From: an uncultured Chloroflexia bacterium
GTDB lineage: Bacteria; Chloroflexota; Limnocylindria; QHBO01
Length of the DNA: 64,000 nucleotides
Assembly: GCA_963797855.1 (NCBI GenBank)
Contig: CAWCQX010000011.1
Coordinates: forward strand, 24,887 to 88,886
Reading direction: 5' to 3'
A program made the translations under genes and the position numbers. Under the pieces are notes generated by a model. That model saw nothing but the letters and a program-made list of their open reading frames with translations, was not told the origin of the DNA and did not search any database. Below, piece after piece: positions 1 to 64,000 of the stretch; positions within the stretch are counted from its first letter, which is position 1; every line of letters begins with the position of its first letter.

Positions 1-136
1 GACGTTGCCGGCCACGCAGGTCACGCCGCGCAGGTTGAGCTCCGGGCTGGTGGCCGCGATGAGCAGGGCGATCATGTCGTCGATCCCGGTGTCGACGTCC
101 AGGATGCAGCGGGCGGGGCGCGACCTCAGCCTCCAT
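1..136 (-). CDS. nucleoside hydrolase (IUNH family), N-terminal part only; runs off the left edge; frameshifted near its start
   Basis: My minus-strand translation of 1-108 gives CILDVDTGIDDMIALLIAATSPELNLRGVTCVAGNV, which carries the DxDxxxDD nucleoside-hydrolase signature. The only upstream ATG (134-136) lies in another frame. Confidence 0.5.
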   Translation of the reverse strand, partial: MEAEVAPRPLHPGRRHRDRRHDRPAHRGHQPGAQPARRDLRGRQR

Positions 137-1051
137 CGGCCGCATATGGTAGACGCCAGCCGCCGGCCTGGCCGACCTTTGTGCTCAGGGGCCGACCGAG
201 CGTCACGCTCACCTGACGGGCCGCGACCAGCAGCCGATCCAGGTCGACGCCGTGGGACATCCCCTCGCGGTCGAGCAGGTAGACGAGGTCCTCGGTGGCG
301 AGGTTGCCGGCCGCGCCCGGCGCGTACGGGCAGCCGCCGGTCCCGCCGGTCGACGCGTCGAAGCAGCGAATGCCGTGCTCGAGCGCGGTCGAGACGTTGG
401 CGAGCGCCGTCCCGCGCGTGTCGTGGAAGTGCATCGCCAGCCGGTCGGTCGCAGATCCCGGCGGCGGTGAGCGCGCCGACCACGCGCCGGACGTCGGCCG
501 GGACCGCGACCCCGATCGTGTCGCCGATGCTCAGCTCGTCGACGCCGAGCTCGAGGAGCCGCTGCGCGACGTCCACGACCGCGCCCTCGTCGACGGCTCC
601 CTGGTACGGACAGCCGAAGGCGGTGCTCACGTAGCCGCGCGTCCACCAGCCCCGCTCGCGCGCGCGCTCGACGACCGGCCGGAACGCGTCGATCGACTCC
701 GCGATCGTCATGTTGATGTTGTGGGCGGTGAAGGCCTCCGAGGCGGCCGTGAAGACGCAGACGGCATCGACGCCGGCGCTCTCCGCGCGAGCGAGGCCGC
801 GCTCGTTCGGGACGAGCACCGGGTAGCGCACGCCCGGGCGGCGGTCGAGGCGCGCCATCAGGTCGTCGGCGTCGGCCAGCTGGGGGATCGCGCGCGGCGA
901 GACGAAGCTCGTCGCCTCGATCTCGCTCAGGCCCGCATCGGCCAGGAGCGCGATGAAGCGCAGCTTGGCGTCGGTCGGGATCGGCGACTGCCTCGTTCTG
1001 GAGCCCGTCGCGCGGCCCGACCTCGTAGATGCGGACGTCGCGGTCGGTCAT
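126..1051 (-). CDS. hydroxymethylglutaryl-CoA lyase (frameshifted in this assembly)
   Basis: The start reads MTDRDVRIYEVGPRDGLQNE (ATG 1049-1051). The middle (IPTDAKLRFIALLADAGLSEIEATSFVSPRAIPQL...ELSIGDTIGVAVPADV) is my translation in a second frame. The C-terminus MHFHDTRGTALANV...GGCPYAPGAAGNLATEDLVYLL comes from ORF 126..434. Frame changes fall near 985 and 455. Confidence 0.85.
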
Positions 1052-3081
1052 CGGCTGAGAGTATCGCGCGTCGCTCGGGCCGAGCTCGGCCACGACGGCG
1101 CCTCGCTCGACCTGATCGCCCTCGGCCACCGCCACGCGCTCGACCGTCGCGTCGGTCGGCGCCACGACGGCGTGCTCCATCTTCATCGCCTCGATGACGA
1201 CGATGACCTCCCCGGCACGGACCGACTGCGCCCTCCGTCGCCCGAACCGCGATCACCCGCCCCGGCATCGGAGCGACCAGGACCGATGCGCCCTCGACGC
1301 CGCCGCGCGGCGTGGGCAGCCGCCGACTCCACGCTCGGCGGCTGTGCGACGCTGAACTCGACGCTCTGTCCCTCGACGTCGACGTGGATGGTCGATCCGT
1401 CACGGGCCGCGGCGACGGCTGGCGCCGGGCCGTCGACCGCGATGGCCCGCTCCTCGTCTCCGTGTCGCAGGCGGCGGATCGGCCGGACCGTTGAGGCGCC
1501 ACCCGCCGGCCCACGGATCGGCGGAGCCGTCCGCCGCGAGGCGCGCGGCGGCCTGCCAGTGCTCGGGTCCCGGGACCGGCGGACCGGGCAGCTCCAGGCC
1601 GGCGATCGTGTCGGTCCGCATCGTCGCCGTCGCGCATCTCCGGCCGCGCGAGCAGCCACCGCAGGAATCTCAGGTTCGTCCGCACGCCCAGCACCGTCGT
1701 CTCGTCGAGCGCGGCACGCAGCCGTTCGAGCGCCGCGTCCCGCGTCGGGCCGTGGGCGATGACCTTCGCCAGCATCGGGTCGTATCGGTCACCGATGGCG
1801 TCGCCCTGCGCGACCCCGGTGTCGATCCGGACGCCGGCGGGCCAGCGAAGGAGCGCGAGGCGCCCGGTCGCGGGCAGGAAGCCGGACTCGGGGTCCTCGG
1901 CGTAGAGGCGCGCCTCGAACGCGTGGCCGTCCGCCGACGGCGGCTGCTCCAGGCCAAGCTCCGCCAGGGTCGCGCCCGCGGCGATGGCGAGCTGGTCGGC
2001 CACGAGGTCGCGCCCGGTGACGGCCTCGGTCACCGGGTGCTCGACCTGGAGGCGCGTGTTCATCTCGAGGAAGAAGAACTCGCCCGCATCGGTCAGGAGC
2101 ATCTCGACCGTTCCGGCATTGACGTAGCCCGCGGCCGATGCGACCGCGAGGGCCGCGTCGCCCATCCGGGCGCGGAGCTCCGGGGTGACCGATGGCGCCG
2201 GCGACTCCTCGACGATCTTCTGGTTGCGTCGCTGTGCCGAGCAGTCGCGCTCGCCGAGGTGGACTCCGCGCCCGGTTGCGTCGAAGAGCACCTGGACCTC
2301 GACGTGGCGCACGCCCTCGAGATAGCGCTCGAGGATGAGCCGGTCGTCGCCGAAGGACCGATGCGCCTCGCGTCGTGCGGCCGCCAGCGACTCGGTCAGC
2401 TCGCCCGGCTCGCGGACGACGCGCATGCCCTTCCCGCCGCCCCCGGCGCTGGGCTTGACGAGCAGGGGATAGCCGATGCGCTCGGCCTCGGCGGTCAGCG
2501 TCGCGTCGTCCTGCGCCGCGCCGTCGTAGCCGGGGACCGTCGGGACGCCGTGGGCGGCCGCGCGCCGGCGAGCCTCGGCCTTGTCGCCCATCGCGGCGAT
2601 CGCCTCGGCCGGCGGCCCGACCCAGCGGAGGCCGGCCGCGGTCACGTCGCGGGCAAACTCCGGGTTCTCGGCGAGGAAGCCGTAGCCGGGGTGGACCGCA
2701 TCGGCGCCCGACGCGCGCCGCGACCGCGAGGATCGCCTCGCCGTCCAGGTAGCCCGGAACCTCGTGGGCCTCGTCCGTTCCGGCCGGCGGGCGGTCGTCC
2801 GGCGCGTGGATGCCGATCACCCGCATGCCCAGCCGGTGCGCGGTCCGCGCGACCCGCGCCGCGATCTCACCGCGGTTCGCGATGAGCAGGGTCCGGATCG
2901 GTCCGGCGGGCGCGGCCGCCGGCGCGCCCTCCGCGACGGCCGAGAGCGACGAACGCGACACGCGGACTCTCGATCCGATGCGCGTCGAGGGAAGCCGGCC
3001 GTCGGCGATCCAGCGCTGGACGGTCCGAACGGTCACGCCGAGCTCGTCGGCCACCTGCCGCGGCGTCAGCTCATCGGGCAT
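1048..3081 (-). CDS. methylcrotonyl-CoA/acyl-CoA carboxylase alpha subunit (biotin carboxylase + biotinyl domain) with N-terminal excisionase-type HTH; multiply frameshifted
   Basis: The N-terminus reads MPDELTPRQVADELGVTVRTVQRWIADGRL...PIRTLLIANRGEIAARVARTAHRLGMRVIGIH (ORF 1789..4083). The ATP-grasp core GYPLLVKPSAGGGGKGMRVV and EMNTRLQVEHPVTE lie in ORF 927..2645. The biotinyl motif (E)AMKMEH is at 1186. At least five frame changes are needed (about 2710, 1625, 1490, 1300, 1235). A TGA at 1048-1050 overlaps the lyase ATG only in an alternative frame. Confidence 0.85.
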
Positions 3082-3274
3082 GTCGCGATTGTCGCAGGGG
3101 ATCTCCAGAGTCGGATCCGCGGCGGACGAAGCCAGGGCAGTCGAGGACGGGAGTGCGCGGGTATCGCGGGTAGTCGGCATCGGACTCGGATCGCTCGCAC
3201 AGGCTGAAGGCGCTGCCGCGCGCGTTCCGCACCACGCGCTGGAAGCGGCACTGGTCGCAGAGCCCGTTGTCCAC
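3071..3274 (-). CDS. small Cys4 (CxxC...C...C) putative zinc-binding protein
   Basis: My translation from GTG 3272-3274 gives VDNGLCDQCRFQRVVRNARGSAFSLCERSESDADYPRYPRTPVLDCPGFVRRG... It fills the gap between the hydratase and carboxylase genes. The stop TGA 3071-3073 overlaps the carboxylase start. Confidence 0.45.
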   Translation of the reverse strand: MDNGLCDQCRFQRVVRNARGSAFSLCERSESDADYPRYPRTPVLDCPGFVRRGSDSGDPLRQSRHAR

Positions 3275-3290
3275 CGGTCGCGCGTGGCAG

Positions 3291-4083
3291 CTAGGAATCG
3301 CGGGACCAGCGCGGCGGACGCTTCTCGAGGAACGCGCCGAGGCCCTCCTGGCCCTCGGGCGACGTCCGCTGCTGGGCGATGTGCCGGATCGTGTGCTGGC
3401 GCGCCGCCTCGGGATCGAGCGCCCGGAGCTCGCGAACGAGCGCCTTCGCCGCGCGTGCCGCGGTCGGTCCGGCCGACCGCAGCTCGCCGAGCAGCTCCTC
3501 GATGCGACGCGTCGAGTGCCGCCTCGTCGGCGACCACCTCGTGCACGAGGCCGATGCGGAGTGCGCGATCGGCGTCGAAGCGCTGGCCGGTGACGAACAG
3601 GGCACGCGCGTGCGACTCGCCGATCTTCGCCACCACGAACGGGCTGATGACGGCCGGGATGATGCCGAGCTTGGCCTCGGTGAAGCCGAACGTCGCGTCG
3701 GCCGTCGCGACCACGATGTCGGCCACCGCGCACAGGCCCATGCCGCCCCCGAGCGCCGCGCCCTGGACGCGCGCGATCACCGGCGCCGGACAGCGGTCGA
3801 CCGCCGCGAGCATCGCGTGGAGCGCGGCCGCGTCCCGCTCGTTCTCGTCGATGCCCAGGCCGATCGCGGACCGCATCCAGTCGACGTCGGCGCCGGCGCA
3901 GAAGACCGACCCGGCCCCGGCCAGCACGACGCCGCGCAGGGCATCGGGACCCTCGGCCGCGAGCGTCTCGAAGGTCGCCCGCAGCTCGCCGATGAGCTCC
4001 GCGTCGAAGGCGTTGCGGACGTCGGGACGGTCGAGGGTGACCCTGGCGAACGGCCCTTCCCGCTCGACGCGCAGGCCGCTCAT
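3291..4083 (-). CDS. enoyl-CoA hydratase / methylglutaconyl-CoA hydratase-like (crotonase family; one frameshift)
   Basis: The body reads MSGLRVEREGPFARVTLDRPDVRNAFDAELI...VFCAGADVDWM...AALGGGMGLCAVADIVVA. The C-terminus ...SPEGQEGLGAFLEKRPPRW comes from ORF 3291..3605. The frame change is near 3530. An ATGA overlap links it to the upstream gene at 4080-4083. Confidence 0.85.
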
Positions 4084-4892
4084 CGGCCGCGACCGCGGCG
4101 ATGGAACGGATCGGCGACCGCGCGAACCTGCGCGAGCAGCGGCTCCTCGAGCCAGACGACATCGGTCCCGTCGGGCACGTCGACGGTCGCCGACGTCCCC
4201 GGCTCGCCGACGAGGCCCAGCATCAGGCGGCGATCGCCGTTGCCGGAGTCCGTCTCGACGAGGTAGGCCGCCTCGACGCCGGTCGGATCGAGCTCGCCCG
4301 CCAGGCGTCGCTCGAGGTCGCGGGTATCGGTGCCGGGCGGTCGAACCCGGATGGAGGATCGAGTCGTCGGTTCGAACAGCGGCTCGTCGCTGCCGGGAAG
4401 GCGACCCTCGGCGAGCGCCGCCAGCTCATCGGTCCCGAAGCGGTACGGCACCGGTCCGGCCGGATCCATGATCGCCGGCATGCCCGCGGCGGCCAGGTTC
4501 GCAATCGCGATCCGCGCGGGAAGCGGGAGGTTGCCGCTGCCGGACGGCGCCCATGCCGCCAGCGCGGCGAACGATCCGAAGACGACGCTGACGGTCTCGC
4601 CGCCGCTCTCGCGCGCGAGCATCACGCTGATCTCGACCTGCTCGTCGTCGTTGATCGCCGATTCGAGCGCGGCGCGGGCCTCCTCGCCGTGCTCGGGCGG
4701 GACGGGGAGCAGCAGCGTGCCGCTCATCAGGGTGCGGTAGAAGGCGTGGAGCGGCCCGCGCTCGCCACGCTCCTCGGCCGCGCGGGCAGCGAGCATCGCG
4801 TCGAAGAGGTTGGCGGAGCTCTCCTCCATCGATCCGGATGGGACGGAGCGGTCGTGCGAGCCCGGCGCGGGGCGGTCGATCGGCTGGGACAT
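4080..4892 (-). CDS. hypothetical protein, possibly SseB family
   Basis: The intact ORF starts at MSQPIDRP. The sequence ...LHAFYRTLMSGTLLLPVPPEHGEE...VSVVFGSFAALAAW...AYLVETDSG resembles SseB-type proteins from memory. It is embedded in the leucine-catabolism cluster. Confidence 0.4.
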   Translation of the reverse strand: MSQPIDRPAPGSHDRSVPSGSMEESSANLFDAMLAARAAEERGERGPLHAFYRTLMSGTLLLPVPPEHGEEARAALESAINDDEQVEISVMLARESGGETVSVVFGSFAALAAWAPSGSGNLPLPARIAIANLAAAGMPAIMDPAGPVPYRFGTDELAALAEGRLPGSDEPLFEPTTRSSIRVRPPGTDTRDLERRLAGELDPTGVEAAYLVETDSGNGDRRLMLGLVGEPGTSATVDVPDGTDVVWLEEPLLAQVRAVADPFHRRGRGR

Positions 4893-4932
4893 CGGTCCGG
4901 TGAGCCTAACGCAACGGAGTAGGATCCTCGGC

Positions 4933-5725
4933 ATGATCCGTGGCATCGACCACCTGGTCATCGCCTGTCCGGATCCCGACGAGGCGGCGGCCACCCTCGA
5001 GTCCGAGCTCGGGATCGCGGTCACCGGCGGCGGCCGCCATCCGGGGGCCGGCATCGTGGAACCGGATCGCCTGGCTCGCGGACGGAAGCTACCTCGAGCT
5101 CATCGGCATCGACGATCCGGAGCTCGCGTCGAAGTCGCCGGTCAACGCCGCCGCGCTGCGGGCGCTCGAGAGCGGCGGCGGGCTCGCGACCTACGCGCTG
5201 CTCGTCGACGAGATCGACCTCACCGTGCAGGGCCTCCAGGCCGCCGGGGCCACGTTCGGCTCGCCGGTGCACGGAAGCCGGACCCGCGACGACGGCGAGG
5301 TCGTCGAGTGGTGGGTCGCCTTCCCCGATCGGCCGCTCGCCGTCGACGGCGTTCCGTTCCTCATCCAGCACGCGTACGTCGGAGCGGAGTGGGGACCCCA
5401 GGCCCTGGCCGAGCGCGCCCGCTTCGAGCATCCGATCGGATCTCCGGTCCGCCTGCACGGCCTCGACATCGCGGCGACCGATCCCGCGTCGATGGGAGCG
5501 ACGCTGCACGCAGAGCTTCAGCTCGACTTCTGGGCCCTCGGCGAGCTCGCCGTGACCGAGGTCGGCCCACACGTCCTGCGCATCGTGCCTCGCGGCGACC
5601 TCGGCCTCCCGGTCGCGGTCAACCTCGGCGCCGAGATCGCGTCGCCGCGAACCGCCGATGTGCTCGGCCTGCGCTTCGTCGTCGAGCCGGCCGAGGTCCA
5701 CGCGGTGACGCCGAAGCGCCCCTGA
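4933..5725 (+). CDS. VOC/glyoxalase-like domain protein (one frameshift near 5040)
   Basis: The start reads MIRGIDHLVIACPDPDEAAATLESELGIAVTGGGRHPG. The protein continues in ORF 4940..5725 as WNRIAWLADGSYLELIGIDDPE...VPFLIQH. Confidence 0.6.
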
Positions 5726-5734
5726 GTCCGCGTC

Positions 5735-7333
5735 CTACATCCGGTAGAGGCTGAAGCCCGGCTCGGGGATCGGCGCGTTGAGCGCCGCGCTGATGCCGAG
5801 CGCCAGCACGCGGCGGGTGTCCATCGGGTCGATGACGCCGTCGTCCCACAGGCGCGCGGTCGAGTGGTACGGCGAGCCCTCGAGCTCGTACTTCTCGAGG
5901 ATCGGGGCCTCGAAGGCGTCACGGTCCGCATCGGTCTCGAAGCCACCGCGGACCGTCGACAGGACGCGCGCCGCCTGGGCGCCGCCCATGACGCTGATCC
6001 GCGCGTTCGGCCACATCCACAGCTGGCGGGGCCCGTACGCCCGCCCGGCCATGCCGTAGTTCCCGGCCCCGAAGCTGCCGCCGACGATGACGGTGAACTT
6101 CGGCACGTTCGTCGTGCTGACCGCCGTCACGAGCTTCGCGCCGTCGCGGGCGATCCCGCCGGCCTCGTACTCGCGGCCGACCATGAAGCCGGTGATGTTC
6201 TGGAGGAACACGAGCGGGATCCGGCGCTGGCTGGCCAGCTCGACGAAGTGGGCGCCCTTCAGCGCCGACTGGCTGAAGAGGATCCCGTTGTTGGCGAGGA
6301 TCCCGACCGGGAAGCCCATGATCCGCCCGAAGCCGGTGACGAGCGTCTCGCCGTAGCGCGCCTTGAACTCGTGGAAGTCGCTGCCGTCGACGAGCCGCGC
6401 GATCACCTCGCGCACGTCGTAGGACTGCCGCGCGTCGGCGGGAATCACGCCGTAGAGATCGTCGGGCGAGACCGATGGCTCGCACGGCTCGCCGACCTCC
6501 CACGGCGGCTCCGGCTTCCGGCGCGCCAGGTTGCGAACGATCTCGCGGCCGATGGCGAGGGCATGGTCGTCGTCCAGCGCGTAGTGGTCGGCCACGCCCG
6601 ACTGCACCGTGTGGACCTCGGCGCCGCCGAGCTCCTCGGCCGTCACCTCCTCGCCGGTCGCCGCCTTCACGAGCGGCGGGCCGCCGAGGAAGATCGTGCC
6701 GGTGCCCTTGACGATGACCGTCTCGTCGCTCATCGCCGGCACGTAGGCGCCGCCGGCGGTGCACGAGCCCATCACCAGCGCGACCTGCGGGATCCGGCGG
6801 GCCGAGAGCTGGGCCTGGTTGAAGAAGATGCGGCCGAAGTGGTCGCGATCGGGGAAGACCTCGTCCTGGAGCGGCAGGAACGCGCCGCCGGAGTCGACGA
6901 GGTAGAGGCACGGCAGCCCGTTCTCGAGCGCGATCTCCTGGGCTCGCAGGTGCTTCTTGACGGTCATCGGGTAGTAGGTGCCGCCCTTGACCGTCGCGTC
7001 GTTGGCGACGATCACCGTCTCGATGCCCTCGACGCGGCCGATGCCGGTCACGATGCCCGCACCCGGCGCCTCGTCGTCGTAGAGGCCGTTCGCCGCGAGG
7101 GCGTTCAGCTCGAGGAAGGCGCTGCCCGGATCGATGAGCCGATCGATGCGCTCGCGGACCGGGAGCTTGCCGCGCTCGCGATGGCGGGCGATCGAGCGCT
7201 CGTCGCCGCCCGCGCCGTCGCGCGTCAGGGCTGACATCCGCGCGCGCAGGTCCTCGACGAGGGCGCGCATGGCTCCCTCGTTGGCGCGGAACGCCTCGGA
7301 CCCGGGATCGATGCTGCTGCGCAGGACGGCCAT
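5735..7333 (-). CDS. methylcrotonyl-CoA carboxylase beta subunit (carboxyltransferase)
   Basis: The ORF is intact at 532 aa. Carboxyl-transferase motifs are present: [69 protein letters not shown]. Confidence 0.93.
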
Positions 7334-7357
7334 CCGCCGCCGATTATCGCCGCGGGA

Positions 7358-7937
7358 TCAGGCGAGCGTGACGAGCGGGACCATCTGCGTGACGTGGGCG
7401 GCGTTGACGATCACGACGCTGACGACGTGCTCGAAGGGCGGATCCCCGTTGTGGAGGAGATACGCATCGGTCAGCGGGAGGAAGCCGGCGCTGCGGAGGA
7501 GATGCGGACCGACCTCGACGCCGGGCTGCAGGTGGATGTTGCCGGTCACGCTGAAGGGCCCGGCCGCGAGTGCCGCGCGGCGGAGGCGCTTGTGCAGGCG
7601 CAGCTGGCGGCTGGCGCGCCACTCCGGCGGCATCGCCAGGATCACGCGGGCCGTCGCCAGGCTCTCCCACTCGCCGTTCTCGTCGGCGCGCGTCCGGGTC
7701 GGCTTCGGCGGGCGGGCTCGTCTCGTCGAGCGGGCCGGGGCTCGGGCGCCACAGTCGCAGCTCGTCCTGCGTGGCCAGGAGATCGGTGACCCGCTGCCCG
7801 TTCGGCGCGATCCAGCCGACGATGCGCGAATCGGCGGTGTACAGCTCGATCGGCGCGAGCTCGGGCGCGGTCGCGAGGGCCGCTGACCCCTGCGTCGCCG
7901 TCGGCCCCGGGCCCCGGCGCCAGTTCCAGAACGTCAC
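7358..7937 (-). CDS. hypothetical protein (one frameshift near 7650)
   Basis: A GTG start at 7935-7937 is preceded by AGGAGA. The N-terminal part VTFWNWRRGPGP...IELYTADSRIVGWIAPNGQRVTDLL lies in the frame of ORF 7344..9299. The C-terminal part is ORF 7358..7645. Confidence 0.4.
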
Positions 7938-8093
7938 ATCGTCTCCTATCGGACGAGACCGCGGGGCATGCGCCGGCGGCTCTGCCTGCGAACCGTACGC
8001 GGCCGCATCGGCCCGACCAACTGGTTCGATAGTCCCACCGAGGGCCCAGTGCGTCGCGGCACCGGTCCCGCTCGGCTCCGGTACCCTTCGCCG

Positions 8094-8429
8094 ATGATCG
8101 ACATCGAGCAGTTCGAGCGGGTCGAGATGCGCGTCGGGCGGATCGTCTCGGCCGAGCCGTTTCCCGAGGCGCGCAAGCCGTCCTACCGCCTGCGGATCGA
8201 CTTCGGCCCGGAGGTCGGGGAGCGCGTCAGCTCGGCCCAGCTGACGGTCACGTACCCGGATCGCGAGTCCCTCGTGGGCCGGCAGGTCGTCGCCGTCCTC
8301 AACTTCCCGCCGCGGCGGATCGCCGGGTTCGCGAGCGAGGTGCTCGTGCTCGGCGCGATGGGCGCCGACGGCGAGGTCTTCCTGCTGCGGCCGGACCCTC
8401 CATCGCCGGAAGGGCTGCGCATCGGCTGA
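8094..8429 (+). CDS. tRNA-binding domain protein (CsaA/YgjH-like)
   Basis: MIDIEQFERVEMRVGRIVSAEPFPEARKPSYRLRIDFGPEVGERVSSAQLT...VAVLNFPPRRIAGFASEVLVLG is typical of the tRNA_bind OB fold. Confidence 0.75.
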   Translation: MIDIEQFERVEMRVGRIVSAEPFPEARKPSYRLRIDFGPEVGERVSSAQLTVTYPDRESLVGRQVVAVLNFPPRRIAGFASEVLVLGAMGADGEVFLLRPDPPSPEGLRIG

Positions 8430-8477
8430 TGCGCGCGGTTGCCGCACGGGGCGCCTCACCCGATACTCGCGCCGCAG

Positions 8478-8922
8478 ATGACACCGCCGATCGCCACGCC
8501 GCTCGTCGGCCCGGCCCCGGAAGGGATGCCGGACCCGAGCCTCGCGCCGCCGCAGATCGCGCGCGCGGGCGATCCGTTCGCCGCCCTCCGCGTCGTGCAT
8601 TTCGTCTCGCGCCTGCGCCGCAACGAGACGCTCCAGGTGCGCGACGTCGTGGCCGCGCTGAACGCCGAGTTCCTCGACTGGTACTTCACCGAGAAGGTGG
8701 TGCTCGCCGAGCTCGTTCAGCTCCAGGCCAACTGGGGCGATCAGCTTCCACGGCGACGATCGGATCGTGCTCGACCGCAACGAGCGCGGCCACACGCTGC
8801 TGATCGTCGACTCGACCAAGATGAGCACGTTCCTGGTCAACGAGGCGCGGCGCCTGGCCGAGGCGTGCGCCGAGGAGCTGCGTCGCTTCACCCTCGGCGA
8901 CGGCGTGTCGCCCGACAACTGA
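8478..8922 (+). CDS. hypothetical protein (frameshift near 8740)
   Basis: ORF 8439..9104 gives the N-terminus ...VVHFVSRLRRNETLQVRDVVAALNAEFLDWYFTEKVVLAELVQLQANWGD. It continues in another frame as ISFHGDDRIVLDRNERGHTLLIVDSTK...RRFTLGDGVSPDN, ending at TGA 8920-8922. Confidence 0.3.
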
Positions 8923-9871
8923 GCCGGGTCAGACCCGGTCGGAGTCTCCCGCCTGACCCGAGCCGGCGACCGAGCAGCTCCGCGGCGGCGGGGCGAACGT
9001 CGCCCTCGGCCACCGGCAGCGGCACCCGCCGCGGCTTCGGGCGGAACGGGCTCGTGTCGGGCACGACCGGCCCATCGGTCTCCTCGAGCGAGCCGCCGCG
9101 GTAGGCGTCCCACACGGCCATGACCGTGTCCCGGTGCGGCTTGATGCGGCAGTGCTCGTCGCGGTTGCCCATCTCGTCGCAGTAGCCGAGCGGCACGCAC
9201 TTCGGCACGAGGAAGCTGCCGAAGAAGGGGCTGACGCGGAAGATCTCGTGGCGGATCTGCTTGAAGAGCTGGCGGATCTCCCACTGCGCCATCGTGCACA
9301 GCCGCAGCCCGGACATGTGGATGAGCTGGCGCAGGTTGACCGTCATGATCAGGTTCGTCTGCATCGCGTTCGGGAAGATGAAGCGCGCGTCCTCGGCCGG
9401 CACCTCGGCCTGCAGCAGCTGGCCGTACAGGTCGAGGTTCTCGTCGATCGCGCGCTGGAAGCGGCCGGCCAGGTCGTCGGGCAGGTCGCCGTTGGCGATC
9501 GTGTCGGGGACGGTGTAGTTGTCGCGCTTCTTGAAGCTGACGTAGCGCTGCGACTGCTGGTCGAAGGCCGTGCCGGCGCGATGCCGAACGAGCTGGTGCG
9601 AGAGCGTGCGCGTCACGCCGCTGATGGCGAACGTGAAGTTGACGTGCTCGATCGTCGAGCCGTGGCCCGACTCCATCACCTTGCGCACGAGGCTCTGCTG
9701 CTTCTCGTCGGCGACCTCGCGGCTGACCGCCTTGTCCCAGATCTGGTCGGGCACGAGCTCGGAGTAGCAGGTCCGGCAGGCGGTGTAGATGATCGGGAGG
9801 TAGAACTCCTCGACGATCTCCTTGGTCGGGAAGATCAGCTTGGCCGAGAGGGCGGATGAGTTCGACGGCAT
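8888..9871 (-). CDS. thyX: FAD-dependent thymidylate synthase ThyX
   Basis: The ORF is intact and carries the ThyX signature LVRHRAGTAFDQQSQRY (RHRxxxxxxxSxRY). The C-terminal tail after about residue 255 is unusually long and Arg/Gly-rich. Confidence 0.9.
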   Translation of the reverse strand: MPSNSSALSAKLIFPTKEIVEEFYLPIIYTACRTCYSELVPDQIWDKAVSREVADEKQQSLVRKVMESGHGSTIEHVNFTFAISGVTRTLSHQLVRHRAGTAFDQQSQRYVSFKKRDNYTVPDTIANGDLPDDLAGRFQRAIDENLDLYGQLLQAEVPAEDARFIFPNAMQTNLIMTVNLRQLIHMSGLRLCTMAQWEIRQLFKQIRHEIFRVSPFFGSFLVPKCVPLGYCDEMGNRDEHCRIKPHRDTVMAVWDAYRGGSLEETDGPVVPDTSPFRPKPRRVPLPVAEGDVRPAAAELLGRRLGSGGRLRPGLTRLSCRATRRRRG

Positions 9872-9911
9872 GAGTGCCTCAACGTTGCCAGCCGGGCCGG
9901 CATGGATACGG

Positions 9912-9960
9912 GGTTATCCACAGATCCTACCCACACATTGTATGACAACCGTGGATAACC
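9912..9960. promoter_or_regulatory. perfect 10-bp inverted repeat GGTTATCCAC-N29-GTGGATAACC containing DnaA-box-like 9-mers, upstream of thyX
   Basis: TTATCCACA lies at 9914-9922, and the reverse complement of TTATCCACG at 9950-9958. On the thyX strand a TACAAT hexamer (9937-9942) lies between the two arms. The thyX ATG is at 9871. Confidence 0.4.
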
Positions 9961-9991
9961 CGACCAGGCCTCGAGCCGCCGACATTCACGC

Positions 9992-11694
9992 TCAGATCGG
10001 CCGATGCCTCGCGGTTCCCGATGTCATACGGGACGCCGCGTTGATCAGCGGGCGCCGGGCTCCTCGATGTCGGCGGGCGCGTCGGGGTCGTTGCCGATCC
10101 TCGAGGCGGGCCAGGCCGTGGAGCCGGTCGAGCGCGATCCGGTTGCCGCCGGCGCTCTGCGCGCTGTCCAGCGCCTCCTGCACGCGCGCCAGCAGGCCGT
10201 CGAGGTCGAGGTCCTCGCCGGGGCGCATCGTCGCGACGCCGATGCTCACGGTGACCTTCAGCTCGGAGTCGCCGACGCGAATCGGCCGCAGCCCGACCCG
10301 GATCCGCAGCGCGTCGGCGAACGTGGCCGCCCCGGCGCCGTCGGTGTGCGGGAGCGTCGCCAGGAAGCCGTCGCTGCCGGAGCGGCCGAGCGCGTCGGCC
10401 TCGCGCACGCGCAGGCGCATGCGCAGCGCGACCTCGCGCAGGACCGCGTCCCCACCGGCGATCCCGTAGGCCTCGTTGATCTCCCCGAAGCCGTCGACGT
10501 CGAGCAGGACGATCGCCAGCGGATGTCGGTAGCGGCGTGCCTGGGCGACCTCGATCCGCAGCCGCTCGAGGATCGCGCTCGCGGCTGGCGACGCCGGTCA
10601 GGGGGTCGACCGTCGCCGAGCGCTCGAGCTCGCCGCGCTGGAGGTCGATCGTGCGGCGAGCCCGGAGCAGCTCCTCGATCGTCGTCCGCAGCTCGTTGCC
10701 GAGGCGCTCGGCCTCCGGGGTGCCGCCCGCATCGCGGACGACGGCGACGATCCCCGGGCCGGATCGATGCATCGCCACCTCGAGCCCGCCGACCCCGCCG
10801 CGCGAGACGGCGGTGGCGTCGCCCGACGGCAGGTCGGCGAGCGAGACCCCGAGGAGGTCGTCGATGCGCGTCCCCACCGATCCGGCGTCGAGCCCGAGGA
10901 GGTCGGCCGCGCTGGCGTTCCAGTCGCGCAGCCGAAGGTGGCCGTCGAAGCCGAGGACCGCATCCGCAAGGCGTGCGGCGAGCTCGGGAAGTCGGTCGTC
11001 CGTTTTCTCGGGGCCGCGGCGAGGGCCGCCGCAAGCGCCACGACCTGGCCGGCGACGAGCGCCGCAATGCCGATCAGCAGCTCGACGGAGCCGTCGCGGT
11101 CGGCGAGCAGGCCGACGGCCCCGGCCGCGAGCAGTGCCGCGCTCGTCGATCGCAGGCCGATGGACCGGACCGCGGCGACGGCGACGAGCACGGCCGCCGC
11201 GCCGAGCAGGATCGGCGCGATCGGCGTCAACAGCGCCGCCGTGGCTGGGAAGACGGTCAGGAGCGCGGCCGCCTCGGCCGCGGCCATGACGCCGACCGCC
11301 GCCCAGATCAGCCGGGATGGGCCGGCAGGATCCGGCGAGGCCCCATGACGACGCCGCCGCGAGCAGGATCGCGGCCCCGAGCGACGGGGGCTTCCAGCGA
11401 GCCGGCGCCGGCGAGCATGACCACGGCGCCGCCCGCCAGGGCGGCCGACGCGCCGGACTCCAGGAGGCTGGACAGCGAGCCGGTCCGGAGGGCAGGGACG
11501 AGCGCGGCAAGCGCGGCGAGCGCGGCCACGCCCGCGAGGGCGCCGATGAAGGCGAACGGCAGCCACGGAAGGGCCGACTCCGCAAGATCGACCGGAGCGA
11601 GACCGCGCAGCGCGAGCGCGAGCCCGACCGGCAGGGCCGCCACCGCGAGCGCGAAGAGGACGTCGAGGGCGCGTAGGGCGCCAGGTCGGTCCAT
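9992..11694 (-). CDS. membrane-bound PAS/GGDEF-domain protein with degenerate GGDEF motif (multiply frameshifted)
   Basis: The N-terminal multi-TM region (MDRPGALRALDVLFALAVAALPVGL..., LLTPIAPILLGAAAVLVAVAAV...) is spread over ORFs 11308..11817 and 10598..11566. The PAS-like part ...LRLRDWNASAADLLGLDAGSVGTRIDDLLG... lies in ORF 9927..11717. The GGDEF domain lies in ORF 9992..10420 (READALGRSGSDGFLATLPHTD...VTVSIGVA). Confidence 0.75.
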
Positions 11695-11728
11695 CGCCGG
11701 AGTGTGACGCCGAGCACCGCTCACGGAC

Positions 11729-12140
11729 ATGGTACGAACGCCCCGTTCCTCTACTCTGGCCCTCGTGACCGATCGATCGCGCGCGGTGATGTCGCGCGCC
11801 GCGTTCCTGGAGGCCACTGATCAGCTCATCGGCACCGGGAGAGCAACTCGTCGAGGAGCCGGAGTGGGATCGCTTCCGGCTCTGGCTGCTCGAGTCCGAT
11901 CGGCTCCTCGAGCGCGTGTGGGGCCGGATGGATCGGTATCACCTGGCGTGGCTCAACGTCGGGCGCGACAGCGCGCCGCCGGGATCGGACCTCGACGAGG
12001 AGGGCACCCACCGCTTCATCGTCGAGGTCGCCGGCGCGAAGCTGGCCGTGCTGCGTACGATGAGGACCTCGGTCGAGCGGCGGGGCTGGACGTTCCTGTC
12101 CGACGACCCTGAGCAGGAGGCCACCAAGGAGGTCCGGTGA
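11729..12140 (+). CDS. hypothetical protein (frameshift near 11850)
   Basis: ORF 11729..12112 gives the N-terminus (..SRAAFLEATDQLIGTG). It continues in ORF 11916..12140 as MWGRMDRYHLAWLNVGRDSAPPGSDLDEEGTHRFIVEVAGAKLAVL... Confidence 0.3.
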
Positions 12141-12863
12141 GCTACGAGATCGCCCCCGGCGGCCTGGCCGCGGTGCTCGCCCATCCCGACGACGAGAGCG
12201 TCGGCTGCGCCGGAGCGCTGGCACTCGCGCACGATGCCGGCGCCACGACCCGCCTGCTGGTCGCCACGCGCGGCGAGGCGGGCACGCCCGACGGCGCCCC
12301 CGACCCGGCCTTCGGCGGCATTCGCGAGTCGGAGCTCATCGGCGCGGCGAAGGCGATCGGCCTCGACGAGGTCTCGATCCTCGATGGCTATGCCGATGGC
12401 GCCGTGGCCGATGAGCCGTTCGAGCGCCTGGTGACCGAGATCGCCTCCTGGCTGGCCGACCGCCGCCCGCAGGCCGTCATCACGTTCGGCGCCCACGGCG
12501 TGACCGGCCACCCGGACCACATCGTCGTCGGAAACGCGACGCGCTGGGCGGTCGAGCGGCTGGCCGACATCGGTCAGGCTCCGAACTCGGTGTATGTCAT
12601 CTCGCCGGTGTTCGATCCTTCGGGCAGCCGCTACGACCTGTCTCCCGAGGAGCAGATCGCGACCCATCGCATCGAGATCACGTCGGTCGCCGAGCGCAGG
12701 CTCGCGGCCCTCGAGTGCCACGCCAGCCAGACCGATATGGCCGAGGTGATCGCCGGCGCTCCGTGCCGCGATCGAGGCGGACGAGCCGACGCACGAGGGC
12801 TACTACCGCGTGCGTCCGCTGGTGCCGCAGCCGCACCCCGATTACGACACCGCCCTCCTCTGA
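12137..12863 (+). CDS. PIG-L family deacetylase (LmbE/MshB-like; frameshift near 12760)
   Basis: The AHPDDE motif is present in GGLAAVLAHPDDESVGCAGALA. Further matches are ITFGAHGVTGHPDHI and LAALECHASQ. The last 30 aa or so (IEADEPTHEGYYRVRPL...) lie in another frame and end at TGA 12861-12863. Confidence 0.8.
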
Positions 12864-12957
12864 CTCCCGCGAGCACCGCGAGGCATGCCGAAGTCCTGCG
12901 GGGCTGTGACCGGTGGCCCTCGGGCACTCGCGAGTGCGCGGGCGTACACTGGTTGAC

Positions 12958-13248
12958 ATGGCAATCGACTCCGACCTCGCCAAGGTGGACGAGGTCATGA
13001 CCGCGCTCTACGACATCCAGGATCCCGAGATCGGGATGAGCATCGTGGACCTCGACCTCATCAAGGCCGTGGAGCTCGGGACCGATGGCGCTCCGACCGA
13101 GATCAAGATGGTGCTCACCACGCCGTTCTGCCCGTGGGCGGGTGAGCTGATCCAGACCGTGAAGACCAAGACCGAGGAGGTCGTCGGGCCGCCCGTGAAG
13201 GTGACCCTTCTGGCCGAGCGCTGGGAGCCGCCCCCCGGCCTCTTCTAG
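12958..13248 (+). CDS. DUF59/MIP18-family metal-sulfur cluster assembly factor
   Basis: MAIDSDLAKVDEVMTALYDIQDPEIGMSIVDLDLIKAVEL...VLTTPFCPWAGEL is typical DUF59. Confidence 0.75.
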   Translation: MAIDSDLAKVDEVMTALYDIQDPEIGMSIVDLDLIKAVELGTDGAPTEIKMVLTTPFCPWAGELIQTVKTKTEEVVGPPVKVTLLAERWEPPPGLF

Positions 13249-13263
13249 GCCCGCCCCGCTAGC

Positions 13264-13836
13264 ATGCCCGGCATGCGGATCTACACGCGCAAGGGCGACG
13301 CCGGAACCACTGGGCTCCTGTTCGGTGGTGACCGGGTCAGCAAGGCGGACCTCCGAACCGATGCATATGGCACGACCGATGAGGCCGTCTCGGCGCTCGG
13401 CCTCGCACGTGCGTCGATCGGATCCGCCACCGACCGGACCGAGGCGCGCCTCGACGAGCTCATCCTTCGCCTTCAGCGCGAGCTCTTCGTTGTCGGCGCC
13501 GAGCTCGCGACGCATGCCGATCGACGCGACCGCCTGACCGACGGCGTCTCGCGGGTGACGGCGGAGATGGTCACCGCGCTCGAGGGGGAGATCGACTCGC
13601 TCGAGGAGCTCGTCGAGCAGCCGACCGAGTTCGTCATCCCCGGCGAGTCGATGACCGGCGCAACGCTCGACCTCGCTCGAACCACGGTGCGACGTGCCGA
13701 GCGCCGGGCGGTCGCGCTCGCCGATGCCGGGGAGCTGCCGGATTCCCACGTGCTGCCGTACTTGAATCGGCTGGCGGACCTGCTGTTCGTCGCCGCGCGT
13801 GCAGCGGATGGCGGGTTCCGAACCGTCCGAAGCTGA
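13264..13836 (+). CDS. cob(I)yrinic acid a,c-diamide adenosyltransferase (PduO type)
   Basis: The ORF is intact. RIYTRKGDAGTTGLLFGGDRVSKADLRTDAYGTTDE and ...FVIPGES...LDLARTTVRRAERR match the PduO-type adenosyltransferase pattern. Confidence 0.85.
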   Translation: MPGMRIYTRKGDAGTTGLLFGGDRVSKADLRTDAYGTTDEAVSALGLARASIGSATDRTEARLDELILRLQRELFVVGAELATHADRRDRLTDGVSRVTAEMVTALEGEIDSLEELVEQPTEFVIPGESMTGATLDLARTTVRRAERRAVALADAGELPDSHVLPYLNRLADLLFVAARAADGGFRTVRS

Positions 13837-13942
13837 CGCCCGCCGCCTGGTTGTGGAATCCGGAGCGACGGCGCGTAGAATCTGCGGGATCGGTGGCTCG
13901 GACCGGCCGCGGCCACGCATCACCTGACGCCGAGGACCAACC

Positions 13943-15388
13943 ATGACGCTCACCGCCACCCGCCCGCAGATGTTCATCGACGGTGACCGGACCGATGCCG
14001 CCTCCGGCGAGACGATGGCGGTGATCAACCCGGCCACGGAGGAGGAGATCGCGCAGGTCCCGAAGGGCGACGCCTCCGACGTCGATCGGGCCGTGGCCGC
14101 AGCCCGCGCCGCCTTCGAGAGCTGGTCGCAGTCGACGCCGCAGGATCGGTCAAAGGCCCTGTTCGCGTTCGCCGACGCCATCGAGGGCGACGCCGAGACG
14201 CTCTCGAGCCTCGAGCAGGCGAACGTCGGCAAGCCGAAGGGCACCGCCGACTTCGACGTCGAGTTCACCGTCGACAACGTCCGCTTCTTCGCCGGCGCCG
14301 CCCGGGTGGTCGAGGGCAAGGCGGCGGGCGAGTACATCAGCACCCACACCTCGATGCTCCGCCGCGAGGCCGCCGGCGTGGTCGGCCAGGTCGCGCCGTG
14401 GAACTACCCGCTGATGATGGCGATCTGGAAGCTCGGCCCGGCGCTCGCCGCCGGGTGCACGGTCGTCCTGAAGCCCGCGTCGATGACGCCGCTCTCCGCC
14501 CTCCGCATCGCGGAGCTCGCCGCCGACATCTTCCCGAAGGGCGTCTTCAACGTGGTGACGGGCCCGGGGGCCGTCGTCGGGGATCGGCTCATCCGTCATC
14601 CCGACGTCGACATGGTGTCGCCTCACCGGTGACACGGCGACCGGCAAGGAGATCGCCGCCGCCGCGGCGCAGACCGTGAAGCGGGTGCACCTCGAGCTCG
14701 GTGGCAAGGCTCCCGTGCTCGTCTTCGACGACGCCGACATGGACGCGCTCGCCGAGACGATCAAGCTGGCCGGCTTCTTCAACTCGGGCCAGGACTGCAC
14801 GGCCGCCACGCGCCTGATCGTGATGGGCGACGGATATGACCGGGCGCTCGAGGCGTTGGTGCCCGCCGTGGAGTCGATCAAGGTCGGCGACCCCGCCTCC
14901 GATCCGGAGCTCGACATGGGGCCGATGGTGAGCAGGGCCCAGCAGGAGCGCGTCGCCGGCTTCGTGGACCGCGCGCGAGGCTCCGGTGCCGAGGTCGCCG
15001 CCGGCGGCGAGACGTTCGGGGACCGCGGCTACTTCTACGGCCCTCGATCGTGACCGGTGTGGCACAGGATGCCGAGATCGTGCAGTCCGAGGTCTTCGGA
15101 CCGGTCGTCACCGTCCAGCGATTCAGCGACGAGGAGGAGGGGATCCGCTGGGCGAACGGCGTGCCATACGGCCTGGCGGCGTCGGTGTGGACGAAGGACA
15201 TCAAGCGCGCCTTGCGGGCGGCGAAGGCCCTTCGCTACGGCACGGTCTGGATCAACGACCACCTGACGATCGTGTCCGAGATGCCGCACGGCGGCTTCGG
15301 CCAGTCCGGCTACGGCAAGGACATGAGCAGCTACAGCATCGAGGACTACACGATCGTCAAGCACGTGATGGCGAAGATCGCCGACTAG
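13943..15388 (+). CDS. NAD-dependent aldehyde dehydrogenase (aminobutyraldehyde/betaine-aldehyde DH-like; two frameshifts near 14625 and 15045)
   Basis: Three ORFs are joined by homology: [31 protein letters not shown]; [18 protein letters not shown]...[13 protein letters not shown]; [12 protein letters not shown]...[10 protein letters not shown]...[13 protein letters not shown]. Confidence 0.88.
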
Positions 15389-15463
15389 GACCGATCGGGC
15401 TGGCATCCGACGCGTGAGCCGACTACGGTGTAGATCCGCCCAGAAACCGATGAGGAGGCCGCG

Positions 15464-15892
15464 ATGCCAGCGCGATTGAATCCCTATCTGACCTTTCCCG
15501 GGAACGCCCGCGAGGCGATGGAGTACTACCGCGGCGTCCTGGGCGGCACACTGACGATCTCGACATTCGCCGAGGGCGGGATGGCCCAGGATCCGGCCGA
15601 TGCCGACAAGATCATGCACGCGCAGCTCGAGACGGACAGCGGCTTCTCGCTCATGGGCTCGGACGCGCCGAGCGGGACGCCATCGCAGCCGATGTCGGGC
15701 GTCCAGGTCTCGCTCTCCGGCGATGCCGGCACCGACGCCGAGCTCTCCGGCTACTACGACCGGCTGGCCCAGGGCGGCACCGTCGTCGAGCCGCTCGAGC
15801 AGGCTCCCTGGGGCGACAAGTTCGGCATGGTGACCGACCCCTACGGCGTGCTGTGGATGGTGAACATCTCCGGACCCGAGAGCGGGCAGTAG
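15464..15892 (+). CDS. VOC family protein (PhnB-like)
   Basis: The ORF is intact. MPARLNPYLTFPGNAREAMEYYRGVLGG...IMHAQLE...APWGDKFGMVTDPYGVLWMVN is typical of PhnB/glyoxalase-fold proteins. Confidence 0.7.
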   Translation: MPARLNPYLTFPGNAREAMEYYRGVLGGTLTISTFAEGGMAQDPADADKIMHAQLETDSGFSLMGSDAPSGTPSQPMSGVQVSLSGDAGTDAELSGYYDRLAQGGTVVEPLEQAPWGDKFGMVTDPYGVLWMVNISGPESGQ

Positions 15893-15913
15893 GCAGCGCG
15901 TCGAGGAGGGCGG

Positions 15914-16345
15914 TTGGCCACCCACGCGATCGTGATCGGGCGGCCGATCGAGGACGTCTTCGCGGTGCTCACCAACGTCGAGCTCACCGGGCGCTGGTAC
16001 CCGGCGGACGTCGAGGAATGGTGGATCACGCCCCCGCCGCACGGCGTCGGGTCCGTCCGGCGAGCACGCGTCCGGGTCCTTGGCCGGGCCACCGAGAACG
16101 ATGCGGTCGTGACGGCCTACGATCCACCACGCCTTGCGGCGATGAAGGGATCGGCCAGCGCGCCGTTCGAGGCGACGCTCGCCTTCGAGCCGGTCGATGG
16201 CGGCACCCGAGTCGAGGTCGAAACGATCTTCCATCTGACCGGTGCGATGCGGCTGATCGGACCGCTGTTCATCCGCAGCTACGAGCGCGGTTGGGACAAA
16301 GGGCTGGTGAACGTCAAGCGGATGATGGAGTCCGGGGAGCTCTAG
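15914..16345 (+). CDS. SRPBCC family protein (polyketide-cyclase/dehydrase fold)
   Basis: The ORF is intact with a TTG start at 15914. It reads IVIGRPIEDVFAVLTNVELTGRWYP...GGTRVEVETIFHLTGAMRLIGPLF. Confidence 0.6.
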   Translation: MATHAIVIGRPIEDVFAVLTNVELTGRWYPADVEEWWITPPPHGVGSVRRARVRVLGRATENDAVVTAYDPPRLAAMKGSASAPFEATLAFEPVDGGTRVEVETIFHLTGAMRLIGPLFIRSYERGWDKGLVNVKRMMESGEL

Positions 16346-16366
16346 GCGCCTGCTACGATCGGCGCG

Positions 16367-16815
16367 ATGAGCGAGACGTCCGTGTCGCCGATGCCGGCGC
16401 CCGATCGGCTGCCCGGGGACGTACCGGGCCCCTCGACCCGGCCGAGGCGGAGCGCCTCTTCCGCCGTGGGATCGCTGACTTCAACGGGGTCCGGTACTGG
16501 CACGCCCACGAGGCGTGGGAGACGCTGTGGCGCGCCGCGCCTGACGAGGAACGCGACTTCTTCCAGGGCCTGATCCAGGTCGCGGCCGGCCTGCTCCACC
16601 TCCAGCGCCGCAACCTCCGTGGGGCGCGCAACAAGCTGTCGGAGGGCCTCGAGAAGCTGCGCCCGTATCAGCCGGCGCACCAGGGCGTCTTCGTCAACGA
16701 GCTGATCGGTGAGGGGCGGAGGATCCTCGACGACCTGGACGGGGGCCAGCTTCCCTATCTCATCCCGCCGATCCTCCGGTTCACCGACGCCGAAGTCCCC
16801 GACTTCAGCCGGTGA
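16367..16815 (+). CDS. DUF309 domain protein (frameshift near 16430)
   Basis: [60 protein letters not shown] lies in the frame of ORF 15853..16815. The ATG at 16367 is in another frame. Confidence 0.6.
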
Positions 16816-18197
16816 GCGAGGAGCGCATCGAGCGCGACTCGATGGGAGAGGTGCGCGTGCCGGCCGACGCGAGGTGGGGAGCCCAGACACAGCGGGCGGT
16901 CGAGAACTTCCCGATCTCCGGGCTGCGGCTCGAGCGCGCGCAGATCGAGGCGCTGGCACGCATCAAGGCGGCGGTCGCATCGGTGAAGCGCGCCGACGGC
17001 ACCCAGGAGCCAGATCTCGCCGACGCGATCGCGGCCGCGGCCGAAGAGGTGGCGCGCGGCGACCACGACGCCCAGTTCCCGATCGACGTGTTCCAGACCG
17101 GCTCCGGCACGAGCAGCAACATGAACATGAACGAGGTGCTCGCCAGCCTGGCCGGCGAGCGGCTCGGCCGGGCGGTCCACCCGAACGACGACGTCAATCA
17201 CCCGATGTCGTCGAACGACCTCTTCCCGGCATCGATTCACGTGGCGGCCGCCGGGGGCGTGCTCGAGGTGCTCGTGCCGTCGCTCGAGCACCTTGCGAGC
17301 GCGCTCGAGGGCAAGGCCGGCGAGTTCGCCGAGGTCGTCAAGGCCGGCCGAACGCACCTGATGGACGCGACGCCGGTAACGCTCGGGCAGGAGTTCGGCG
17401 GGTATGCGGCGCAGGTGCGGATGGGCGTCGAGCGTCTGCACGCCACGCTGCCGCGCGTCGCCGAGCTGCCGCTGGGCGGCACCGCGGTCGGCACGGGGAT
17501 CAACTCGCCTCCCGGCTTCGGGGGCCGGGTCATCGCCGAGGTCGCTTCGGCGACGGGGCTACCGCTGACCGAGGCCCGCGACCACTTCGAGGCGCAGGGC
17601 GCCCGGGACGCGCTCGTCGAGCTCTCCGGCCAGCTGCGCACGATCGCCGTGAGCCTCACGAAGATCGCCAACGACCTGCGCTGGATGGGATCCGGTCCGC
17701 GCGCCGGCCTCGGCGAGATCAACCTTCCGGACCTCCAGCCGGGCAGCAGCATCATGCCCGGCAAGGTGAACCCGGTGATCCCCGAGGCCACGCTGATGGC
17801 GTGCGCCCAGGTGATCGGCAACGACGCGGCGATCGCGTGGGCCGGCGCATCCGGCAACTTCGAGCTGAACGTGATGATGCCGGTCATCGGCCGCAATCTG
17901 CTCGAGTCGATCCGCCTGCTGTCATCGGTCAGCCGCCTGCTGGCGGACCGATGCGTGAGCGGCATCACGGCGAACGTCGAACGGCTGCGCGAGTACGCCG
18001 AGGGCTCCCCGGCGATCGTCACGCCACTGAACCGATACCTCGGCTACGAGGAGGCGGCGAGCGTCGCGAAGCAGGCGCTGGCTGAGCGCCGCTCGATCCG
18101 CGAGGTGGTGGTCGAGCGTGGCCACGTTCGCGACGGTCGCCTGACGGAGGCAGAGCTCGACGAGGCGCTCGACGTCATGCGCATGACGCGCCCCTGA
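16812..18197 (+). CDS. fumC: class II fumarate hydratase
   Basis: The ORF is intact at 461 aa. It carries [16 protein letters not shown], the fumarate lyase signature, and the N-terminus [27 protein letters not shown]. Aspartase cannot be fully excluded by eye. Confidence 0.88.
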
Positions 18198-18204
18198 CCG
18201 GCCG

Positions 18205-19361
18205 CTACGGCAGGGACCGAATCGGCGGCATCCGCGCGTAGCGCAGCTCGGCATCGCTGTCGTCGCCTTCGCCCTCGACGTACAGCCACACCAGGAGATC
18301 CCAGGCGATGTGGGGTCGAAGCACGTTGGCCTGCGAGGCGGCCGGGTAGCGCTCGATGACCCGCGTCCGATCCTCGAGCAGGTCGTACACGCCGAACGTG
18401 AAGGCATCGGCGGACCACCAGGCCACGAACCGGCTGCCGGCCGACGGATAGTTCACGTACTCGATGGGCGCCATGTCGAGGCGGTGCGGGCCGGGGCCAC
18501 CGACCTCGGACTGCCAGAGCTTCCCCCAGTTGAACATGCTGAATCCCGGGTCGGCCTCCTTCCAGATCACGGTGTCCGCCGACGAGGATCGGCATCGTCG
18601 CGAGGTCCGAGTGGCTCAGCCGTTCCGGCTCCGCGCCGGGAACGCCGGCTCGAGGAGATAGACCGTGCGCGTGTCGGTCGTCCGATCGGCCGAGTAGACG
18701 ACCTCGCAGAAGGCGACGCGGCTGCCCGGAGAGCGACGGGAACCACAGCTCGGCCTCGGCGGCGGCGCGCTCGAGCAGGACCGCCGGCTCCCAGTCCGGT
18801 GCTCGCGCCCAGAGCAGCTGGGAGACCGGGCCGTCGGCCCCACGGTCGAAGGCGGTCCAGACGATCGTCGACTCCTGGATGCTGAAGCTCGGGACGAACG
18901 CCGAGACGTCCGCGTCGCCGGGATGGGAGTCGAGCAGGATCGCGCTCGTCCTCGTGCCGCGGAATGAGCCAGAGCTTCCAGGCGCGCTCGCCGTCGCGGG
19001 GAATGTCGACGAATGCCACGGTGCCGAGGTCGCCGGCGATCTTCACGATGGCGTGATCCCGGTTCGGGTTGCGCCACAGGATCTCGGGTGGGTTGTCCGC
19101 GTTGGACCCGGTATCGCCACAGGTCCGGAGACGCGCCGCGCCCGGCGTCATCCGCGAAGCCCGACGAGAAGAGGATCGACTCGCCGTCGCTGGCGAACTC
19201 GAAGATCGAGTCGGTGAGCTCCGGGTCCAGCCGCCCGACCTCCATCTCCGTCGCCGAGGCCGGGAGTCGCGGTCGGGGACGGCGATCCAATGTCCGGGGC
19301 CGCCGTTGCCGTCGGCGTTCCCACCGTCACCGCCGTGGGCGATGGGGTGGCGGACGTGCAT
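18205..19361 (-). CDS. hypothetical protein, possibly beta-propeller-like (at least four frameshifts)
   Basis: The fragments ...LDPELTDSIFEFASDGESILFSS..., ...ILWRNPNRDHAIVKIAGDLGTVAFVDIPRDGERAWKLWLIP..., ...RVAFCEVVYSADRTTDTRTVYLLEP... and ORF 18205..18570 follow one another colinearly in different frames. Confidence 0.35.
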
Positions 19362-19421
19362 GCCGCCACCCCCACGACGCACGAGGGCGACGATCGTCGC
19401 CGGCCATGCGCCCGCCGCGAA

Positions 19422-20334
19422 TCACCAGACGAACCGCTGGGTGTGGTCGCGGATCATGCCGCCGATGTGTCGCATCGGGTCCCAGAAGCGACCGGTCGAG
19501 CCGCCCTCGTCCTCGGACGAGTCGGTGTAGTACAGCCGCGAGTAGTCCGTCCCGTCGTAGAGGCCCCGCCAGCCATAGGCGGCAATCCAATGGCCCGGCG
19601 AATTCACCGGCTGCGGCCAGCTGCTGAGGTGGAAGCGCCCGTCCTTCTCGTGTGGCAGCACCGGGATGGCCAGCGCCATCCGCGCGCCGCTGATGTTGGC
19701 GCGGACGTAGTCGTGCAGCTGGTCGCCGACCGTTCCGTCGCGGTCGGTGTCCTCGAGGGTCGTGACGACCCAGTCCCAGTTCGCCGGGCGACGGGGCGCT
19801 CGGGCGGTCGCGATGTCGAGCCCGTCGGCCATCGTGAAGGCGCTCGTGCCGCCGAGCTCATCGGTCCTCATCCAGACCGCGATCTGGGCCTGGGTGTACT
19901 TGTTGGCATTCAGCGGCACGGCCCACGTGTAGTTGGCGATCACCTGGCCGACGGCCGGGCCGCAGTAGTGTCCGCGCGTCTGATCGCGGGCGGAGACTCC
20001 GAGGAAATCGGAGGGAACGTCGCAGTCCGCGGTCGTGGATGTCCCGCCGAGGGCGCTGAGGTCCCGGCGTCCGCCGGGTTGGCCGTGCGGCGGTTCCCCG
20101 TCCGGGGTGGCGCACGCGAGGGTCACGCGTCCGAACGTGCGGGCTCGGGCGGTGGCGAGGTAGCGCATGGCGGCGGCGACCTTGCGGTCCGACGCCGCCT
20201 GTTCCTCGGGGGAGAGTGGTCGCTCGGCGACGGGCCCGGAGCGAGCGGGCCGCTGCGGCAGAGACCGGCACGGCGCCGGCAGCGAGGATCAGCGCCGCAC
20301 CGAGCATGGCGAGCGCGATCCGTTTCGAGAACAT
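19422..20334 (-). CDS. secreted papain-like/C39-like cysteine peptidase (putative; frameshift near 20170)
   Basis: The signal peptide MFSKRIALAMLGAALILAAGAVPVSAAAA starts at ATG 20332-20334. The body is ORF 19422..20168, with a candidate Cys in RGHYCGPAVGQVIANY and a candidate His in SPGHWIAAYGW. Confidence 0.45.
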
Positions 20335-20738
20335 TGGGGCAGCCTCCTGTCCTGAGGAGGCGGGCCGGCAATCGGTTGTCCGTCGACCATCTTGGCGCCC
20401 AGTTTCTTTGCGCCGGCTTACCAGCGGCTTACCGGGACGCGCCAGCGCATCCGATCGTCGGCGGGCCACGAGACGAACCGATGCCGGCCCGTTTCCGGAC
20501 CGGCATCGGCGTCGAGCCGTCATGGCGGGGTGCCACTACTTCAGCCCCGTATTCGTTGGTTTACAGGAACCCGCCACGACGGTTCTTCAATTGTGACCCC
20601 ATGATGGGAAGGTCGCCGGAGGCCGCCCAAGGGGCGAATGTCCCGCCGGCTCCGGGAATCCGCGCTGGCGCGCTCGGCGACGAACCGATACGCTCGCTGC
20701 GCTCATCGCAATCCCTCGCTCCGGAGGCCACCCCCGTC

Positions 20739-22239
20739 GTGACGAAGACCTACCAGAACCTGATCGGCGGGGACTGGACGCCCGCCGGATCGGGAGCCAC
20801 GTTCACCAGCGTCAGCCCGGCGAACCATGACGACGTCGTCGGCGAGTTCGCGGCCTCGGGGCCGGCGGACGTCGATGCCGCCGTCGCCGCGGCCGCGCGT
20901 GCCTATCCCGGCGTGGAGCGCCATGCCGGCGCCGAAGCGCGGCGAGATCCTGTTCCGCATCGCGCGCCTGCTGGCGGAGCACAAGGAGGAGCTGAGCAAG
21001 CTCATGACGCGCGAGATGGGCAAGGTCCTGCCCGAGGCGCGCGGCGACGTGCAGGAGGCGATCGACGTCGCCTACTACATGGCCGGCGAGGGCCGGCGGC
21101 TCTTCGGCCAGACGGTGCCCTCCGAGATGCCGGACAAGTTCGCGATGGCGATCCGACGGCCGATCGGCGTGGTCGGGATCATCACGCCCTGGAACTTCCC
21201 GGTGGCCATCCCGGGCTGGAAGCTCTTCCCGGCGCTCATCTGCGGCAACACCGCCGTCATCAAGCCCGCGTCGGACACGCCCGCGTGCCTCGTCCGCTTC
21301 GTCGAGCTCCTGCTCGAGGGCGGTCTCCCCGAGGGCGTCGTGAACGTCGTCACCGGCTCCGGGGCGGAGGTCGGCAACGCGATCGTCGACCACCCCGACA
21401 TCCGGGTCATCAGCTTCACCGGCCATACCGATACCGGCGTCGAGATCAGCCGTCGAGCGGCCGAGACGCTGAAGCGCGTCAGCCTCGAGCTGGGCGGCAA
21501 GAACCCGATCGTGATCTGGGAGGACGCGGACCTCGACCTCGCGCTCGACAGCGTCGTCTGGTCGGCGTTCGGCACGTCCGGGCAGCGATGCACCGCGGCG
21601 TCGCGATTGATCGTCCATCGGTCCATCCACGACGACTTCGTCCATCGGCTCCAGCAGCGGGTGGCGAAGCTCGTCCTCGGCGACGGCCTCGACGAGACGA
21701 CCGACGTCGGCCCCGTCATCAACGAGTCGGCCATCGAGCGCATCGCGTCGTACGCGGCGATCGGCCGCACCGAGGCCGATCTCGTCATCGGTGGCCAGCC
21801 CGCGCGCGAGGGTGCGCTCGCGAAGGGCTCGTTCTTCGAGCCGACGATCTTCGCCGAGGTCAAGCCCGACGCGCGGATCGCGCAGGAGGAGATCTTCGGC
21901 CCGGTCACCTCGGTCATCCCGGTCGACACCTGGGACGAGGCGGTGCGCGTGGTCAACGGCGTGAAGTACGGCCTGTCGAGCTCGCTGTTCACGAACGACA
22001 TCGGCCTGGCGTTCCGCTCGATCCGCGACTTCGACACGGGCCTCGGGTACGTGAACCACGGAACGATCGGCGCGGAGGCGCACCTGCCGTTCGGAGGGAC
22101 GAAGGCGACCGGCAATGGCCATCGCGAGGTCGGCCAGGCGTCGCTCGACTTCTTCAGCGAGTGGAAGAGCGTCTACATCGACTACTCCGGCAAGCTCCAG
22201 CGCGCCCAGATCGACATGACGTTCATCGACGAGGGCTGA
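20739..22239 (+). CDS. aldehyde dehydrogenase, ALDH7/aminoadipate-semialdehyde DH-like (frameshift near 20920)
   Basis: A GTG start at 20739 gives VTKTYQNLIGGDWTPAG. ORF 20827..22239 carries ITPWNFPVAIPGWKLFPALICGNTAVIKPAS, LELGGKNPIVIWEDAD, FGTSGQRCTAASR and EEIFGPV. The C-terminus ...VYIDYSGKLQRAQ resembles ALDH7 (from memory). Confidence 0.85.
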
Positions 22240-22248
22240 CACCGGCGA

Positions 22249-22968
22249 TGCAGCTGCCGCTCTTCCCGCTTCACACGGTGCTCTTCCCGCACCTGCCGCT
22301 CCCGCTGCACATCTTCGAGGAGCGCTACCGGGCCATGGCCACGGACCTGATGGCCGACGGCTCGCCGTTCGCCGGCCGGTTCGTCGTGAGCATGATCACC
22401 GAGGGCACCGAGGTCGGTGACGACGCCTCGACCCATGAGATCGGCACGATCTGCGAGGTGCGAACCGCCGAGCAGTTCCCCGATGGCCGCTGGATGCTCA
22501 TCGGCGTCGGGGTCGCGCGCGCTCGCGTCGCGCCCGTCGTCGGGCGCCGGCACGCCGTACCGGCTGGTCGAGGCGACCGAGCTCCCCGAGCCGATCGGCG
22601 ACGGCGCGGCCGCGCAGGTGCCGCGAGCCCAGCACGCGCTCGACGCGTACCTCGCGACCGTGAAACGTTTCGTGGTGCGTGCGGCGTCTGTGGGCCGCAC
22701 TGAACTGCAGGAGCCGAACGACGTGGCCGCATCGCTCGACCGCATGCTCAAGCCGATCCACCTGCCGGACGATCCGGTGGCCGCCAGCTACGCGATCGGC
22801 GGCCTGCTCCAGATCGAGCTCTCGCGAAAGCAGCACCTGCTCGAGATCCCCGATGCCGCCAGCCGCCTGCAGGCCGAGCTCCGCCTCCTCGAGCGCGAGG
22901 CCCGCCTGCTGGACGACGGCGCCATGCCACCGGTGCAGCCCTCGGACATCGGCTACCACCCCAACTAG
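22249..22968 (+). CDS. LON N-terminal (substrate-binding) domain protein (frameshift near 22530)
   Basis: The N-terminus reads MQLPLFPLHTVLFPHLPLPLHIFEERYRAM...GTICEVRTAEQFPDGRWMLIGVG. The C-terminal half lies in ORF 22417..22968. Confidence 0.7.
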
Positions 22969-22972
22969 GCCG

Positions 22973-24107
22973 ATGCGGACGTCACGGCTCACGGGCCTCC
23001 TTGCGCTGCTGCTCGCGCTGTCCGCCTGCGCGGCGCCCGCCGCCACACCCCGGGCGCGACGCCGACGGTCGGGCAGCCCGGCGGAGGGACCTTCTCGCCG
23101 GTTCCCACCGCGTCGGGCGATCCCGGCGCCTCGCCGACGCCGAGCGACGAACCCGACGCGAATCGCCGGCGACCGGGACGACCTACACGGTCAAGGCCGG
23201 TGACAGCCTGTCGAGCATCGCGCGGGCGTTCGCGACGTCGTCCCGGCAGCTCCAGGCCTGGAATGCGGACCGCTACCCGTCGCTCGCGACGAACCCGGGG
23301 ATCATCGAGCCTGGATGGGTCCTGATCGTCAGCGGCGACCCGGGCGTCACCCCGCTCCCGACGCCGACCGCGCCGCGACGCCAACGCCGCCGCCGTCCGG
23401 ATCCGGCTGCAGCGCGAACCAGCGGGTCTCGGCCGGATCGGCCCAGACCTTCCGCACGATCCCCGACGCGGGTCCGGGCGTCGCGCTCACGTTCGACATG
23501 GGTGGACGCATGGATCCGGCGGTCGACATCATGAACTTCCTCGTCGACCACGAGGTCTGCGCCACGATCTTCGCCACCGGCGTCATGAGCCAGACCGACC
23601 AGGGGCGTCAGGTGATGGCGATCATCCGCGACCACCCAGCGGCAGTTCGAGATCGCCAACCACACGATGTACCACTGCGACCTCGCGCGCGGCGGCGGCG
23701 GCTCGCCGACCACGGCTCCGTGCACCGGGACGTTCGACGCCGCCCGCATCCGGGCCGAGCTGACCGATGCCGAGGCCATCCTCCGGGACGGCACCGGCCA
23801 GAGCCCGCAACCGTACTGGCGCCCGCCGTACGGGTCGCTGAGCCAGGCGGTCATCGACGCCGCGGCCGCGGCGGGCTACACGAAGACGTTCCTCTGGGAC
23901 GTCGACACGATCGACTGGAAGCCGATCAGCCAGGGTGGGCCCACGGCCGCGCAGATCGCCGCCAAGGTGATCAACAACTCCGTGAACGGCTCGAACGTCC
24001 TCTTCCACCTCGGCGGCTACGAGACGCTCGACGCCCTCCAGCTCATCGTGCCCGGCCTTCGCGACCGCGGCTTCACGCTGACGAGCCTCTCCGACCTGCT
24101 GAACTAG
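22973..24107 (+). CDS. lipoprotein with LysM domain and NodB-type polysaccharide deacetylase domain (at least three frameshifts)
   Basis: A lipobox is present in MRTSRLTGLLALLLALSAC. The LysM domain reads YTVKAGDSLSSIARAFATSSRQLQAWN. The NodB part reads VALTFDMGG...EIANHTMYHC (shifted)...PYWRPPYGS...VLFHLGG. Confidence 0.75.
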
Positions 24108-24774
24108 CCGATCGGGATCGCCGTCCCCGTCAGGGGTCGGGAGGCCGGCGAGCAGAGATAGACGATCAGGTTGCCGAGGTCGCGCGGCTCGACCCAGGCG
24201 TCGCGCTTCGCGTCGGGCATCGACTCGCGATTGGCGGCCGTGTTCACCGTTCCGGGCAGCACGCAGTTGACCCGAACCCCCGATGGCTTCAGCCCGGCCG
24301 CGAGCGAGAGCGACCACGTCGCGACCGCGGCCTTGGCCGCCGCGTACGGCCCGGCGTTGCGCCCGGGCTTCAGCGCGGTCTGGGCGCCGATCGTGACGAT
24401 CGCCCCGGCCTCGGACTGGCGCAGCTCGGGAAGCGCGGCGAGCACGGACTCGACGGTCGGCCGCAGGCTCGTCGCGATCTGCTTCTCGAAGTCGGCCCAG
24501 CTGAGCTCGTCGAGCGGCGCGCTCGAGTAGCCGCCGGCCAGGCACACGAGCGCATCGAGACCGCCGAGCGCCGCGACCGCGTCGGCGACCATGCCCTGAG
24601 CCGCCTCGGCGTCGGCCAGGTCGGCGCGGACCCAGCTCACCCCGGCCGGCTCATCCGGCGGGTCGTGACGGGAGACGCCGGCGACCCGCCATCCCGCCTC
24701 GAGGAATGCGGCGACGACTCCGCCGCCGGCGCCGCCGGTGGCGCCGGTGATCAGGACGCGGCCCGCATCGGCCA
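24104..24774 (-). CDS. SDR family oxidoreductase
   Basis: It reads MADAGRVLITGATGGAGGGVVAAFLEAGWRV...GPYAAAKAAV..., with the TGxxxGxG and YxxxK motifs. The reading frame is intact from ATG 24772-24774. Confidence 0.8.
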
Positions 24775-24785
24775 TCGTCGAACCG

Positions 24786-26172
24786 TCAGCCGCCGGTCTC
24801 GGCCATGCCGCGCTCCGGGCCGGGCCGCGGCCGGCGAGCGACTCGCCGAAGATCCGGAGGGCGGTGTCGACGGCTGCCGCGTCGACGATCAGCGGCGGGC
24901 TGAAGCGAAGCGAGGACTCGCCGCACTCGAGCGTCAGCAGGCCCCGATGGAAGGCGGCTTCCTGGACGGCCTCTGCCGCCTCGTGGCTGTCGAACTCCAC
25001 GCCGATCATCAGGCCGGTGCCGCGGATGTCGACGACCGCATCGGTCCCGCTCGCGACCTCCTCGAGGCCGTGACGGAGGCGCTCGCCCATGGCCGTGGCG
25101 TTCGAGAGGCCCTCGGACTCGATGACGTCGAGCGTCGCGAGGGCCGCGGCCGCGCAGACCGGGTTGCCCGCGAAGGTCGAGCCATGGGCGCCCGGCGGCC
25201 ACGTCCACAGCGACTCGCGGCCGATGAAGGCGCCGATCGGCATGCCGGAGGCGATGCCCTTGGCAACCGTGACGAGGTCCGGCTCGACGCCGGCGTGCTC
25301 GATCGCCCACCAGCGGCCGGTCCGGCCCATCCCGGACTGGATCTCGTCGGCGATCAGGACGATCCCGTGCTCGTCGCACAGCTCGCGCAGCCCGCGCAGG
25401 AAGCGCGGGCGGGGCAGTGAAGTAGCCGCCCTCGCCCTGGATCGGCTCGACCACGATGGCGGCGACGTCCTTCGGGGAGATCTGGCGGCCGAAGATCGTC
25501 TTGCGCAGGTGCTCGAGCTCGGCGGAGCCATCCCCGCCGGACTGACTCGCGCCAGCCGCGGACGCGCGGGAACGGCGCGTGATGGACCATCGGCAGCAGT
25601 GGCCCGAAGCCGGCCCGCTGCTTGATCTTCGAGTTGGTCAGGGAGAGCGCGCCCATCGTGCGGCCGTGGAAGCCGCCCTCGAACGCGATGATCCCGGGCC
25701 GATGCGTGTGATAGCGGGCGAGCTTGATCGCCCCCTCGACCGCCTCGGTCCCGGAGTTCGTGAGGAAGACGCGGGCCTTCTCGGCGAACGGCGCGATCCC
25801 CGCCAGCCGCTCCATGAGCTCGAGGTAGCGCGGCTCGTAGAAGTCGGTCGCGGCGATGTGGATGAGCCGATCCGCCTGCTCCTTGATCGCCGCGCTCACC
25901 TTCGGATGGGCATGCCCGGTCGAGCAGACGGCGATGCCGGCGGCGAAGTCGAGGAAGCGGTTGCCGTCGACGTCGGTGACGACCATGCCCGACCCGGACT
26001 CCGCGACGAGCGGGTAGGCGCGCGTCAGCGACGGGCTGGCGACGGCCTCGTCGCGGGCGATGATCGCGCGCGCCTTCGGGCCCGGCAGCTCGGTGACGAT
26101 GTGCGGCGCGATCGGCTCCGGGGCAGCCGCAGCTGAGGACGTGGCTTCCATGGTGGTCATGAGGTGGTGCAC
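24786..26172 (-). CDS. class-III aminotransferase (4-aminobutyrate aminotransferase-like; at least two frameshifts)
   Basis: It reads ELPGPKARAIIARDEAVASPS...VVTDVDGNRFLDFAAGIAVCSTGH...TNSGTEAVEGAIKLAR, then VEPIQGEGGY...LIADEIQSGMGRTGRWWA...TVAKGIASGMP...STFAGNPV in other frames. Confidence 0.88.
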
Positions 26173-26226
26173 TCCGTGGTCGGAGCGGCGCGTCCTGCCC
26201 GCGCACCTTGGCTAGATCGACGCATC

Positions 26227-27250
26227 CTAGCAGGCCCGCACGGCGTCTCCGATCAGGCCCGGGCCGGTGTAGATCATCCCGGTCCACAGCTGGACGAGGT
26301 CGGCTCCGGCCTCGATCGCCGCGGCAGCGTCCGCCCCGGAGGCAATCCCGCCCGAGGCGACGATCGCCAGCCGGTCCGAACCGATTCGACGGGCCTCCGC
26401 GACGGCCCCGAGCGTGAGCGGGCCGAGCGGCGCGCCGGAGAGGCCGCCGGTCTCATCGGCCGGCCCGGATCGCAGGCCGACCCGGACCGTCGTCGTGTTG
26501 CTGAGGACCACGCCGCGCGGCGACATCGGTCAGACGCGCGGACGATGTCCGCGCGGCGGTTGTGGGTCAGGTCCGGCGAGAGCTTGACGATGAGCGGCTG
26601 AGCCGGCGCGGCCTCGCGGACCATGGCAAGGAGCTCGTGGAGCCGCTCCGGGTCCTCGAGGTCGCGCAGGCCGGGCGTGTTCGGCGAGCTGACGTTGATG
26701 GCGAGATAGTCGGCCACCGTCGGCGACGGCGCGGGCCGCGGTCGGGTAGTCGTCGACGTCCCCGTCGCGGTTGCGGCCGATGTTGACGCCGACGACGAAG
26801 CCCTCGGGCAGCCGCGGCCGCGCAGCGCGCGATCCGGCTGGGCCAGCGCCTCGGCGCCGGCGTTGTTGAACCCCATGCGGTTGATGAGCGCGCGGTCGCG
26901 CGGCAGGCGGGTGAGCCGTGGGCGCGGATTGCCCTGCCTGCGGACGGGGCGTGACGGTGCCGAGCTCGACGAAGCCGAACCCGAGCGCCGCCCAGCCCTC
27001 GATGGCGATGCCGTCCTTGTCGAATCCCGCGCCGAGCCCGACGCGGTTGCGGAAGCGCAGCCCGATGACCTCCACCGGGTCGCGCGCCGCATCGGCTGCC
27101 CCGACGCCGGACGCGAGGCGGCAGAGCGCCGGCAGGCGTCGTCCGGACGGTCGCCAGCAGGTCGAGGGTCGTGTGATGGATCGCCTCGGCGTCGAACGCG
27201 AAGAGGAGCGGCCGCGCCGCGCGGTAGGCGGTCCGGCGCCAGGCGCTCAT
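26227..27250 (-). CDS. pyrD: dihydroorotate dehydrogenase (quinone), class 2 (multiply frameshifted)
   Basis: Colinear fragments lie in three frames: [20 protein letters not shown]; [18 protein letters not shown]...[15 protein letters not shown]; [12 protein letters not shown]; [19 protein letters not shown]; [10 protein letters not shown]; LSGAPLGPL...[36 protein letters not shown]. Confidence 0.85.
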
Positions 27251-27266
27251 CGATCGCGCGGGGAGC

Positions 27267-27692
27267 TCAGTCGTCGCGGGCGCGAGGGAACGCCATCTCC
27301 TCCGGGTAGACCGGCGGGAGCGTCTCCGACTCGACGTCGGCCGTCCCGTCGTCGGACGCGGGCCGCGACGGGTCCGGGTTCATGAACTCGTGCCAGACCT
27401 CGGTGCCGGCCCCGGGCGGGTCGTCGAGCTCCTTGATGGCAACGATGCCCTCGAAGCGAATCGATCCGGGCCGGCCGTCATCGGTCTCGAAGTCATCCTC
27501 GTACTCGGGCGCCATCTCGACGGCGCGGCCGAGTGCCGCCTCCTCGTCCTCGCCGGCGACGAGGACGACCCGGTCCTCGACCATCGTCGCCGACTCGGGC
27601 TGACCCGCGAGGTACGCGTATCGCAGCTGGACGGCGAACCAGCCGGATGGCTGGACCCCGACCTCGTCCGGGATGCTCACGCGGGTCGTCAT
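27267..27692 (-). CDS. hypothetical acidic protein
   Basis: The ORF is intact from MTTRVSIPDEVGVQPSGWFAVQLRYAYLAGQPES...IRFEGIVAIKELDD. I do not recognise a family with confidence. Confidence 0.4.
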   Translation of the reverse strand: MTTRVSIPDEVGVQPSGWFAVQLRYAYLAGQPESATMVEDRVVLVAGEDEEAALGRAVEMAPEYEDDFETDDGRPGSIRFEGIVAIKELDDPPGAGTEVWHEFMNPDPSRPASDDGTADVESETLPPVYPEEMAFPRARDD

Positions 27693-27705
27693 GGATCGGC
27701 CCCTC

Positions 27706-29272
27706 CTATTGCCCGACGACGGTCTGCGACTGCTCGCGAAGGAACTGCTGGACGTAGTACGGGCCGAGGCCACCCTTGCCGGACGAGCCCGATCCCTTCC
27801 ATCCGCCGAAGCTCTGGATGCCGGGCCAGGCACCGGTCGTGGCGCCCGCGCGCCGGTTCACGTACACGACGCCGGCCTGGATCGTGTCGAGGAAGCGCTG
27901 CACCTCTCCGGGGTCGCGGCTGAAGATGCCGGCGGTCAGCCCGTAGGCCGTGTCGTTCGCCTCTCGAAGCGCCTCGTCGAGCGAGTCGACCTCGCCGACG
28001 ACGAGGAACGGGACGAACAGCTCGTCGCGGAAGAGGCGATGGTCGAGTGGCAGGCCGGTGACGACGGTCGGGGTCGGGAAGTAGCCGCGGCTGTCGTCGA
28101 TGTCGCCGCCGACCTCGATGCGCCCGCCATCGGCCTTCGCCTCGTCGACGGCCGTCGAGAACTTGTCGAGCGCCTTCTGGTTGATGACCGGGCCCATCCA
28201 GTTCTCGCGCTCGGTCGGGTCGCCGACCCGGATGGCCTTCGCCCGCTCGACGAGCCTGTCGACGAACTCGCGCGCGACCGACCGATCGACATAGACCCGG
28301 GAGTTGGCGCTGCACTTCTGGCCGTCGAAGCCGAATGCCGAGCGCATGACACCCTCGGCGGCCTCGTCGAGGTCGGCGTTGCGGGTGACGATCGCCGGGT
28401 TCTTGCCGCCCATCTCGGTGATGATCGGGCGTGGATAGTCCTTCGTGAAGGACCGATACAGCTTCATCCCGACCTCGTAGCTGCCGGTGAACACGAGGCC
28501 GTCGATCCCGGCGTTCTCCTCCAGCTCCGCACCGACCGTCTCGCCGGGCCCGGTGACGAGGTTGAAGACGCCGTCCGGCAGGCCGGCGTCGCGGAGCGCC
28601 TCGCCGAACTTCCAGCCCGAGGAGCGGAGCGTCCGACGAGGGCTTGAGCACGACGGTGTTGCCGGCGATCATCGCGCCGCCGGCGGGGCCGCCGGAGAGC
28701 GCCATCGGGAAGTTGAACGGGCTGATGACGCCGAAGACGCCGTACGGGCGGAGGACCGATCGCGTCTTCTCCGCCGACGACAGCGAGCCCAGCGGCTTCA
28801 CGAAGCCATCGGCCTTCTCGAACTCGTCGCTGTAGTAGCGCAGCAGGTCCGCGGTCTCCTCCACGTCGCCGAGCGCTTCGAGCCGGTTCTTGCCGACCTC
28901 GAGGGCCATGAGCGCCGCGTAGTCGAACTGGCGCTCACTGATCAGCTCGGCGGCGCGGCGCAGGATCGCGAGGCGGTCGCGCCACGGGGTGTCGCGCCAG
29001 GCCGGAGATGCGGCGCGGGCCGCGTCGATCGCATCGCGCACGTCCTGTCGCGTCCCCTTCGGGAAGCGCGCGATGACGAGGTCGCGGTCGATCGGCGATC
29101 GGTCCTCGAACGTCTCGTCGCCGAGGCGCTCCTCGGCCCCGATGATCATCGGGTACGTCCGGCCGAGGTCGGCTCTGGCTCGTGCGAGGGCGGCGTCGAA
29201 CGACGACTGGAGCTCTTCGTTGTCGGCCGAGAGCGTGGCGTAGGTGATCTTCATGCGCGGCGTTGTCGCCAT
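27706..29272 (-). CDS. L-glutamate gamma-semialdehyde (1-pyrroline-5-carboxylate) dehydrogenase (frameshift near 28640)
   Basis: It reads MKITYATLSADNEELQSSFDAAL...VISPFNFPMALSGGPAGGAMIAGNTVVLKPSS, then EMGGKNPAIV...FDGQKCSANSR...GAWPGIQSFGGWKGSGSSGKG. That last block is typical of bacterial P5CDH. Confidence 0.85.
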
Positions 29273-29402
29273 CGGTGCGTCGTACGCCTCCTGCGCTGCG
29301 GAGTGGGGTTCGCGGCCCTCGCGGCGCGCGCCGGCAGTGGCTCGAAGTGAGGGCGGCCATTATCCCACCGCCACTCATCCGATCCGGAAGTTCGGGGGAA
29401 CG

Positions 29403-29443
29403 CCGAAGGCCAGGCTCCGGGGGGAGAAGAGCCTGGCCTTCGG
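29403..29443 (-). terminator. hairpin (15-bp perfect stem) downstream of the methyltransferase operon
   Basis: CCGAAGGCCAGGCTC (29403-29417) pairs with GAGCCTGGCCTTCGG (29429-29443) across an 11-nt loop. It lies about 90 nt after the stop at 29532. There is no U-tract. Confidence 0.45.
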
Positions 29444-29531
29444 ACCGATCGATGATATCCACACCGAACCGCATCCGCAAGGCTGTTTGTGCACGGATTT
29501 CGTCACCGGCGGAGGATGCGGCCACCGATTC

Positions 29532-30236
29532 TCAGGCGGCGGCCTCAGCCGGTGCACGATGGTAGAGGCCGAGGTTCAGGCGCAGGGACGGACGGTGGGG
29601 GGCCATCAGGTAGGCGCGGCCGCGATCGCCGTAGAGGCGCGGAAGGAGCTCATGCGCGAGCTCCGGATCGCTGAGATCGACGCGGGCGTGGACGACCTTG
29701 ATCTTGAATCCGTTCCGCAGCCACCAGCCCGTCCGTCGCTGGGTCGCATCCATCGCGGCCGCGACGACCTCGGGCTCGAGCAGCTGGGCGACGTCGTCGC
29801 GACCGTAGTAGCCGATGGCGACGAGGCGTCCGCCCGGGCGGAGCACGCGCAGCGCCTCCTCGATGGCGGGCAGTGACGAATCCTCGGGGTCGATCCCGGC
29901 GGTGAGGACGACGTCGACCGCTCCGTCGCGCAGCGGCAGGGACGTCGGACCGCCCTCGACGATCCGGATGTTCGGCTGGTGCGCTTCGGCGGCGCGCCGG
30001 CGCGCCTCGGCGAGGAGCTCGGGATCGGCCTCGATGCCGTACGTCCGGCCGGTGCGCCGGGCCAGCAGCATCGGGTAGTGCCCGATCCCCGTGCCGACGT
30101 CCGCGATGCGCTTGCCGCTGAGCGGGACGATCCGTTCGAGGGCGTCGAGCACCTTGCGGTCAGGGTCGATCGCGGCGGTCAGGCGCGCGTGCAGGACGGG
30201 GTCGGCGTCGGTCCAGGGCGGGAGGATGGCCGGCAT
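29532..30236 (-). CDS. class I SAM-dependent methyltransferase
   Basis: The ORF is intact from MPAILPPWTD. The SAM motif reads RIADVGTGIGHYPMLLA, and LRVLRPGGRLV is also present. An ATGA overlap links it to the upstream gene at 30236. Confidence 0.75.
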   Translation of the reverse strand: MPAILPPWTDADPVLHARLTAAIDPDRKVLDALERIVPLSGKRIADVGTGIGHYPMLLARRTGRTYGIEADPELLAEARRRAAEAHQPNIRIVEGGPTSLPLRDGAVDVVLTAGIDPEDSSLPAIEEALRVLRPGGRLVAIGYYGRDDVAQLLEPEVVAAAMDATQRRTGWWLRNGFKIKVVHARVDLSDPELAHELLPRLYGDRGRAYLMAPHRPSLRLNLGLYHRAPAEAAA

Positions 30237-30878
30237 CAGGGCACGTTCACGCGGACCTCGGCCGGCTCGCCATCGGGGAGGGTGAGGATCGCGTTGTCCG
30301 AGAGGATCTGGAGGTCGAAGGCCACCGGTCCGTCCGCCCGTCGGACGACGTCGACCGGGATCGTCAGGGTCGCCTCGGGCATCAGCGGTCCCCAGCCGAG
30401 CGAGACGGTGCCGGCGGGCTCGCCCTCCTCTCCCGGTCCGAGCACCCATTTCGTCCACTCCTGGACGAGCGGCGGCCCGCCATCGGCGATCCGCTGCTCC
30501 GACGGCTCGAACGGCCGCAGGAACAGCGTCCGGTTCAGCTCGCGCGGCCAGCGCAGGACAAGCTCCTCGATCATCTCCGCCGATTCGCTGGTGACCGTGA
30601 CGACGATCTCGCCGCCCTCCGCGTCGACCTGCGGGTCGACCGTCACCGCGACGACGCGGTCATCGCTCTCGCCGGGCAGGTCGAGGCTCAGGGCTTCGGG
30701 CTCAGGCGAGGCCGTCGGCGTGGGCTCGGCGGACTCGGTCGGCGCTCCGGTGGCGGACGGGACGGCGGTCGGCTCCGACGCTCGCGGAAGCGCTTGGCGA
30801 CGGCGTCGGGCTCGAGACGCAGCCGGCCAGGAGGAGCACCGCCAGGCCGATGAGCAGCCCCGCCCGCGATCTCCTCAT
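30236..30878 (-). CDS. putative lipoprotein (frameshifted near its N-terminus)
   Basis: MRRSRAGLLIGLAVLLLAGCVSSPTPSP (lipobox LLAGC) starts at ATG 30876-30878. The body is ORF 30236..30646. The start overlaps the response-regulator stop. Confidence 0.5.
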
Positions 30879-31570
30879 GCCTCGCCCGCGGCGAGCTCGG
30901 GGAGGCGGTTGCGGATGGCATACGCCGCCGCCTGCGACCGGCTCTCGAGCGCCAGCTTGGCGAGGATGTTCGAGACGTAGTTGCGGACCGTCTTCTCGGC
31001 CAGGCCCATGCGGTCGGCGATCTGGCGATTGGAGGCCCCGTCGGCGATGTGCGCCAGCACGCGCCGCTCCTGCTCGGTGAGGTCGACGAACGCGCCGGCC
31101 TCCTCGAGCCGGCCGGCATTGCGGATGCGCTCGAGGACGGGGCGCGTGACCGCCGGATCCAGCAGCGATCCACCCGAGGCGACCGTGCGCACCGCGTCCA
31201 CCAGCTCCCGCGAGCCGATCCGCTTCAGGACGTAGCCGGAGGCGCCGGCGTCGATGGCGTCGAAGAGGGCGTCGGAGTCCGCGTGGCTCGTGAGCATGAT
31301 CACCGGAGTGCCGGGACGAGCCGCCGTGATCGCGCGGCATGCGTCGATCCCCGAGCCGCCCGGCATCCGGATGTCCATGACGACCACGTCGGGGCGATGC
31401 TGCAGCGTGAGCCGGGTCGCCTCGTCGCCGGTCGCCGCCTGTGCGACGACCTCGAAGCCCTCCTGTGCGGCGAGCATGGCAGCGAGGCCGATGCGGACCA
31501 CCTCGTGGTCGTCGGCGATGAGGATGCGGATGGTCGCCGGCGGAGCGGCGGTCTGGGGGGAATCGGTCAT
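30875..31570 (-). CDS. NarL/LuxR-family response regulator
   Basis: The ORF is intact. The receiver domain reads IRILIADDHEVVRIGL...PDVVVMDIRMPG. The HTH reads LTEQERRVLAHIADGASNRQIADRMGLAEKTVRNYVSNILAKL. Confidence 0.92.
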   Translation of the reverse strand: MTDSPQTAAPPATIRILIADDHEVVRIGLAAMLAAQEGFEVVAQAATGDEATRLTLQHRPDVVVMDIRMPGGSGIDACRAITAARPGTPVIMLTSHADSDALFDAIDAGASGYVLKRIGSRELVDAVRTVASGGSLLDPAVTRPVLERIRNAGRLEEAGAFVDLTEQERRVLAHIADGASNRQIADRMGLAEKTVRNYVSNILAKLALESRSQAAAYAIRNRLPELAAGEA

Positions 31571-33113
31571 GGCTTCAGGTCGGCCGCCGAGTCGTGGCCA
31601 CCGGCATCGTAAGCGAGAGCCGTGTGCCGCGTCCGGGCGCGCTCTCGACCTTCAGTCTGCGCGTCGAGCAGCTCCGCGCGGCGCCGGATGTTTGCGAGGC
31701 CCTGCGCGCTCCCGCGCCGGCCGCGGACGGGAACCGCGTCCGGGTCGAAGCCGGCGCCGTCATCGGTGATCTCCAGCGTGAACCGGCGCTGCGTGCACGC
31801 CATGTGAACGCTCACCGTCTGCGCGTGCGCGTGGCGAAGGACGTTGCTGAAGGCCTCGGTGACGAGGTGGTGCAGCTCCTCCGCCTGCTCGGGGCGCAGG
31901 CGCGGCCGATAGAGCCCGTCGCTCGAGACGTCGAGCTTCACGAGCGTGTGGGCCTGGAGCTCGTCGGCGACGGCGAGGACGATCGCCTCGGCGTCCCGCG
32001 TCTCGAGCTGCCCGGACCGCAGGGCGAAGATCGTGCTGCGGATGTCGTTGGTGATGCGGTTCAGCTCGCCCATCACGGTGGCGATGCGGTCGCGCGCGGG
32101 CGCCCCATCGTCGCCGACCTCGGCGGAGGCCTGCTCGAGGTGCAGCCCGGCGGCGTAGATCGACTGGATGATGCCGTCGTGCAGGTCGCGGCCGATGCGC
32201 TCCCGCTCGCGGAGGAGGAGCTCCCGCCGACGGGCATCCGCGAGGGCTCGATCGGTCTCCTGCTCGAACAGCTCGAGGCTGACGATGATCGCGATCGCGA
32301 TCGCGAGCCCGGTCGCGGAGACGAAGACCTCGATCGGGATGCCGAGGGTCTCGAGCACGACCTGGTCGTTCAGCACCGACGCCAGGGGGAACGGCGCCTC
32401 CATCGGCACCAGCCCTCCGACGACGGCGAAGACGATGAACGCGATCGCGGCCGCTTCGAGGGCGATGGCCACGCCGCGGCCCGCCATCGGCGCCAGGAGG
32501 CGAGTCGTGCGCCGCAGCGCGACGGCCACGAACAACGCCGCCGGGAACGCGATCAGGTAGCGGGCGACGACGTCTCCGACCGCGAGGGGCGCTCCGACGT
32601 CCGCCAGGGCGTCGGCCGATCTCCGGCGACGGCAGCCACGGACCGACCTCCGGGACGAAGCCCTCGGCGACCGTGGTCGAAAGGACGATCGGTCGCCACC
32701 ACCCACATCACGAGGCAGGCGGCCGGCACGAAGCGCAGCAGCGGTTGGCCGCGGAAGGTCGCGACCGGGCGGTCCGGGTCGCGCGTCGCGAGCCACAGCT
32801 CGACGCCGAACTGGAAGAGGAGCGCGAAGCTCAACGGCTTCATCAGCAGCTGGAGGACGAGGAGCGCCTCGACGGCCGGCGCGGGCAGCCAGCCGGCCTG
32901 GATCGGCACGAACAGGTAGCCCCAGATCATCAGGCCGTGCAGCAGCCCGAAGGCGGCAAGCCAGCCGAGCGGGCGCGCGAGCGGCAGCTGGGATCGGCGC
33001 CGGCTCTGGAGGGCGATCGCGAGGCCCATGACGAAGAAGACCTGCCCGTAGACCGAGAGGACGATGATGCGGTTGGTCTCGAACAGCTCGGCCAGCCAGG
33101 TCATGGCCGGCAT
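31567..33113 (-). CDS. sensor histidine kinase (HisKA_3/NarX-DesK type; at least two frameshifts)
   Basis: The membrane N-terminus is MPAMTWLAELFETNRIIVLSVYGQVFFVMGLAIAL... The H-box reads RERERIGRDLHDGIIQSIYAAGLHL. The ATPase part reads EAFSNVLRHAHA...ITDDGAGFD...GLANIRRRAELL...VESAPGRGTRLSLTMPV. The stop overlaps the regulator ATG. Confidence 0.85.
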
Positions 33114-33203
33114 GGTAGGGCCCGGCGCGCGCTCATCCCCGATTGCGCGGCTCCCGGTCCTGGGCGGCGTGCCCCGATCGGAGGTCCGCGTTAGGATCGG
33201 TGG

Positions 33204-33635
33204 GTGAGCACCGGGAGCGAGGCCGACGAGCAGGGGCCACCGATGCCGCTCGCCGTTCGGTTCTGGTTCGCGTGGGCCTTCGCCGGGCTGGCGATCACCG
33301 GACTGCTGCTGGGCCGGATCGTCGAGTTCATCGACTTCAGCGAGCGCGCGCCGTTCAGCCTGCTCGGCATCTTCATGATGATCGAGCTCGCCGCCGTCCT
33401 CTTCGGGATCACCGTCGCCCTCCAGCGCAAGCGCATCGCCCACCGCTTCGCGATCGGGATCGCGCTCCTGCCGGTGCCGATCCTTGCCGGCCTCCCGCCG
33501 ATCCTGCTCGAGATGCCCCCGGTGGCGGCCAACGGGTGGTACACGCTGACCGTGCCGATCGGCCTCGCCATCAGCGCGGGACTGCTGATCGGGCTCCTTC
33601 GGCCGTCGAGCCGGGCGTACTTCAGCGAGCCCTGA
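33204..33635 (+). CDS. hypothetical membrane protein (4 predicted TM segments)
   Basis: The ORF is intact with a GTG start. Hydrophobic segments include FWFAWAFAGLAITGLLLG, LLGIFMMIELAAVLFGITVAL, IGIALLPVPILAGLPPILL and TLTVPIGLAISAGLLIGLL. Confidence 0.5.
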   Translation: MSTGSEADEQGPPMPLAVRFWFAWAFAGLAITGLLLGRIVEFIDFSERAPFSLLGIFMMIELAAVLFGITVALQRKRIAHRFAIGIALLPVPILAGLPPILLEMPPVAANGWYTLTVPIGLAISAGLLIGLLRPSSRAYFSEP

Positions 33636-33654
33636 CCTCCCTATACTCGGCCGC

Positions 33655-34567
33655 GTGCGGCTCGTCACGTACTCCAACGCAGGGTCCGGATCGCGGCTCG
33701 GCGTCGAGGCGGCGGGAGGAACGATCCACGATCTGACCGCGGTCCTCGGGGTCGCCGACGTCGGCGAGATGCTGGCGCGCGGGATCGCGGCAGGGGACAT
33801 CGAAGACCTGCGCGCGCGGGCGAGCACCCTCGAGCCGGACGAGGTCGTGCTCCAGGCGCCGATTCGGCGCCCCGGCAAGATCATCTGCGTCGGCCTGAAC
33901 TACCACGACCATTGCCGCGAGCAGGGCGTCGAGCCGCCCGCCTACCCGATCCTGTTCAGCAAGTTCGCGAACGCCGTCACCCATCCCGGCGCACCGGTCA
34001 CCCGGCCGGCGGCGACCGAGCAGCTCGATCTCGAGTGCGAGCTGGCGGTGGTCATCGGGCGGCGGGCGTCGCGGGTCGATCGCGCGGAGGCCATGGACGC
34101 CGTCTTCGGGTACACGATCCTCAACGACGTGACGATGCGCGACCTCCAGCGCGAGGACCGCCAGTGGCTGCGGGCGAAGGGTTCCGACGGCTTCGCGCCG
34201 ATGGGTCCGGCGGTCGTCACCGCCGACGAGCTCGGGCGATCCGCAGGCGCTTCGTCTCGGATCGTCGGTGAACGGCGATGCCTGGCAGGACTCGAGCACG
34301 GCCGAGATGATCTTCGACGTTCCCACGCTCGTGGCGTTCGCGTCGCGGACGATCACCCTCGAGCCGGGCGACGTGATCGCCACCGGGACGCCGGCGGGCG
34401 TCGGCCACTACCAGCGGCCACCGCGCTACCTGGCCGATGGCGACGTCATGCGCTGCGAGATCGAGGGCATCGGTGCGATCGAGAACCCGGTCGTCGACGA
34501 GCTGCCGCGGATCGCCGATCACGCCGAGGCAGCGGGGATCGGCTCGCTCGCGGCACCCGCCAGGTGA
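33655..34567 (+). CDS. fumarylacetoacetate hydrolase (FAH) family protein (frameshift near 34235)
   Basis: It reads PGKIICVGLNYHDHCREQGVEPPAYPILFSKF...LDLECELAVVIG...GYTILNDVTMRDLQ. The C-terminus NGDAWQDSSTAEMIFDVPTLVAFASRTITLEPGDVIATGTPAGVG comes from ORF 34268..34567. Confidence 0.85.
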
Positions 34568-34596
34568 GCGCGGCCGTCGACGTCGGCGCGGGCACG

Positions 34597-35622
34597 ATGC
34601 GGGCGCTGGCCAAGGTGCGGCCGGGGCCGGGCGCGCAGCTCGTCGAGCGGCCCGCGCCGACGCCGGGGCCCGGCGAGGTGCTCCTCCGCGTCGACGCGGC
34701 GAGCATCTGCGGCACGGACCTCCACCTGTTCAACTGGGACGAGTGGGCGGCCGAGAACCTCGACCCGCCGCGGGTGCTCGGGCACGAGCTGGCGGGGACC
34801 GTGATCGGGATCGGCCAGGGCGTCACGCGCGTGAAGGAGGGCGACCTCGTCGGGGTCGAGAGCCATCTCTTCGACTGGACCTGCGCCCAGTGCCGGCGAG
34901 GGGACATGCATCTCTGCCGCAACCTCCGCGTGATCGGCGTCCACACCGATGGCGGCTTCGCCGAGCGCGTCGTCATCCCGGAGGCGAACGCGATCGAGTC
35001 GAACGGGCTGGATCCCGCGGTCGTCGCCCTCCAGGAGCCGATGGGCAACGCCGTCCACGCGGCCTTCGTGGAGCCGATCGAGGGACGAACGGTCCTCGTC
35101 ACCGGCTGCGGTCCGATCGGCCTCTGCGCGGTCGGGATCGCCAAGGCCGCCGGCGCCGCGCTCGTCGTCGCGACCGACACCGAGCCGTTCCGCCTCGAGC
35201 TTGCCCGCACGATGGGCGCCGACCTCGCGCTCGACGGCGCCGATCCGTCCACCGAGGAGCGGATCCGCGACGCCACGAACGGCGACGGCGTGGAGGTCGT
35301 GCTCGAGATGAGCGGCGCCGCGCCGGCGCTCGACTCCGCGCTTCGGGTCATCACCCGCGGAGGACGGATCAGCCTGCTCGGGATCTTCGGGGAGCCTCCG
35401 ACCGTCGACCTCTCGGAGCGCGTGATCATGCAGGGACTGCGCCTGCACGGCATCTACGGCCGCCGGATCTACGACACGTGGGAGCGGACGCAGGCCCTCC
35501 TCCGCTCCGGGTCGCTCGACGTCTCGCCGATCCTCACCGATCGGCTCGACCTGTCCGAGTGGGAGCGAGCGTTCGAGCTCGTCGCCTCGAGGCACGCCGG
35601 CAAGGTCGTCCTCGTTCCCTGA
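34597..35622 (+). CDS. tdh: L-threonine 3-dehydrogenase (zinc-dependent MDR)
   Basis: The frame is intact. It reads [19 protein letters not shown]...[15 protein letters not shown]...LGHELAGTV...CRRGDMHLC and is followed by kbl. An alternative GTG start lies at 34564. Confidence 0.88.
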
Positions 35623-35659
35623 GGCCACCGTCCGGGTGCCCAGACCTATACTCGACCGC

Positions 35660-36875
<1,216 letters not shown>

Positions 36876-36945
36876 AGTACCCTTCGCAACGCGCGGCGGC
36901 AGTGCTACCGTTCGGCGCGATCACCGTGCCCGAGATGCTGCCCGC

Positions 36946-37575
36946 ATGACCGACAATCGCCTGAGCGCCGCCATCCACCAGACGATCGCGGATCCGATCG
37001 TCCAACCGGCTGGCGCGGCCTCCGCCCTTGCGACGGACGCTCCGCTCGACGAGCTCGCTCGCGCGGCAAGCGCCGGCGACGTCGAAGCGGTTGGGCGCCT
37101 GTATGACCAGCTCGTCGGGCCGATCTATCGATACATCGCCGTCCGGGTTCGGCGTCGCGAGGACGCGGAGGACCTGACCCACCTCGTCTTCGAGCGGATC
37201 GTGACCGCGCTGCCTCGCTACCGCCACGACGGGAAGCCGTTCTCGGCCTGGGCGTTCCGGATCGCGCGGAATGCCGTGATCGATCACCTTCGTCGAACCC
37301 GCCGCACCGAGCCACTGGACGTGATCCCGGAGCGAGACGACACGGGCGGGCCCGATGCGGTCAGCCTGCGAGAGGAGGAGATCCGCGAGCTGCGGGCGGC
37401 CATCCTGCGGCTGACGCCGGATCAGCGCGAGGCACTCATCCTTCGATACGCGGGCGGCCTCTCGGCCGACGAGGCCGCGCAGGTGATGGGTCGACGCGCG
37501 GGCACGATCCGCGGGCTGACGTTCCGCGCGATCGAGGCGCTGCGGCGCCAGCTGGGCGGGGCGCAGGACCGATGA
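36946..37575 (+). CDS. ECF-type RNA polymerase sigma-70 family factor
   Basis: The ORF is intact. Region 2 reads [29 protein letters not shown]...[18 protein letters not shown]. Region 4 reads [45 protein letters not shown]. Confidence 0.9.
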
Positions 37576-38487
37576 GCCTCTTCACGAACCCCATCCGTCC
37601 CGCGCCGATCGCCTCCGACGCGGCGGTTCGCCGCTACATCGAGGCGATTCGACGGCAGATCGAGCCCGATCCGCTCTATCGGCGACGCCTCCGGGGCGAG
37701 GTCGTCAATCGATTCGTCGCCCAGAAGCGCGGCATCGATCTGACCGGACCGCGACGGCCGTCGCGGATGGGCGCGCTCGGGCGGGCATGTCTCTACGCGA
37801 GCTTCGCGCTGGCGGTGAGCGTGACCGGCGTGATGGCGGCCTCCGACGCGGCGATTCCCGGCGACGTCCTCTACCCGCTGAAGCGCAGGCATCGAGGAGA
37901 TGCGGCTCGACGTGCTCCCCGACGAATACCACGACGAGCTCGCGGTCTACGCCCTCTCGGAACGGATCGGTGAGCTCAGCCAGCTCGTCGAGGCTGGCGA
38001 CGTCGCGCGCGCGTCGACGCTCGCCGGCTCGATCCACGATGCCTACGAGCAGGCGGTGGCCGAGGGCGGCGACGCGGACGGGCTGGCGAGACGGCTCGAC
38101 CGGCAGGTCGCGCGGCTCGCGCAGGTCGTGAGCGGCCTTCCGTCGCAGGCACGTGCCTCGATCGCGCATCGCGATGGCCGGAGCTCCCGGCCTGATGGTG
38201 GACGCCTGGGCATCCGACGGCTCCGAACCCGGAGCCGAGCCGGCAGCATCGTCACGGCGGGCCCGGCCAGGGACCCGGTTCCGGTCGAGGCCAACGGATC
38301 GGACCAGGGGAGCGGGCCGCCGGTGCGCAGGACGACGATCCGTCGCCGGACGCCACGCCGAAGCCCGAGCGCACGCCGAAGCCGGACCGCACGCCGAAGC
38401 CGGAGCCCACTCCGAGCGACGATGCGAGCGCGCACGCCGAAGCCAAGCCCGAAGGGCCAGGCGAAGGGTCACGCACCGGCTCCCTGA
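37572..38487 (+). CDS. membrane-anchored anti-sigma-like protein (DUF5667-like; frameshifted, 3' end uncertain)
   Basis: The start overlaps the sigma gene stop (ATGA). A TM segment reads ACLYASFALAVSVTGVMAA, followed by PGDVLYPLKRR and a helical region LDVLPDEYHDELAVYALSERIGEL. The tail TPKPERTPKPDRTPKPEPTP is readable only in another frame. Confidence 0.5.
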
Positions 38488-38518
38488 GGCGCGGCCACAC
38501 GTCAGCGAACGAATCAGA

Positions 38519-38550
38519 AGACGGGATGGAGGCGAACCTCCATCCCGTCT
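38519..38550. terminator. perfect 14-bp-stem hairpin between convergent genes (bidirectional terminator candidate)
   Basis: AGACGGGATGGAGG (38519-38532), loop CGAA, CCTCCATCCCGTCT (38537-38550). On the minus transcript the loop is UUCG. There is no U-tract. Confidence 0.55.
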
Positions 38551-38610
38551 CTGCCAGGGGGCTGGCTGAATCGCGCGAGGCCGGCATCTCCGGCCCCGCG
38601 CGTTCGGACC

Positions 38611-41600
38611 CTACCGGCGGCGGCTCCGCGCCTTCACGTTCGCCAGCGCCATCGCGCCGAGCGAGCCGAGGAAGACGACTGCGAGGAGCTCCACCGGGAC
38701 CGTGATCGGCTGACCGTTCGGGGCGATCCCGACCGCGGTGTCCGGCACGGATGGCTCTGGGGTCGGCGTCCCGCCCTGCGGCGGAGGCTCGACGACCACG
38801 GTCACCGCGTCCTCACCGTCGTCCGGATCGGTCTCGTCGGAGTCGATGACCGCAACGTTCACCGTCGGGGCGACGCGGGAGATCGTCTCCGGGTCGACCG
38901 TCGTGCGGAACGTCACGCTCCCGCTCTCCGTGAGCGTCGCGAAGGTCCACGTGACCACGCCGTCGATGAGCTGTCCGCCATCGGAGGCATCGAGGAACTC
39001 GAAGCCGGCGGGGACCTCATCGGTGATCACCGCGTTGGTGACCGGGCCCTCTGTAAGGGTGTACGTCAGGGTCCAGGTCACGATCGACGGATCGGCAACG
39101 AGATGGTCGCTGGGTCCGCTGATCGTGATCACCTCGGCGTCGGCAACCTTGTCGATCACGAGCTGCGGGCAGCGGACGTTGAGGTCGTCGGTGGACGAGA
39201 CCTCGTCATCGTTGCTCGCGTCCGCGAAGGCCGTGTTCTCCATCAGGCCGCAATCGTCCTGATCGGTCTCCGCGAAGACCCGGATGATCACCCCGTCCTC
39301 CATCGAGGAGGCGCGAGATCACCGAGGTCGCAATCGATCGAGCGCTGCTCGTCGCTGCCGAGAGCCAGGCTGCTCGCGATGGTGCAGTCGGCGGTGCCCT
39401 GGAGGACTTCGACGTCCCATGGGAGCCCGGCCGGGAGATCATCGTGCAGCTCGACATCAAAGGCAGTGCCAGGTCCGGCATTCCACACCGTGATGGTGAA
39501 GCTCGCCTCCTCGCCGGCGACGACCTCATCGGCGTCGGCGGTCTTGACGATGTTCAGGCCGGGGCACTCGACGATGATCGTCGCCTCGGCCTCGTTGTCG
39601 GGTCCGATGTTGGCTGCAGGCTCGTTCGACGCCGAGACCTCGACGTTGTTGACGAGCGACCCGCAATCGGCCTCGGACGTGAGATAGCTCAGGAGGATGG
39701 TCGCCGCGCCGGGCGCCATCGACTCCGCGGTGCACGAGTCACCGGCGTCGTCGATGGTTGCCGGGCAGTCGAACCCGCCGTCGTCGACCACGGTCCAGAC
39801 CGTGCCGGCCGGCGCGAAGTCGAGCACGTCGACGTCGAAGGCCGTTCCGGGTCCGTGGTTGGTGACATGGATCGCGAAGTAGGCCGTCAGTCCGGCGTCG
39901 ACGGGCTCATCCGTCGGCTCGCCGTTCGCGTCGACCTGCTCCTTGGTCACCTCGAGGTCCGGGCAGTTGACGGTGATGCGTCACGCCTTCGCCCTCGGGA
40001 TGAGAGGCGCCGCTGCCGGCGTTGTCCGAGGTGTAGGCGGCGCGGTTCAGGATCGACGGGCACTCGCCCTCATCGGTCGTCCCCGTCACCGTCACGCTGA
40101 ACTCCTCGCCCGCCGGGATCGTCAGATCCAGGCAGCTCAGGACACCGGCGGTGATCGAGCAGGCGGCGCTGTTCTCGGTCCAGGTGAGCCCGCTCGGAAG
40201 CGTGTCCACCAGGTCGACTCCCGTGGCCGGCGCGTCGCCGGTCTCATTGGAGATCGTGACCGTGTACGAGGCCTCCTCGCCCGCGTTGATCTCGGGCGTC
40301 GTGGTCGACTTCGAGATCACGAGATCCGGGCACAGCACCTCGGTGCTGTCCGAGGACTTGACCTCGTCATGGTTGGACGCATTCGCCCTGGCTTCGTTCA
40401 GGTACTCGCCGCAGCTGTCCCCGGTGGTGTCGCTGCTGAGCTCGATCCTCACGCCCTCGCCGGGAGCGAGGTCGCCAAGGTTGCACTGGAGATCCTCATC
40501 CGGCGGGCTGCCCGCGATCGAGCAGAGGCCCGTCGGATCGAAGCCACCGATCCCGGTGACCGAGTCGATCTGCCAGTCGATGCCGTCGCCGAAGGGCAGG
40601 GCATCGTCCAACGTGACGTCCTTCGCCACGCCGGTGCCCGGTCGCGCCGCTGTTCTCCAGCTCGATCGCGAACCCGATCGGGTCACCGGCGGTGACCGTC
40701 TCGTCGTCCGCGGTCTTGAGGATGCTCAGAGCTGGCGCCAGCGTGCTGTTGTTGAACGAGACGCTGCCGGAGCAGTCGGGAAGGGTGATCGTGTCGACCT
40801 GGTCGGTATGGTCCGCCCAATTCGACTGGGGAACTTCGTGGACGGTGTACGTCCCTGGAGCGAGGCCCGTCAGCGTGGTCGACTTCGACAGCGAGTCACC
40901 GAAGTTGAAGGTGATCGCTGCGTCGTCGCTGAAGCCACTTGGCCCGCTGACGTCGAAGTTGAAGGTCACCGACTCGCCGGCTCGAAGCGATCCGGCGGGA
41001 ATCGTCTTGTTGATCTGGAGGCTGACCGAAGCGGTCGACGCGATCGCGACGCTGGCGCTGGCCGTATCGAGCACGCTGCTCCCGTCGCCGGTGATCGTGG
41101 CCGTATCGGAGAGGGTTCCACTCGTGATCCGCGGCTGGTCGACGGTGACGGTCTTCGTGAACGTCACCGATCCGCTGTTCGTGGCCGTGAACTGCCAGCC
41201 GACCGGGCCGGTGGTCGATGCGCCGGCGACATAGCCGCCGGTGAACGCGCCGACCGACGGAGCCGCGACCGAGAAGGCCAGGCCCGTGCCGGTGATCGAC
41301 TCGGTGTCGCTGACCACGACCGACGACTGCGCCGGGGCACCGGCCGCCGGGAGTGGCCGTCGCCGATGCCGTTGCGCTTGTCGCGCCAGGCACCGGGATG
41401 CCGGTCACCTTGTCGGTGTACGTCGCCGTGGCGACGTCGTTGAAGGTCGTCGCCGAGCCGCTGTAGACGAAGCTGTGGCTCAGCACGACCATCGAGGTGA
41501 GGGCGGGAACATCCACCGCCGCGCCGGTTGTCTGGTCGAGCAGGGTCGTCTGAGCGGACCCTTCATAGATCTTGTCCGAGGCCTGGACGGTGATCGTCCG

Positions 41601-42515
41601 GTGCGCAGGGTTGATCGCGGTGACGACGGTGTTGATCGTCGTGGCCCCGCTCGCCGTGGGCCCGGATCGCGTCCAGGCCACGGTGATCTGGACGTTCTGG
41701 CTTCGAGAGCCCGTGGTCTCGAGGCAGGTGTTGGCGAAGTTCAATGAGGTCGGGTTCGCGGACTTCGAGATGTCCCATGCGTACGTCTGGCCAACATTCG
41801 CGCTCATCGTCTTCGAGAGCTCCTGGGGCAGGATCTCGTTGACCGGGATGGAGACATCCGCCGCGCCGATGCCCGACGTGCTGAACTGCTGGTTCGTCCG
41901 GTTCGTGTGCAGCGACGAGCCCGGGAACAGGTGCGACCCGAGCGCGAGGCGCTCGTACCAGTCGATGACGCAGGTCGTGCCCTTGTTCTGGCTGATCGTC
42001 ACCAGCCGGCCGATGGACTTGTCGGTCCCGCCGACGCCCGGCTCAATGATCGTCTCTGGAGCAGAGGTGACGGCGCAGCTGGCGTGCGAGTGCGCCGCAT
42101 TGACGACGGGCGCGCTCAGGACGTCGTAGCCCGGCGCGCCACCGTCCTCGCGGTCGGCCGCGATGCCGAACGTATAGGTGGTTGTCGCATCGGCCTGGCT
42201 GCCGAGGCTCGTCGTCATCCGGTGCGGAACGAGGTCGAGCTCGTTCCACTCCTTGCCGAGGTTGCCGCTCGTATAGGCCGCGTCCTCACATGTGACGGTG
42301 GCCTCGATGAACGCGCCGTTCTCGAGGCGACAGCCTTCGAGGGTGAAGGCGACATGGATTGGGTCGGATGCCGCCGCGGCCACCTGCGGACGGACCGCCG
42401 TCGGTGCGAGCTGGGGGACGGCGGTCGCGATGACCGGGACCAGCAGGTTGAAGAGAAGTGCGATGAAGACAGGAATGACGCTCAGTCGCGTCGCGGTGCT
42501 GGCTCGGGAGTCCAT
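38611..42515 (-). CDS. large (about 1300 aa) surface protein with DUF11-type repeats, a prealbumin/SpaA-like domain and a VPDTA-type C-terminal anchor (four frameshifts)
   Basis: Five colinear ORFs (40896..42515, 40496..41317, 39907..40686, 39288..39950, 38611..39303) make up the gene. The N-terminal signal/TM is RLSVIPVFIALLFNLLVPVIATAV. Repeats read CP.L.[IV].K[TV]AD...V.AGE...[FY]T[IV]...N.G...A..V.L.D.LP.GL.W. LAPGTYTVHEVPQSNW is also present. The tail is GGTPTPEPSVPDTAV...LLAVVFLGSLGAMALANVKARSRRR. Confidence 0.8.
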
Positions 42516-42607
42516 TGGTTTTCAGCCCCTTGGCTCTGGCCGCAGTGCGACCCTCTTGCGTCGATTGACCTCTGGATGAATCGGCCCGCACCTGGTGCGA
42601 GCGGGCG

Positions 42608-42639
42608 GAGCATATGGGGCGGTCAAGTACTTTGGTACC
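42608..42639 (-). promoter_or_regulatory. candidate promoter/operator of the large surface-protein gene (GGTACC-N17-CATATGCT)
   Basis: The minus strand reads GGTACCAAAGTACTTGACCGCCCCATATGCTC, about 95 nt upstream of ATG 42515. A near-identical element lies upstream of the next gene (43579-43611). Confidence 0.35.
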
Positions 42640-42748
42640 CCTGCGCTTGGCGGTTTGACCGGGTCTGGTGGGGTCTGCGGACGTGCGGTGGCCAAGGACG
42701 TGTTGCCGACGCGCAACAAGGGTCCTGGTACCGATGGGGGACAACGAG

Positions 42749-42778
42749 AACGGCCCCGGAGTTGCCTCCGGGGCCGTT
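42749..42778 (-). terminator. perfect 13-bp-stem hairpin after the small surface-protein gene
   Basis: AACGGCCCCGGAG (42749-42761), loop TTGC, CTCCGGGGCCGTT (42766-42778). The loop is GCAA on the minus transcript. It lies 32 nt after the stop at 42810. Confidence 0.55.
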
Positions 42779-42809
42779 GAGGTTGCGCTTGTCCGCTGGT
42801 CGCGTCGGC

Positions 42810-43488
42810 TTACCGGCGCCGTCCCACCATCCGGACAGAGAACAGTGCCGCCAGGGAGCCGACGAGCACGAGGCTCAGAATGAGTGCTGGAACCTGGTCC
42901 GCCAGCCCGGTGGTCGCCGTGTCCGGCACTTCGCCACCTGGAGTTGGCGTCGGGTTGCCGCCGAGCTCGCTCTCACGCGGAGTCGGTGACGGCGTCGGGT
43001 TACCGCCGAGCTCGCTCTCGCGCGGAGTCGGTGACGGCGTCGGCGTCGGGGTCGACTCGATCACCCTCGTCGTAGCAGAACGAGATGTGGCTGATGCCAT
43101 TGCCTGAGCCGTTCTGTGGCCCGAGACCGGTATCGCCGGTCGACTCGGGGTTGTAGACGTACAGGTTGTGCTTGTCGCTGCCGGCCTTCACGAGCACCGC
43201 ATCGACGCCGATGTTCGATGTCCAATCGAAGCCCTTCGGATCACTGTTCGTGAAGTTCGTGATCGTGACGGACAGGGTGCCATCGGTGAACGTGCCATTC
43301 CCCGGCGGATCGACCTTGAGCTCTGTCCAGTCGCCGAAGTTGGAACACGTCGGGTTGTTGTCGTCGCTGATCGGGGTCGGCGTCACGCTGGCCCCCAATG
43401 CCGGCATCGTCAGCGCTGCCAGGAGGCCGAGCGCTGCCAGGAGGCCGACGAGGGTTCGAAGCCCGGTTCGGGCCCTCAGTCCACTCAC
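42810..43488 (-). CDS. small secreted surface protein with VPDTA-type C-terminal anchor (one frameshift near 43060)
   Basis: The GTG start at 43486-43488 is preceded by AAAGGAA. The signal peptide is SGLRARTGLRTLVGLLAALGLLAALTMPALGA. The domain reads ...NPTCSNFGDWTELKVDPPGNGTFTDGTLSVTITNF...GVDAVLVKAGSDKHNLYVYN...GISHISFCY. The tail is 2x SPTPRESELGGNPTP, then GGEVPDTATTGLADQVPALILSLVLVGSLAALFSVRMVGRRR. Confidence 0.7.
42951..43040 (-). repeat. 2 x 45-bp tandem direct repeat encoding SPTPRESELGGNPTP
   Basis: Unit 42951-42995 and unit 42996-43040 differ at 2 positions. A related core (GTTGCC[AG]CCGAGCTCGCTCTC) recurs at 43913-43940 and, diverged, at 43970-43998 in the neighbouring gene. Confidence 0.9.
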
Positions 43489-43578
43489 GATGATTCATTC
43501 CTTTCCCGGTCGGCTGCTGCCGGATGCCCCCCAGACCGATAAGTCCGCGCCGTCTGATGAGCCGGCGATGTGCCGCGC

Positions 43579-43611
43579 GAGTATATGGGTACCGACCAGT
43601 ACTTCGGTACC
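43579..43611 (-). promoter_or_regulatory. candidate promoter/operator of the small surface-protein gene (GGTACC-N18-CATATACT)
   Basis: The minus strand reads GGTACCGAAGTACTGGTCGGTACCCATATACTC, about 92 nt upstream of GTG 43488. It contains the inverted arms GGTACCGA/TCGGTACC around an AGTACT core. Confidence 0.35.
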
Positions 43612-43709
43612 TGTCAAATGACGTACCGCGATTCGGTCTGGTGATGTGCGGTGATGTGGCGGGCCGGGTTGGCGTTGACCAGATCGCACCGAGTACCGCT
43701 GGGGGGGTA

Positions 43710-43743
43710 CGAAACGACCCCCGGTTTCCCGGGGGCCGTTTCG
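43710..43743 (-). terminator. 15-bp-stem hairpin after the first surface-protein gene
   Basis: CGAAACGACCCCCGG (43710-43724), loop TTTC, CCGGGGGCCGTTTCG (43729-43743). The single mismatch becomes a G-U pair and the loop GAAA on the minus transcript. It lies 24 nt after the stop at 43767. Confidence 0.55.
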
Positions 43744-43766
43744 GATCAGCTGGGCCGCGTCGACGA

Positions 43767-44810
43767 TCAGCGGCGTGCGCGCCCAAGGGCGAGCCTGGCG
43801 TAGGTCATCACCGCCAGCGCGAGGATCGCGACGAGGGCGAAGATCGGGACCGTGCTCGATCCCTGACCGGCCAGATCGACCGCCGTGTTCGGCACGGCCG
43901 GCGTCGGCGTCGGGTTGCCACCGAGCTCGCTCTCGCGAGGGGACGGGGTCGGCGACGCGTCGGCGACGGGGTTGGCGTCCCACCGAGCTCGCTCTCGGAC
44001 GGGTCGGCGCGGCGTCGGGCTCGGCGTCGGCGACGGCGTCGGGCTCGGCGTCGGCGAAGGAGTCGGGCTCGGCGGTCGGCGAAGGCGTCGGGCTCGGCGT
44101 CGGCGACGGAGTCGGGCTCGGTGTCGGCGACGGAGTCGGGCTCGGCGTCGGCGACGGAGTCGGGCTCGCGGTCGGCGAAGCGTCGGGCTCGGTGTCGGCG
44201 TCGGCGTCGGCGACGGAGTCGGGGTCGACTCTGCCTCCGTGCAGTTCAGCGAGTTCGTCTTCGAGCTCGAGACGATCGCGCCGTCGTGGCCGGAGGCACC
44301 GGAGCCTCGGTCGCGATCACGCCAAGGATGCCGCCGGTCGAGACGGTGAAGCCGGTCGTCACCGGAACGTCGAACGTCAGCGTTCCGCTGCCGGAGAGGT
44401 TCCCGACATCCAGGACGACGAAGTTGGACTCGACGTCGGCGACATAGCCGGCCGGGTCGCCACCGCCGTTGCCGTTGATGGCGCCCTGGTTCGGGGAGAG
44501 GTACACGACGACGGTGCTGCCGGCCGGCAGCGTGCCGGTGACGTTGTAGTCGAGCTTGAAGGTGAACGATGACGCGCCGTCGTTCGAATCGCAGAACAGC
44601 TGTGCGTTGTTCTGGAACGTGAACGTGGCGGTTCCGCCGTTCAGATCCGAGTAGGGCCCGCTGGTCGGATGGCCGTTGTCGCCGGCGGTGAAGCCGAGGA
44701 CGGTCCCGGGCCGGATAGAGCGCCATCGCCGAAAGCAGAATGGCGACGATCGAGATCAGCACCACGAAGCTGGTGCGCTGGGAAACCTGTCCCTTACCGG
44801 TGACGCTCAA
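43767..44810 (-). CDS. surface protein with long Pro/Thr/Ser linker and VPNTA-type C-terminal anchor (several frameshifts)
   Basis: A TTG at 44808-44810 is preceded by AAGGAGAAAGGGGG. The N-terminal TM/signal is SFVVLISIVAILLSAMALYPA. The central domain lies in ORF 44246..44506 (VVVYLSPNQGAINGNGGGDPAGYVADVESNFVVLDVGNLSGSGTLTFDVP). The tail is PSPT repeats, ESELGG motifs, then AVPNTAVDLAGQGSSTVPIFALVAILALAVMTYARLALGRARR. Confidence 0.65.
   Translation of the reverse strand: MSVTGKGQVSQRTSFVVLISIVAILLSAMALYPARDRPRLHRRRQRPSDQRALLGSERRNRHVHVPEQRTAVLRFERRRVIVHLQARLQRHRHAAGRQHRRRVPLPEPGRHQRQRRWRPGRLCRRRRVQLRRPGCREPLRQRNADVRRSGDDRLHRLDRRHPWRDRDRGSGASGHDGAIVSSSKTNSLNCTEAESTPTPSPTPTPTPSPTLRRPRARLRRRRRARLRRRHRARLRRRRRARRLRRPPSPTPSPTPSPTPSPTPSPTPRRPVRERARWDANPVADASPTPSPRESELGGNPTPTPAVPNTAVDLAGQGSSTVPIFALVAILALAVMTYARLALGRARR
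44014..44228 (-). repeat. about 8.5 copies of a 24-bp tandem repeat (GTCGGGCTCGGCGTCGGCGACGGA) encoding a PSPTPSPT linker
   Basis: Read directly. The units start at 44014, 44038, 44062, 44087, 44111, 44135, 44159 and 44182. The unit at 44062 is 25 bp and the unit at 44159 is 23 bp. Confidence 0.9.
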
Positions 44811-45063
44811 TGCGACCCCCTTTCTCCTTGAGATGGTGATGGCGCTGCTGGCCCAGACGGGCCGTATAAATGCGGTTGACCGATGGACGGCGAAGCGTAG
44901 TGCATTCGTCATGCCCTGCCTAGTACCCCCGAGGGCCGATTCGCCGCTCTGCAGGCAGAAAATGGGGGATCTGGTGGGTTAAGGCGGGTACGACCGGCCC
45001 AGGACCCGTTGCCGGGGCGCACCACGACGGCGCGTGACGATGGATTGCCGGGTCAGGGGGGGG

Positions 45064-45717
45064 CTAGGACGTTCGGCCGCGGGGGTCGAGGAGGACGACC
45101 TGCGTCTCGTCGGGGAGGGAGCTCACGGTCACCTGCGCCTTGGGCTGGCGGATCGGCTCGGCGGCCATCTCGTGAAGGAACTTCTCGGGCCCGCCGAGGT
45201 CCTTCGAGGCACCGTCCAGGCCGTAGTGCATCGGGATCACGATCTTCGGGCCGACCTGGGCGACGACCTCGGCGGCTTCGGCGGGGGTGAGCGTCGTCTC
45301 TCCGCCGACCGGCACCAGCAGCACGTCGATCGGCCCGAGCTCGCTGAGCTGCTCGTCGGTCAGCAGATGCCCGAGATCGCCGAGATGGCAGATGTGCACG
45401 CCGTCGATCTCGACCGAGAAGACCATGTTCTCGCCCCGCGCCGTTCCGCCCTCGCCGTCGTGATAGGTGCGGATCCCCATGACCAGGAGGTCGCTGAACT
45501 CGTACTCGCCCGGCCGGGTGAGGGTCAGGCCCGCGGTGATCGAACGGGTGTAGCTGTGGTCGGGGTGGGCGTGGCTGATCGTCAGCACGTCGACGTCATG
45601 CTTGCCCGCCACGAACCCCGTCGAGGGCGGGCACGGATCGGTGATGACGGTGGCGTCGCGACCCTTCAGGCGGAAGCACGCACGGCCGTACCAGGTGATC
45701 TCCATCGGTGAGGCCAT
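45064..45717 (-). CDS. MBL-fold metallo-hydrolase (UPF0173-like)
   Basis: The ORF is intact. It reads MEITWYGRACFRLKGRDATVITDP...VLTISHAHPDHS...ICHLGDLGH...VLLVPVGG...PKIVIPMHY. Confidence 0.8.
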   Translation of the reverse strand: MASPMEITWYGRACFRLKGRDATVITDPCPPSTGFVAGKHDVDVLTISHAHPDHSYTRSITAGLTLTRPGEYEFSDLLVMGIRTYHDGEGGTARGENMVFSVEIDGVHICHLGDLGHLLTDEQLSELGPIDVLLVPVGGETTLTPAEAAEVVAQVGPKIVIPMHYGLDGASKDLGGPEKFLHEMAAEPIRQPKAQVTVSSLPDETQVVLLDPRGRTS

Positions 45718-45917
45718 CGTAGCGGGATAGCACGAGCCCCGGTGCCCGCCCAATGACACCGGGGCTCGAAGGAGGGAGGGTGGAGGCAGAAACCCGAGGT
45801 GGATTTCTATCTCGCACCGATGAGGCTACGGAGCACGCCTAAACCCCGGGCTTGCCACACCTTAAGAAACCTGAACGTTCCCGGGATTCCGGCGAGGTCG
45901 TGGCAGAATGCGCCGCA

Positions 45918-47220
45918 ATGTCCGCTGCCCAGCGCCTGGCCGCCATCGTCATCGGCGTCATCGTCGTGATCGGGATCGCGGTCGTCGTCCTCAACCTTGC
46001 GGGCGATGGCGTCGCCGCCGATCCGAGCCCGCAGGCATCGGTCTCGCCGGCCGCGTCGCCCACCACGAGCGATGCGCCGACGGACGAGCCGTCACCGGCG
46101 GACGAGGACGACGTCCTGGCCGCCCTCGCCGAGATCGAGGAGCAGGTGATCGCCATCCGCGGCCTGCCCGCCGCCGACATCGGCGCGCCGGAGCTGCTCA
46201 CGCGCGACGAGCTCCAGGACGCGCTGCTCGCCCTCTTCGAGGAGAACTATCCGCCCGAGGAGCAGGCCGAGGACAACGCGTCGCTGCGGGCGCTCGGGCT
46301 GCTCGAGCCGGACCAGGACGTCGCCGCGCTCCAGCTCCAGCTGCTCGGCGACGTGGTCCTCGGCTTCTACGACGACGACGAGAAGCGGATGGTGGTCGTG
46401 ACCGACCAGGGCCTCGACGCCCTGGCGAAGTTCACGTACGCCCACGAGTACACCCACGCCCTGCAGGACGCCGCCTTCGGGATCGCCTCGCTGGACATCG
46501 AGGCAGAGGGCGAGGACGATCGCGCGCTGGCCCGCACCGCGCTGCTCGAGGGCGACGCGACCGTCGCGATGCTGGCATGGGCGTTCGCCAACCTGGAGCC
46601 GCAGGAGCTGGCGGAGATCACGAGCGCGCCCCAGCCCGACACGACCGGGATTCCGTCATGGCTCGTCGAGCAGATCGCCGTCTTTCCCTACAACGAGGGC
46701 TACCTCTGGGCGGGCTCGACTTGCCGGCGACCCGCTCAGCCCGGACTTCACCGAGCTCGATGCCGCGTACGCCGACCCTCCGGACTCGACCGAGCAGATC
46801 ATCGACGTCGAGAAGTGGGATCCGCGCGAAGCGCCGATCCCGGTCGACGGACCCGACCTCGCCGCCGCCTTCGGCGATGGCTGGACCGAGGTCGACGACA
46901 CCCCGATCGGCCAGGCGTTCCTGGAGGACATCCTCGTCTATCACGGGGTCGCGGGCGACGAAGCGCAGGCCGCAGCTGCGGGGTGGGGCGGCGACCAGGT
47001 CGTCGTCGCGACCGGCCCCGACGACGCCTTCGCCGTCGCATGGCGCCTGGTGTGGGACACGCCCGAGGATGCGGACGAGTTCGCCGATGCCTACAACTCG
47101 GTCATCTCCGGCCTCGGCTTCCCGGCATCGGTCACCCGGGTCGACGAGGACGAGGTGCTGATCGCCCACGGCAGCAGCCCGGATGTCCTCCGCCGCGCGA
47201 TCGAAGCGGCCAGCGACTGA
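45918..47220 (+). CDS. membrane-anchored putative zinc metallopeptidase (HExxH; frameshift near 46720)
   Basis: The N-terminus is MSAAQRLAAIVIGVIVVIGIAVVVLNL (TM), followed by a Pro/Ser/Asp linker. The motif FTYAHEYTHALQD (HExxH) is present. The C-terminal part (GDPLSPDFTELDAAYADPPDSTEQI...AAGWGGDQVVV...) lies in another frame and ends at TGA 47218-47220. Confidence 0.55.
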
Positions 47221-47225
47221 CGGTC

Positions 47226-48882
47226 CTACATCGAGTCCGGCGCGGAGATCCCCAGCAGCGCGAGGGCGTTGGACAGGACCGATCGGGTGGCGTCCACGAG
47301 GGCCAGCCGCGCGGCCGATAGCCCGGCGTCCTCGGTGAGCACCTTGCAGTCGCGGTAGAAGGCGCTGAACGCGCTGGCCAGCTCGTACGCATAGCGCGGA
47401 ACCTCGTGGGTCTCGCGCCGGTCGGCAGCCATGCCGACCGCATCGGGGAAGTCGAGAAGGTGGCGGACGAGCGCCCTGCTCGGACGGGTGCGTCAGCAGC
47501 TCCGCGGTCCGCGACGCGTCGGGCACGGCGCCGACCTCGTCGGCGTTCCGGAGAATCGACGAGGCGCGGGCGTGCGCGTACTGGACGTAGTAGACCGGGT
47601 TCTCGTGGCTCTGGCGCTTGGCGAGCTCGAGGTCGAAGTCGATGCCGCTCGTGAATGCGCGTGAGCTGAAGAACCAGCGCACCGGATCGGCGCCGACCTC
47701 GGCCATCAGGTCGTCGAGCGTCACGAACTCGCCCGATCGCTTGCTCATGCTCACGGCCTCGCCATCGCGAACGAAGCGCACCCAGGAATAGAGGAGGATG
47801 CGGACGGCCTCGGGGTCATGGCCGAGTGCGGTGGCGGCATGGAGGAGCCGGGCGACGGCGCCGTGGTGGTTCTCGCCCCAGACGTAGATCAGCTCGTCGA
47901 AGCCGCGGCTGAACTTCTCGCTGACATAGCCGATGTCCGCGGCGAAGTACGTTGGCTGGCCGTTGGATCGAAAGATCACGCGATCCCGATCGTCTCCGAA
48001 GGCCGTCGAGCGGAACCAGGTCGCGCCATCCTCTTCGAAGACGTATCCGGCTTCGCGAAGGCGCTCGACGCCGCGCTTCACCCAACCGTCGTCGTGGACG
48101 GAGCTCTCCGTCTTCCACACGTCGAAGTGGACTCCAAGGGCGTCGAGGCTGGCCTCGATCCCTTCCCGCTGCACCTCGGACGCCCACCGACCGTAGATCC
48201 AGTCGGCCTCGTCAGGCTCGGCAGCCTCGGCGTCGCGCACGACCTCGTCCGGGACCGATGCGGCCATCTCGCCGACGTAATCACCGCGGTAGCCGTCTTC
48301 GGGGAGCGGCGATCCCTGCCGGATCGCGCGCACCGATGCGCCGAGTGCCTTCACCTGCCCGCCGAAGTCGTTGAAGTAGTACTCGCGCGTCACGTCGTGG
48401 CCGGCGGCATCCAGGACGCGGCTCAGCACGTCGCCGACGAATGCGCCCCGCGCGTTGCCGACGTGGAGCGGGCCGGTCGGGTTGGCGCTGACGAACTCGA
48501 CGTTGATCCGCTGCGGCTGGGCTGCGGTCCCGCGGCCGTAGGCGGCGCCGGCGTCCCGGATCGGGCCGACCTGGGCGGCCACCCACGCGGGGTCGAGGCG
48601 GAAGTTCAGGAACCCCGGAGCGGCGACCGAGACCTCGGCCACCGAGACCGGTGGCTCGAAGTGCTCGAGCAGGGTCTCCGCGATCCGGATCGGCGCGGAA
48701 CGCGCGACCGGGGCCAGCTGCATCGCGACGTTGCTCGCCCAGTCGCCGTGATCGGGATTGGCGGGCCGCTCGAGGCCGATCGGTGGCAGATCCGTTCCCT
48801 GCCCGATCGCAAGTGCTCCGGACGATGCCGCGCGGTCGCGCGCATCGGCGATCGCTCGGGAGATCTCGGACCGGACGCTCAT
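47226..48882 (-). CDS. argS: arginine--tRNA ligase (frameshift near 47460)
   Basis: It reads INVEFVSANPTGPLHVGNARGA (HIGH-type motif)...YYFNDFGGQV...MSKRSGEFVTL (KMSK-type). The C-terminal anticodon-binding end comes from ORF 47226..47432, ending ...LLGISAPDSM. Confidence 0.92.
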
Positions 48883-49182
48883 GGGCCTCGGAGTCTAGCG
48901 CTCGGCCCGGTGAGCGCGGCTCAGGGCTGTGCGGCCTCCCCGGCGGCTGCGGCCTGGGTGGGCGGGCCGCCGTCATCGTCCGGCATCACCCAGCCGCCGA
49001 TCGCGAGAGAGACCGCGATCCACGCGGCGGCGAGGATGATCAGGATCCGGTGCCGGGGTCCGGCGGGTAGCGTTGTGTTGGGCCATGACTGCCACTGGAT
49101 TTCCCCTCGACGTTCGTGACGATTCCCCCGCTGCGCCACATTGCAAGCGGTTTGCCACCAGTGGTGCCCTCGGCACCGCGAC

Positions 49183-50097
49183 CTATCGGTCTCGGGCCAG
49201 CCGGAGCTCGAGGGCCTGGTCGGGGGTGAAGTCCATGAGCCCGAGGGTGTCGGCCGCGACCTCCAGCAGTGCGCCCGTCGGCGCAAGACCGATGAGCTCG
49301 CAATGGTCGATGTCGGTTCCGGCTTCGCGCGCGAGCCGCCGAACCTCGCGAACGACCGTGGCGATGCCGGTGCGCTCCCAGTCGACGAGGTTCGTGCTGA
49401 CCTGCGCCATGGGCGGCATCCCCGGGTTCTCCAGGAGCACGCCCATCGCCTGCACGGCGGGCATCCCGCCGGAGCTCTCGCGGATCGCGGTGGCGATCTT
49501 GATGGCGACGGCCAGGTCGTCGGTCCGCAGGTTCATGTTGAACGCGATCAGCGGCTTGCGCGCGCCCACCGCGATCGCCCCGCCCCGCGGATGGACGCGA
49601 GCGGGGCCGAAGTCCGGGGCGCGCTCCGGCACCGCGCCGATCTCGTCGCGGATCGCCTCGTACTGGCCGCGGCGCACGTCGGCGAGACGCCGCCGGTCGG
49701 GCCGCAGCGCGGCCGCTCCGTAGAGATAGACGGGCAGGTCGAACCGCGTGGCGACCTGCTCCCCGAATCGCCGCGCGAGGTCGACGCACTCCTCGAGCCG
49801 GGTCGAGCCGAGTGGCACGAACGGGATGACGTCGACGGCACCGATGCGTGGGTGGGCCCCGGTGTGCTGTTCCATGTCGATCAGCTCGAGCGCGCGTCCG
49901 ACCGCCGCGGTCGCCGCCCTGACCACGGGCTCGGCGCTGCCCGCGAACGTGACGACGCTGCGGTTGTGGGTCGGGTCGAGCGAATGGTCGAGCACCGTCA
50001 CGCCGTCGATCTGACCGATGGCGTGGACGATCTCCTCGACCACCTCGGGTCGGCGTCCCTCGCTGAAGTTCGGGACGCACTCGATCAGTCCGGGCAT
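49183..50097 (-). CDS. glutamate formimidoyltransferase (FT domain only)
   Basis: The frame is intact from MPGLIECVPNFSEGRRPEVVEEI...HPRIGAVDVIPFVP, the canonical FTCD N-terminal motif. No cyclodeaminase domain is attached. Confidence 0.88.
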   Translation of the reverse strand: MPGLIECVPNFSEGRRPEVVEEIVHAIGQIDGVTVLDHSLDPTHNRSVVTFAGSAEPVVRAATAAVGRALELIDMEQHTGAHPRIGAVDVIPFVPLGSTRLEECVDLARRFGEQVATRFDLPVYLYGAAALRPDRRRLADVRRGQYEAIRDEIGAVPERAPDFGPARVHPRGGAIAVGARKPLIAFNMNLRTDDLAVAIKIATAIRESSGGMPAVQAMGVLLENPGMPPMAQVSTNLVDWERTGIATVVREVRRLAREAGTDIDHCELIGLAPTGALLEVAADTLGLMDFTPDQALELRLARDR

Positions 50098-50130
50098 GGT
50101 GTCGATCGTAACCCCTGCTACGCTCGGCCA

Positions 50131-50961
50131 ATGCCCGGCACCCTCTATCTCGTCGCCGTGCCGATCGGGAATCCTGACGATCTCAGCCCGCGTGCCCGGG
50201 ACATCCTGCGCGCGGCGGACGTGGTGGCCGCCGAGGACACGCGCCACTTCGCGACGCTGGCACGGCACCACGGCCTGGCACCGCGCGCGCTCAGCTATCA
50301 CGATCACAACGAGGTCGAGCGGACCGCTGCGCTGCTCGAGCGCCTTCGCGCCGGGGACGACGTCGCCCTCGTGAGCGATGCCGGCACGCCGCTCATCAGC
50401 GATCCGGGCTACCGGCTGGTCCGCGCCGCGATCGACGCGGGCATCGGCGTGACGAGCGTGCCGGGCGCGTCCGCGGTGACGACCGCGCTGGCGGCATCGG
50501 GCCTGCCTCCACATCCGTTCCGGTTCGTCGGCTTCCTGCCGCGGACGGCGGCGGCCCGTCGCGCGCTGCTGAAGAGCCTGGCCGGTGACCCGGCGACCCT
50601 GGTTGCCTTCGAAGCCCCTCGGCGCCTGACCGATGCGCTTCGCGACGCTCTCTCGACGCTCGGCGACCGGCCCGCCTGCCTGGCGCGGAACCTCACGAAG
50701 CCGCACGAGCGCTACCAGCGCGGCACGCTGTCGCAGCTGATCGCCGAGCTCGAGGCCGAGGGGGAGGTCCGGGGAGAGGCCACGATCGTGATCGGCGGCG
50801 CGACCTCCGCTCCGGACGACAGCGAGGAGGCCGAGGCCGACGCCCGGCTGCTGCTCGCGGGCGGTGCACCGGCACGCGCCGTCCAATCGCTGCTCGTCGA
50901 ACGGCGCGGGATGTCCCGGCGCGCCGCGTACGACCTCGTGCTCCGTCTGCGACGCGAATGA
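50131..50961 (+). CDS. rsmI: 16S rRNA (cytidine1402-2'-O)-methyltransferase
   Basis: The ORF is intact. It reads GTLYLVAVPIGNPDDLSPRARDILRAADVVAAEDTR...VSDAGTPLISDPGYRLV...PGASAVTTAL...FRFVGFLP. Confidence 0.9.
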   Translation: MPGTLYLVAVPIGNPDDLSPRARDILRAADVVAAEDTRHFATLARHHGLAPRALSYHDHNEVERTAALLERLRAGDDVALVSDAGTPLISDPGYRLVRAAIDAGIGVTSVPGASAVTTALAASGLPPHPFRFVGFLPRTAAARRALLKSLAGDPATLVAFEAPRRLTDALRDALSTLGDRPACLARNLTKPHERYQRGTLSQLIAELEAEGEVRGEATIVIGGATSAPDDSEEAEADARLLLAGGAPARAVQSLLVERRGMSRRAAYDLVLRLRRE

Positions 50962-51766
50962 TCGAGCCGATCGTCGACCGAGTGCTCCGCTCCACTCGCT
51001 ACCGCGACGTCGACCGCGCGCTGCTCGACCGGCTGGCCGCGGAAGAGCTGCCGAAGTCCCGGAACGTCGATGACGCCGTCAAGCGGGTGAAGCGCCGGCT
51101 GCACCAGGCGGTCGGCGCGTACCGCGGCGCGGGCGGCGGCGGATCCGCTGGCGACGGTCCGCGCAACCTGGGCCGGGGACCGCGAGGACGCGGCGTTCCG
51201 GGCGGCCTGCGCCGATGTGCATGCGGAGTCACGCGTCGACCGCCGAGCGGCTGCCGTACATCGAAGGGTTCTTCGCGCCGATCTGGGAGCTGACCGGCGG
51301 CGCCCCGCGAACGCTCCTCGACCTCGGCTGCGGGCTCGGGCCGCTGGCTCTGCCATGGATGGGCCTGTCGCCGGAAGCCACGTATCACGCCTGCGAGGTC
51401 GATCGGCGCTCGCTCGAGGTGGTGGATGCGTTTCTCGATCTGGTCGGACAGCCGCACGCGGTCCACGCGCGCGACCTCGTCGCCTCGGGCGGCCCGCCGA
51501 TCGCTGCCGATGTGGTCCTGCTCCTGAAGCTCGTCCCACTGCTCGACCGCCAGGATCCATCCGCGGCCGCGCGGCTGCTGGGCACTCTCGACGCCCGCCA
51601 CGCTGTCATCTCGTTTCCAACCAGCTCGCTCGGCGGCCGGCGACGTGGCATGGAGGCGACCTATCGGCGCCTGCTCGACGAGCTCGTCGCCGCCCTGGAG
51701 ATCGGCGACGTCCGCGAGGCATCGGTCCCGAACGAGCTCGTCTTCGTGGTGACGCCTCGTGGCTGA
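50958..51766 (+). CDS. FmrO/Rmt-family 16S rRNA (guanine1405-N7)-methyltransferase-like protein (frameshift between about 51140 and 51215)
   Basis: An ATGA overlap links it to rsmI. It reads STRYRDV...VKRVKRRLHQAVGAY, then HASTAERLPYIEGFF...LLDLGCGLGPLALPWMG...LLLKLVPLLDRQ...VISFPTSSLGGRRRGMEATY. These blocks match RmtB/ArmA-type enzymes as I remember them. Confidence 0.8.
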
Positions 51767-52838
51767 TCCGCTGGTCACCGGCCGCGGCACGCTCGCCGTT
51801 CCGGCCTTCCTCCCGGATGCGACGCGGGCCGGCGTGCGCGGGACGAGCAGCGAGGACCTCCGGGCGGTCGGGATCGAGGGCGTCGTCGTGAACGCCTTCC
51901 ATCTGCTCCGGCGTCCGGGCGCCCGGGTGGTGCAGGCCGCCGGCGGGATCCATCGGTTCATGGACTGGGATCGGCCGATCGTCAGCGACTCGGGCGGCTT
52001 CCAGATCTGGAGCCTGATCCGCCAGGATCCCAACCGCGGCGTGATCCGCGACAACGAGGTGATCTTCCGCGAGCCGTCGACCGGCGAGAAGTGGAACCTG
52101 ACCCCGGAGCGGATCGTGAACCTCCAGCTCCAGCTTGGCAGCGACGTCGTCGTCTGCCTCGACGACTGCACCGATGCGGAGTCGCCCGAGTCCGAGCAGG
52201 AGCGCTCCGTCGAGCGGACCGTGCGCTGGGCACGCCGCTGCCGCGAGGAGCTCGACAAGCAGGTCGCGCAGCGCGGTGGGGCCCCACCGCGGATCTTCGC
52301 CGTCGTCCAGGGCGGCGGGATCGAGGCGCTGCGACGGCAATGCGCGACCGCCCTGGCCGAGATCGGCTTCGATGGCTACGGCTTCGGCGGCTGGCCGCTC
52401 GCGGCCGACGGCACGCTGCTCGCCGATCCGATGCGCTGGGTCGTCGAGTCGCTCCCGCCCGAGGCTCCGAAGCACGCGCTCGGAGTCGGCCGGCCGGATC
52501 ACGTCGTCAACGCCTTCGCGCTCGGCTATTCGGTGTTCGACTGCGCGCTTCCGACCCGCGACGCTCGTCATGGCCGTCTCTACGCCTTTCGCGATGGCTG
52601 GTCCTCACGCCGGCCGGAGCCGGGCGACGACTTCTACCGCGCCGTCCGCATTCACGATCAGCAGTACCGGGTCGCGCACGGACCGATCGAGGACGGCTGT
52701 GACTGCCCGGTCTGCGCCCGTCACTCGGCGGCCTACCTGCATCACCTGTTCAAGGTCGGGGACACGTCGGCCGAACGGCTGGCGACCCTCCACAACCTGC
52801 GCTTCTACGTGCGCCTCTTCGCGCTGCTCCGCTCGTAG
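51759..52838 (+). CDS. tRNA-guanine transglycosylase (TGT) family protein, divergent substrate pocket
   Basis: The ORF is intact. The GTG start overlaps the upstream stop (GTGGCTGA). It reads VPAFLPDAT...NAFHLLRRPG...IVSDSGGFQIWSL...LDDCT...GFDGYGFGGW...LGVGRPDHV...FDCALPTRDARHG. The Zn site is CDCPVCARHSAAYLHHL. Confidence 0.8.
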   Translation: MADPLVTGRGTLAVPAFLPDATRAGVRGTSSEDLRAVGIEGVVVNAFHLLRRPGARVVQAAGGIHRFMDWDRPIVSDSGGFQIWSLIRQDPNRGVIRDNEVIFREPSTGEKWNLTPERIVNLQLQLGSDVVVCLDDCTDAESPESEQERSVERTVRWARRCREELDKQVAQRGGAPPRIFAVVQGGGIEALRRQCATALAEIGFDGYGFGGWPLAADGTLLADPMRWVVESLPPEAPKHALGVGRPDHVVNAFALGYSVFDCALPTRDARHGRLYAFRDGWSSRRPEPGDDFYRAVRIHDQQYRVAHGPIEDGCDCPVCARHSAAYLHHLFKVGDTSAERLATLHNLRFYVRLFALLRS

Positions 52839-52840
52839 CG

Positions 52841-53936
52841 TCAGGCGTGGGCGGCGGCCTGCGCGGCGTCCTCGCGACCGAGCGTGTCCGGGCTCACGTT
52901 TCGCGCACGAGCGAGGCGCTCGGTGAGCAGCTGCAGCGCGACGGCCGATGCGAGCAGCGAGCCAGCCATGGCAGGCACGCGTCCCGTGTGCGGCAAGACG
53001 ATGCGGGCGGCCGGTGTCTCGTCGGGATCGATCTCACCGGCAATCTCGTCGCCGATGATCGCGGCGGTTGGAACCGCGAGGGCCTTCGCGGCGGCGAGGA
53101 GCCGGTGCGCCCGAGCGAGGATCTCCGGAGAGCCGTCGGTCAGGACGACGACGAGCCCGGTCCAGCGCGTGACGGCGGCGAGGTGCCCGTGCAGGACGGT
53201 CTCGAGCTCGAGGGCGGTGGCGGGCTGGCGAGGTCCCTCGCTGACCTTGAGCGCAAGCTCGCGGGCGGTGATCGCATCGTGCCCGGCGCCGGCGACGATC
53301 AGCCGATCGGTTCCGGCCATCGCCGCCGCGATCTCGGCGGGGCCGTGAGCGTCCTGGCTGACGTCCAGGAGGGCTCGGATCGCGGCCGCGTCGAGCCGGG
53401 ACCTGCGCAGCTTCGCGGCCAGCGCGACGCCCACGACCAGCGGCGCCAGGTAGCCGATGGTGTGGCACCAGCTCTGGTCCTGCTCCTCGGTGAGGATCAC
53501 GTGGCCGGCGAGGGCGGCACCGGGCGATCCCGGTCCGACGGTGATCAGCGCCGTCGTCGCCCCGGCCGCCTGGGCGGCGGAGATCGCCTCGTTCGTCGCG
53601 TAGGTGCCGCCCTCGTGCGAGACCGCAATGAGCAGCCCGTCGCCGATCGGACGCTGGACGGCCTCGAGCGCCTGGACCGACCGAACCTCGCGGCCGGCGG
53701 GCAGGTCGAGCGCGTCGGACACGAGGCCGTGCGATCGCCATCGCGGCGTGCTCGGACGTCCCGCAGCCGGTCGTGACGACCGGTCGCCCGGCATCGATCG
53801 CGGCGCGGATCTCGCTCGCGAGCGCATCGAGCGTCGGATCCTTGGCCAGCCGTCGGACGAGGCGCTCGGCGACCGCGGGCTCGGCGGCGATCATCTCGCT
53901 CATGACGTACGGCGGGCGCGATCGGAACGGCGGCAT
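52841..53936 (-). CDS. SIS-domain sugar isomerase/aminotransferase-like protein (GlmS C-terminal/FrlB-like; frameshift near 53720)
   Basis: The N-terminus reads MSEMIAAEPAVAERL...RPVVTTGCGTSEHAA. It continues LLIAVSHEGGTYATNEAISAAQAAGATTALIT...RLIVAGAGHDAITARELALKVSEG in ORF 52841..53827. Confidence 0.7.
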
Positions 53937-54005
53937 GCTCGACGGCGCCCACGGGTCGGGGGCGCCGGGCAGCGGCTGGTTCGGCGGGGCGTGGCATCGT
54001 CGGCG

Positions 54006-54485
54006 TCAGAAGGGCTTCAGGACCATGAGCGCGACGATCACGGCCAGGGCGATCAGCTCGGCGACGTGGGCGGCGCGGACGGTCGGATCGGCGAAGGCGG
54101 CATGGAGCTCCGGGGTGACCCGGCCGGCGCTGCGCGCCCCGTCGAGCACGACGGCGAACCGGCGGCCGCGCGGCAGGAAGATCGTCGGCACCATCGCGGC
54201 GATCCCGAAGGAGAGGATGAGTGCGGCGAGCATCCACCCCGTCGTCAGGCCGAGCCACGGGTAGCCCTGGGCCCAGGCGGTCAGGAGTCCGACCACGACG
54301 ACGAGCATCGAGCTGACGCGGACCGTCATCTCGAACGGGTCGGAGGCTTCGAGCAGCGCCTCGGTTCGCTCCATCGTCTCGCTGCGCTCGGCAGACCCGA
54401 GCAGGAGCCAGCGACCGATGACGCCGGTCACGAGGGCCATGGCCAGCGCGACATGGAGGAGCTTGAGGAGTCCCGACCAGTCCAT
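54006..54485 (-). CDS. DUF2269-like integral membrane protein
   Basis: The ORF is intact at 159 aa with four hydrophobic segments, starting MDWSGLLKLLHVALAMALVTGVIG... Confidence 0.55.
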   Translation of the reverse strand: MDWSGLLKLLHVALAMALVTGVIGRWLLLGSAERSETMERTEALLEASDPFEMTVRVSSMLVVVVGLLTAWAQGYPWLGLTTGWMLAALILSFGIAAMVPTIFLPRGRRFAVVLDGARSAGRVTPELHAAFADPTVRAAHVAELIALAVIVALMVLKPF

Positions 54486-54491
54486 CGGCCC

Positions 54492-56172
<1,681 letters not shown>

Positions 56173-56219
56173 GGGCCGATGATACGGCGGGCCGTCAGGA
56201 AGCTTCGGTGATCGGAAGC

Positions 56220-56938
56220 TCATCCCGGCATCGTGGACAGGAAGAACGCGATCGAGAAGCCGAAGACCGTCGCCAGTCCGACGCCGATGCCGCCGTCGCG
56301 GAACGCCTCCGGGAACATCGTGTCCGCCAGCATCGCGAGGATCGCGCCCGCGGCGAACGCCTGGATGATCGCCGCCGGCCCCGGCGCCATGTCGCCGAGC
56401 GCGACGAAGCCGATCGCCGCGGCGACCGCCGACGCGAGCGCGACCACCACCCAGAGGAGCATGATCTGCCCCGGCGATCGGCCGGCGTCGCGCAGGTCGC
56501 GCGCCGCCCCCAAGCCCTTCCGGGAAGTTCGACGCGAAGACGGCCGCCAGGAACGAGACGGAGACGCCGAGCCCGCCGATCAGCGAGGCGCCGAGGACGA
56601 TCGACTCGGGCAGGCCGTCGAGGAGCGCGCCGAGCACGATCGCGGGACCGTTGTTCGCCTCGCCGCCCGACGAGCCGCCGAGGCCGCGCTCGATCAGCAG
56701 GTCCCCGACGAAGAACGTGAGGCCGCCCAGCGCGAGCCCGAGGGCGGTCGGTCCCGTGCCGCCCTGGTTGAATGCCTCCTCGGTCAGGTCGAAGGCCAGC
56801 GCCGAGACCAGCGCCCCGGCGCCGAACGCCATGATCAGCGCGACGATGCGCCGCGAGATCGGGACCCAGATGCCGACGCGCGGCGCCGATGACGAGCGCG
56901 CTCGCCGCGACGAGGCCCCAGAACGCGGCCTCCAGCAT
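56220..56938 (-). CDS. ZIP family metal transporter (two frameshifts)
   Basis: It reads [19 protein letters not shown]..., then [20 protein letters not shown]...[15 protein letters not shown], then ORF 56220..56513 with ...[19 protein letters not shown]. Confidence 0.75.
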
Positions 56939-56943
56939 CGTGC

Positions 56944-57697
56944 TCAGTCCTCGCCGAACGGATTCGGGCGCTTCGGGCCTTCCGGCAGGAAGCCGGAAGA
57001 GGTCGTCGGGATCGCCCTTCGGCGGCAGCGGGAGCGGCCAGTCGTCGCCCTCGTCGGGCTCGGATGCGCGCAGGAGATCGGACCAGGCGTCCGCATCGGT
57101 CTCGCCGGTCAGCTCGCGCCGATAGACCGGGAAGCGCTCGTCGCCGGCGATGTGCTCGAAGCCGGCCGCCTCGTAGACCGATGCCGGACCCGGCGACGGC
57201 AGCCACGGGTCGGGCACGCCCTCGGGATAGGCCTCGACGGCGATGATGCCGCGCCGGTCGAGCTCATCGCAGACCCCGTTCAGCAGCTCGATGCCGGCCG
57301 GATCGCGGTCCTCGGGCGGCCCGGTCACCTGGAGGCAGGTGACGACCCACGGGGCGGGCGAGTCCGGGAGCTGCGGGTAGCGGTCCCGGATCGTCTGGGC
57401 TCGCGGGTAGGCGCTCAGCGGTCCGAACTGGGCGTAGCCGATCGCGACCCGGGCGACCGCATCGGTTCGGTAGGCCAGCATCGCGTACGAGCCGGAGAGA
57501 TCGCGGGCGGCGAGCAGGCGCCGGCGCTTGAGCGACGCTCGCGCGGTGCCGTCGGGAGCGTCGGCAGCCGGTGCCTCGCGACCGCCGTCGAGCCGCTCCC
57601 AGTAGTCGCAGGTCTGGCAGCGCGCACCGGGCTGTGCCGGATCGGGGATGTCGTCGAAGCCCGCCTCGTCGAGCAGGACGAGCTCGAGGTCAGGCAT
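56944..57697 (-). CDS. hypothetical protein, GNAT-acetyltransferase-like (3' end frameshifted)
   Basis: It reads [34 protein letters not shown]...[18 protein letters not shown]...VYEAAGFEH. As assembled there is no stop before the ZIP gene. A TGA at 56944-56946 exists in another frame. Confidence 0.4.
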
Positions 57698-59228
57698 GAG
57701 CCCGCTGGGTGGCGCCGTTGGCGAGCAGGTCCCCCGAATGGACGAGCTCGCGAACCGCGTCGATGTCCGGCGAGGGTGGACGGTCGGCGTCGAGATGGGC
57801 GACCCGCGCCCGGATCGCTGCGTGGGCGGCTGCGACCCCTGCCCCGGGGCGAAGCGGAGCGCGGAAGTCGATGCCCTGTGCCGCGCACAGCGCCTCGATC
57901 GCGATCACCAGCTCGGCCCGATCGACCGCCTCTCGCAGGTGGAGCGCCGACGTGGCTCCCATGCTCACGTGGTCCTCCTGGTTGGCGCTGGTCGGGATGC
58001 TGTCGACCGATGCCGGATGGGACAGCGTCTGCAGCTCGTTCACCAGGGCGGCCGCCGTGTAGTGGGCGATCATCAGCCCGCTCTCGATGCCCGGCCGCTC
58101 GGCGAGGAACGCCGGCAGGCCGGCCGAGAGATGCGCATCCACGAGGCGTGCGGTCCGCCGCTCGGAGATCGACGCCAGCTCCGCGACGGCCATCGTGGCG
58201 TAGTCGAGCGCCAGCGCCAGCGGCTCGCCATGGAAGTTGCCGCCGCTGATCACCGCTCCCGGACGGGAAGACGAGCGGGTTGTCGGTCGCGGCGTTGATC
58301 TCCACGCCGAGGACGCGCTCGAGCTCGGCCAGCGCGTCGCGAGCGGCGCCGTGGACCTGCGGCATGCATCGGAGGCTGTACGCGTCCTGCACCCGGTGCT
58401 CGGTATCGGCGCGATGGGACGCCCAGATCTCGCTGTCCGCCAGCAGCTCGCGCAGGTGCCTGGCCGATGCGACCTGCCCCGGATGCGGGCGCGCGGCGAT
58501 CAGCTCCTCCGCGAAGGCGGCGCCGGTGCCGAGCATCGCCTCCAGGCTCATCGCGCCGACGACGTCGGCGGTCAGCGCCAGCCGCATGGCGTCGTGATGA
58601 GCGAGGGCGCCGATCCCGGCCATCAGCTGGGTCCCGTTGAGCAGCGCCAGGCCTTCCTTTGCCTCGCAGCTCGATCGGCTCGAGCCCGGCGCGCGCCAGC
58701 GCCTCGGCTCCGCCGCCCGGGCCGGCGCCGTCGACGGTCGCCTCGCCCTCCCCGATGAGCACGAGCGCGACGTGAGCCAGCGGCGCGAGGTCGCCCGACG
58801 CGCCGAGGCTGCCGCGCGACGGGACGACCGGATGGATCGCCGCGTTCAGCATCGCGACGAGCAGGTCGACGACCTCGACGCGCACGCCGGAGAGCCCGAC
58901 CGCCAGGGCGTTCGCCCGCAGGAGGAGCATCGCCCGCACGACGTCGTCGGGCAGCGGGTCGCCGACGCCGGCGGCATGGGAGCGGACGAGGTTGCGCTGG
59001 AGGGCCGACGTCTGCGCCGGGTCGACGCGCGTATCGGCCAGGTCGCCGAAGCCGGTGGTGACGCCATAGACGGTTGCGCCGTCGGCCACGAGCCGCTCGA
59101 TCACGGCCCGCGATGCCCGCATCCGATCCGCCGCTCCGGCTTCGAGCTCGACGGCCCGTCGGCCCCGCGCGACCTCGATGACGTTGATCGATGGTGAGGT
59201 CCCGGCCGGTGAGCGGAAGGGGCGGCAT
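57690..59228 (-). CDS. hutH: histidine ammonia-lyase (at least three frameshifts)
   Basis: Colinear fragments: [13 protein letters not shown]...; [16 protein letters not shown]...[14 protein letters not shown]...[16 protein letters not shown] (MIO-forming ASG); ...[15 protein letters not shown]...[10 protein letters not shown]; ...[14 protein letters not shown]...[11 protein letters not shown]. Confidence 0.9.
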
Positions 59229-59248
59229 CGGTCCCTATACTACGCACC

Positions 59249-60112
59249 GTGCGACGGCTGCCGGACATCATGAGCCGCCTCGTCGTCCATGACGAGGCCG
59301 CCATTCGACTGGGCGGAGCCGTCCCCAGCCCGGCCGCGGCGTTCCTCCTGACGATGATCGCCCTGCCCGCGCTGTTCTGGCTGATCATGCTCAAGCGCAC
59401 CGTCACCGGCGGCTCCACGCTGCCCGAAGAGTGGGTGATGCAGACGATCGTCGTGCCGGCCTCCACCTGGATCGAGGTCCACGTCCCGGTGCTCGACACG
59501 CTGATCATCGGCATCAGCGCGCTCGGCAGCGGCTGGTTCGTGGCGCTGGCCTTCGCCGCGCTCGGGCTCCTGGCGCTGTCCCGTGGCCGCCGCGACCTCG
59601 CCCTCCTCCTGGCCCTCGGCACGCTCTGCTTCCCGATGGAGTGGGCGCTGAAGTACTTCACGTCGGCCGAGGCGATCAGCCTCCCGACCCTCGTCAATGC
59701 GATCTTCAACGTGAACGGCGTCGGTCTCGACGACATCGCCGACTTCCCGGCCGGGCATGCGCTGCGCGCCACCGTCCTCTATGGGTTGGCCGCCTTCTGC
59801 GTCGCCCGGCTGGCACACGACGTTCGGCAGGGCGTGAGCGCCTACGTCGTCGCGATCGTGCTCATCGGCGCGATCAGCGCGACGCGCCTCTACCTCGGCG
59901 CGCACTACCCGATCGACGTGCTCGGCGGCTGGATCGCCGGGGCCGCGCTGCTGTCGATCCTCGTCGCCGTCCACGTCCTCCGCGTCGACGAGCGGGCGAA
60001 GGCGCGCGAGCGGACGCGGGCGGCGGCCGCGCCGCGGAGAGTGGCGGTCCCGCGTCGCGTGACGCCACCAGCGTCCGCCTCGAAGGCGTCCGGCGAGACG
60101 GTCGAGGGCTGA
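59249..60112 (+). CDS. PAP2-family phosphatase (membrane)
   Basis: The ORF is intact with a GTG start. It carries FPAGHALRATV and SATRLYLGAHYPIDVLGG (PAP2 C2/C3 motifs) and several TM segments. Confidence 0.75.
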   Translation: MRRLPDIMSRLVVHDEAAIRLGGAVPSPAAAFLLTMIALPALFWLIMLKRTVTGGSTLPEEWVMQTIVVPASTWIEVHVPVLDTLIIGISALGSGWFVALAFAALGLLALSRGRRDLALLLALGTLCFPMEWALKYFTSAEAISLPTLVNAIFNVNGVGLDDIADFPAGHALRATVLYGLAAFCVARLAHDVRQGVSAYVVAIVLIGAISATRLYLGAHYPIDVLGGWIAGAALLSILVAVHVLRVDERAKARERTRAAAAPRRVAVPRRVTPPASASKASGETVEG

Positions 60113-60115
60113 TCG

Positions 60116-60796
60116 CTGCTCGACTTCATCGACCAGCAGGTCATCCCATTCATCCTCCAGCTGTACGACGCGGTCGGGTACGTCGGCGTGGCCATCGGCA
60201 TCGCGCTCGAGACGTTCATCCCGATCCTGCCGTCCGAGATCATCGTCCCGATGGCGGGCTGGAAGATCGCCCAGTCGGCGGCCGATCCGACGGTCGTCGA
60301 GCCGCTCACCGGCCAGCCGTGGACGTTCATCGGCGCGCTCGCCGCGGCAACGGTGGGGGCGGCGATCGGGTCGCTCGCCGGCTACCTCATCGGGGCCTGG
60401 GGCGGGCGACCGCTCCTCGACCGCTATGGCCGCTGGGTCCACATCTACCCCGACGACCTCGACCGCGCCGACCAGTGGTTCGCGCGCTACGGCGACCGGG
60501 CGGTCCTCATCTGCCGGCTCATTCCGCTGCTCCGGGCGCTCATCAACTTCCCCGCGGGCGTGGCGCGCATGCCGGTCGGCCGCTTCCTCTTCTTCAGCGT
60601 CCTCGGCTCGCTGCCCTGGAACGCGGCGCTCCTGCTCGGCGGGATCCTCCTCGGGGCGAACTACGAGGCGCTGTACCACGCGATCCGCCCCTTCGAGATC
60701 GTCATCTACATCATCGTGCTGATCGGGATCGCCGTCGTCATCGCGCTCTGGCTCCGCGGCCGCGACCGCCGCTCGGAGGCTCCCGAGGGCGGTTGA
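60116..60796 (+). CDS. DedA family membrane protein (true start uncertain)
   Basis: It reads ...ALETFIPILPSEIIVPMAG...LAGYLIGAWGGRPLLDRYG...ADQWFARYGDRAVLICRLIPLLRALINFPAGVARMP. Homology extends upstream of the GTG at 60188 to just after the PAP2 stop. Only a CTG (60116) is available there. Confidence 0.75.
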   Translation: MLDFIDQQVIPFILQLYDAVGYVGVAIGIALETFIPILPSEIIVPMAGWKIAQSAADPTVVEPLTGQPWTFIGALAAATVGAAIGSLAGYLIGAWGGRPLLDRYGRWVHIYPDDLDRADQWFARYGDRAVLICRLIPLLRALINFPAGVARMPVGRFLFFSVLGSLPWNAALLLGGILLGANYEALYHAIRPFEIVIYIIVLIGIAVVIALWLRGRDRRSEAPEGG

Positions 60797-60837
60797 CCGG
60801 TCGGTCGGCCGATGGCACCCTGCGGGCAACAGAACAC

Positions 60838-61002
60838 ATCGTCTTCGGGGCGGGGTGAAAGTCCCCACCGGCGGTCGGCTCGCGAATCAGCGAGCCAGCC
60901 CGCGAACCGCATCGGCCCAGACGCCGATGCGGCCGACCTGACCCCCGGCGCTCGCCGGGGCAGACAGGGCCGACGGTCACAGTCCGGATGGGAGAAGACG
61001 AG
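60838..61002 (+). promoter_or_regulatory. FMN riboswitch (RFN element)
   Basis: CGTCTTCGGGGCGGGGTGAAAGTCCCCACCGGCGGT ... AGCCCGCGA ... GCCGACGGTCACAGTCCGGATGGGAGAAGACG matches the conserved RFN core. P1 closes with TCTTC/GAAGA. It lies about 100 nt upstream of the ABC ATPase ATG. Confidence 0.9.
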
Positions 61003-61100
61003 CGCGCTCCGCGAGCGACGCGGCGTGATGACGTCGTGCCGGCCGCGGCAGCGCGGTCCGATGCCCCGTGGCCGATGGCATGCCCTGTCACGGAGCCACG

Positions 61101-61932
61101 ATGACGCCTCACCCGACCGCGACCGGACTCGACCTCTCGCTCGACGGTGTCGACGCGCGCTTCGCGACGGCCGGCGGGCAGATCGAGGCGCTGGCCGGGC
61201 TCGACCTGGCGGTTGGCTGCCGGCTCGTTCACGGCCGTGATCGGGCCGAACGGCTGCGGCAAGAGCACGCTCCTGCGGGTGATCGCGGGGCTCAAGGCTC
61301 CCGACGCGGGGCGGGTGCTGGTCGGCGGGGCGGAGCCGGTCGCCGGCGACGGGCGCGTCGGCCTCGACTTCCAGCAGCCGCGCCTCGTGCCGTGGCGCTC
61401 GGTCATCGACAACGTCGCGCTGCCGATGGAGCTTGCCGGCGTCGCGCCGGACGTGCGCCGCGACCGCGCCGAAGCCGCGCTCGCGCAGGTCGGTCTGGCC
61501 ACGGCCGCGCGGCTGCGGCCGCGCGAGCTCTCGGGTGGGATGGCGCAGCGCGCCGCGCTCGCCCGGGCGTTGGTCGGCGATCCCCCGGTGCTGCTGCTCG
61601 ACGAGCCGTTCAGCGCGCTCGACGCGCTCACCCGCGAGGAGTTCGACGCCGAGCTCCAGCGTCTCTGGCTCGAGCGGCCGCGCACCGTGGTCTTCGTCAC
61701 CCACAGCGTCGCCGAGGCCGTCGCCCTCGCCGATCGCGTCGTCGTCATGACCCCGCGGCCGGGGCGCGTCGCGCGAGTCGTGGAGGTCGACCTCCCGCGG
61801 CCGCGGCCCGTCGTGGTCACCGCCGACCCGCGCGCCGCGGCGGTCGCGGCCGAGGTCCGGGACGCGCTCGCATCGGTCCATGCGCTCGAGCTGCGACCGT
61901 GGTCCGAGGCGCCCGAGGTGGGTGCCGCATGA
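61101..61932 (+). CDS. ABC transporter ATP-binding protein, NitT/TauT (nitrate/sulfonate/thiamine-precursor) type (frameshift near 61215)
   Basis: A GGAG RBS is followed by MTPHPTATGLDLSLDGVDARF. ORF 61147..61932 carries GPNGCGKSTLLRVIAG (Walker A), LSGGMAQRAALARAL (signature) and LLLDEPFSALD (Walker B). Confidence 0.88.
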
Positions 61933-62673
61933 AGCGAATCGCGTCGGCCCTCGTCAGCCTGGCGGTCTTCCTCGCGATCTGGAAGCTCGTGACCGTCATC
62001 GGCGACCTGCCGGAGTACATCCTGCCGGCGCCGGAGGTCGTGGTGGAGCGAGGGGTCCGGGCCGTCGGCTCCGGCGTCCTCTGGCCGCACGTCGGCGTCA
62101 CGTTGCTCGAGATCGTCCTCGGCTTCGTCGTCGGCGCGACCGTGGCCATCGGGGTCGGGATCGCGCTGGCGAAGAGCCTCTTCGTCGAGCGCGCCCTGTC
62201 GCCCTACATCGTCGCCGCGCAGGCGATCCCGATCCTGGCGCTCGCGCCGCTGCTCGACATCTGGTTCGGCGGCGGGCTCTCCGCCCGGGTCGTGGTCTGC
62301 GCGCTCATCGTCTTCTTCCCGATCACGATCGCCACGATGGTCGGCATCCGCTCGACCGACCCGCTTCTCGACGAGGTGTTCCGCAGCCTCGGCGCGAGCT
62401 CCGCCCAGCGAACGCGGCTCCTCGAGATCCCGTCGGCCCTGCCGGTGATCTTCGGCGGCCTTCGGATCGGGGTGACGCTCGCGGTCATCGGCGCCGTCGT
62501 CGCCGAGTGGGCGTCCGCCGGCGACACCGGGGTCGGCGTCCTCATCAACATCGCCAACCAGGGGCTCTTCGACACCCCGCTCATGTTCGTCGCCCTCGCC
62601 GTGCTGGCGATCATCGGCCTCGCCTTCTACGGCGGCGTCGTGGTCGTCGAGCGACGGCTCGTCAGCCAAGTGA
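61929..62673 (+). CDS. ABC transporter permease (BPD_transp_1; frameshift close to the 3' end)
   Basis: An ATGA overlap links it to the ATPase. It reads MKRIASALVSLAVFLAIWKL...AAQAIPILALAPLLDIWFG...GASSAQRTRLLEIPSALP. A stop TGA at 62671-62673 exists only in a shifted frame. Confidence 0.85.
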
Positions 62674-62684
62674 AAGGACCACCG

Positions 62685-63688
62685 ATGCGCTCGATTCCGC
62701 GCCGCCATTCTCATCACCCTCGCCGGCGGGTTGCTGGCCGGGTGCCTCTCTCCGGATCCGACCGGCACGGCATCGGTCTCGAGAGCCGCTGCGTGCGGTG
62801 ACCCTGCTCCTCGGGTTCCGCCCGGACGTGCAGTTCGCGCCGTTCTACGTCGCGCAGCAGGAGGGCTTCTACGCCGATGCCGGCCTCGAGGTGACGATCG
62901 AGCACCGCCAGGCGCCCGACGTCCAGCGCCTCGTCGCCGACGGCCAGGCCGAGTTCGGCGTGGCCGATGCCACCGACGTGATGATCGCCCGCACCGCCGG
63001 GATCCCGATCCGCTACGTCTCGACGCTCTACCAGAGCTTCCCGGTGGCGCTGATCGGCGAGGCGGGGACGGTGCCGGCCGATCCGGCGGACCTCGCCGGG
63101 ATGCGCATCGGCACGCCCGGACAGTTCGGCTCGTCGTGGCACGCGCTGCTGGCGCTGCTCGACGCCGGCGGCCTGACGGTCGACGACATCACCGTCCGCG
63201 AGTACCCGCAGTTCAACCAGGTCGACGGCCTCACCAACGGCGACGTCGACCTGATCACCGGCTTCCGCAACAACGAGCCGCTCCAGCTCGAGGACCGGGG
63301 GATGAGCGTCGACCTGCTCACCGTCGACGAGATCGCGCCGCTGCCCGGGCCGGGGATGATCGTCGGCGACGAGCTGCTCGAGTCGGACCCCGAGCTCGTG
63401 CGGGCCTTCGTCGAGGCCACCGCCGCGGCGCAGGCCGCGGTCATCGACGATCCCGATCTCGGGTTCGCGGCCGCGGAGGTCGCCGTGCCGGAGATCTCGG
63501 AGAACCCCGACGTTGCGCGCGCGGTCCTCGACGCAACCGTCGAGCTCTGGGAGGGCGAGGGGTTTGCCAACGGCGCGATCGACGAGGAGCTGTGGGCGAC
63601 CGGCTACGAGACGATGCAGCGCCTCGGCTTCATCGACGGATCGGTCCCGCTCGACGAGATGATCGTCACCGACCTAGGCGGCGGCTGA
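62685..63688 (+). CDS. ABC transporter substrate-binding lipoprotein (NMT1/THI5-like; two frameshifts in the signal region)
   Basis: An ATG at 62685 follows AAAGGA. The lipobox LLAGC lies in a shifted frame. The mature part reads VTLLLGFRPDVQFAPFYVAQQEGFYADAGLEVTIEH...FGVADATDV...IGTPGQFGSSWHAL. Confidence 0.8.
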
Positions 63689-64000
63689 GGCTCTCCGCTC
63701 GGCGGCCTCGACCAGCTGGCGGAGGACCATCATCGGCGTCACCGGACCGATGCCACCCGGGACCGGCGTGATCGCCTTCGCCAGCGGCGCGACCTCGTCG
63801 AAGGCGACGTCGCCGACGATCCCGTCCGGCGTCGCGTTGATGCCGCAGTCGACGACGATCGCGCCGGGCGGGACCATCTCGCCGCGGATGAGCCCGGGGA
63901 CGCCCGCGGCCGCGACGATCAGGTCGGCGCGCTGCGTCTCGGCCGCGAGGTCGCGCGTCCGGGTGTGGCAGACGACGACGGTCGCGTCGCGCGCGAGGAG
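63674..64000 (-). CDS. folD: bifunctional methylenetetrahydrofolate dehydrogenase/cyclohydrolase, C-terminal part; continues beyond the right edge
   Basis: My translation gives ...ATVVVCHTRTRDLAAETQRADLIVAAAGVPGLIRGEMVPPGAIVVDCGIN...ITPVPGGIGPVTPMMVLRQ. Confidence 0.85.
   Translation of the reverse strand, partial: LLARDATVVVCHTRTRDLAAETQRADLIVAAAGVPGLIRGEMVPPGAIVVDCGINATPDGIVGDVAFDEVAPLAKAITPVPGGIGPVTPMMVLRQLVEAAERRASAAA

What the first reader, a model, noticed from the sequence alone, without database searches (positions are those of the whole stretch)
38611..44810. Three tandem surface-protein genes share a non-LPXTG tripartite C-terminal tail (VP[DN]TA), with no sortase in the window
Three consecutive minus-strand genes (44810->43767, 43488->42810, 42515->38611) are organised as separate units. 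Each has its own signal/TM N-terminus, its own 250-290 bp upstream non-coding region and its own downstream hairpin.

They end in:
- ...QGGTPTPEPSVPDTAVGIAPNGQPITVPVELLAVVFLGSLGAMALANVKARSRRR
- ...LGGNPTPTPGGEVPDTATTGLADQVPALILSLVLVGSLAALFSVRMVGRRR
- ...LGGNPTPTPAVPNTAVDLAGQGSSTVPIFALVAILALAVMTYARLALGRARR

This has the architecture of a processed sorting signal: a motif, a hydrophobic helix and a basic end. It differs from known signals in three ways. The motif is VP[DN]TA rather than LPXTG or LAXTG. The spacer to the helix is 7-11 aa. The helix always begins with VP, and a GG[NT]PTP box always precedes the motif.

The nearest described signal I know is LPNTA of class D sortases. No sortase, exosortase, archaeosortase or rhombosortase homologue is visible in the 64 kb. 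The passenger domains are unrelated to each other (DUF11-repeat adhesin, a small FCY-ending domain, an unknown domain). That argues that the tail is a portable module and not simply paralogue conservation.
Basis: partly seen in the sequence, partly recalled or inferred. Interest (0 to 1): 0.78.

Follow-up and report, generated by a model that had tools for sequence, protein, structure and literature searches.

The report
Uncatalogued sortase-like anchor tail in Limnocylindria
Three neighbouring surface-protein genes of an uncultured Chloroflexota (Limnocylindria) bacterium end in a shared, conserved C-terminal tail ([V/L]P[D/N]TA, membrane helix, arginines) that looks like a sortase cell-wall-anchoring signal of the LPXTA type, is missing from the curated signal libraries, and has no identified processing enzyme.

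Summary
The three tails are in the sequence as quoted, and each gene has its own start codon, signal peptide, 253-294 bp upstream spacer and terminal hairpin. None of the three genes is an intact ORF here. They carry at least 8 frame switches, which are window-wide assembly indels; intact orthologues of two of them exist elsewhere.

The tail is a portable module. An exhaustive profile search finds 291 protein clusters, with the tail at the extreme C-terminus in nearly all listed members, almost all from Candidatus Limnocylindria. The consensus is a GG[NT][PG]TP box, then [VLI]-P-[DN]-T-A, a 5-13 aa spacer, a helix and RRR.

The passengers are typical sortase substrates (DUF11, isopeptide fimbrial, SpaA, VWA and collagen-binding domains). 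LPDTA, LPDTS and LPNTA are the experimentally supported class D sortase motifs of Bacillus. I therefore read the tail as a lineage-specific LPXTA-type cell-wall sorting signal.

TIGR01167 and PF00746 do not detect it, although a protein A control is detected. No sortase occurs in the window or in 538 kb of related loci (HMM screen with a working control). Whether these genomes encode a sortase could not be tested, so a non-sortase enzyme remains possible (about 0.17).

Verdict: a real feature, a new variant of a known kind, of moderate interest.

The parts
38611..42515 (-). Gene C: large surface adhesin of about 1,300 aa (conceptual). Signal peptide/TM, a ~390-aa N-terminal head with no family match, DUF7507/DUF11 (CLIPPER) repeats, and the tail. 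Broken by 4 frameshifts at about 41340, 40645, 39980 and 39310.
   Evidence: ORF pieces; GC3 frame map; Pfam/NCBIfam DUF11 and DUF7507; collinear with the intact 1,433-aa P0036 at 79-89% identity, which NCBI/JGI relatives name SpaA isopeptide-forming pilin-related / TIGR01451 repeat protein.
38614..38775 (-). Tail C: GGTPTP box (38758-38775), VPDTA (38734-38748), a 13-aa spacer, the helix VPVELLAVVFLGSLGAMALANV, and KARSRRR.
   Evidence: profile hits
38518..38605 (-). Two GC-rich hairpins downstream of gene C (38568-38605 and 38518-38551).
   Evidence: fold -70.1 kcal/mol, z = -7.5; coordinates
42810..43488 (-). Gene B: small surface protein of about 225 aa (conceptual). Signal peptide with an AxA site, a two-Cys domain (VKAG, ISHISFCY), a PT-rich linker made of a 45-bp repeat in 2.2 copies, and the tail. 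One frameshift in the linker.
   Evidence: collinear with the intact 246-aa P0119 in two frames; family alignment; tandem repeat 42946-43043
42813..42962 (-). Tail B: GGNPTP box (42945-42962), VPDTA (42915-42929), a 7-aa spacer, the helix VPALILSLVLVGSLAALFSV, and RMVGRRR.
42749..42778 (-). Hairpin downstream of gene B (13-bp GC stem).
   Evidence: z = -3.2
43767..44810 (-). Gene A: surface protein of about 340 aa (conceptual). TTG start with an AAGGAG Shine-Dalgarno sequence, signal peptide/TM, an unassigned beta-rich domain, a long PSPT linker (24-bp repeat in 8.7 copies, 44003-44210), and the tail. At least 3 frameshifts.
   Evidence: the N-terminus matches the signal peptide of P0108 at 77% identity
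43770..43922 (-). Tail A: GGNPTP box (43905-43922), VPNTA (43881-43895), a 10-aa spacer, the helix VPIFALVAILALAVMTYA, and RLALGRARR.
   Evidence: P0023 is a near-identical tail from another sample
43710..43743 (-). Hairpin downstream of gene A (15-bp stem).
   Evidence: z = -3.8
45852..47220 (+). Conserved neighbour, not shown to be part of the system: a membrane-tethered HExxH protein (DUF8575 / Hvo_1808 family), frameshifted here.
   Evidence: adjacent in 19 loci
36946..38487 (+). Conserved neighbour: ECF sigma factor (36946-37575) and a putative anti-sigma factor (37572-38487), convergent with gene C.
   Evidence: Pfam Sigma70_r2/r4; DUF5667 (faint) on the orthologue; conserved in 17 loci

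Best explanation
The shared tail is a cell-wall sorting signal of the sortase type, a Limnocylindria-specific variant of the LPXTA (class D-like) signal.

Inferred pathway:
1. Each precursor is exported by its N-terminal signal peptide.
2. The C-terminal helix and arginine cluster hold it in the membrane, with [V/L]P[D/N]TA exposed just outside.
3. A membrane-anchored cysteine transpeptidase (sortase) encoded elsewhere in the genome cleaves after the Thr.
4. The enzyme transfers the protein to a peptidoglycan precursor or, for some members, to another pilin-like subunit.
5. The PT-rich or acidic linker upstream spans the wall and presents the adhesin domains.

Shown here: the architecture, the conservation pattern, the portability, the type of passenger and the taxon. 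Inferred: export, cleavage site, enzyme identity and attachment.
For: - Tripartite architecture at the extreme C-terminus in nearly all of the best 150 of 291 clusters.
- The most conserved positions across 108 diverse members are the motif P, T and A plus the upstream G and P. The helix keeps only one residue at 90% or more. That fits an extracytoplasmic recognition motif.
- Position statistics over 168 tails: P 166, T 162, A 154, D/N 84/84, and V76/L62/I11 at position 1.
- LPDTA, LPDTS and LPNTA are the motifs that Bacillus SrtD enzymes anchor (PMC3222306). 'Sortase D subfamily 4 recognises LPXTA' (PMC3617157).
- Passengers are the usual sortase-substrate domains: DUF11 in 45-49 of 108, isopeptide-forming fimbrial D2 in 24 of 108 (best E 2.6e-36), SpaH/EbpB pilin-type, SpaA, SdrD_B, Collagen_bind and VWA. 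NCBI names one member 'SpaA isopeptide-forming pilin-related protein [Candidatus Limnocylindria]'.
- Wall-spanning-type PT repeats precede the tail.
- The sortase family is reported in Chloroflexi (PMC6744442).
- The three tails differ at DNA level, so the motif is kept by selection and not by recent gene conversion.
Against: - No sortase in the 64-kb window or in about 474 kb of 75 related loci, even though class D sortases are 'often adjacent' to their substrates (PMC3617157).
- The presence of any sortase in a Limnocylindria genome could not be tested.
- The tail fails TIGR01167 and PF00746, which detect a protein A control of the same length. According to PMC3617157, TIGR01167 also recognises Bacillus LPXTA anchors.
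- A conserved GG[NT][PG]TP box upstream is not, to my knowledge, a feature of known sortase signals.
- About 4% of tails have G or S instead of the scissile Thr.
- Nearly all tail genes found sit in one conserved locus. The substrate set per genome therefore seems small, which would normally go with a dedicated, adjacent enzyme.
Confidence: 0.6

Rival explanations
1. The tail is the signal of a sorting system that does not use a sortase. An unidentified enzyme recognises the extended element GG[NT][PG]TP-x3-[VLI]P[DN]TA and/or the helix. This would resemble the way exosortases, archaeosortases and rhombosortases recognise their own C-terminal signals. It could instead be a membrane-tethered protease such as the conserved HExxH (DUF8575/Hvo_1808-family) neighbour.
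For: - No sortase near any of about 65 tail loci.
- No curated sortase-signal model matches, while the control does.
- The conserved upstream box and a recurrent (G/A)SLG..A.ANV helix pattern occur across subfamilies.
- An extracytoplasmic HExxH protein with an N-terminal TM lies two genes away in 19 loci.
Against: - The HExxH gene is no more tightly linked than ArgS or FTCD, so this is inherited gene order. It also persists in L001, where this locus has lost its three tail genes.
- Its family extends to haloarchaea, where HVO_1808 is just a model lipoprotein.
- No exosortase, rhomboid or archaeosortase domain was found in the window.
- No PEP-CTERM, PGF-CTERM or GlyGly-CTERM model hit.
- The motif is separated from the helix by 5-13 residues. 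From my knowledge, that is typical of sortase signals and not of exosortase-type signals.
- The motif itself and the passenger domains are sortase-like.
Confidence: 0.17
2. The tail is an unprocessed C-terminal membrane anchor. The helix and arginines simply tether the proteins to the cytoplasmic membrane. The conserved juxtamembrane P[DN]TA / GG[NT][PG]TP element serves another role, such as a glycosylation site or a rigid stalk.
For: - Architecture alone cannot distinguish this reading. Even authentic sorting-signal fusions are partly retained in the membrane without sortase (PMC3222306).
- No enzyme was identified.
- The T/P-rich context would suit O-glycosylation (inference).
Against: - Near-invariance of four specific positions (P, D/N, T, A) across 291 clusters with otherwise divergent tails is more than a stalk or anchor needs.
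- The pattern coincides with a known enzyme recognition motif.
- Long wall-spanning linkers and isopeptide-stabilised adhesin domains are typical of wall-attached proteins.
Confidence: 0.15
3. A variant of the main explanation: the three genes form a sortase-assembled pilus set, with the big adhesin as tip and the small proteins as shaft and base. The motif would then be used for pilin-to-pilin polymerisation by a class C-like sortase.
For: - The conserved layout of one or two small tail proteins followed by one large adhesin recurs across lineages.
- Isopeptide fimbrial D2 and SpaH/EbpB-type pilin domain hits; SpaA-fold small members such as P0108.
- V or I at position 1 is known in pneumococcal pilins (VPDTG, IPQTG; own knowledge).
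- A conserved Lys (VKxG) in gene-B-type proteins.
Against: - No class C sortase in the locus, whereas pilus operons almost always include one (own knowledge).
- No canonical YPK pilin motif in the gene-B family alignment.
- Each gene has its own terminator-like hairpin.
Confidence: 0.06
4. The similarity is only paralogue conservation or chance and has no function.
For: Genes A and B share a near-identical linker unit (ESELGGNPTP) at DNA level.
Against: - The tails are 41-47% identical at protein level with divergent DNA.
- The passengers are unrelated.
- The module sits on many different architectures in 291 clusters, with profile E-values down to 1e-33.
Confidence: 0.02

Closest known systems
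LPXTA-type cell-wall sorting signals of class D ('subfamily 4') sortases: B. subtilis YfkN (LPDTA) and YhcR (LPDTS) with SrtD/YhcS; B. anthracis LPNTA substrates; the 23-27 LPXTA proteins of B. cellulosilyticus
   Same: - C-terminal tripartite layout.
- P at position 2, D/N at 3, T at 4 and A (sometimes S) at 5. LPDTA, LPNTA and LPDTS all occur in the family.
- Surface-exposed passengers.
- In B. cellulosilyticus, three of the four sortases are not adjacent to any substrate (PMC3617157).
   Different: - Position 1 is V as often as L.
- A conserved GG[NT][PG]TP box lies three residues upstream.
- Not detected by TIGR01167, which according to PMC3617157 annotates the Bacillus LPXTA anchors.
- The host is Chloroflexota, not Bacillota.
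- The passengers are adhesin/pilin-like, not the enzymes typical of class D substrates.
- The cognate sortase has not been found.
Canonical LPXTG / LAXTG sorting signals (class A, C, E, F sortases; TIGR01167, PF00746)
   Same: Motif, hydrophobic stretch and basic end. Pro/Thr-rich wall-spanning region upstream. DUF11, SpaA, Cna-B-like (SdrD_B), VWA and isopeptide-domain passengers.
   Different: Ala instead of Gly after the scissile Thr (G in 1 of 168). No HMM match for the window tails even at E<=10, nor for family members at E<=1, while a protein A control scores above both curated cutoffs.
Exosortase, archaeosortase and rhombosortase signals (PEP-CTERM, PGF-CTERM, GlyGly-CTERM and relatives)
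   Same: A short lineage-specific motif, a helix and an Arg cluster at the C-terminus. A portable module on unrelated passengers. The enzyme is often encoded elsewhere.
   Different: In those systems the motif abuts the helix (own knowledge); here it lies 5-13 residues away. No model hit. No exosortase or rhomboid domain in the window. Passengers and motif are sortase-like.

Membership tests
Sortase-dependent cell-wall sorting signal (generic) | Located at the extreme C-terminus of a secreted protein that has an N-terminal signal peptide | tested here: met
   The tail ends at the stop codon in all three genes and in nearly all of the best 150 family members. N-terminal hydrophobic signal sequences were read directly. 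No dedicated signal-peptide predictor was available.
Sortase-dependent cell-wall sorting signal (generic) | Pentapeptide with conserved Pro at position 2 and Thr at position 4 | tested here: met
   P in 166 of 168 and T in 162 of 168 tails.
Sortase-dependent cell-wall sorting signal (generic) | Hydrophobic segment followed by a positively charged end | tested here: met
   All three window tails. Across the family, 152 of 168 tails have 3 or more R/K in the last 8 residues, and the spacer to the helix is 3-15 aa.
Sortase-dependent cell-wall sorting signal (generic) | A sortase (PF04203) encoded in the same genome | not testable with these tools
   Only 64 kb of this genome is available. None in the window and none in 474 kb of related loci (SrtA control E 2e-23). 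The bait search listed only 120 of 7,999 sortases, none attributable to Limnocylindria.
Sortase-dependent cell-wall sorting signal (generic) | Cleavage after Thr and amide linkage to peptidoglycan or a pilin Lys | not testable with these tools
   Requires biochemistry or proteomics.
LPXTG anchor domain as curated (TIGR01167 / PF00746) | Scores above the curated cutoff of the model | tested here: not met
   No hit for the three tails at E<=10. Not among the 25 families most often matched by 108 members. No hit in 9 further members at E<=1. Positive control: the protein A tail scores 25.3 bits against a 15.9 cutoff and 38 bits against a 20 cutoff.
Class D (subfamily 4) sortase LPXTA substrates | Motif LPXTA, or LPXT[AS] | tested here: inconclusive
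   Positions 2-5 fit (A 154, S 13 of 168). Position 1 is L in only 62 of 168, V in 76, and I/Q/M/T in 30. All three window tails have V.
Class D (subfamily 4) sortase LPXTA substrates | Class D sortase present, often adjacent to a substrate | tested here: not met
   Adjacency is not met in any locus. Presence elsewhere in the genome was not testable.
Exosortase/archaeosortase (PEP-CTERM, PGF-CTERM etc.) and rhombosortase (GlyGly-CTERM) signals | Match to the curated signal model; the family's motif directly preceding the helix; cognate enzyme present | tested here: not met
   No such NCBIfam model hit. The motif lies 5-13 aa from the helix. No exosortase or rhomboid Pfam domain in the window.

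The most novel reading that the evidence does not exclude
Limnocylindria lack a conventional sortase for these proteins. In that case GG[NT][PG]TP-x3-[VLI]P[DN]TA-helix-RRR would be the signal of a previously unrecognised protein-sorting system in a monoderm phylum, with an enzyme of a new family. The always-neighbouring membrane-tethered HExxH DUF8575/Hvo_1808-family protein is the only concrete candidate, and it is untested.
Probability: 0.17. Interest if true: 0.8.

Novelty: new variant of a known kind. Interest (0 to 1): 0.42.

Why it matters
Candidatus Limnocylindria is an uncultured Chloroflexota class recovered here from many soil and other environmental metagenomes. Nothing is published on how it displays surface proteins: a full-text search for Limnocylindria together with sortase returned no paper.

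A conserved, easily searchable C-terminal signal does four things:
1. It allows annotation of the exported, probably wall-anchored adhesins of this class. Current pipelines call them 'hypothetical' or 'TIGR01451 repeat protein'.
2. It argues for a peptidoglycan-containing monoderm envelope with covalent protein anchoring in this lineage.
3. It justifies a new curated model, because TIGR01167 and PF00746 miss the whole family.
4. It gives a clean test, by phylogenetic profiling of the tail against sortase classes, that will either extend LPXTA-type sorting beyond Bacillota or reveal a new sorting enzyme.

Tried and rejected
- **Automatic back-translation of the tail alignment** for a genome scan failed because no stretch was conserved enough. 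I replaced it with hand-written degenerate DNA patterns.
- **Guilt by association** in the neighbourhoods of P0104, P0130, P0158 and P0092. The contigs were too short.
- **Neighbour clustering** over 29 and then about 65 loci. Only inherited synteny emerged (FTCD-ArgS-HExxH-MBL-tail genes-anti-sigma/ECF sigma-aminotransferase) and no candidate enzyme.
- **Regex screens for the sortase TLxTC motif**. I judged them too narrow for class F-like 'LRLITC' motifs, relaxed them, and then replaced them with an HMM built from real sortases.
- **Bait search** with three consensus-style sortase domains written from memory, used only as a probe. All 120 listed hits were genuine PF04203 proteins. None was on a contig of known Limnocylindria length, and the named ones were Thermoleophilaceae, Acidimicrobiales and Bryobacteraceae. 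This is uninformative, not negative.
- **Canonical LPXTG/LAXTG tails** in 488 kb of Limnocylindria DNA: none found, but the sample is biased towards tail loci.
- **HExxH neighbour**: no PDB relative. It belongs to the Hvo_1808 family and has no known sorting role.
- **Pilus hypothesis**: no YPK pilin motif in gene-B-type proteins.
- **Weak hits of six members to the YfkN-type nucleotidase model**. I did not trace them to a region of the profile, so they are not used as evidence.
- **Structure prediction** of the gene A and gene B passenger domains was not attempted. It would not bear on the tail.

Full report
**1. What is in the sequence**

They end at 38611, 42810 and 43767. Each gene has:
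- its own start codon (ATG 42515, GTG 43488, TTG 44810) with a Shine-Dalgarno-like sequence;
- a hydrophobic signal-peptide/TM N-terminus;
- an upstream non-coding spacer of 294, 278 or 253 bp;
- a strong GC-rich hairpin just after the stop, with folding z-scores of -7.5, -3.2 and -3.8. A consensus terminator scan does not call them because they lack a clear T-run.

The description of three separate transcription and translation units is therefore sound.

**2.

None of the three is an intact ORF in this window.
- GC3 frame mapping and collinearity with the intact 1,433-aa orthologue P0036 (79-89% identity over five segments in three frames) place four frameshifts in the large gene, at about 41340, 40645, 39980 and 39310.
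- Gene B is collinear with the intact 246-aa P0119 except for one frame switch in its linker.
- Gene A changes frame at least three times, partly within a 24-bp repeat present in 8.7 copies.

The same kind of break splits ArgS, aldehyde dehydrogenases, histidine ammonia-lyase, urocanase and others across the window. Syntenic contigs from the same ENA assembly series behave differently: L002 and L026 show such breaks, while L001 and L027 are largely intact. Short-read MAGs carry intact ORFs of up to 1,627 aa. These are assembly indels, not pseudogenes. From memory, the 'MFD' MAGs that dominate the relatives are long-read assemblies.

**3. Organism**

A degenerate DNA pattern for GG[NT]PTP-x-P-x-[VLI]P[DN]TA, scanned over one genome per GTDB species, found 21 stretches. 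All were real tails, though three were cut short or out of frame. Nearly all came from 'Candidatus Limnocylindria', 'uncultured Chloroflexia' MFD MAGs or 'Chloroflexota bacterium', with GC of 0.67-0.73. NCBI names for cluster members also say Candidatus Limnocylindria. Three contigs labelled Steroidobacteraceae, Nocardioidaceae and Ilumatobacteraceae carry nearly identical tails and are probably mis-binned; that is my inference.

**4. The tail as a family**

- A profile of the three tails retrieved 32 proteins at E down to 3e-22.
- An exhaustive HMMER search of 1.84 billion representatives with an enlarged profile found 291 clusters at E<=1e-3, of which 93 are at E<=1e-10. In nearly all of the best 150 the match lies at the extreme C-terminus, on proteins of 44-1,624 aa.
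- Over 168 tails: position 1 is V 76, L 62, I 11, Q 10, M 5, T 4. Position 2 is P in 166. Position 3 is D 84 and N 84; my pattern required D or N there, and two further tails carry LPSTA. Position 4 is T in 162. Position 5 is A 154, S 13, G 1.
- A TP-containing box (NPTP 68, TGTP 34, other TP 46) lies just upstream in 148 of 162 tails. The spacer to the helix is mostly 5-13 aa. In 152 of 168 tails, 3 or more of the last 8 residues are R/K.
- Across 108 diverse members, the columns conserved at 90% or more are the box G and P and the motif P, T and A. The helix keeps only one Leu, and the tail one Arg.

The three window tails differ at DNA level, apart from the ESELGGNPTP linker unit shared by genes A and B. 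The motif is therefore maintained by selection on a portable module.

**5. Passengers**

Scanning 108 members gave:
- DUF11 in 45-49;
- isopeptide-forming fimbrial D2 domain in 24 (best E 2.6e-36);
- SpaH/EbpB-type pilin domain in 7;
- SpaA-fold, bMG10, DUF7507, DUF7927, VWA, SdrD_B, Collagen_bind and GramPos_pilinBB domains.

These are the domains usually found on sortase substrates of monoderm bacteria. Gene-B-type small proteins share a signal peptide, a two-Cys domain (VKxG, ISHxxFC), a hypervariable PT-rich or acidic linker, and the tail.

**6. Known signal models**

The three tails hit nothing in NCBIfam or Pfam at E<=10. Among the 25 families most often matched by the 108 members there is no anchor or CTERM model. 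Nine further members gave none at E<=1. A 58-aa protein A tail run the same way scores above the curated cutoffs of TIGR01167 (25.3 vs 15.9 bits) and PF00746 (38 vs 20 bits). The negative result is therefore meaningful. Public annotation calls these proteins 'hypothetical', 'TIGR01451 repeat protein' or 'SpaA isopeptide-forming pilin-related' and never 'LPXTG anchor'.

**7. The enzyme**

- Pfam over a frameshift-tolerant coding inventory of the whole window shows no sortase, exosortase or rhomboid domain.
- An HMM built from 120 genuine PF04203 proteins finds nothing in 538 kb of six-frame translation of the window plus 75 loci (best E 3.1). It detects the distant S. aureus SrtA at 2e-23.
- A second DNA pattern, for the GGTGTP-type register, brought in about 36 more true loci from JGI metagenomes.
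- Nearly all loci share one gene order: FTCD, ArgS, HExxH (DUF8575/Hvo_1808 family), MBL-fold protein, small tail protein(s), large adhesin, usually anti-sigma and ECF sigma, then an aminotransferase.
- Because housekeeping genes are equally fixed in position, this synteny does not nominate an enzyme.
- Whether Limnocylindria genomes encode a sortase elsewhere could not be tested. The bait search returned only the best 120 of 7,999 sortases, none attributable to the lineage.
- The literature reports the sortase family in Chloroflexi in general (PMC6744442). No paper mentions Limnocylindria together with sortase.

**8. Interpretation**

LPDTA and LPDTS are the signals anchored by B. subtilis SrtD/YhcS, and LPNTA is the signal of B. 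anthracis SrtD (PMC3222306). 'Sortase D subfamily 4' enzymes recognise LPXTA, and in B. cellulosilyticus three of the four such sortases are not adjacent to any of the 23-27 LPXTA substrates (PMC3617157).

The tail here has the same positions 2-5, the same tripartite layout and sortase-type passengers. I read it as a Limnocylindria-specific LPXTA-type cell-wall sorting signal served by a sortase encoded elsewhere (confidence 0.6).

Several points keep alternatives open:
- V is as frequent as L at position 1;
- the upstream box is conserved;
- the curated models fail to detect the tail;
- the tail genes are confined to one locus;
- no nearby sortase was found.

The alternatives are a non-sortase processing enzyme (0.17), an unprocessed membrane anchor (0.15), a pilus-assembly variant of the main reading (0.06), and mere paralogy (0.02).

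**9. Verdict**

The tail is a genuine, portable and uncatalogued sorting-signal-like module. It sits close to a known kind (LPXTA/class D) and not outside all known kinds. I classify it as a new variant of a known kind, of moderate interest. One clear computation, sortase profiling of complete Limnocylindria genomes, would either make it ordinary or make it important.

Noticed in passing
whole window, e.g. 46618-48882 (ArgS), 13928-15385 (aldehyde dehydrogenase), 57822-59233 (histidine ammonia-lyase), 54495-56196 (urocanase), 26230-27147 (dihydroorotate dehydrogenase): Many housekeeping genes are split over overlapping reading frames. The window comes from an indel-rich assembly, so any 'pseudogene' or 'short ORF' call in it is suspect.
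   Followed up: partly
45852-47220 (+): A membrane-tethered HExxH...EGDAT protein (PF26686 DUF8575; NCBIfam Hvo_1808 family surface protein, E 2e-44, below the curated cutoff; no PDB relative). It lies two genes from the tail genes in 19 loci. Its function is unknown. Its haloarchaeal namesake is known only as a model lipoprotein.
   Followed up: partly
36946-38487 (+): An ECF sigma factor and a putative DUF5667-like anti-sigma factor sit convergent with the large adhesin. The pair is conserved next to it in 17 loci but absent in some GGTGTP-type lineages (L033, L034, L071, L072). It may regulate the surface-protein cluster.
   Followed up: partly
L001:9657-10300: In an otherwise syntenic, well-assembled 390-kb contig, all three surface-protein genes are missing. 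Only a 99-aa ORF remains, consisting of the last DUF11 fragment plus the tail, between the MBL gene and the gene on the anti-sigma side.
   Followed up: no
43003-43488 (-) and P0046 residues 41-169: The small two-Cys passenger domain of gene B (VKAG, ISHISFCY) also occurs as the N-terminal domain of a 1,375-aa tail-bearing adhesin (33% identity). This points to domain shuffling among tail proteins.
   Followed up: no
44003-44210 and 42946-43043: The linkers are tandem DNA repeats: 24 bp in 8.7 copies encoding PSPT units, and 45 bp in 2.2 copies encoding SPTPRESELGGNPTP. Orthologues use quite different linkers (acidic EESQP or SVEES repeats), so this region evolves fast.
   Followed up: partly
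41370-42515 (-): The ~390-aa N-terminal 'head' of the large adhesin has no Pfam or NCBIfam match but is well conserved among orthologues (for example GSHL[FY]PGSSLHTNRTNQ). It is presumably the ligand-binding part.
   Followed up: no
L007:5327-8000, also L017 and L023: A few tail proteins (229-1,181 aa, LPDTA type) lie in a different context, which in L007 is next to TadE/TadG-like Flp-pilus assembly genes.
   Followed up: no

What the first reader, a model, noticed from the sequence alone, without database searches (positions are those of the whole stretch)
50131..52838. Translationally coupled operon: RsmI (16S C1402) - FmrO/Rmt-type methyltransferase (16S G1405) - divergent TGT-family enzyme
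The three genes overlap at their junctions: ATGA at 50958-50961 and GTGGCTGA at 51759-51766.

RsmI 2'-O-methylates C1402 in helix 44 of 16S rRNA. The FmrO/Rmt/ArmA family N7-methylates G1405, three nucleotides away in the same helix. Pairing the two in one operon suggests that the G1405 enzyme here is a housekeeping decoding-centre modification and not an acquired resistance gene.

The third partner is a base-exchanging transglycosylase homologue. TGT enzymes replace guanine with 7-deazaguanine derivatives, so they also alter the N7 position. I am not aware of a described functional link between these three activities. A TGT paralogue acting on rRNA, or on a guanine whose N7 status matters, is a speculative but testable idea.
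Basis: partly seen in the sequence, partly recalled or inferred. Interest (0 to 1): 0.62.

Follow-up and report, generated by a model that had tools for sequence, protein, structure and literature searches.

The report
Ribosome-methylase operon with odd Tgt
An uncultured soil Chloroflexota bacterium carries a tightly overlapping operon of two ribosome decoding-site methylases plus an altered copy of the tRNA base-swapping enzyme Tgt, and because this pairing recurs (sometimes as one fused protein) across many phyla and beside hospital aminoglycoside-resistance genes, the altered Tgt may swap a base in ribosomal RNA, which has not been described.

Summary
However, the middle gene (fmrO/rmt) is not one open frame in this assembly. 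It is broken by two +1 frame breaks, most likely long-read assembly errors, because essential argS and the genome's other tgt are broken too and more than 30 relatives have intact fmrO.

The order ftcD<-|rsmI-fmrO-tgtP|<-SIS is kept in six genera of one Limnocylindria family. FmrO and the Tgt paralogue occur in exactly the same six genera.

tgtP is not the housekeeping tgt, which lies elsewhere beside queA. It belongs to a deep, separate "GGWP" clade. That clade keeps every catalytic, zinc and RNA-binding residue but has rebuilt the element that reads position 7 of the guanine.

Outside this class, GGWP-type Tgt sat next to an Rmt in 18 of 24 loci, against 0 of 55 for canonical tgt. It is fused to FmrO or RsmI in some proteins, and it flanks rmtG, rmtB2 and rmtD2 on clinical plasmids.

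Most carriers lack QueC, so a self-made 7-deazaguanine is an unlikely substrate.

Best reading: a decoding-centre (helix 44) modification module in which the Tgt variant acts on G1405 or m7G1405. The chemistry is unproven.

This scan found the same pair earlier in other genomes. The papers I could search mention it only as genetic context.

The parts
50131..50961 (+). rsmI, 16S rRNA C1402 2'-O-methyltransferase; the only copy in the genome
   Evidence: TIGR00096 212.5 bits (cut-off 167.9) and PF00590. Single copy in G000, G002, G017, G071 and G070.
50958..50961 (+). ATGA overlap of the rsmI stop and the fmrO start
   Evidence: Read directly. The same 4-nt overlap occurs in 25 related loci.
50958..51766 (+). 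fmrO/rmt-family 16S rRNA G1405 N7-methyltransferase homologue, broken into three frames in this assembly
   Evidence: PF07091: 18.8 bits for the N-terminal piece and 147.3 bits for the C-terminal piece. The read-through protein scores 195 bits over positions 2-253 of 254 of NF000466, below the 250 cut-off. The best solved relative of an intact orthologue is Sgm, E 1.7e-40. Orthologues are intact in more than 30 relatives.
51129..51142 (+). First frame break in fmrO (frame 0 to frame 1), inside a G/C run
   Evidence: Three-frame translation compared with intact orthologues.
51217..51223 (+). Second frame break in fmrO (frame 1 to frame 2), just before the conserved HASTxERL motif
   Evidence: Three-frame translation compared with intact orthologues.
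51759..51766 (+). GTGGCTGA overlap of the tgtP start and the fmrO stop
   Evidence: Read directly. The same 8-nt overlap occurs in 39 of 42 loci of six genera.
51759..52838 (+). tgtP, a GGWP-type TGT paralogue (359 aa) with intact catalytic Asp residues and zinc site and a rebuilt position-7 pocket
   Evidence: PF01702 318 bits. Residue mapping onto Z. mobilis TGT. Placed in the GGWP clade of the tree with support 100/99. AlphaFold model pLDDT 94, TM 0.88 to Z. mobilis TGT.

Best explanation
This is a vertically inherited, translationally coupled rsmI-fmrO-tgtP operon of one clade of Limnocylindria (Chloroflexota). It encodes a team that modifies the decoding centre (helix 44) of 16S rRNA.

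- **RsmI** makes Cm1402.
- **FmrO/Rmt** makes m7G1405.
- **tgtP** is a catalytically competent RNA-guanine transglycosylase of a distinct, ancient 'GGWP' clade.

The GGWP clade keeps the nucleophile, the general base, the guanine-edge readers, the RNA-phosphate arginines and the zinc site. It has replaced the Leu231-Ala232/Glu235 'peptide switch' that reads N7/C7 of the base with Trp-Pro.

I infer that tgtP works on the same rRNA site as its partner. My preferred order is that Rmt methylates N7 of G1405 and tgtP then takes the 7-substituted, labile base out and puts another guanine-like base in. The order of the two steps and the identity of the incoming base are not shown.

The two frame breaks in fmrO in this window are most likely assembly errors and not gene decay.

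**Shown:** gene identities, synteny, co-occurrence, fusions, residue pattern.
**Inferred:** rRNA target, position 1405, order of steps.
For: **Conservation in the lineage**
- Synteny is kept in 29 loci of the genus and in five further genera.
- FmrO and tgtP occur in exactly the same six genera of 22.
- The 8-nt overlap is kept in 39 of 42 loci.
- dN/dS is 0.10-0.14 for tgtP and 0.18-0.30 for fmrO.

**Linkage outside the class**
- Rmt sits beside 18 of 24 GGWP-type TGT genes against 0 of 55 canonical tgt genes. RsmI sits beside 8 of 24 against 0 of 55.
- RsmF-type genes lie in 9 and RsmE-type genes in 5 of 31 contexts.
- Two fusion proteins exist: TGT-FmrO (P0129) and RsmI-TGT (P0148).
- On plasmids, tgt of this clade lies next to rmtG (with rsmH), rmtB2 and rmtD2.

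**The enzyme itself**
- In the tree, canonical and GGWP clades separate at 100/100 and 100/99.
- D102, D156, Q203, G229/G230, D280, R286, R289 and H349 are invariant in both groups. The zinc cysteines are kept in at least 48 of 52 GGWP rows (C320 in 48 of 52).
- V45D, L231W/Y, A/S232P, loss of G234/E235 and M260L discriminate the groups in 47-52 of 52 rows against 0 of 24.

**Substrate supply**
- QueC is found in only 8 of 25 carriers outside the class and in 0 of 5 Limnocylindria.
- Canonical tgt with queA sits elsewhere in the genome.

**Frame breaks are errors**
- Essential argS is also shifted, and so is the own canonical tgt.
- The break positions differ in each long-read MAG.
Against: - No biochemical or RNA data exist, and nothing here shows that tgtP touches rRNA.
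- tgtP still passes the curated Tgt(34) cut-off and keeps the residues that canonical TGT uses for tRNA.
- Four very small genomes have only this type of TGT, so there it could be their tRNA enzyme.
- Six of 24 GGWP loci showed no Rmt within 4 kb.
- Mobilised Rmt enzymes are known to confer resistance without any tgt, so Rmt does not need the partner. This rests on established knowledge and was not tested here.
- A writer followed by removal of its own mark has no obvious benefit unless the incoming base is something new.
- The 16S segment 1390-1413 is identical in genomes with and without the module, so there is no rRNA covariation to point at the site.
- Reads could not be inspected, so a true frameshift in this strain is not excluded.
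Confidence: 0.5

Rival explanations
1. tgtP is simply a second tRNA-guanine transglycosylase, for another tRNA position or for a salvaged base. It shares an operon with rRNA methylases only because translation-apparatus modification genes often cluster.
For: - It passes TIGR00430 (308.5 against 306.75).
- Sources annotate it as Tgt.
- All catalytic and RNA-binding residues are kept.
- Four small genomes have only this type.
- These Limnocylindria lack queC and queF and must salvage precursors, which could favour a second enzyme with different base specificity.
Against: - Linkage to Rmt is strict: 18 of 24 against 0 of 55.
- Fusions to FmrO and RsmI exist.
- Neighbours are consistently 16S helix-44 enzymes, not tRNA enzymes.
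- It coexists with canonical tgt in 21 of 25 carriers and in every genome of the six Limnocylindria genera scored that was not cut at a contig end.
- queA stays with the other copy.
- The preQ1-reading peptide switch and Glu235 are gone.
Confidence: 0.25
2. In this particular genome the module is decaying. fmrO is a true pseudogene with two frameshifts, and only rsmI and tgtP remain functional.
For: - There are two frame breaks within about 100 nt.
- Two near relatives, G010 and G022, also show a broken fmrO.
Against: - Essential argS, 3 kb away, is also frame-broken, and so is the canonical tgt.
- The breaks lie at different places in G000, G010, G022 and G029, all few-contig MAGs.
- The closest relatives G177, G088 and G211 have intact genes.
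- dN/dS shows purifying selection.
Confidence: 0.12
3. The fmrO-tgtP pair is an acquired aminoglycoside-resistance cassette, not part of normal ribosome biogenesis. tgtP is a passenger or accessory of that cassette.
For: - The same kind of pair sits beside rmtG, rmtB2 and rmtD2 on plasmids between IS91/ISCR-type and IS26 elements.
- The pair is limited to 6 of 22 genera.
- A near relative, g18, has rsmI (76% identity) followed directly by hutU, without the pair.
Against: - No transposase or integrase lies near the operon.
- G+C equals the host's.
- Locus and overlaps are identical across six genera.
- tgtP is the most conserved of the three genes, at 82-93% within the genus, which is unlike a passenger.
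Confidence: 0.13

Closest known systems
Bacterial tRNA-guanine(34) transglycosylase Tgt (Z. mobilis / E. coli type; TIGR00430, PF01702, EC 2.4.2.29)
   Same: - Same fold: AlphaFold model TM 0.88 and rmsd 2.1 A to Z. mobilis TGT.
- Same catalytic Asp102, Asp156 and Asp280, Gln203, Gly229/230, Arg286/289 and Cys3His zinc site.
- So the same covalent base-exchange chemistry is expected.
   Different: - It belongs to a separate deep clade.
- Leu231-Ala232-Val233-Gly234-Glu235 is replaced by Trp-Pro-Leu-Ala-Ala.
- Other changes are Val45Asp, Met260Leu and Lys52Arg, plus a 14-residue insert after the Asp280 strand.
- It is not next to queA.
- It is wedded to Rmt/RsmI instead.
tgt-rmt contexts of acquired 16S-RMTases: rsmH-tgt-rmtG on pKP13f, tgt-rmtD2, and tgt-(metallophosphoesterase)-rmtB2
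   Same: - The plasmid tgt genes are 45-49% identical to tgtP, against about 36% for canonical tgt.
- They fall in the GGWP clade.
- They directly adjoin a G1405 methyltransferase.
- The literature notes this only as genetic context (PMC9311965, PMC3904158).
   Different: - The gene order there is tgt then rmt. Here it is rmt then tgt, with rsmI first.
- There the pair is flanked by IS elements. Here it is chromosomal and vertically inherited.
Sgm / FmrO / Rmt / ArmA family of 16S rRNA (guanine1405-N7)-methyltransferases
   Same: - Full-length match to PF07091 and NF000466.
- Sgm is the best solved relative of an intact orthologue, E 1.7e-40.
- The HASTxERL and DLGCG motifs are present.
   Different: - The score (195 bits) is below NCBI's equivalog cut-off of 250.
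- The organism is not known to be an aminoglycoside producer.
- The gene is always coupled to a TGT paralogue.
Eukaryotic QTRT1/QTRT2 (a catalytic TGT plus a non-catalytic paralogue)
   Same: Two TGT-family proteins in one organism.
   Different: - tgtP keeps all catalytic residues.
- It occurs alone in some genomes.
- A role as a dead scaffold subunit is therefore unlikely.

Membership tests
Bacterial Tgt, tRNA guanosine(34) transglycosylase (TIGR00430) | Score over the curated equivalog cut-off | tested here: met
   308.5 bits against a cut-off of 306.75; it passes only marginally.
Bacterial Tgt, tRNA guanosine(34) transglycosylase (TIGR00430) | Catalytic Asp102 and Asp280, substrate Asp156, Gln203, Gly230, and the Cys318/320/323/His349 zinc site | tested here: met
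   All are present in the window protein and in all 9 Limnocylindria rows.
Bacterial Tgt, tRNA guanosine(34) transglycosylase (TIGR00430) | Leu231/Ala(Ser)232 peptide switch with Gly234-Glu235 that reads N7 of guanine or the aminomethyl group of preQ1 | tested here: not met
   The window has W-P-L-A-A. In the GGWP clade, W/Y231 occurs in 52 of 52 rows, P232 in 49 of 52, G234 in 0 of 52 and E235 in 8 of 52. In canonical rows G234 and E235 each occur in 24 of 24.
Bacterial Tgt, tRNA guanosine(34) transglycosylase (TIGR00430) | Placement inside the canonical Tgt clade | tested here: not met
   In the maximum-likelihood tree the 24 canonical rows sit on one side (100/100). tgtP sits on the other side with 51 more GGWP-type rows (100/99).
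Bacterial Tgt, tRNA guanosine(34) transglycosylase (TIGR00430) | Queuosine-pathway context (queA-tgt) | tested here: not met
   queA lies within about 1-2 kb of the other, canonical tgt copy in G061, G002, G071, G017 and G070. It is not beside tgtP.
Bacterial Tgt, tRNA guanosine(34) transglycosylase (TIGR00430) | Exchanges G34 of tRNA for preQ1 | not testable with these tools
   Needs an enzyme assay or complementation.
GGWP-type, Rmt-linked TGT paralogue (unnamed clade) | G[FY]GG[WY]P motif together with Asp45 | tested here: met
   The window has GFGGWPL and PDATR. D45 occurs in 52 of 52 GGWP rows.
GGWP-type, Rmt-linked TGT paralogue (unnamed clade) | Immediately adjacent or fused to an FmrO/Rmt gene | tested here: met
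   8-nt overlap with fmrO here. Adjacent in 18 of 24 loci elsewhere, and one TGT-FmrO fusion exists.
FmrO/Rmt 16S rRNA (guanine1405-N7)-methyltransferase | Pfam PF07091 over the gathering score | tested here: met
   147.3 bits for the C-terminal piece (cut-off 27).
FmrO/Rmt 16S rRNA (guanine1405-N7)-methyltransferase | NCBIfam NF000466 equivalog cut-off (250 bits) | tested here: not met
   195 bits for the read-through window protein and 194 bits for the intact orthologue of G088.
FmrO/Rmt 16S rRNA (guanine1405-N7)-methyltransferase | One uninterrupted reading frame | tested here: not met
   Two frame breaks in this assembly. The gene is intact in more than 30 relatives. The breaks are probably assembly errors.
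FmrO/Rmt 16S rRNA (guanine1405-N7)-methyltransferase | Produces m7G1405 and aminoglycoside resistance | not testable with these tools
   Needs rRNA analysis or expression in a laboratory strain.
RsmI (16S C1402 2'-O-methyltransferase) | TIGR00096 over the cut-off, and the sole copy in the genome | tested here: met
   212.5 bits against 167.9. One copy in each of 5 genomes.
DpdA (DNA 7-deazaguanine transglycosylase) | NF041059 over the cut-off, with dpd neighbours | tested here: not met
   17.5 bits against a cut-off of 200. No dpd genes are nearby.
Archaeosine TGT (TIGR00432) | Score over the cut-off | tested here: not met
   99.5 bits against a cut-off of 350.

The most novel reading that the evidence does not exclude
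tgtP catalyses the first known base exchange in ribosomal RNA. Its Rmt partner methylates N7 of G1405, which activates the glycosidic bond. The GGWP-type transglycosylase has a pocket with no donor for an N7 lone pair and a Trp next to position 7. It removes 7-methylguanine and installs another guanine-like base at the aminoglycoside-binding site. The clinical rmt genes would then be fragments of this two-step pathway.
Probability: 0.3. Interest if true: 0.92.

Novelty: new variant of a known kind. Interest (0 to 1): 0.72.

Why it matters
- If the Tgt variant acts on 16S rRNA, it would extend enzymatic base exchange from tRNA and DNA to the ribosome. So far it is known only for tRNA (Tgt, ArcTGT) and DNA (DpdA).
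- It would add a new kind of modification at the site where aminoglycosides bind.
- It would also explain why several acquired 16S-RMTase genes (rmtG, rmtD2, rmtB2) arrive on plasmids with a 'tgt' gene that annotation pipelines label as ordinary Tgt. That points to the environmental modules these resistance genes came from.
- In practice, hundreds of database entries named 'tRNA guanosine(34) transglycosylase' are probably mis-assigned.
- The hypothesis is directly testable with purified proteins and 30S subunits.

Tried and rejected
- **Programmed frameshift in fmrO: rejected.** There are two breaks. Other long-read MAGs break at different positions, and most relatives are intact.
- **DpdA or archaeosine-type TGT: rejected** on the scores.
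- **QTRT2-like inactive scaffold: rejected**, because the catalytic residues are kept.
- **Recent horizontal acquisition in this genome:** no G+C deviation and no mobile genes, though an old acquisition by the clade's ancestor remains possible.
- **rRNA covariation:** the 16S segment 1390-1413 is identical in genomes with (G108, G211) and without (G061, G063) the module. It is uninformative.
- **Convergent SIS gene as part of the module: rejected.** It does not recur in the contexts from other phyla.
- **Sigma-70 promoter or intrinsic terminator around the operon:** none found, and none expected at this G+C.
- **Literature:** eight full-text searches found no paper proposing a functional tgt-rmt link.
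- **Own 16S gene:** the G000 assembly has no match, so the organism's own helix 44 could not be read.
Full report
**What is in the window**

The window is G000:C11:24887-88886 of a 1.43-Mb, 13-contig, 55%-complete MAG with 71% G+C. Sources name its close relatives Candidatus Limnocylindria, phylum Chloroflexota.

On the plus strand lie three genes:
- rsmI, 50131-50961. TIGR00096 scores 212.5 bits against a cut-off of 167.9.
- An FmrO/Rmt-family gene, 50958-51766.
- A TGT-family gene, 51759-52838. PF01702 scores 318 bits. TIGR00430 scores 308.5 against a cut-off of 306.75.

Upstream and divergent is ftcD (49186-50097, minus strand). Downstream and convergent is a SIS-domain gene (52841-53827, minus strand), followed by hutU.

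The middle gene is not one open frame. Its span of 809 nt is 3n+2. The protein is recovered only by reading frame 0 to about 51129-51142, frame 1 to about 51217-51223, and frame 2 from there on.

Intact orthologues of 267-268 aa match all three pieces in order. I read the breaks as assembly errors for these reasons:
- Essential, single-copy argS, 3 kb upstream, is also frame-shifted.
- The genome's other tgt is split in two frames.
- Broken fmrO copies occur only in few-contig MAGs (G000, G010, G022, G029), and each breaks at a different place.
- The nearest relatives G177, G088 and G211 are intact.

A real pseudogene therefore keeps about 0.1 probability.

The read-through protein scores 195 bits over the full NF000466 Rmt model, below the 250 equivalog cut-off. 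The best solved relative of an intact orthologue (G088) is Sgm.

**Conservation in the lineage**

- The order ftcD<-|rsmI-fmrO-tgtP|<-SIS is present in all 29 informative loci of the genus. It is also present in 12 loci from five more genera of the same family.
- PF07091 (FmrO) is found in 36 of 38 genomes of genus g1, 7 of 7 of g21 and 7 of 8 of g22. It is also in the single genomes of g28, g29 and g34, and in none of the other 16 genera of the family.
- It is found in none of 24 genomes of the other families of the class.
- A TGT with at least 70% identity to tgtP occurs in exactly the same six genera. Below that, identity drops straight to about 40%, which is the canonical Tgt.
- The fmrO/tgtP 8-nt overlap is kept in 39 of 42 loci and the rsmI/fmrO 4-nt overlap in 25.
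- rsmI is single-copy.
- tgtP is the most conserved of the three genes, at 82-93% within the genus. RsmI is at 70-88% and the FmrO C-terminal part at 55-79%.
- dN/dS is 0.10-0.14 for tgtP and 0.18-0.30 for fmrO.
- G+C of the three genes equals the host's.
- In genus g18, rsmI (76% identical) is followed directly by hutU, and fmrO, tgtP and the SIS gene are missing there.

**What tgtP is**

It is a paralogue. The canonical tgt lies at C13:32195-33233. In relatives the canonical copy sits within about 1-2 kb of queA.

I compared tgtP with one representative of every 50%-identity protein cluster. This gave a graded series of relatives at 42-60% identity. All carry G[FY]GG[WY]P where canonical enzymes have GGL[AS]VGE.

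A maximum-likelihood tree of 77 proteins puts 24 canonical Tgt on one side (100/100). On the other side (100/99) are 52 GGWP-type proteins. These include the Limnocylindria clade, three plasmid tgt genes and both fusion proteins.

I mapped the alignment onto Z. mobilis numbering, using the PDB sequence printed.
- D102, S103, G104, G105, Q107, D156, Q203, G229, G230, D280, P284, T285, R286, R289 and H349 are invariant in both groups.
- The zinc cysteines (318, 320, 323) are kept in at least 48 of 52 GGWP rows and 23 of 24 canonical rows.

The discriminating changes are (GGWP rows of 52 / canonical rows of 24):

| Change | GGWP clade | Canonical |
|---|---|---|
| V45D | 52 | 0 |
| L231W/Y | 52 | 0 |
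| A/S232P | 49 | 0 |
| G234 kept | 0 | 24 |
| E235 kept | 8 | 24 |
| M260L | 47 | 0 |
| K52R | 47 | 1 |

The AlphaFold model has pLDDT 94 and pTM 0.91, and superposes on Z. mobilis TGT with TM 0.88.

From published TGT structural work I recall two roles for the 231/232 peptide. This is recalled, not tested here. Its NH reads N7 of the leaving guanine. When flipped with help from Glu235, its C=O reads the aminomethyl group of preQ1. A proline at 232 removes that NH.

So the chemistry (covalent ribosyl-Asp280 intermediate) and the recognition of the guanine Watson-Crick edge look intact. The part of the pocket that faces position 7 is the part that has been rebuilt.

**Linkage beyond this lineage**

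A scan of one genome per GTDB species returned 80 loci outside Limnocylindria.
- 24 loci carry a GGWP-type TGT. They come from Chloroflexota, Armatimonadota, Latescibacterota, Bacillota, Pseudomonadota, WWE3 and others.
- 18 of the 24 have an Rmt/FmrO gene directly downstream and 8 have rsmI.
- None of 55 canonical tgt loci has either.

Clustering the neighbours also brought out RsmF-type genes (PF01189 plus PF17125) in 9 contexts and RsmE-type genes (PF04452) in 5 of 31 contexts. By established knowledge of the E. coli enzymes, these modify C1407 and U1498, which are also in the decoding centre.

Two Rosetta-stone proteins exist: P0129 is TGT plus FmrO, and P0148 is RsmI plus TGT.

In PLSDB, the only plasmid TGT genes with more than 44% identity to tgtP sit beside resistance genes:
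- rsmH-tgt-rmtG on pKP13f
- tgt-(metallophosphoesterase)-rmtB2
- tgt-rmtD2

The lead to the plasmids came from earlier notes of this scan, and I verified it here. Elsewhere the usual order is tgt then rmt. The Limnocylindria order, rmt then tgt, is a permuted variant.

**Which base?**

- Five Limnocylindria genomes at least 94% complete have queA and canonical tgt but no queC and no queF (TIGR03139). They must salvage queuosine precursors.
- Among 25 carriers from other phyla, QueC was found in only 8.
- 21 of these 25 also have a canonical tgt. Four very small genomes have only the GGWP type.

The paralogue is therefore not tied to de novo 7-deazaguanine synthesis.

**Mechanism I commit to**

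I rate the functional module acting on 16S helix 44 at about 0.55-0.6. Within that, the target is most likely position 1405, the only G in the 1402-1407 stretch addressed by RsmI/RsmH, Rmt and RsmF.

My preferred order is methylation of N7 by Rmt followed by exchange of the 7-substituted base by tgtP. I give this specific order about 0.3. The reasons are:
- The pocket no longer offers a donor to an N7 lone pair.
- m7G is a good leaving group.
- The operon supplies its own methyl donor enzyme.
- A fused TGT-FmrO points to consecutive steps on one substrate.

The incoming base is unknown. If it were plain guanine the pair would be a writer-eraser couple, which the fusions make less attractive.

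Against all of this:
- There are no experimental data.
- tgtP still looks tRNA-competent.
- Mobilised Rmt enzymes work without tgt.
- 16S positions 1390-1413 are identical with and without the module.

**Known or new?**

Full-text searches found the tgt-rmt neighbourhood mentioned only as genetic context:
- 'a putative tRNA ribosyltransferase CDS' upstream of rmtG (PMC3904158).

No paper proposes a functional link. This scan has flagged the same pairing in at least nine other genomes. The present window adds:
- a permuted gene order
- a zinc-site-retaining member
- a clean six-genus phyletic pattern
- the QueC-independence result

I file tgtP as a new variant of a known kind (TGT family). It should not be annotated as Tgt(34), because three defining features tested here are not met.

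Noticed in passing
window 47150-47500 (- strand): argS (arginyl-tRNA synthetase, ORF 46618-48882) changes frame after '...LLTHPSEQ'. Its true C-terminus (DALR domain, '...ALALLGISAPDSM*') is in another frame. A broken essential gene indicates indel errors in this assembly.
   Followed up: yes
G000:C13:32195-33233 (-), loci L002/L003: The genome's canonical tgt is also split into two frames (profile positions 3-244 and 235-349).
   Followed up: partly
Limnocylindria genomes G002, G017, G071, G070, G061: queA and canonical tgt are present, but queC and queF (TIGR03139) were not found in genomes 94-97% complete. The family appears to depend on salvaged preQ1/queuine precursors. Only these two biosynthesis models were tested.
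   Followed up: partly
class-level search, family f2: None of 92 genomes of a sister family of the class has any TGT-family gene at E<=1e-20. This looks like complete loss of queuosine insertion in that family.
   Followed up: no
G063:C2 (L046): RsmI identity to the window is bimodal across the family: 61-76% in g18, g21 and g22, but 44-46% in g17, g19, g20 and g26. ArgS is 61-65% in g17, g18, g21 and g22 alike. The rsmI of the module-bearing clade may be a xenologue that arrived with the module. g18 then looks like a secondary loss of fmrO-tgtP.
   Followed up: partly
proteins P0228, P0253, P0256, P0263: Canonical-type TGT proteins of 670-736 aa are fused to a C-terminal Methyltransf_30 (MnmC-like) domain. 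This is a different TGT fusion, unrelated to the finding.
   Followed up: no
protein P0123: A GGWP-type TGT carries an insert of about 80 residues with an internal direct repeat ('GAASxEExTVTVSRETVTDQ' twice) between the barrel strands.
   Followed up: no
window 45852-47321 (+): This ORF starts as a plausible secreted/metalloprotease-like protein (HEYTH motif), then turns into Arg/Pro-rich nonsense after '...EGYLWAGS'. It is probably another frame break.
   Followed up: no
window 50098-50130: Only 33 bp separate the divergent start codons of ftcD and rsmI. No sigma-70-like promoter was found, so the promoters must lie inside the neighbouring coding regions or be of another type.
   Followed up: partly
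L056 (Providencia plasmid p12100-NDM): A metallophosphoesterase gene sits between the GGWP-type tgt and rmtB2. It did not recur in the other contexts examined.
   Followed up: no
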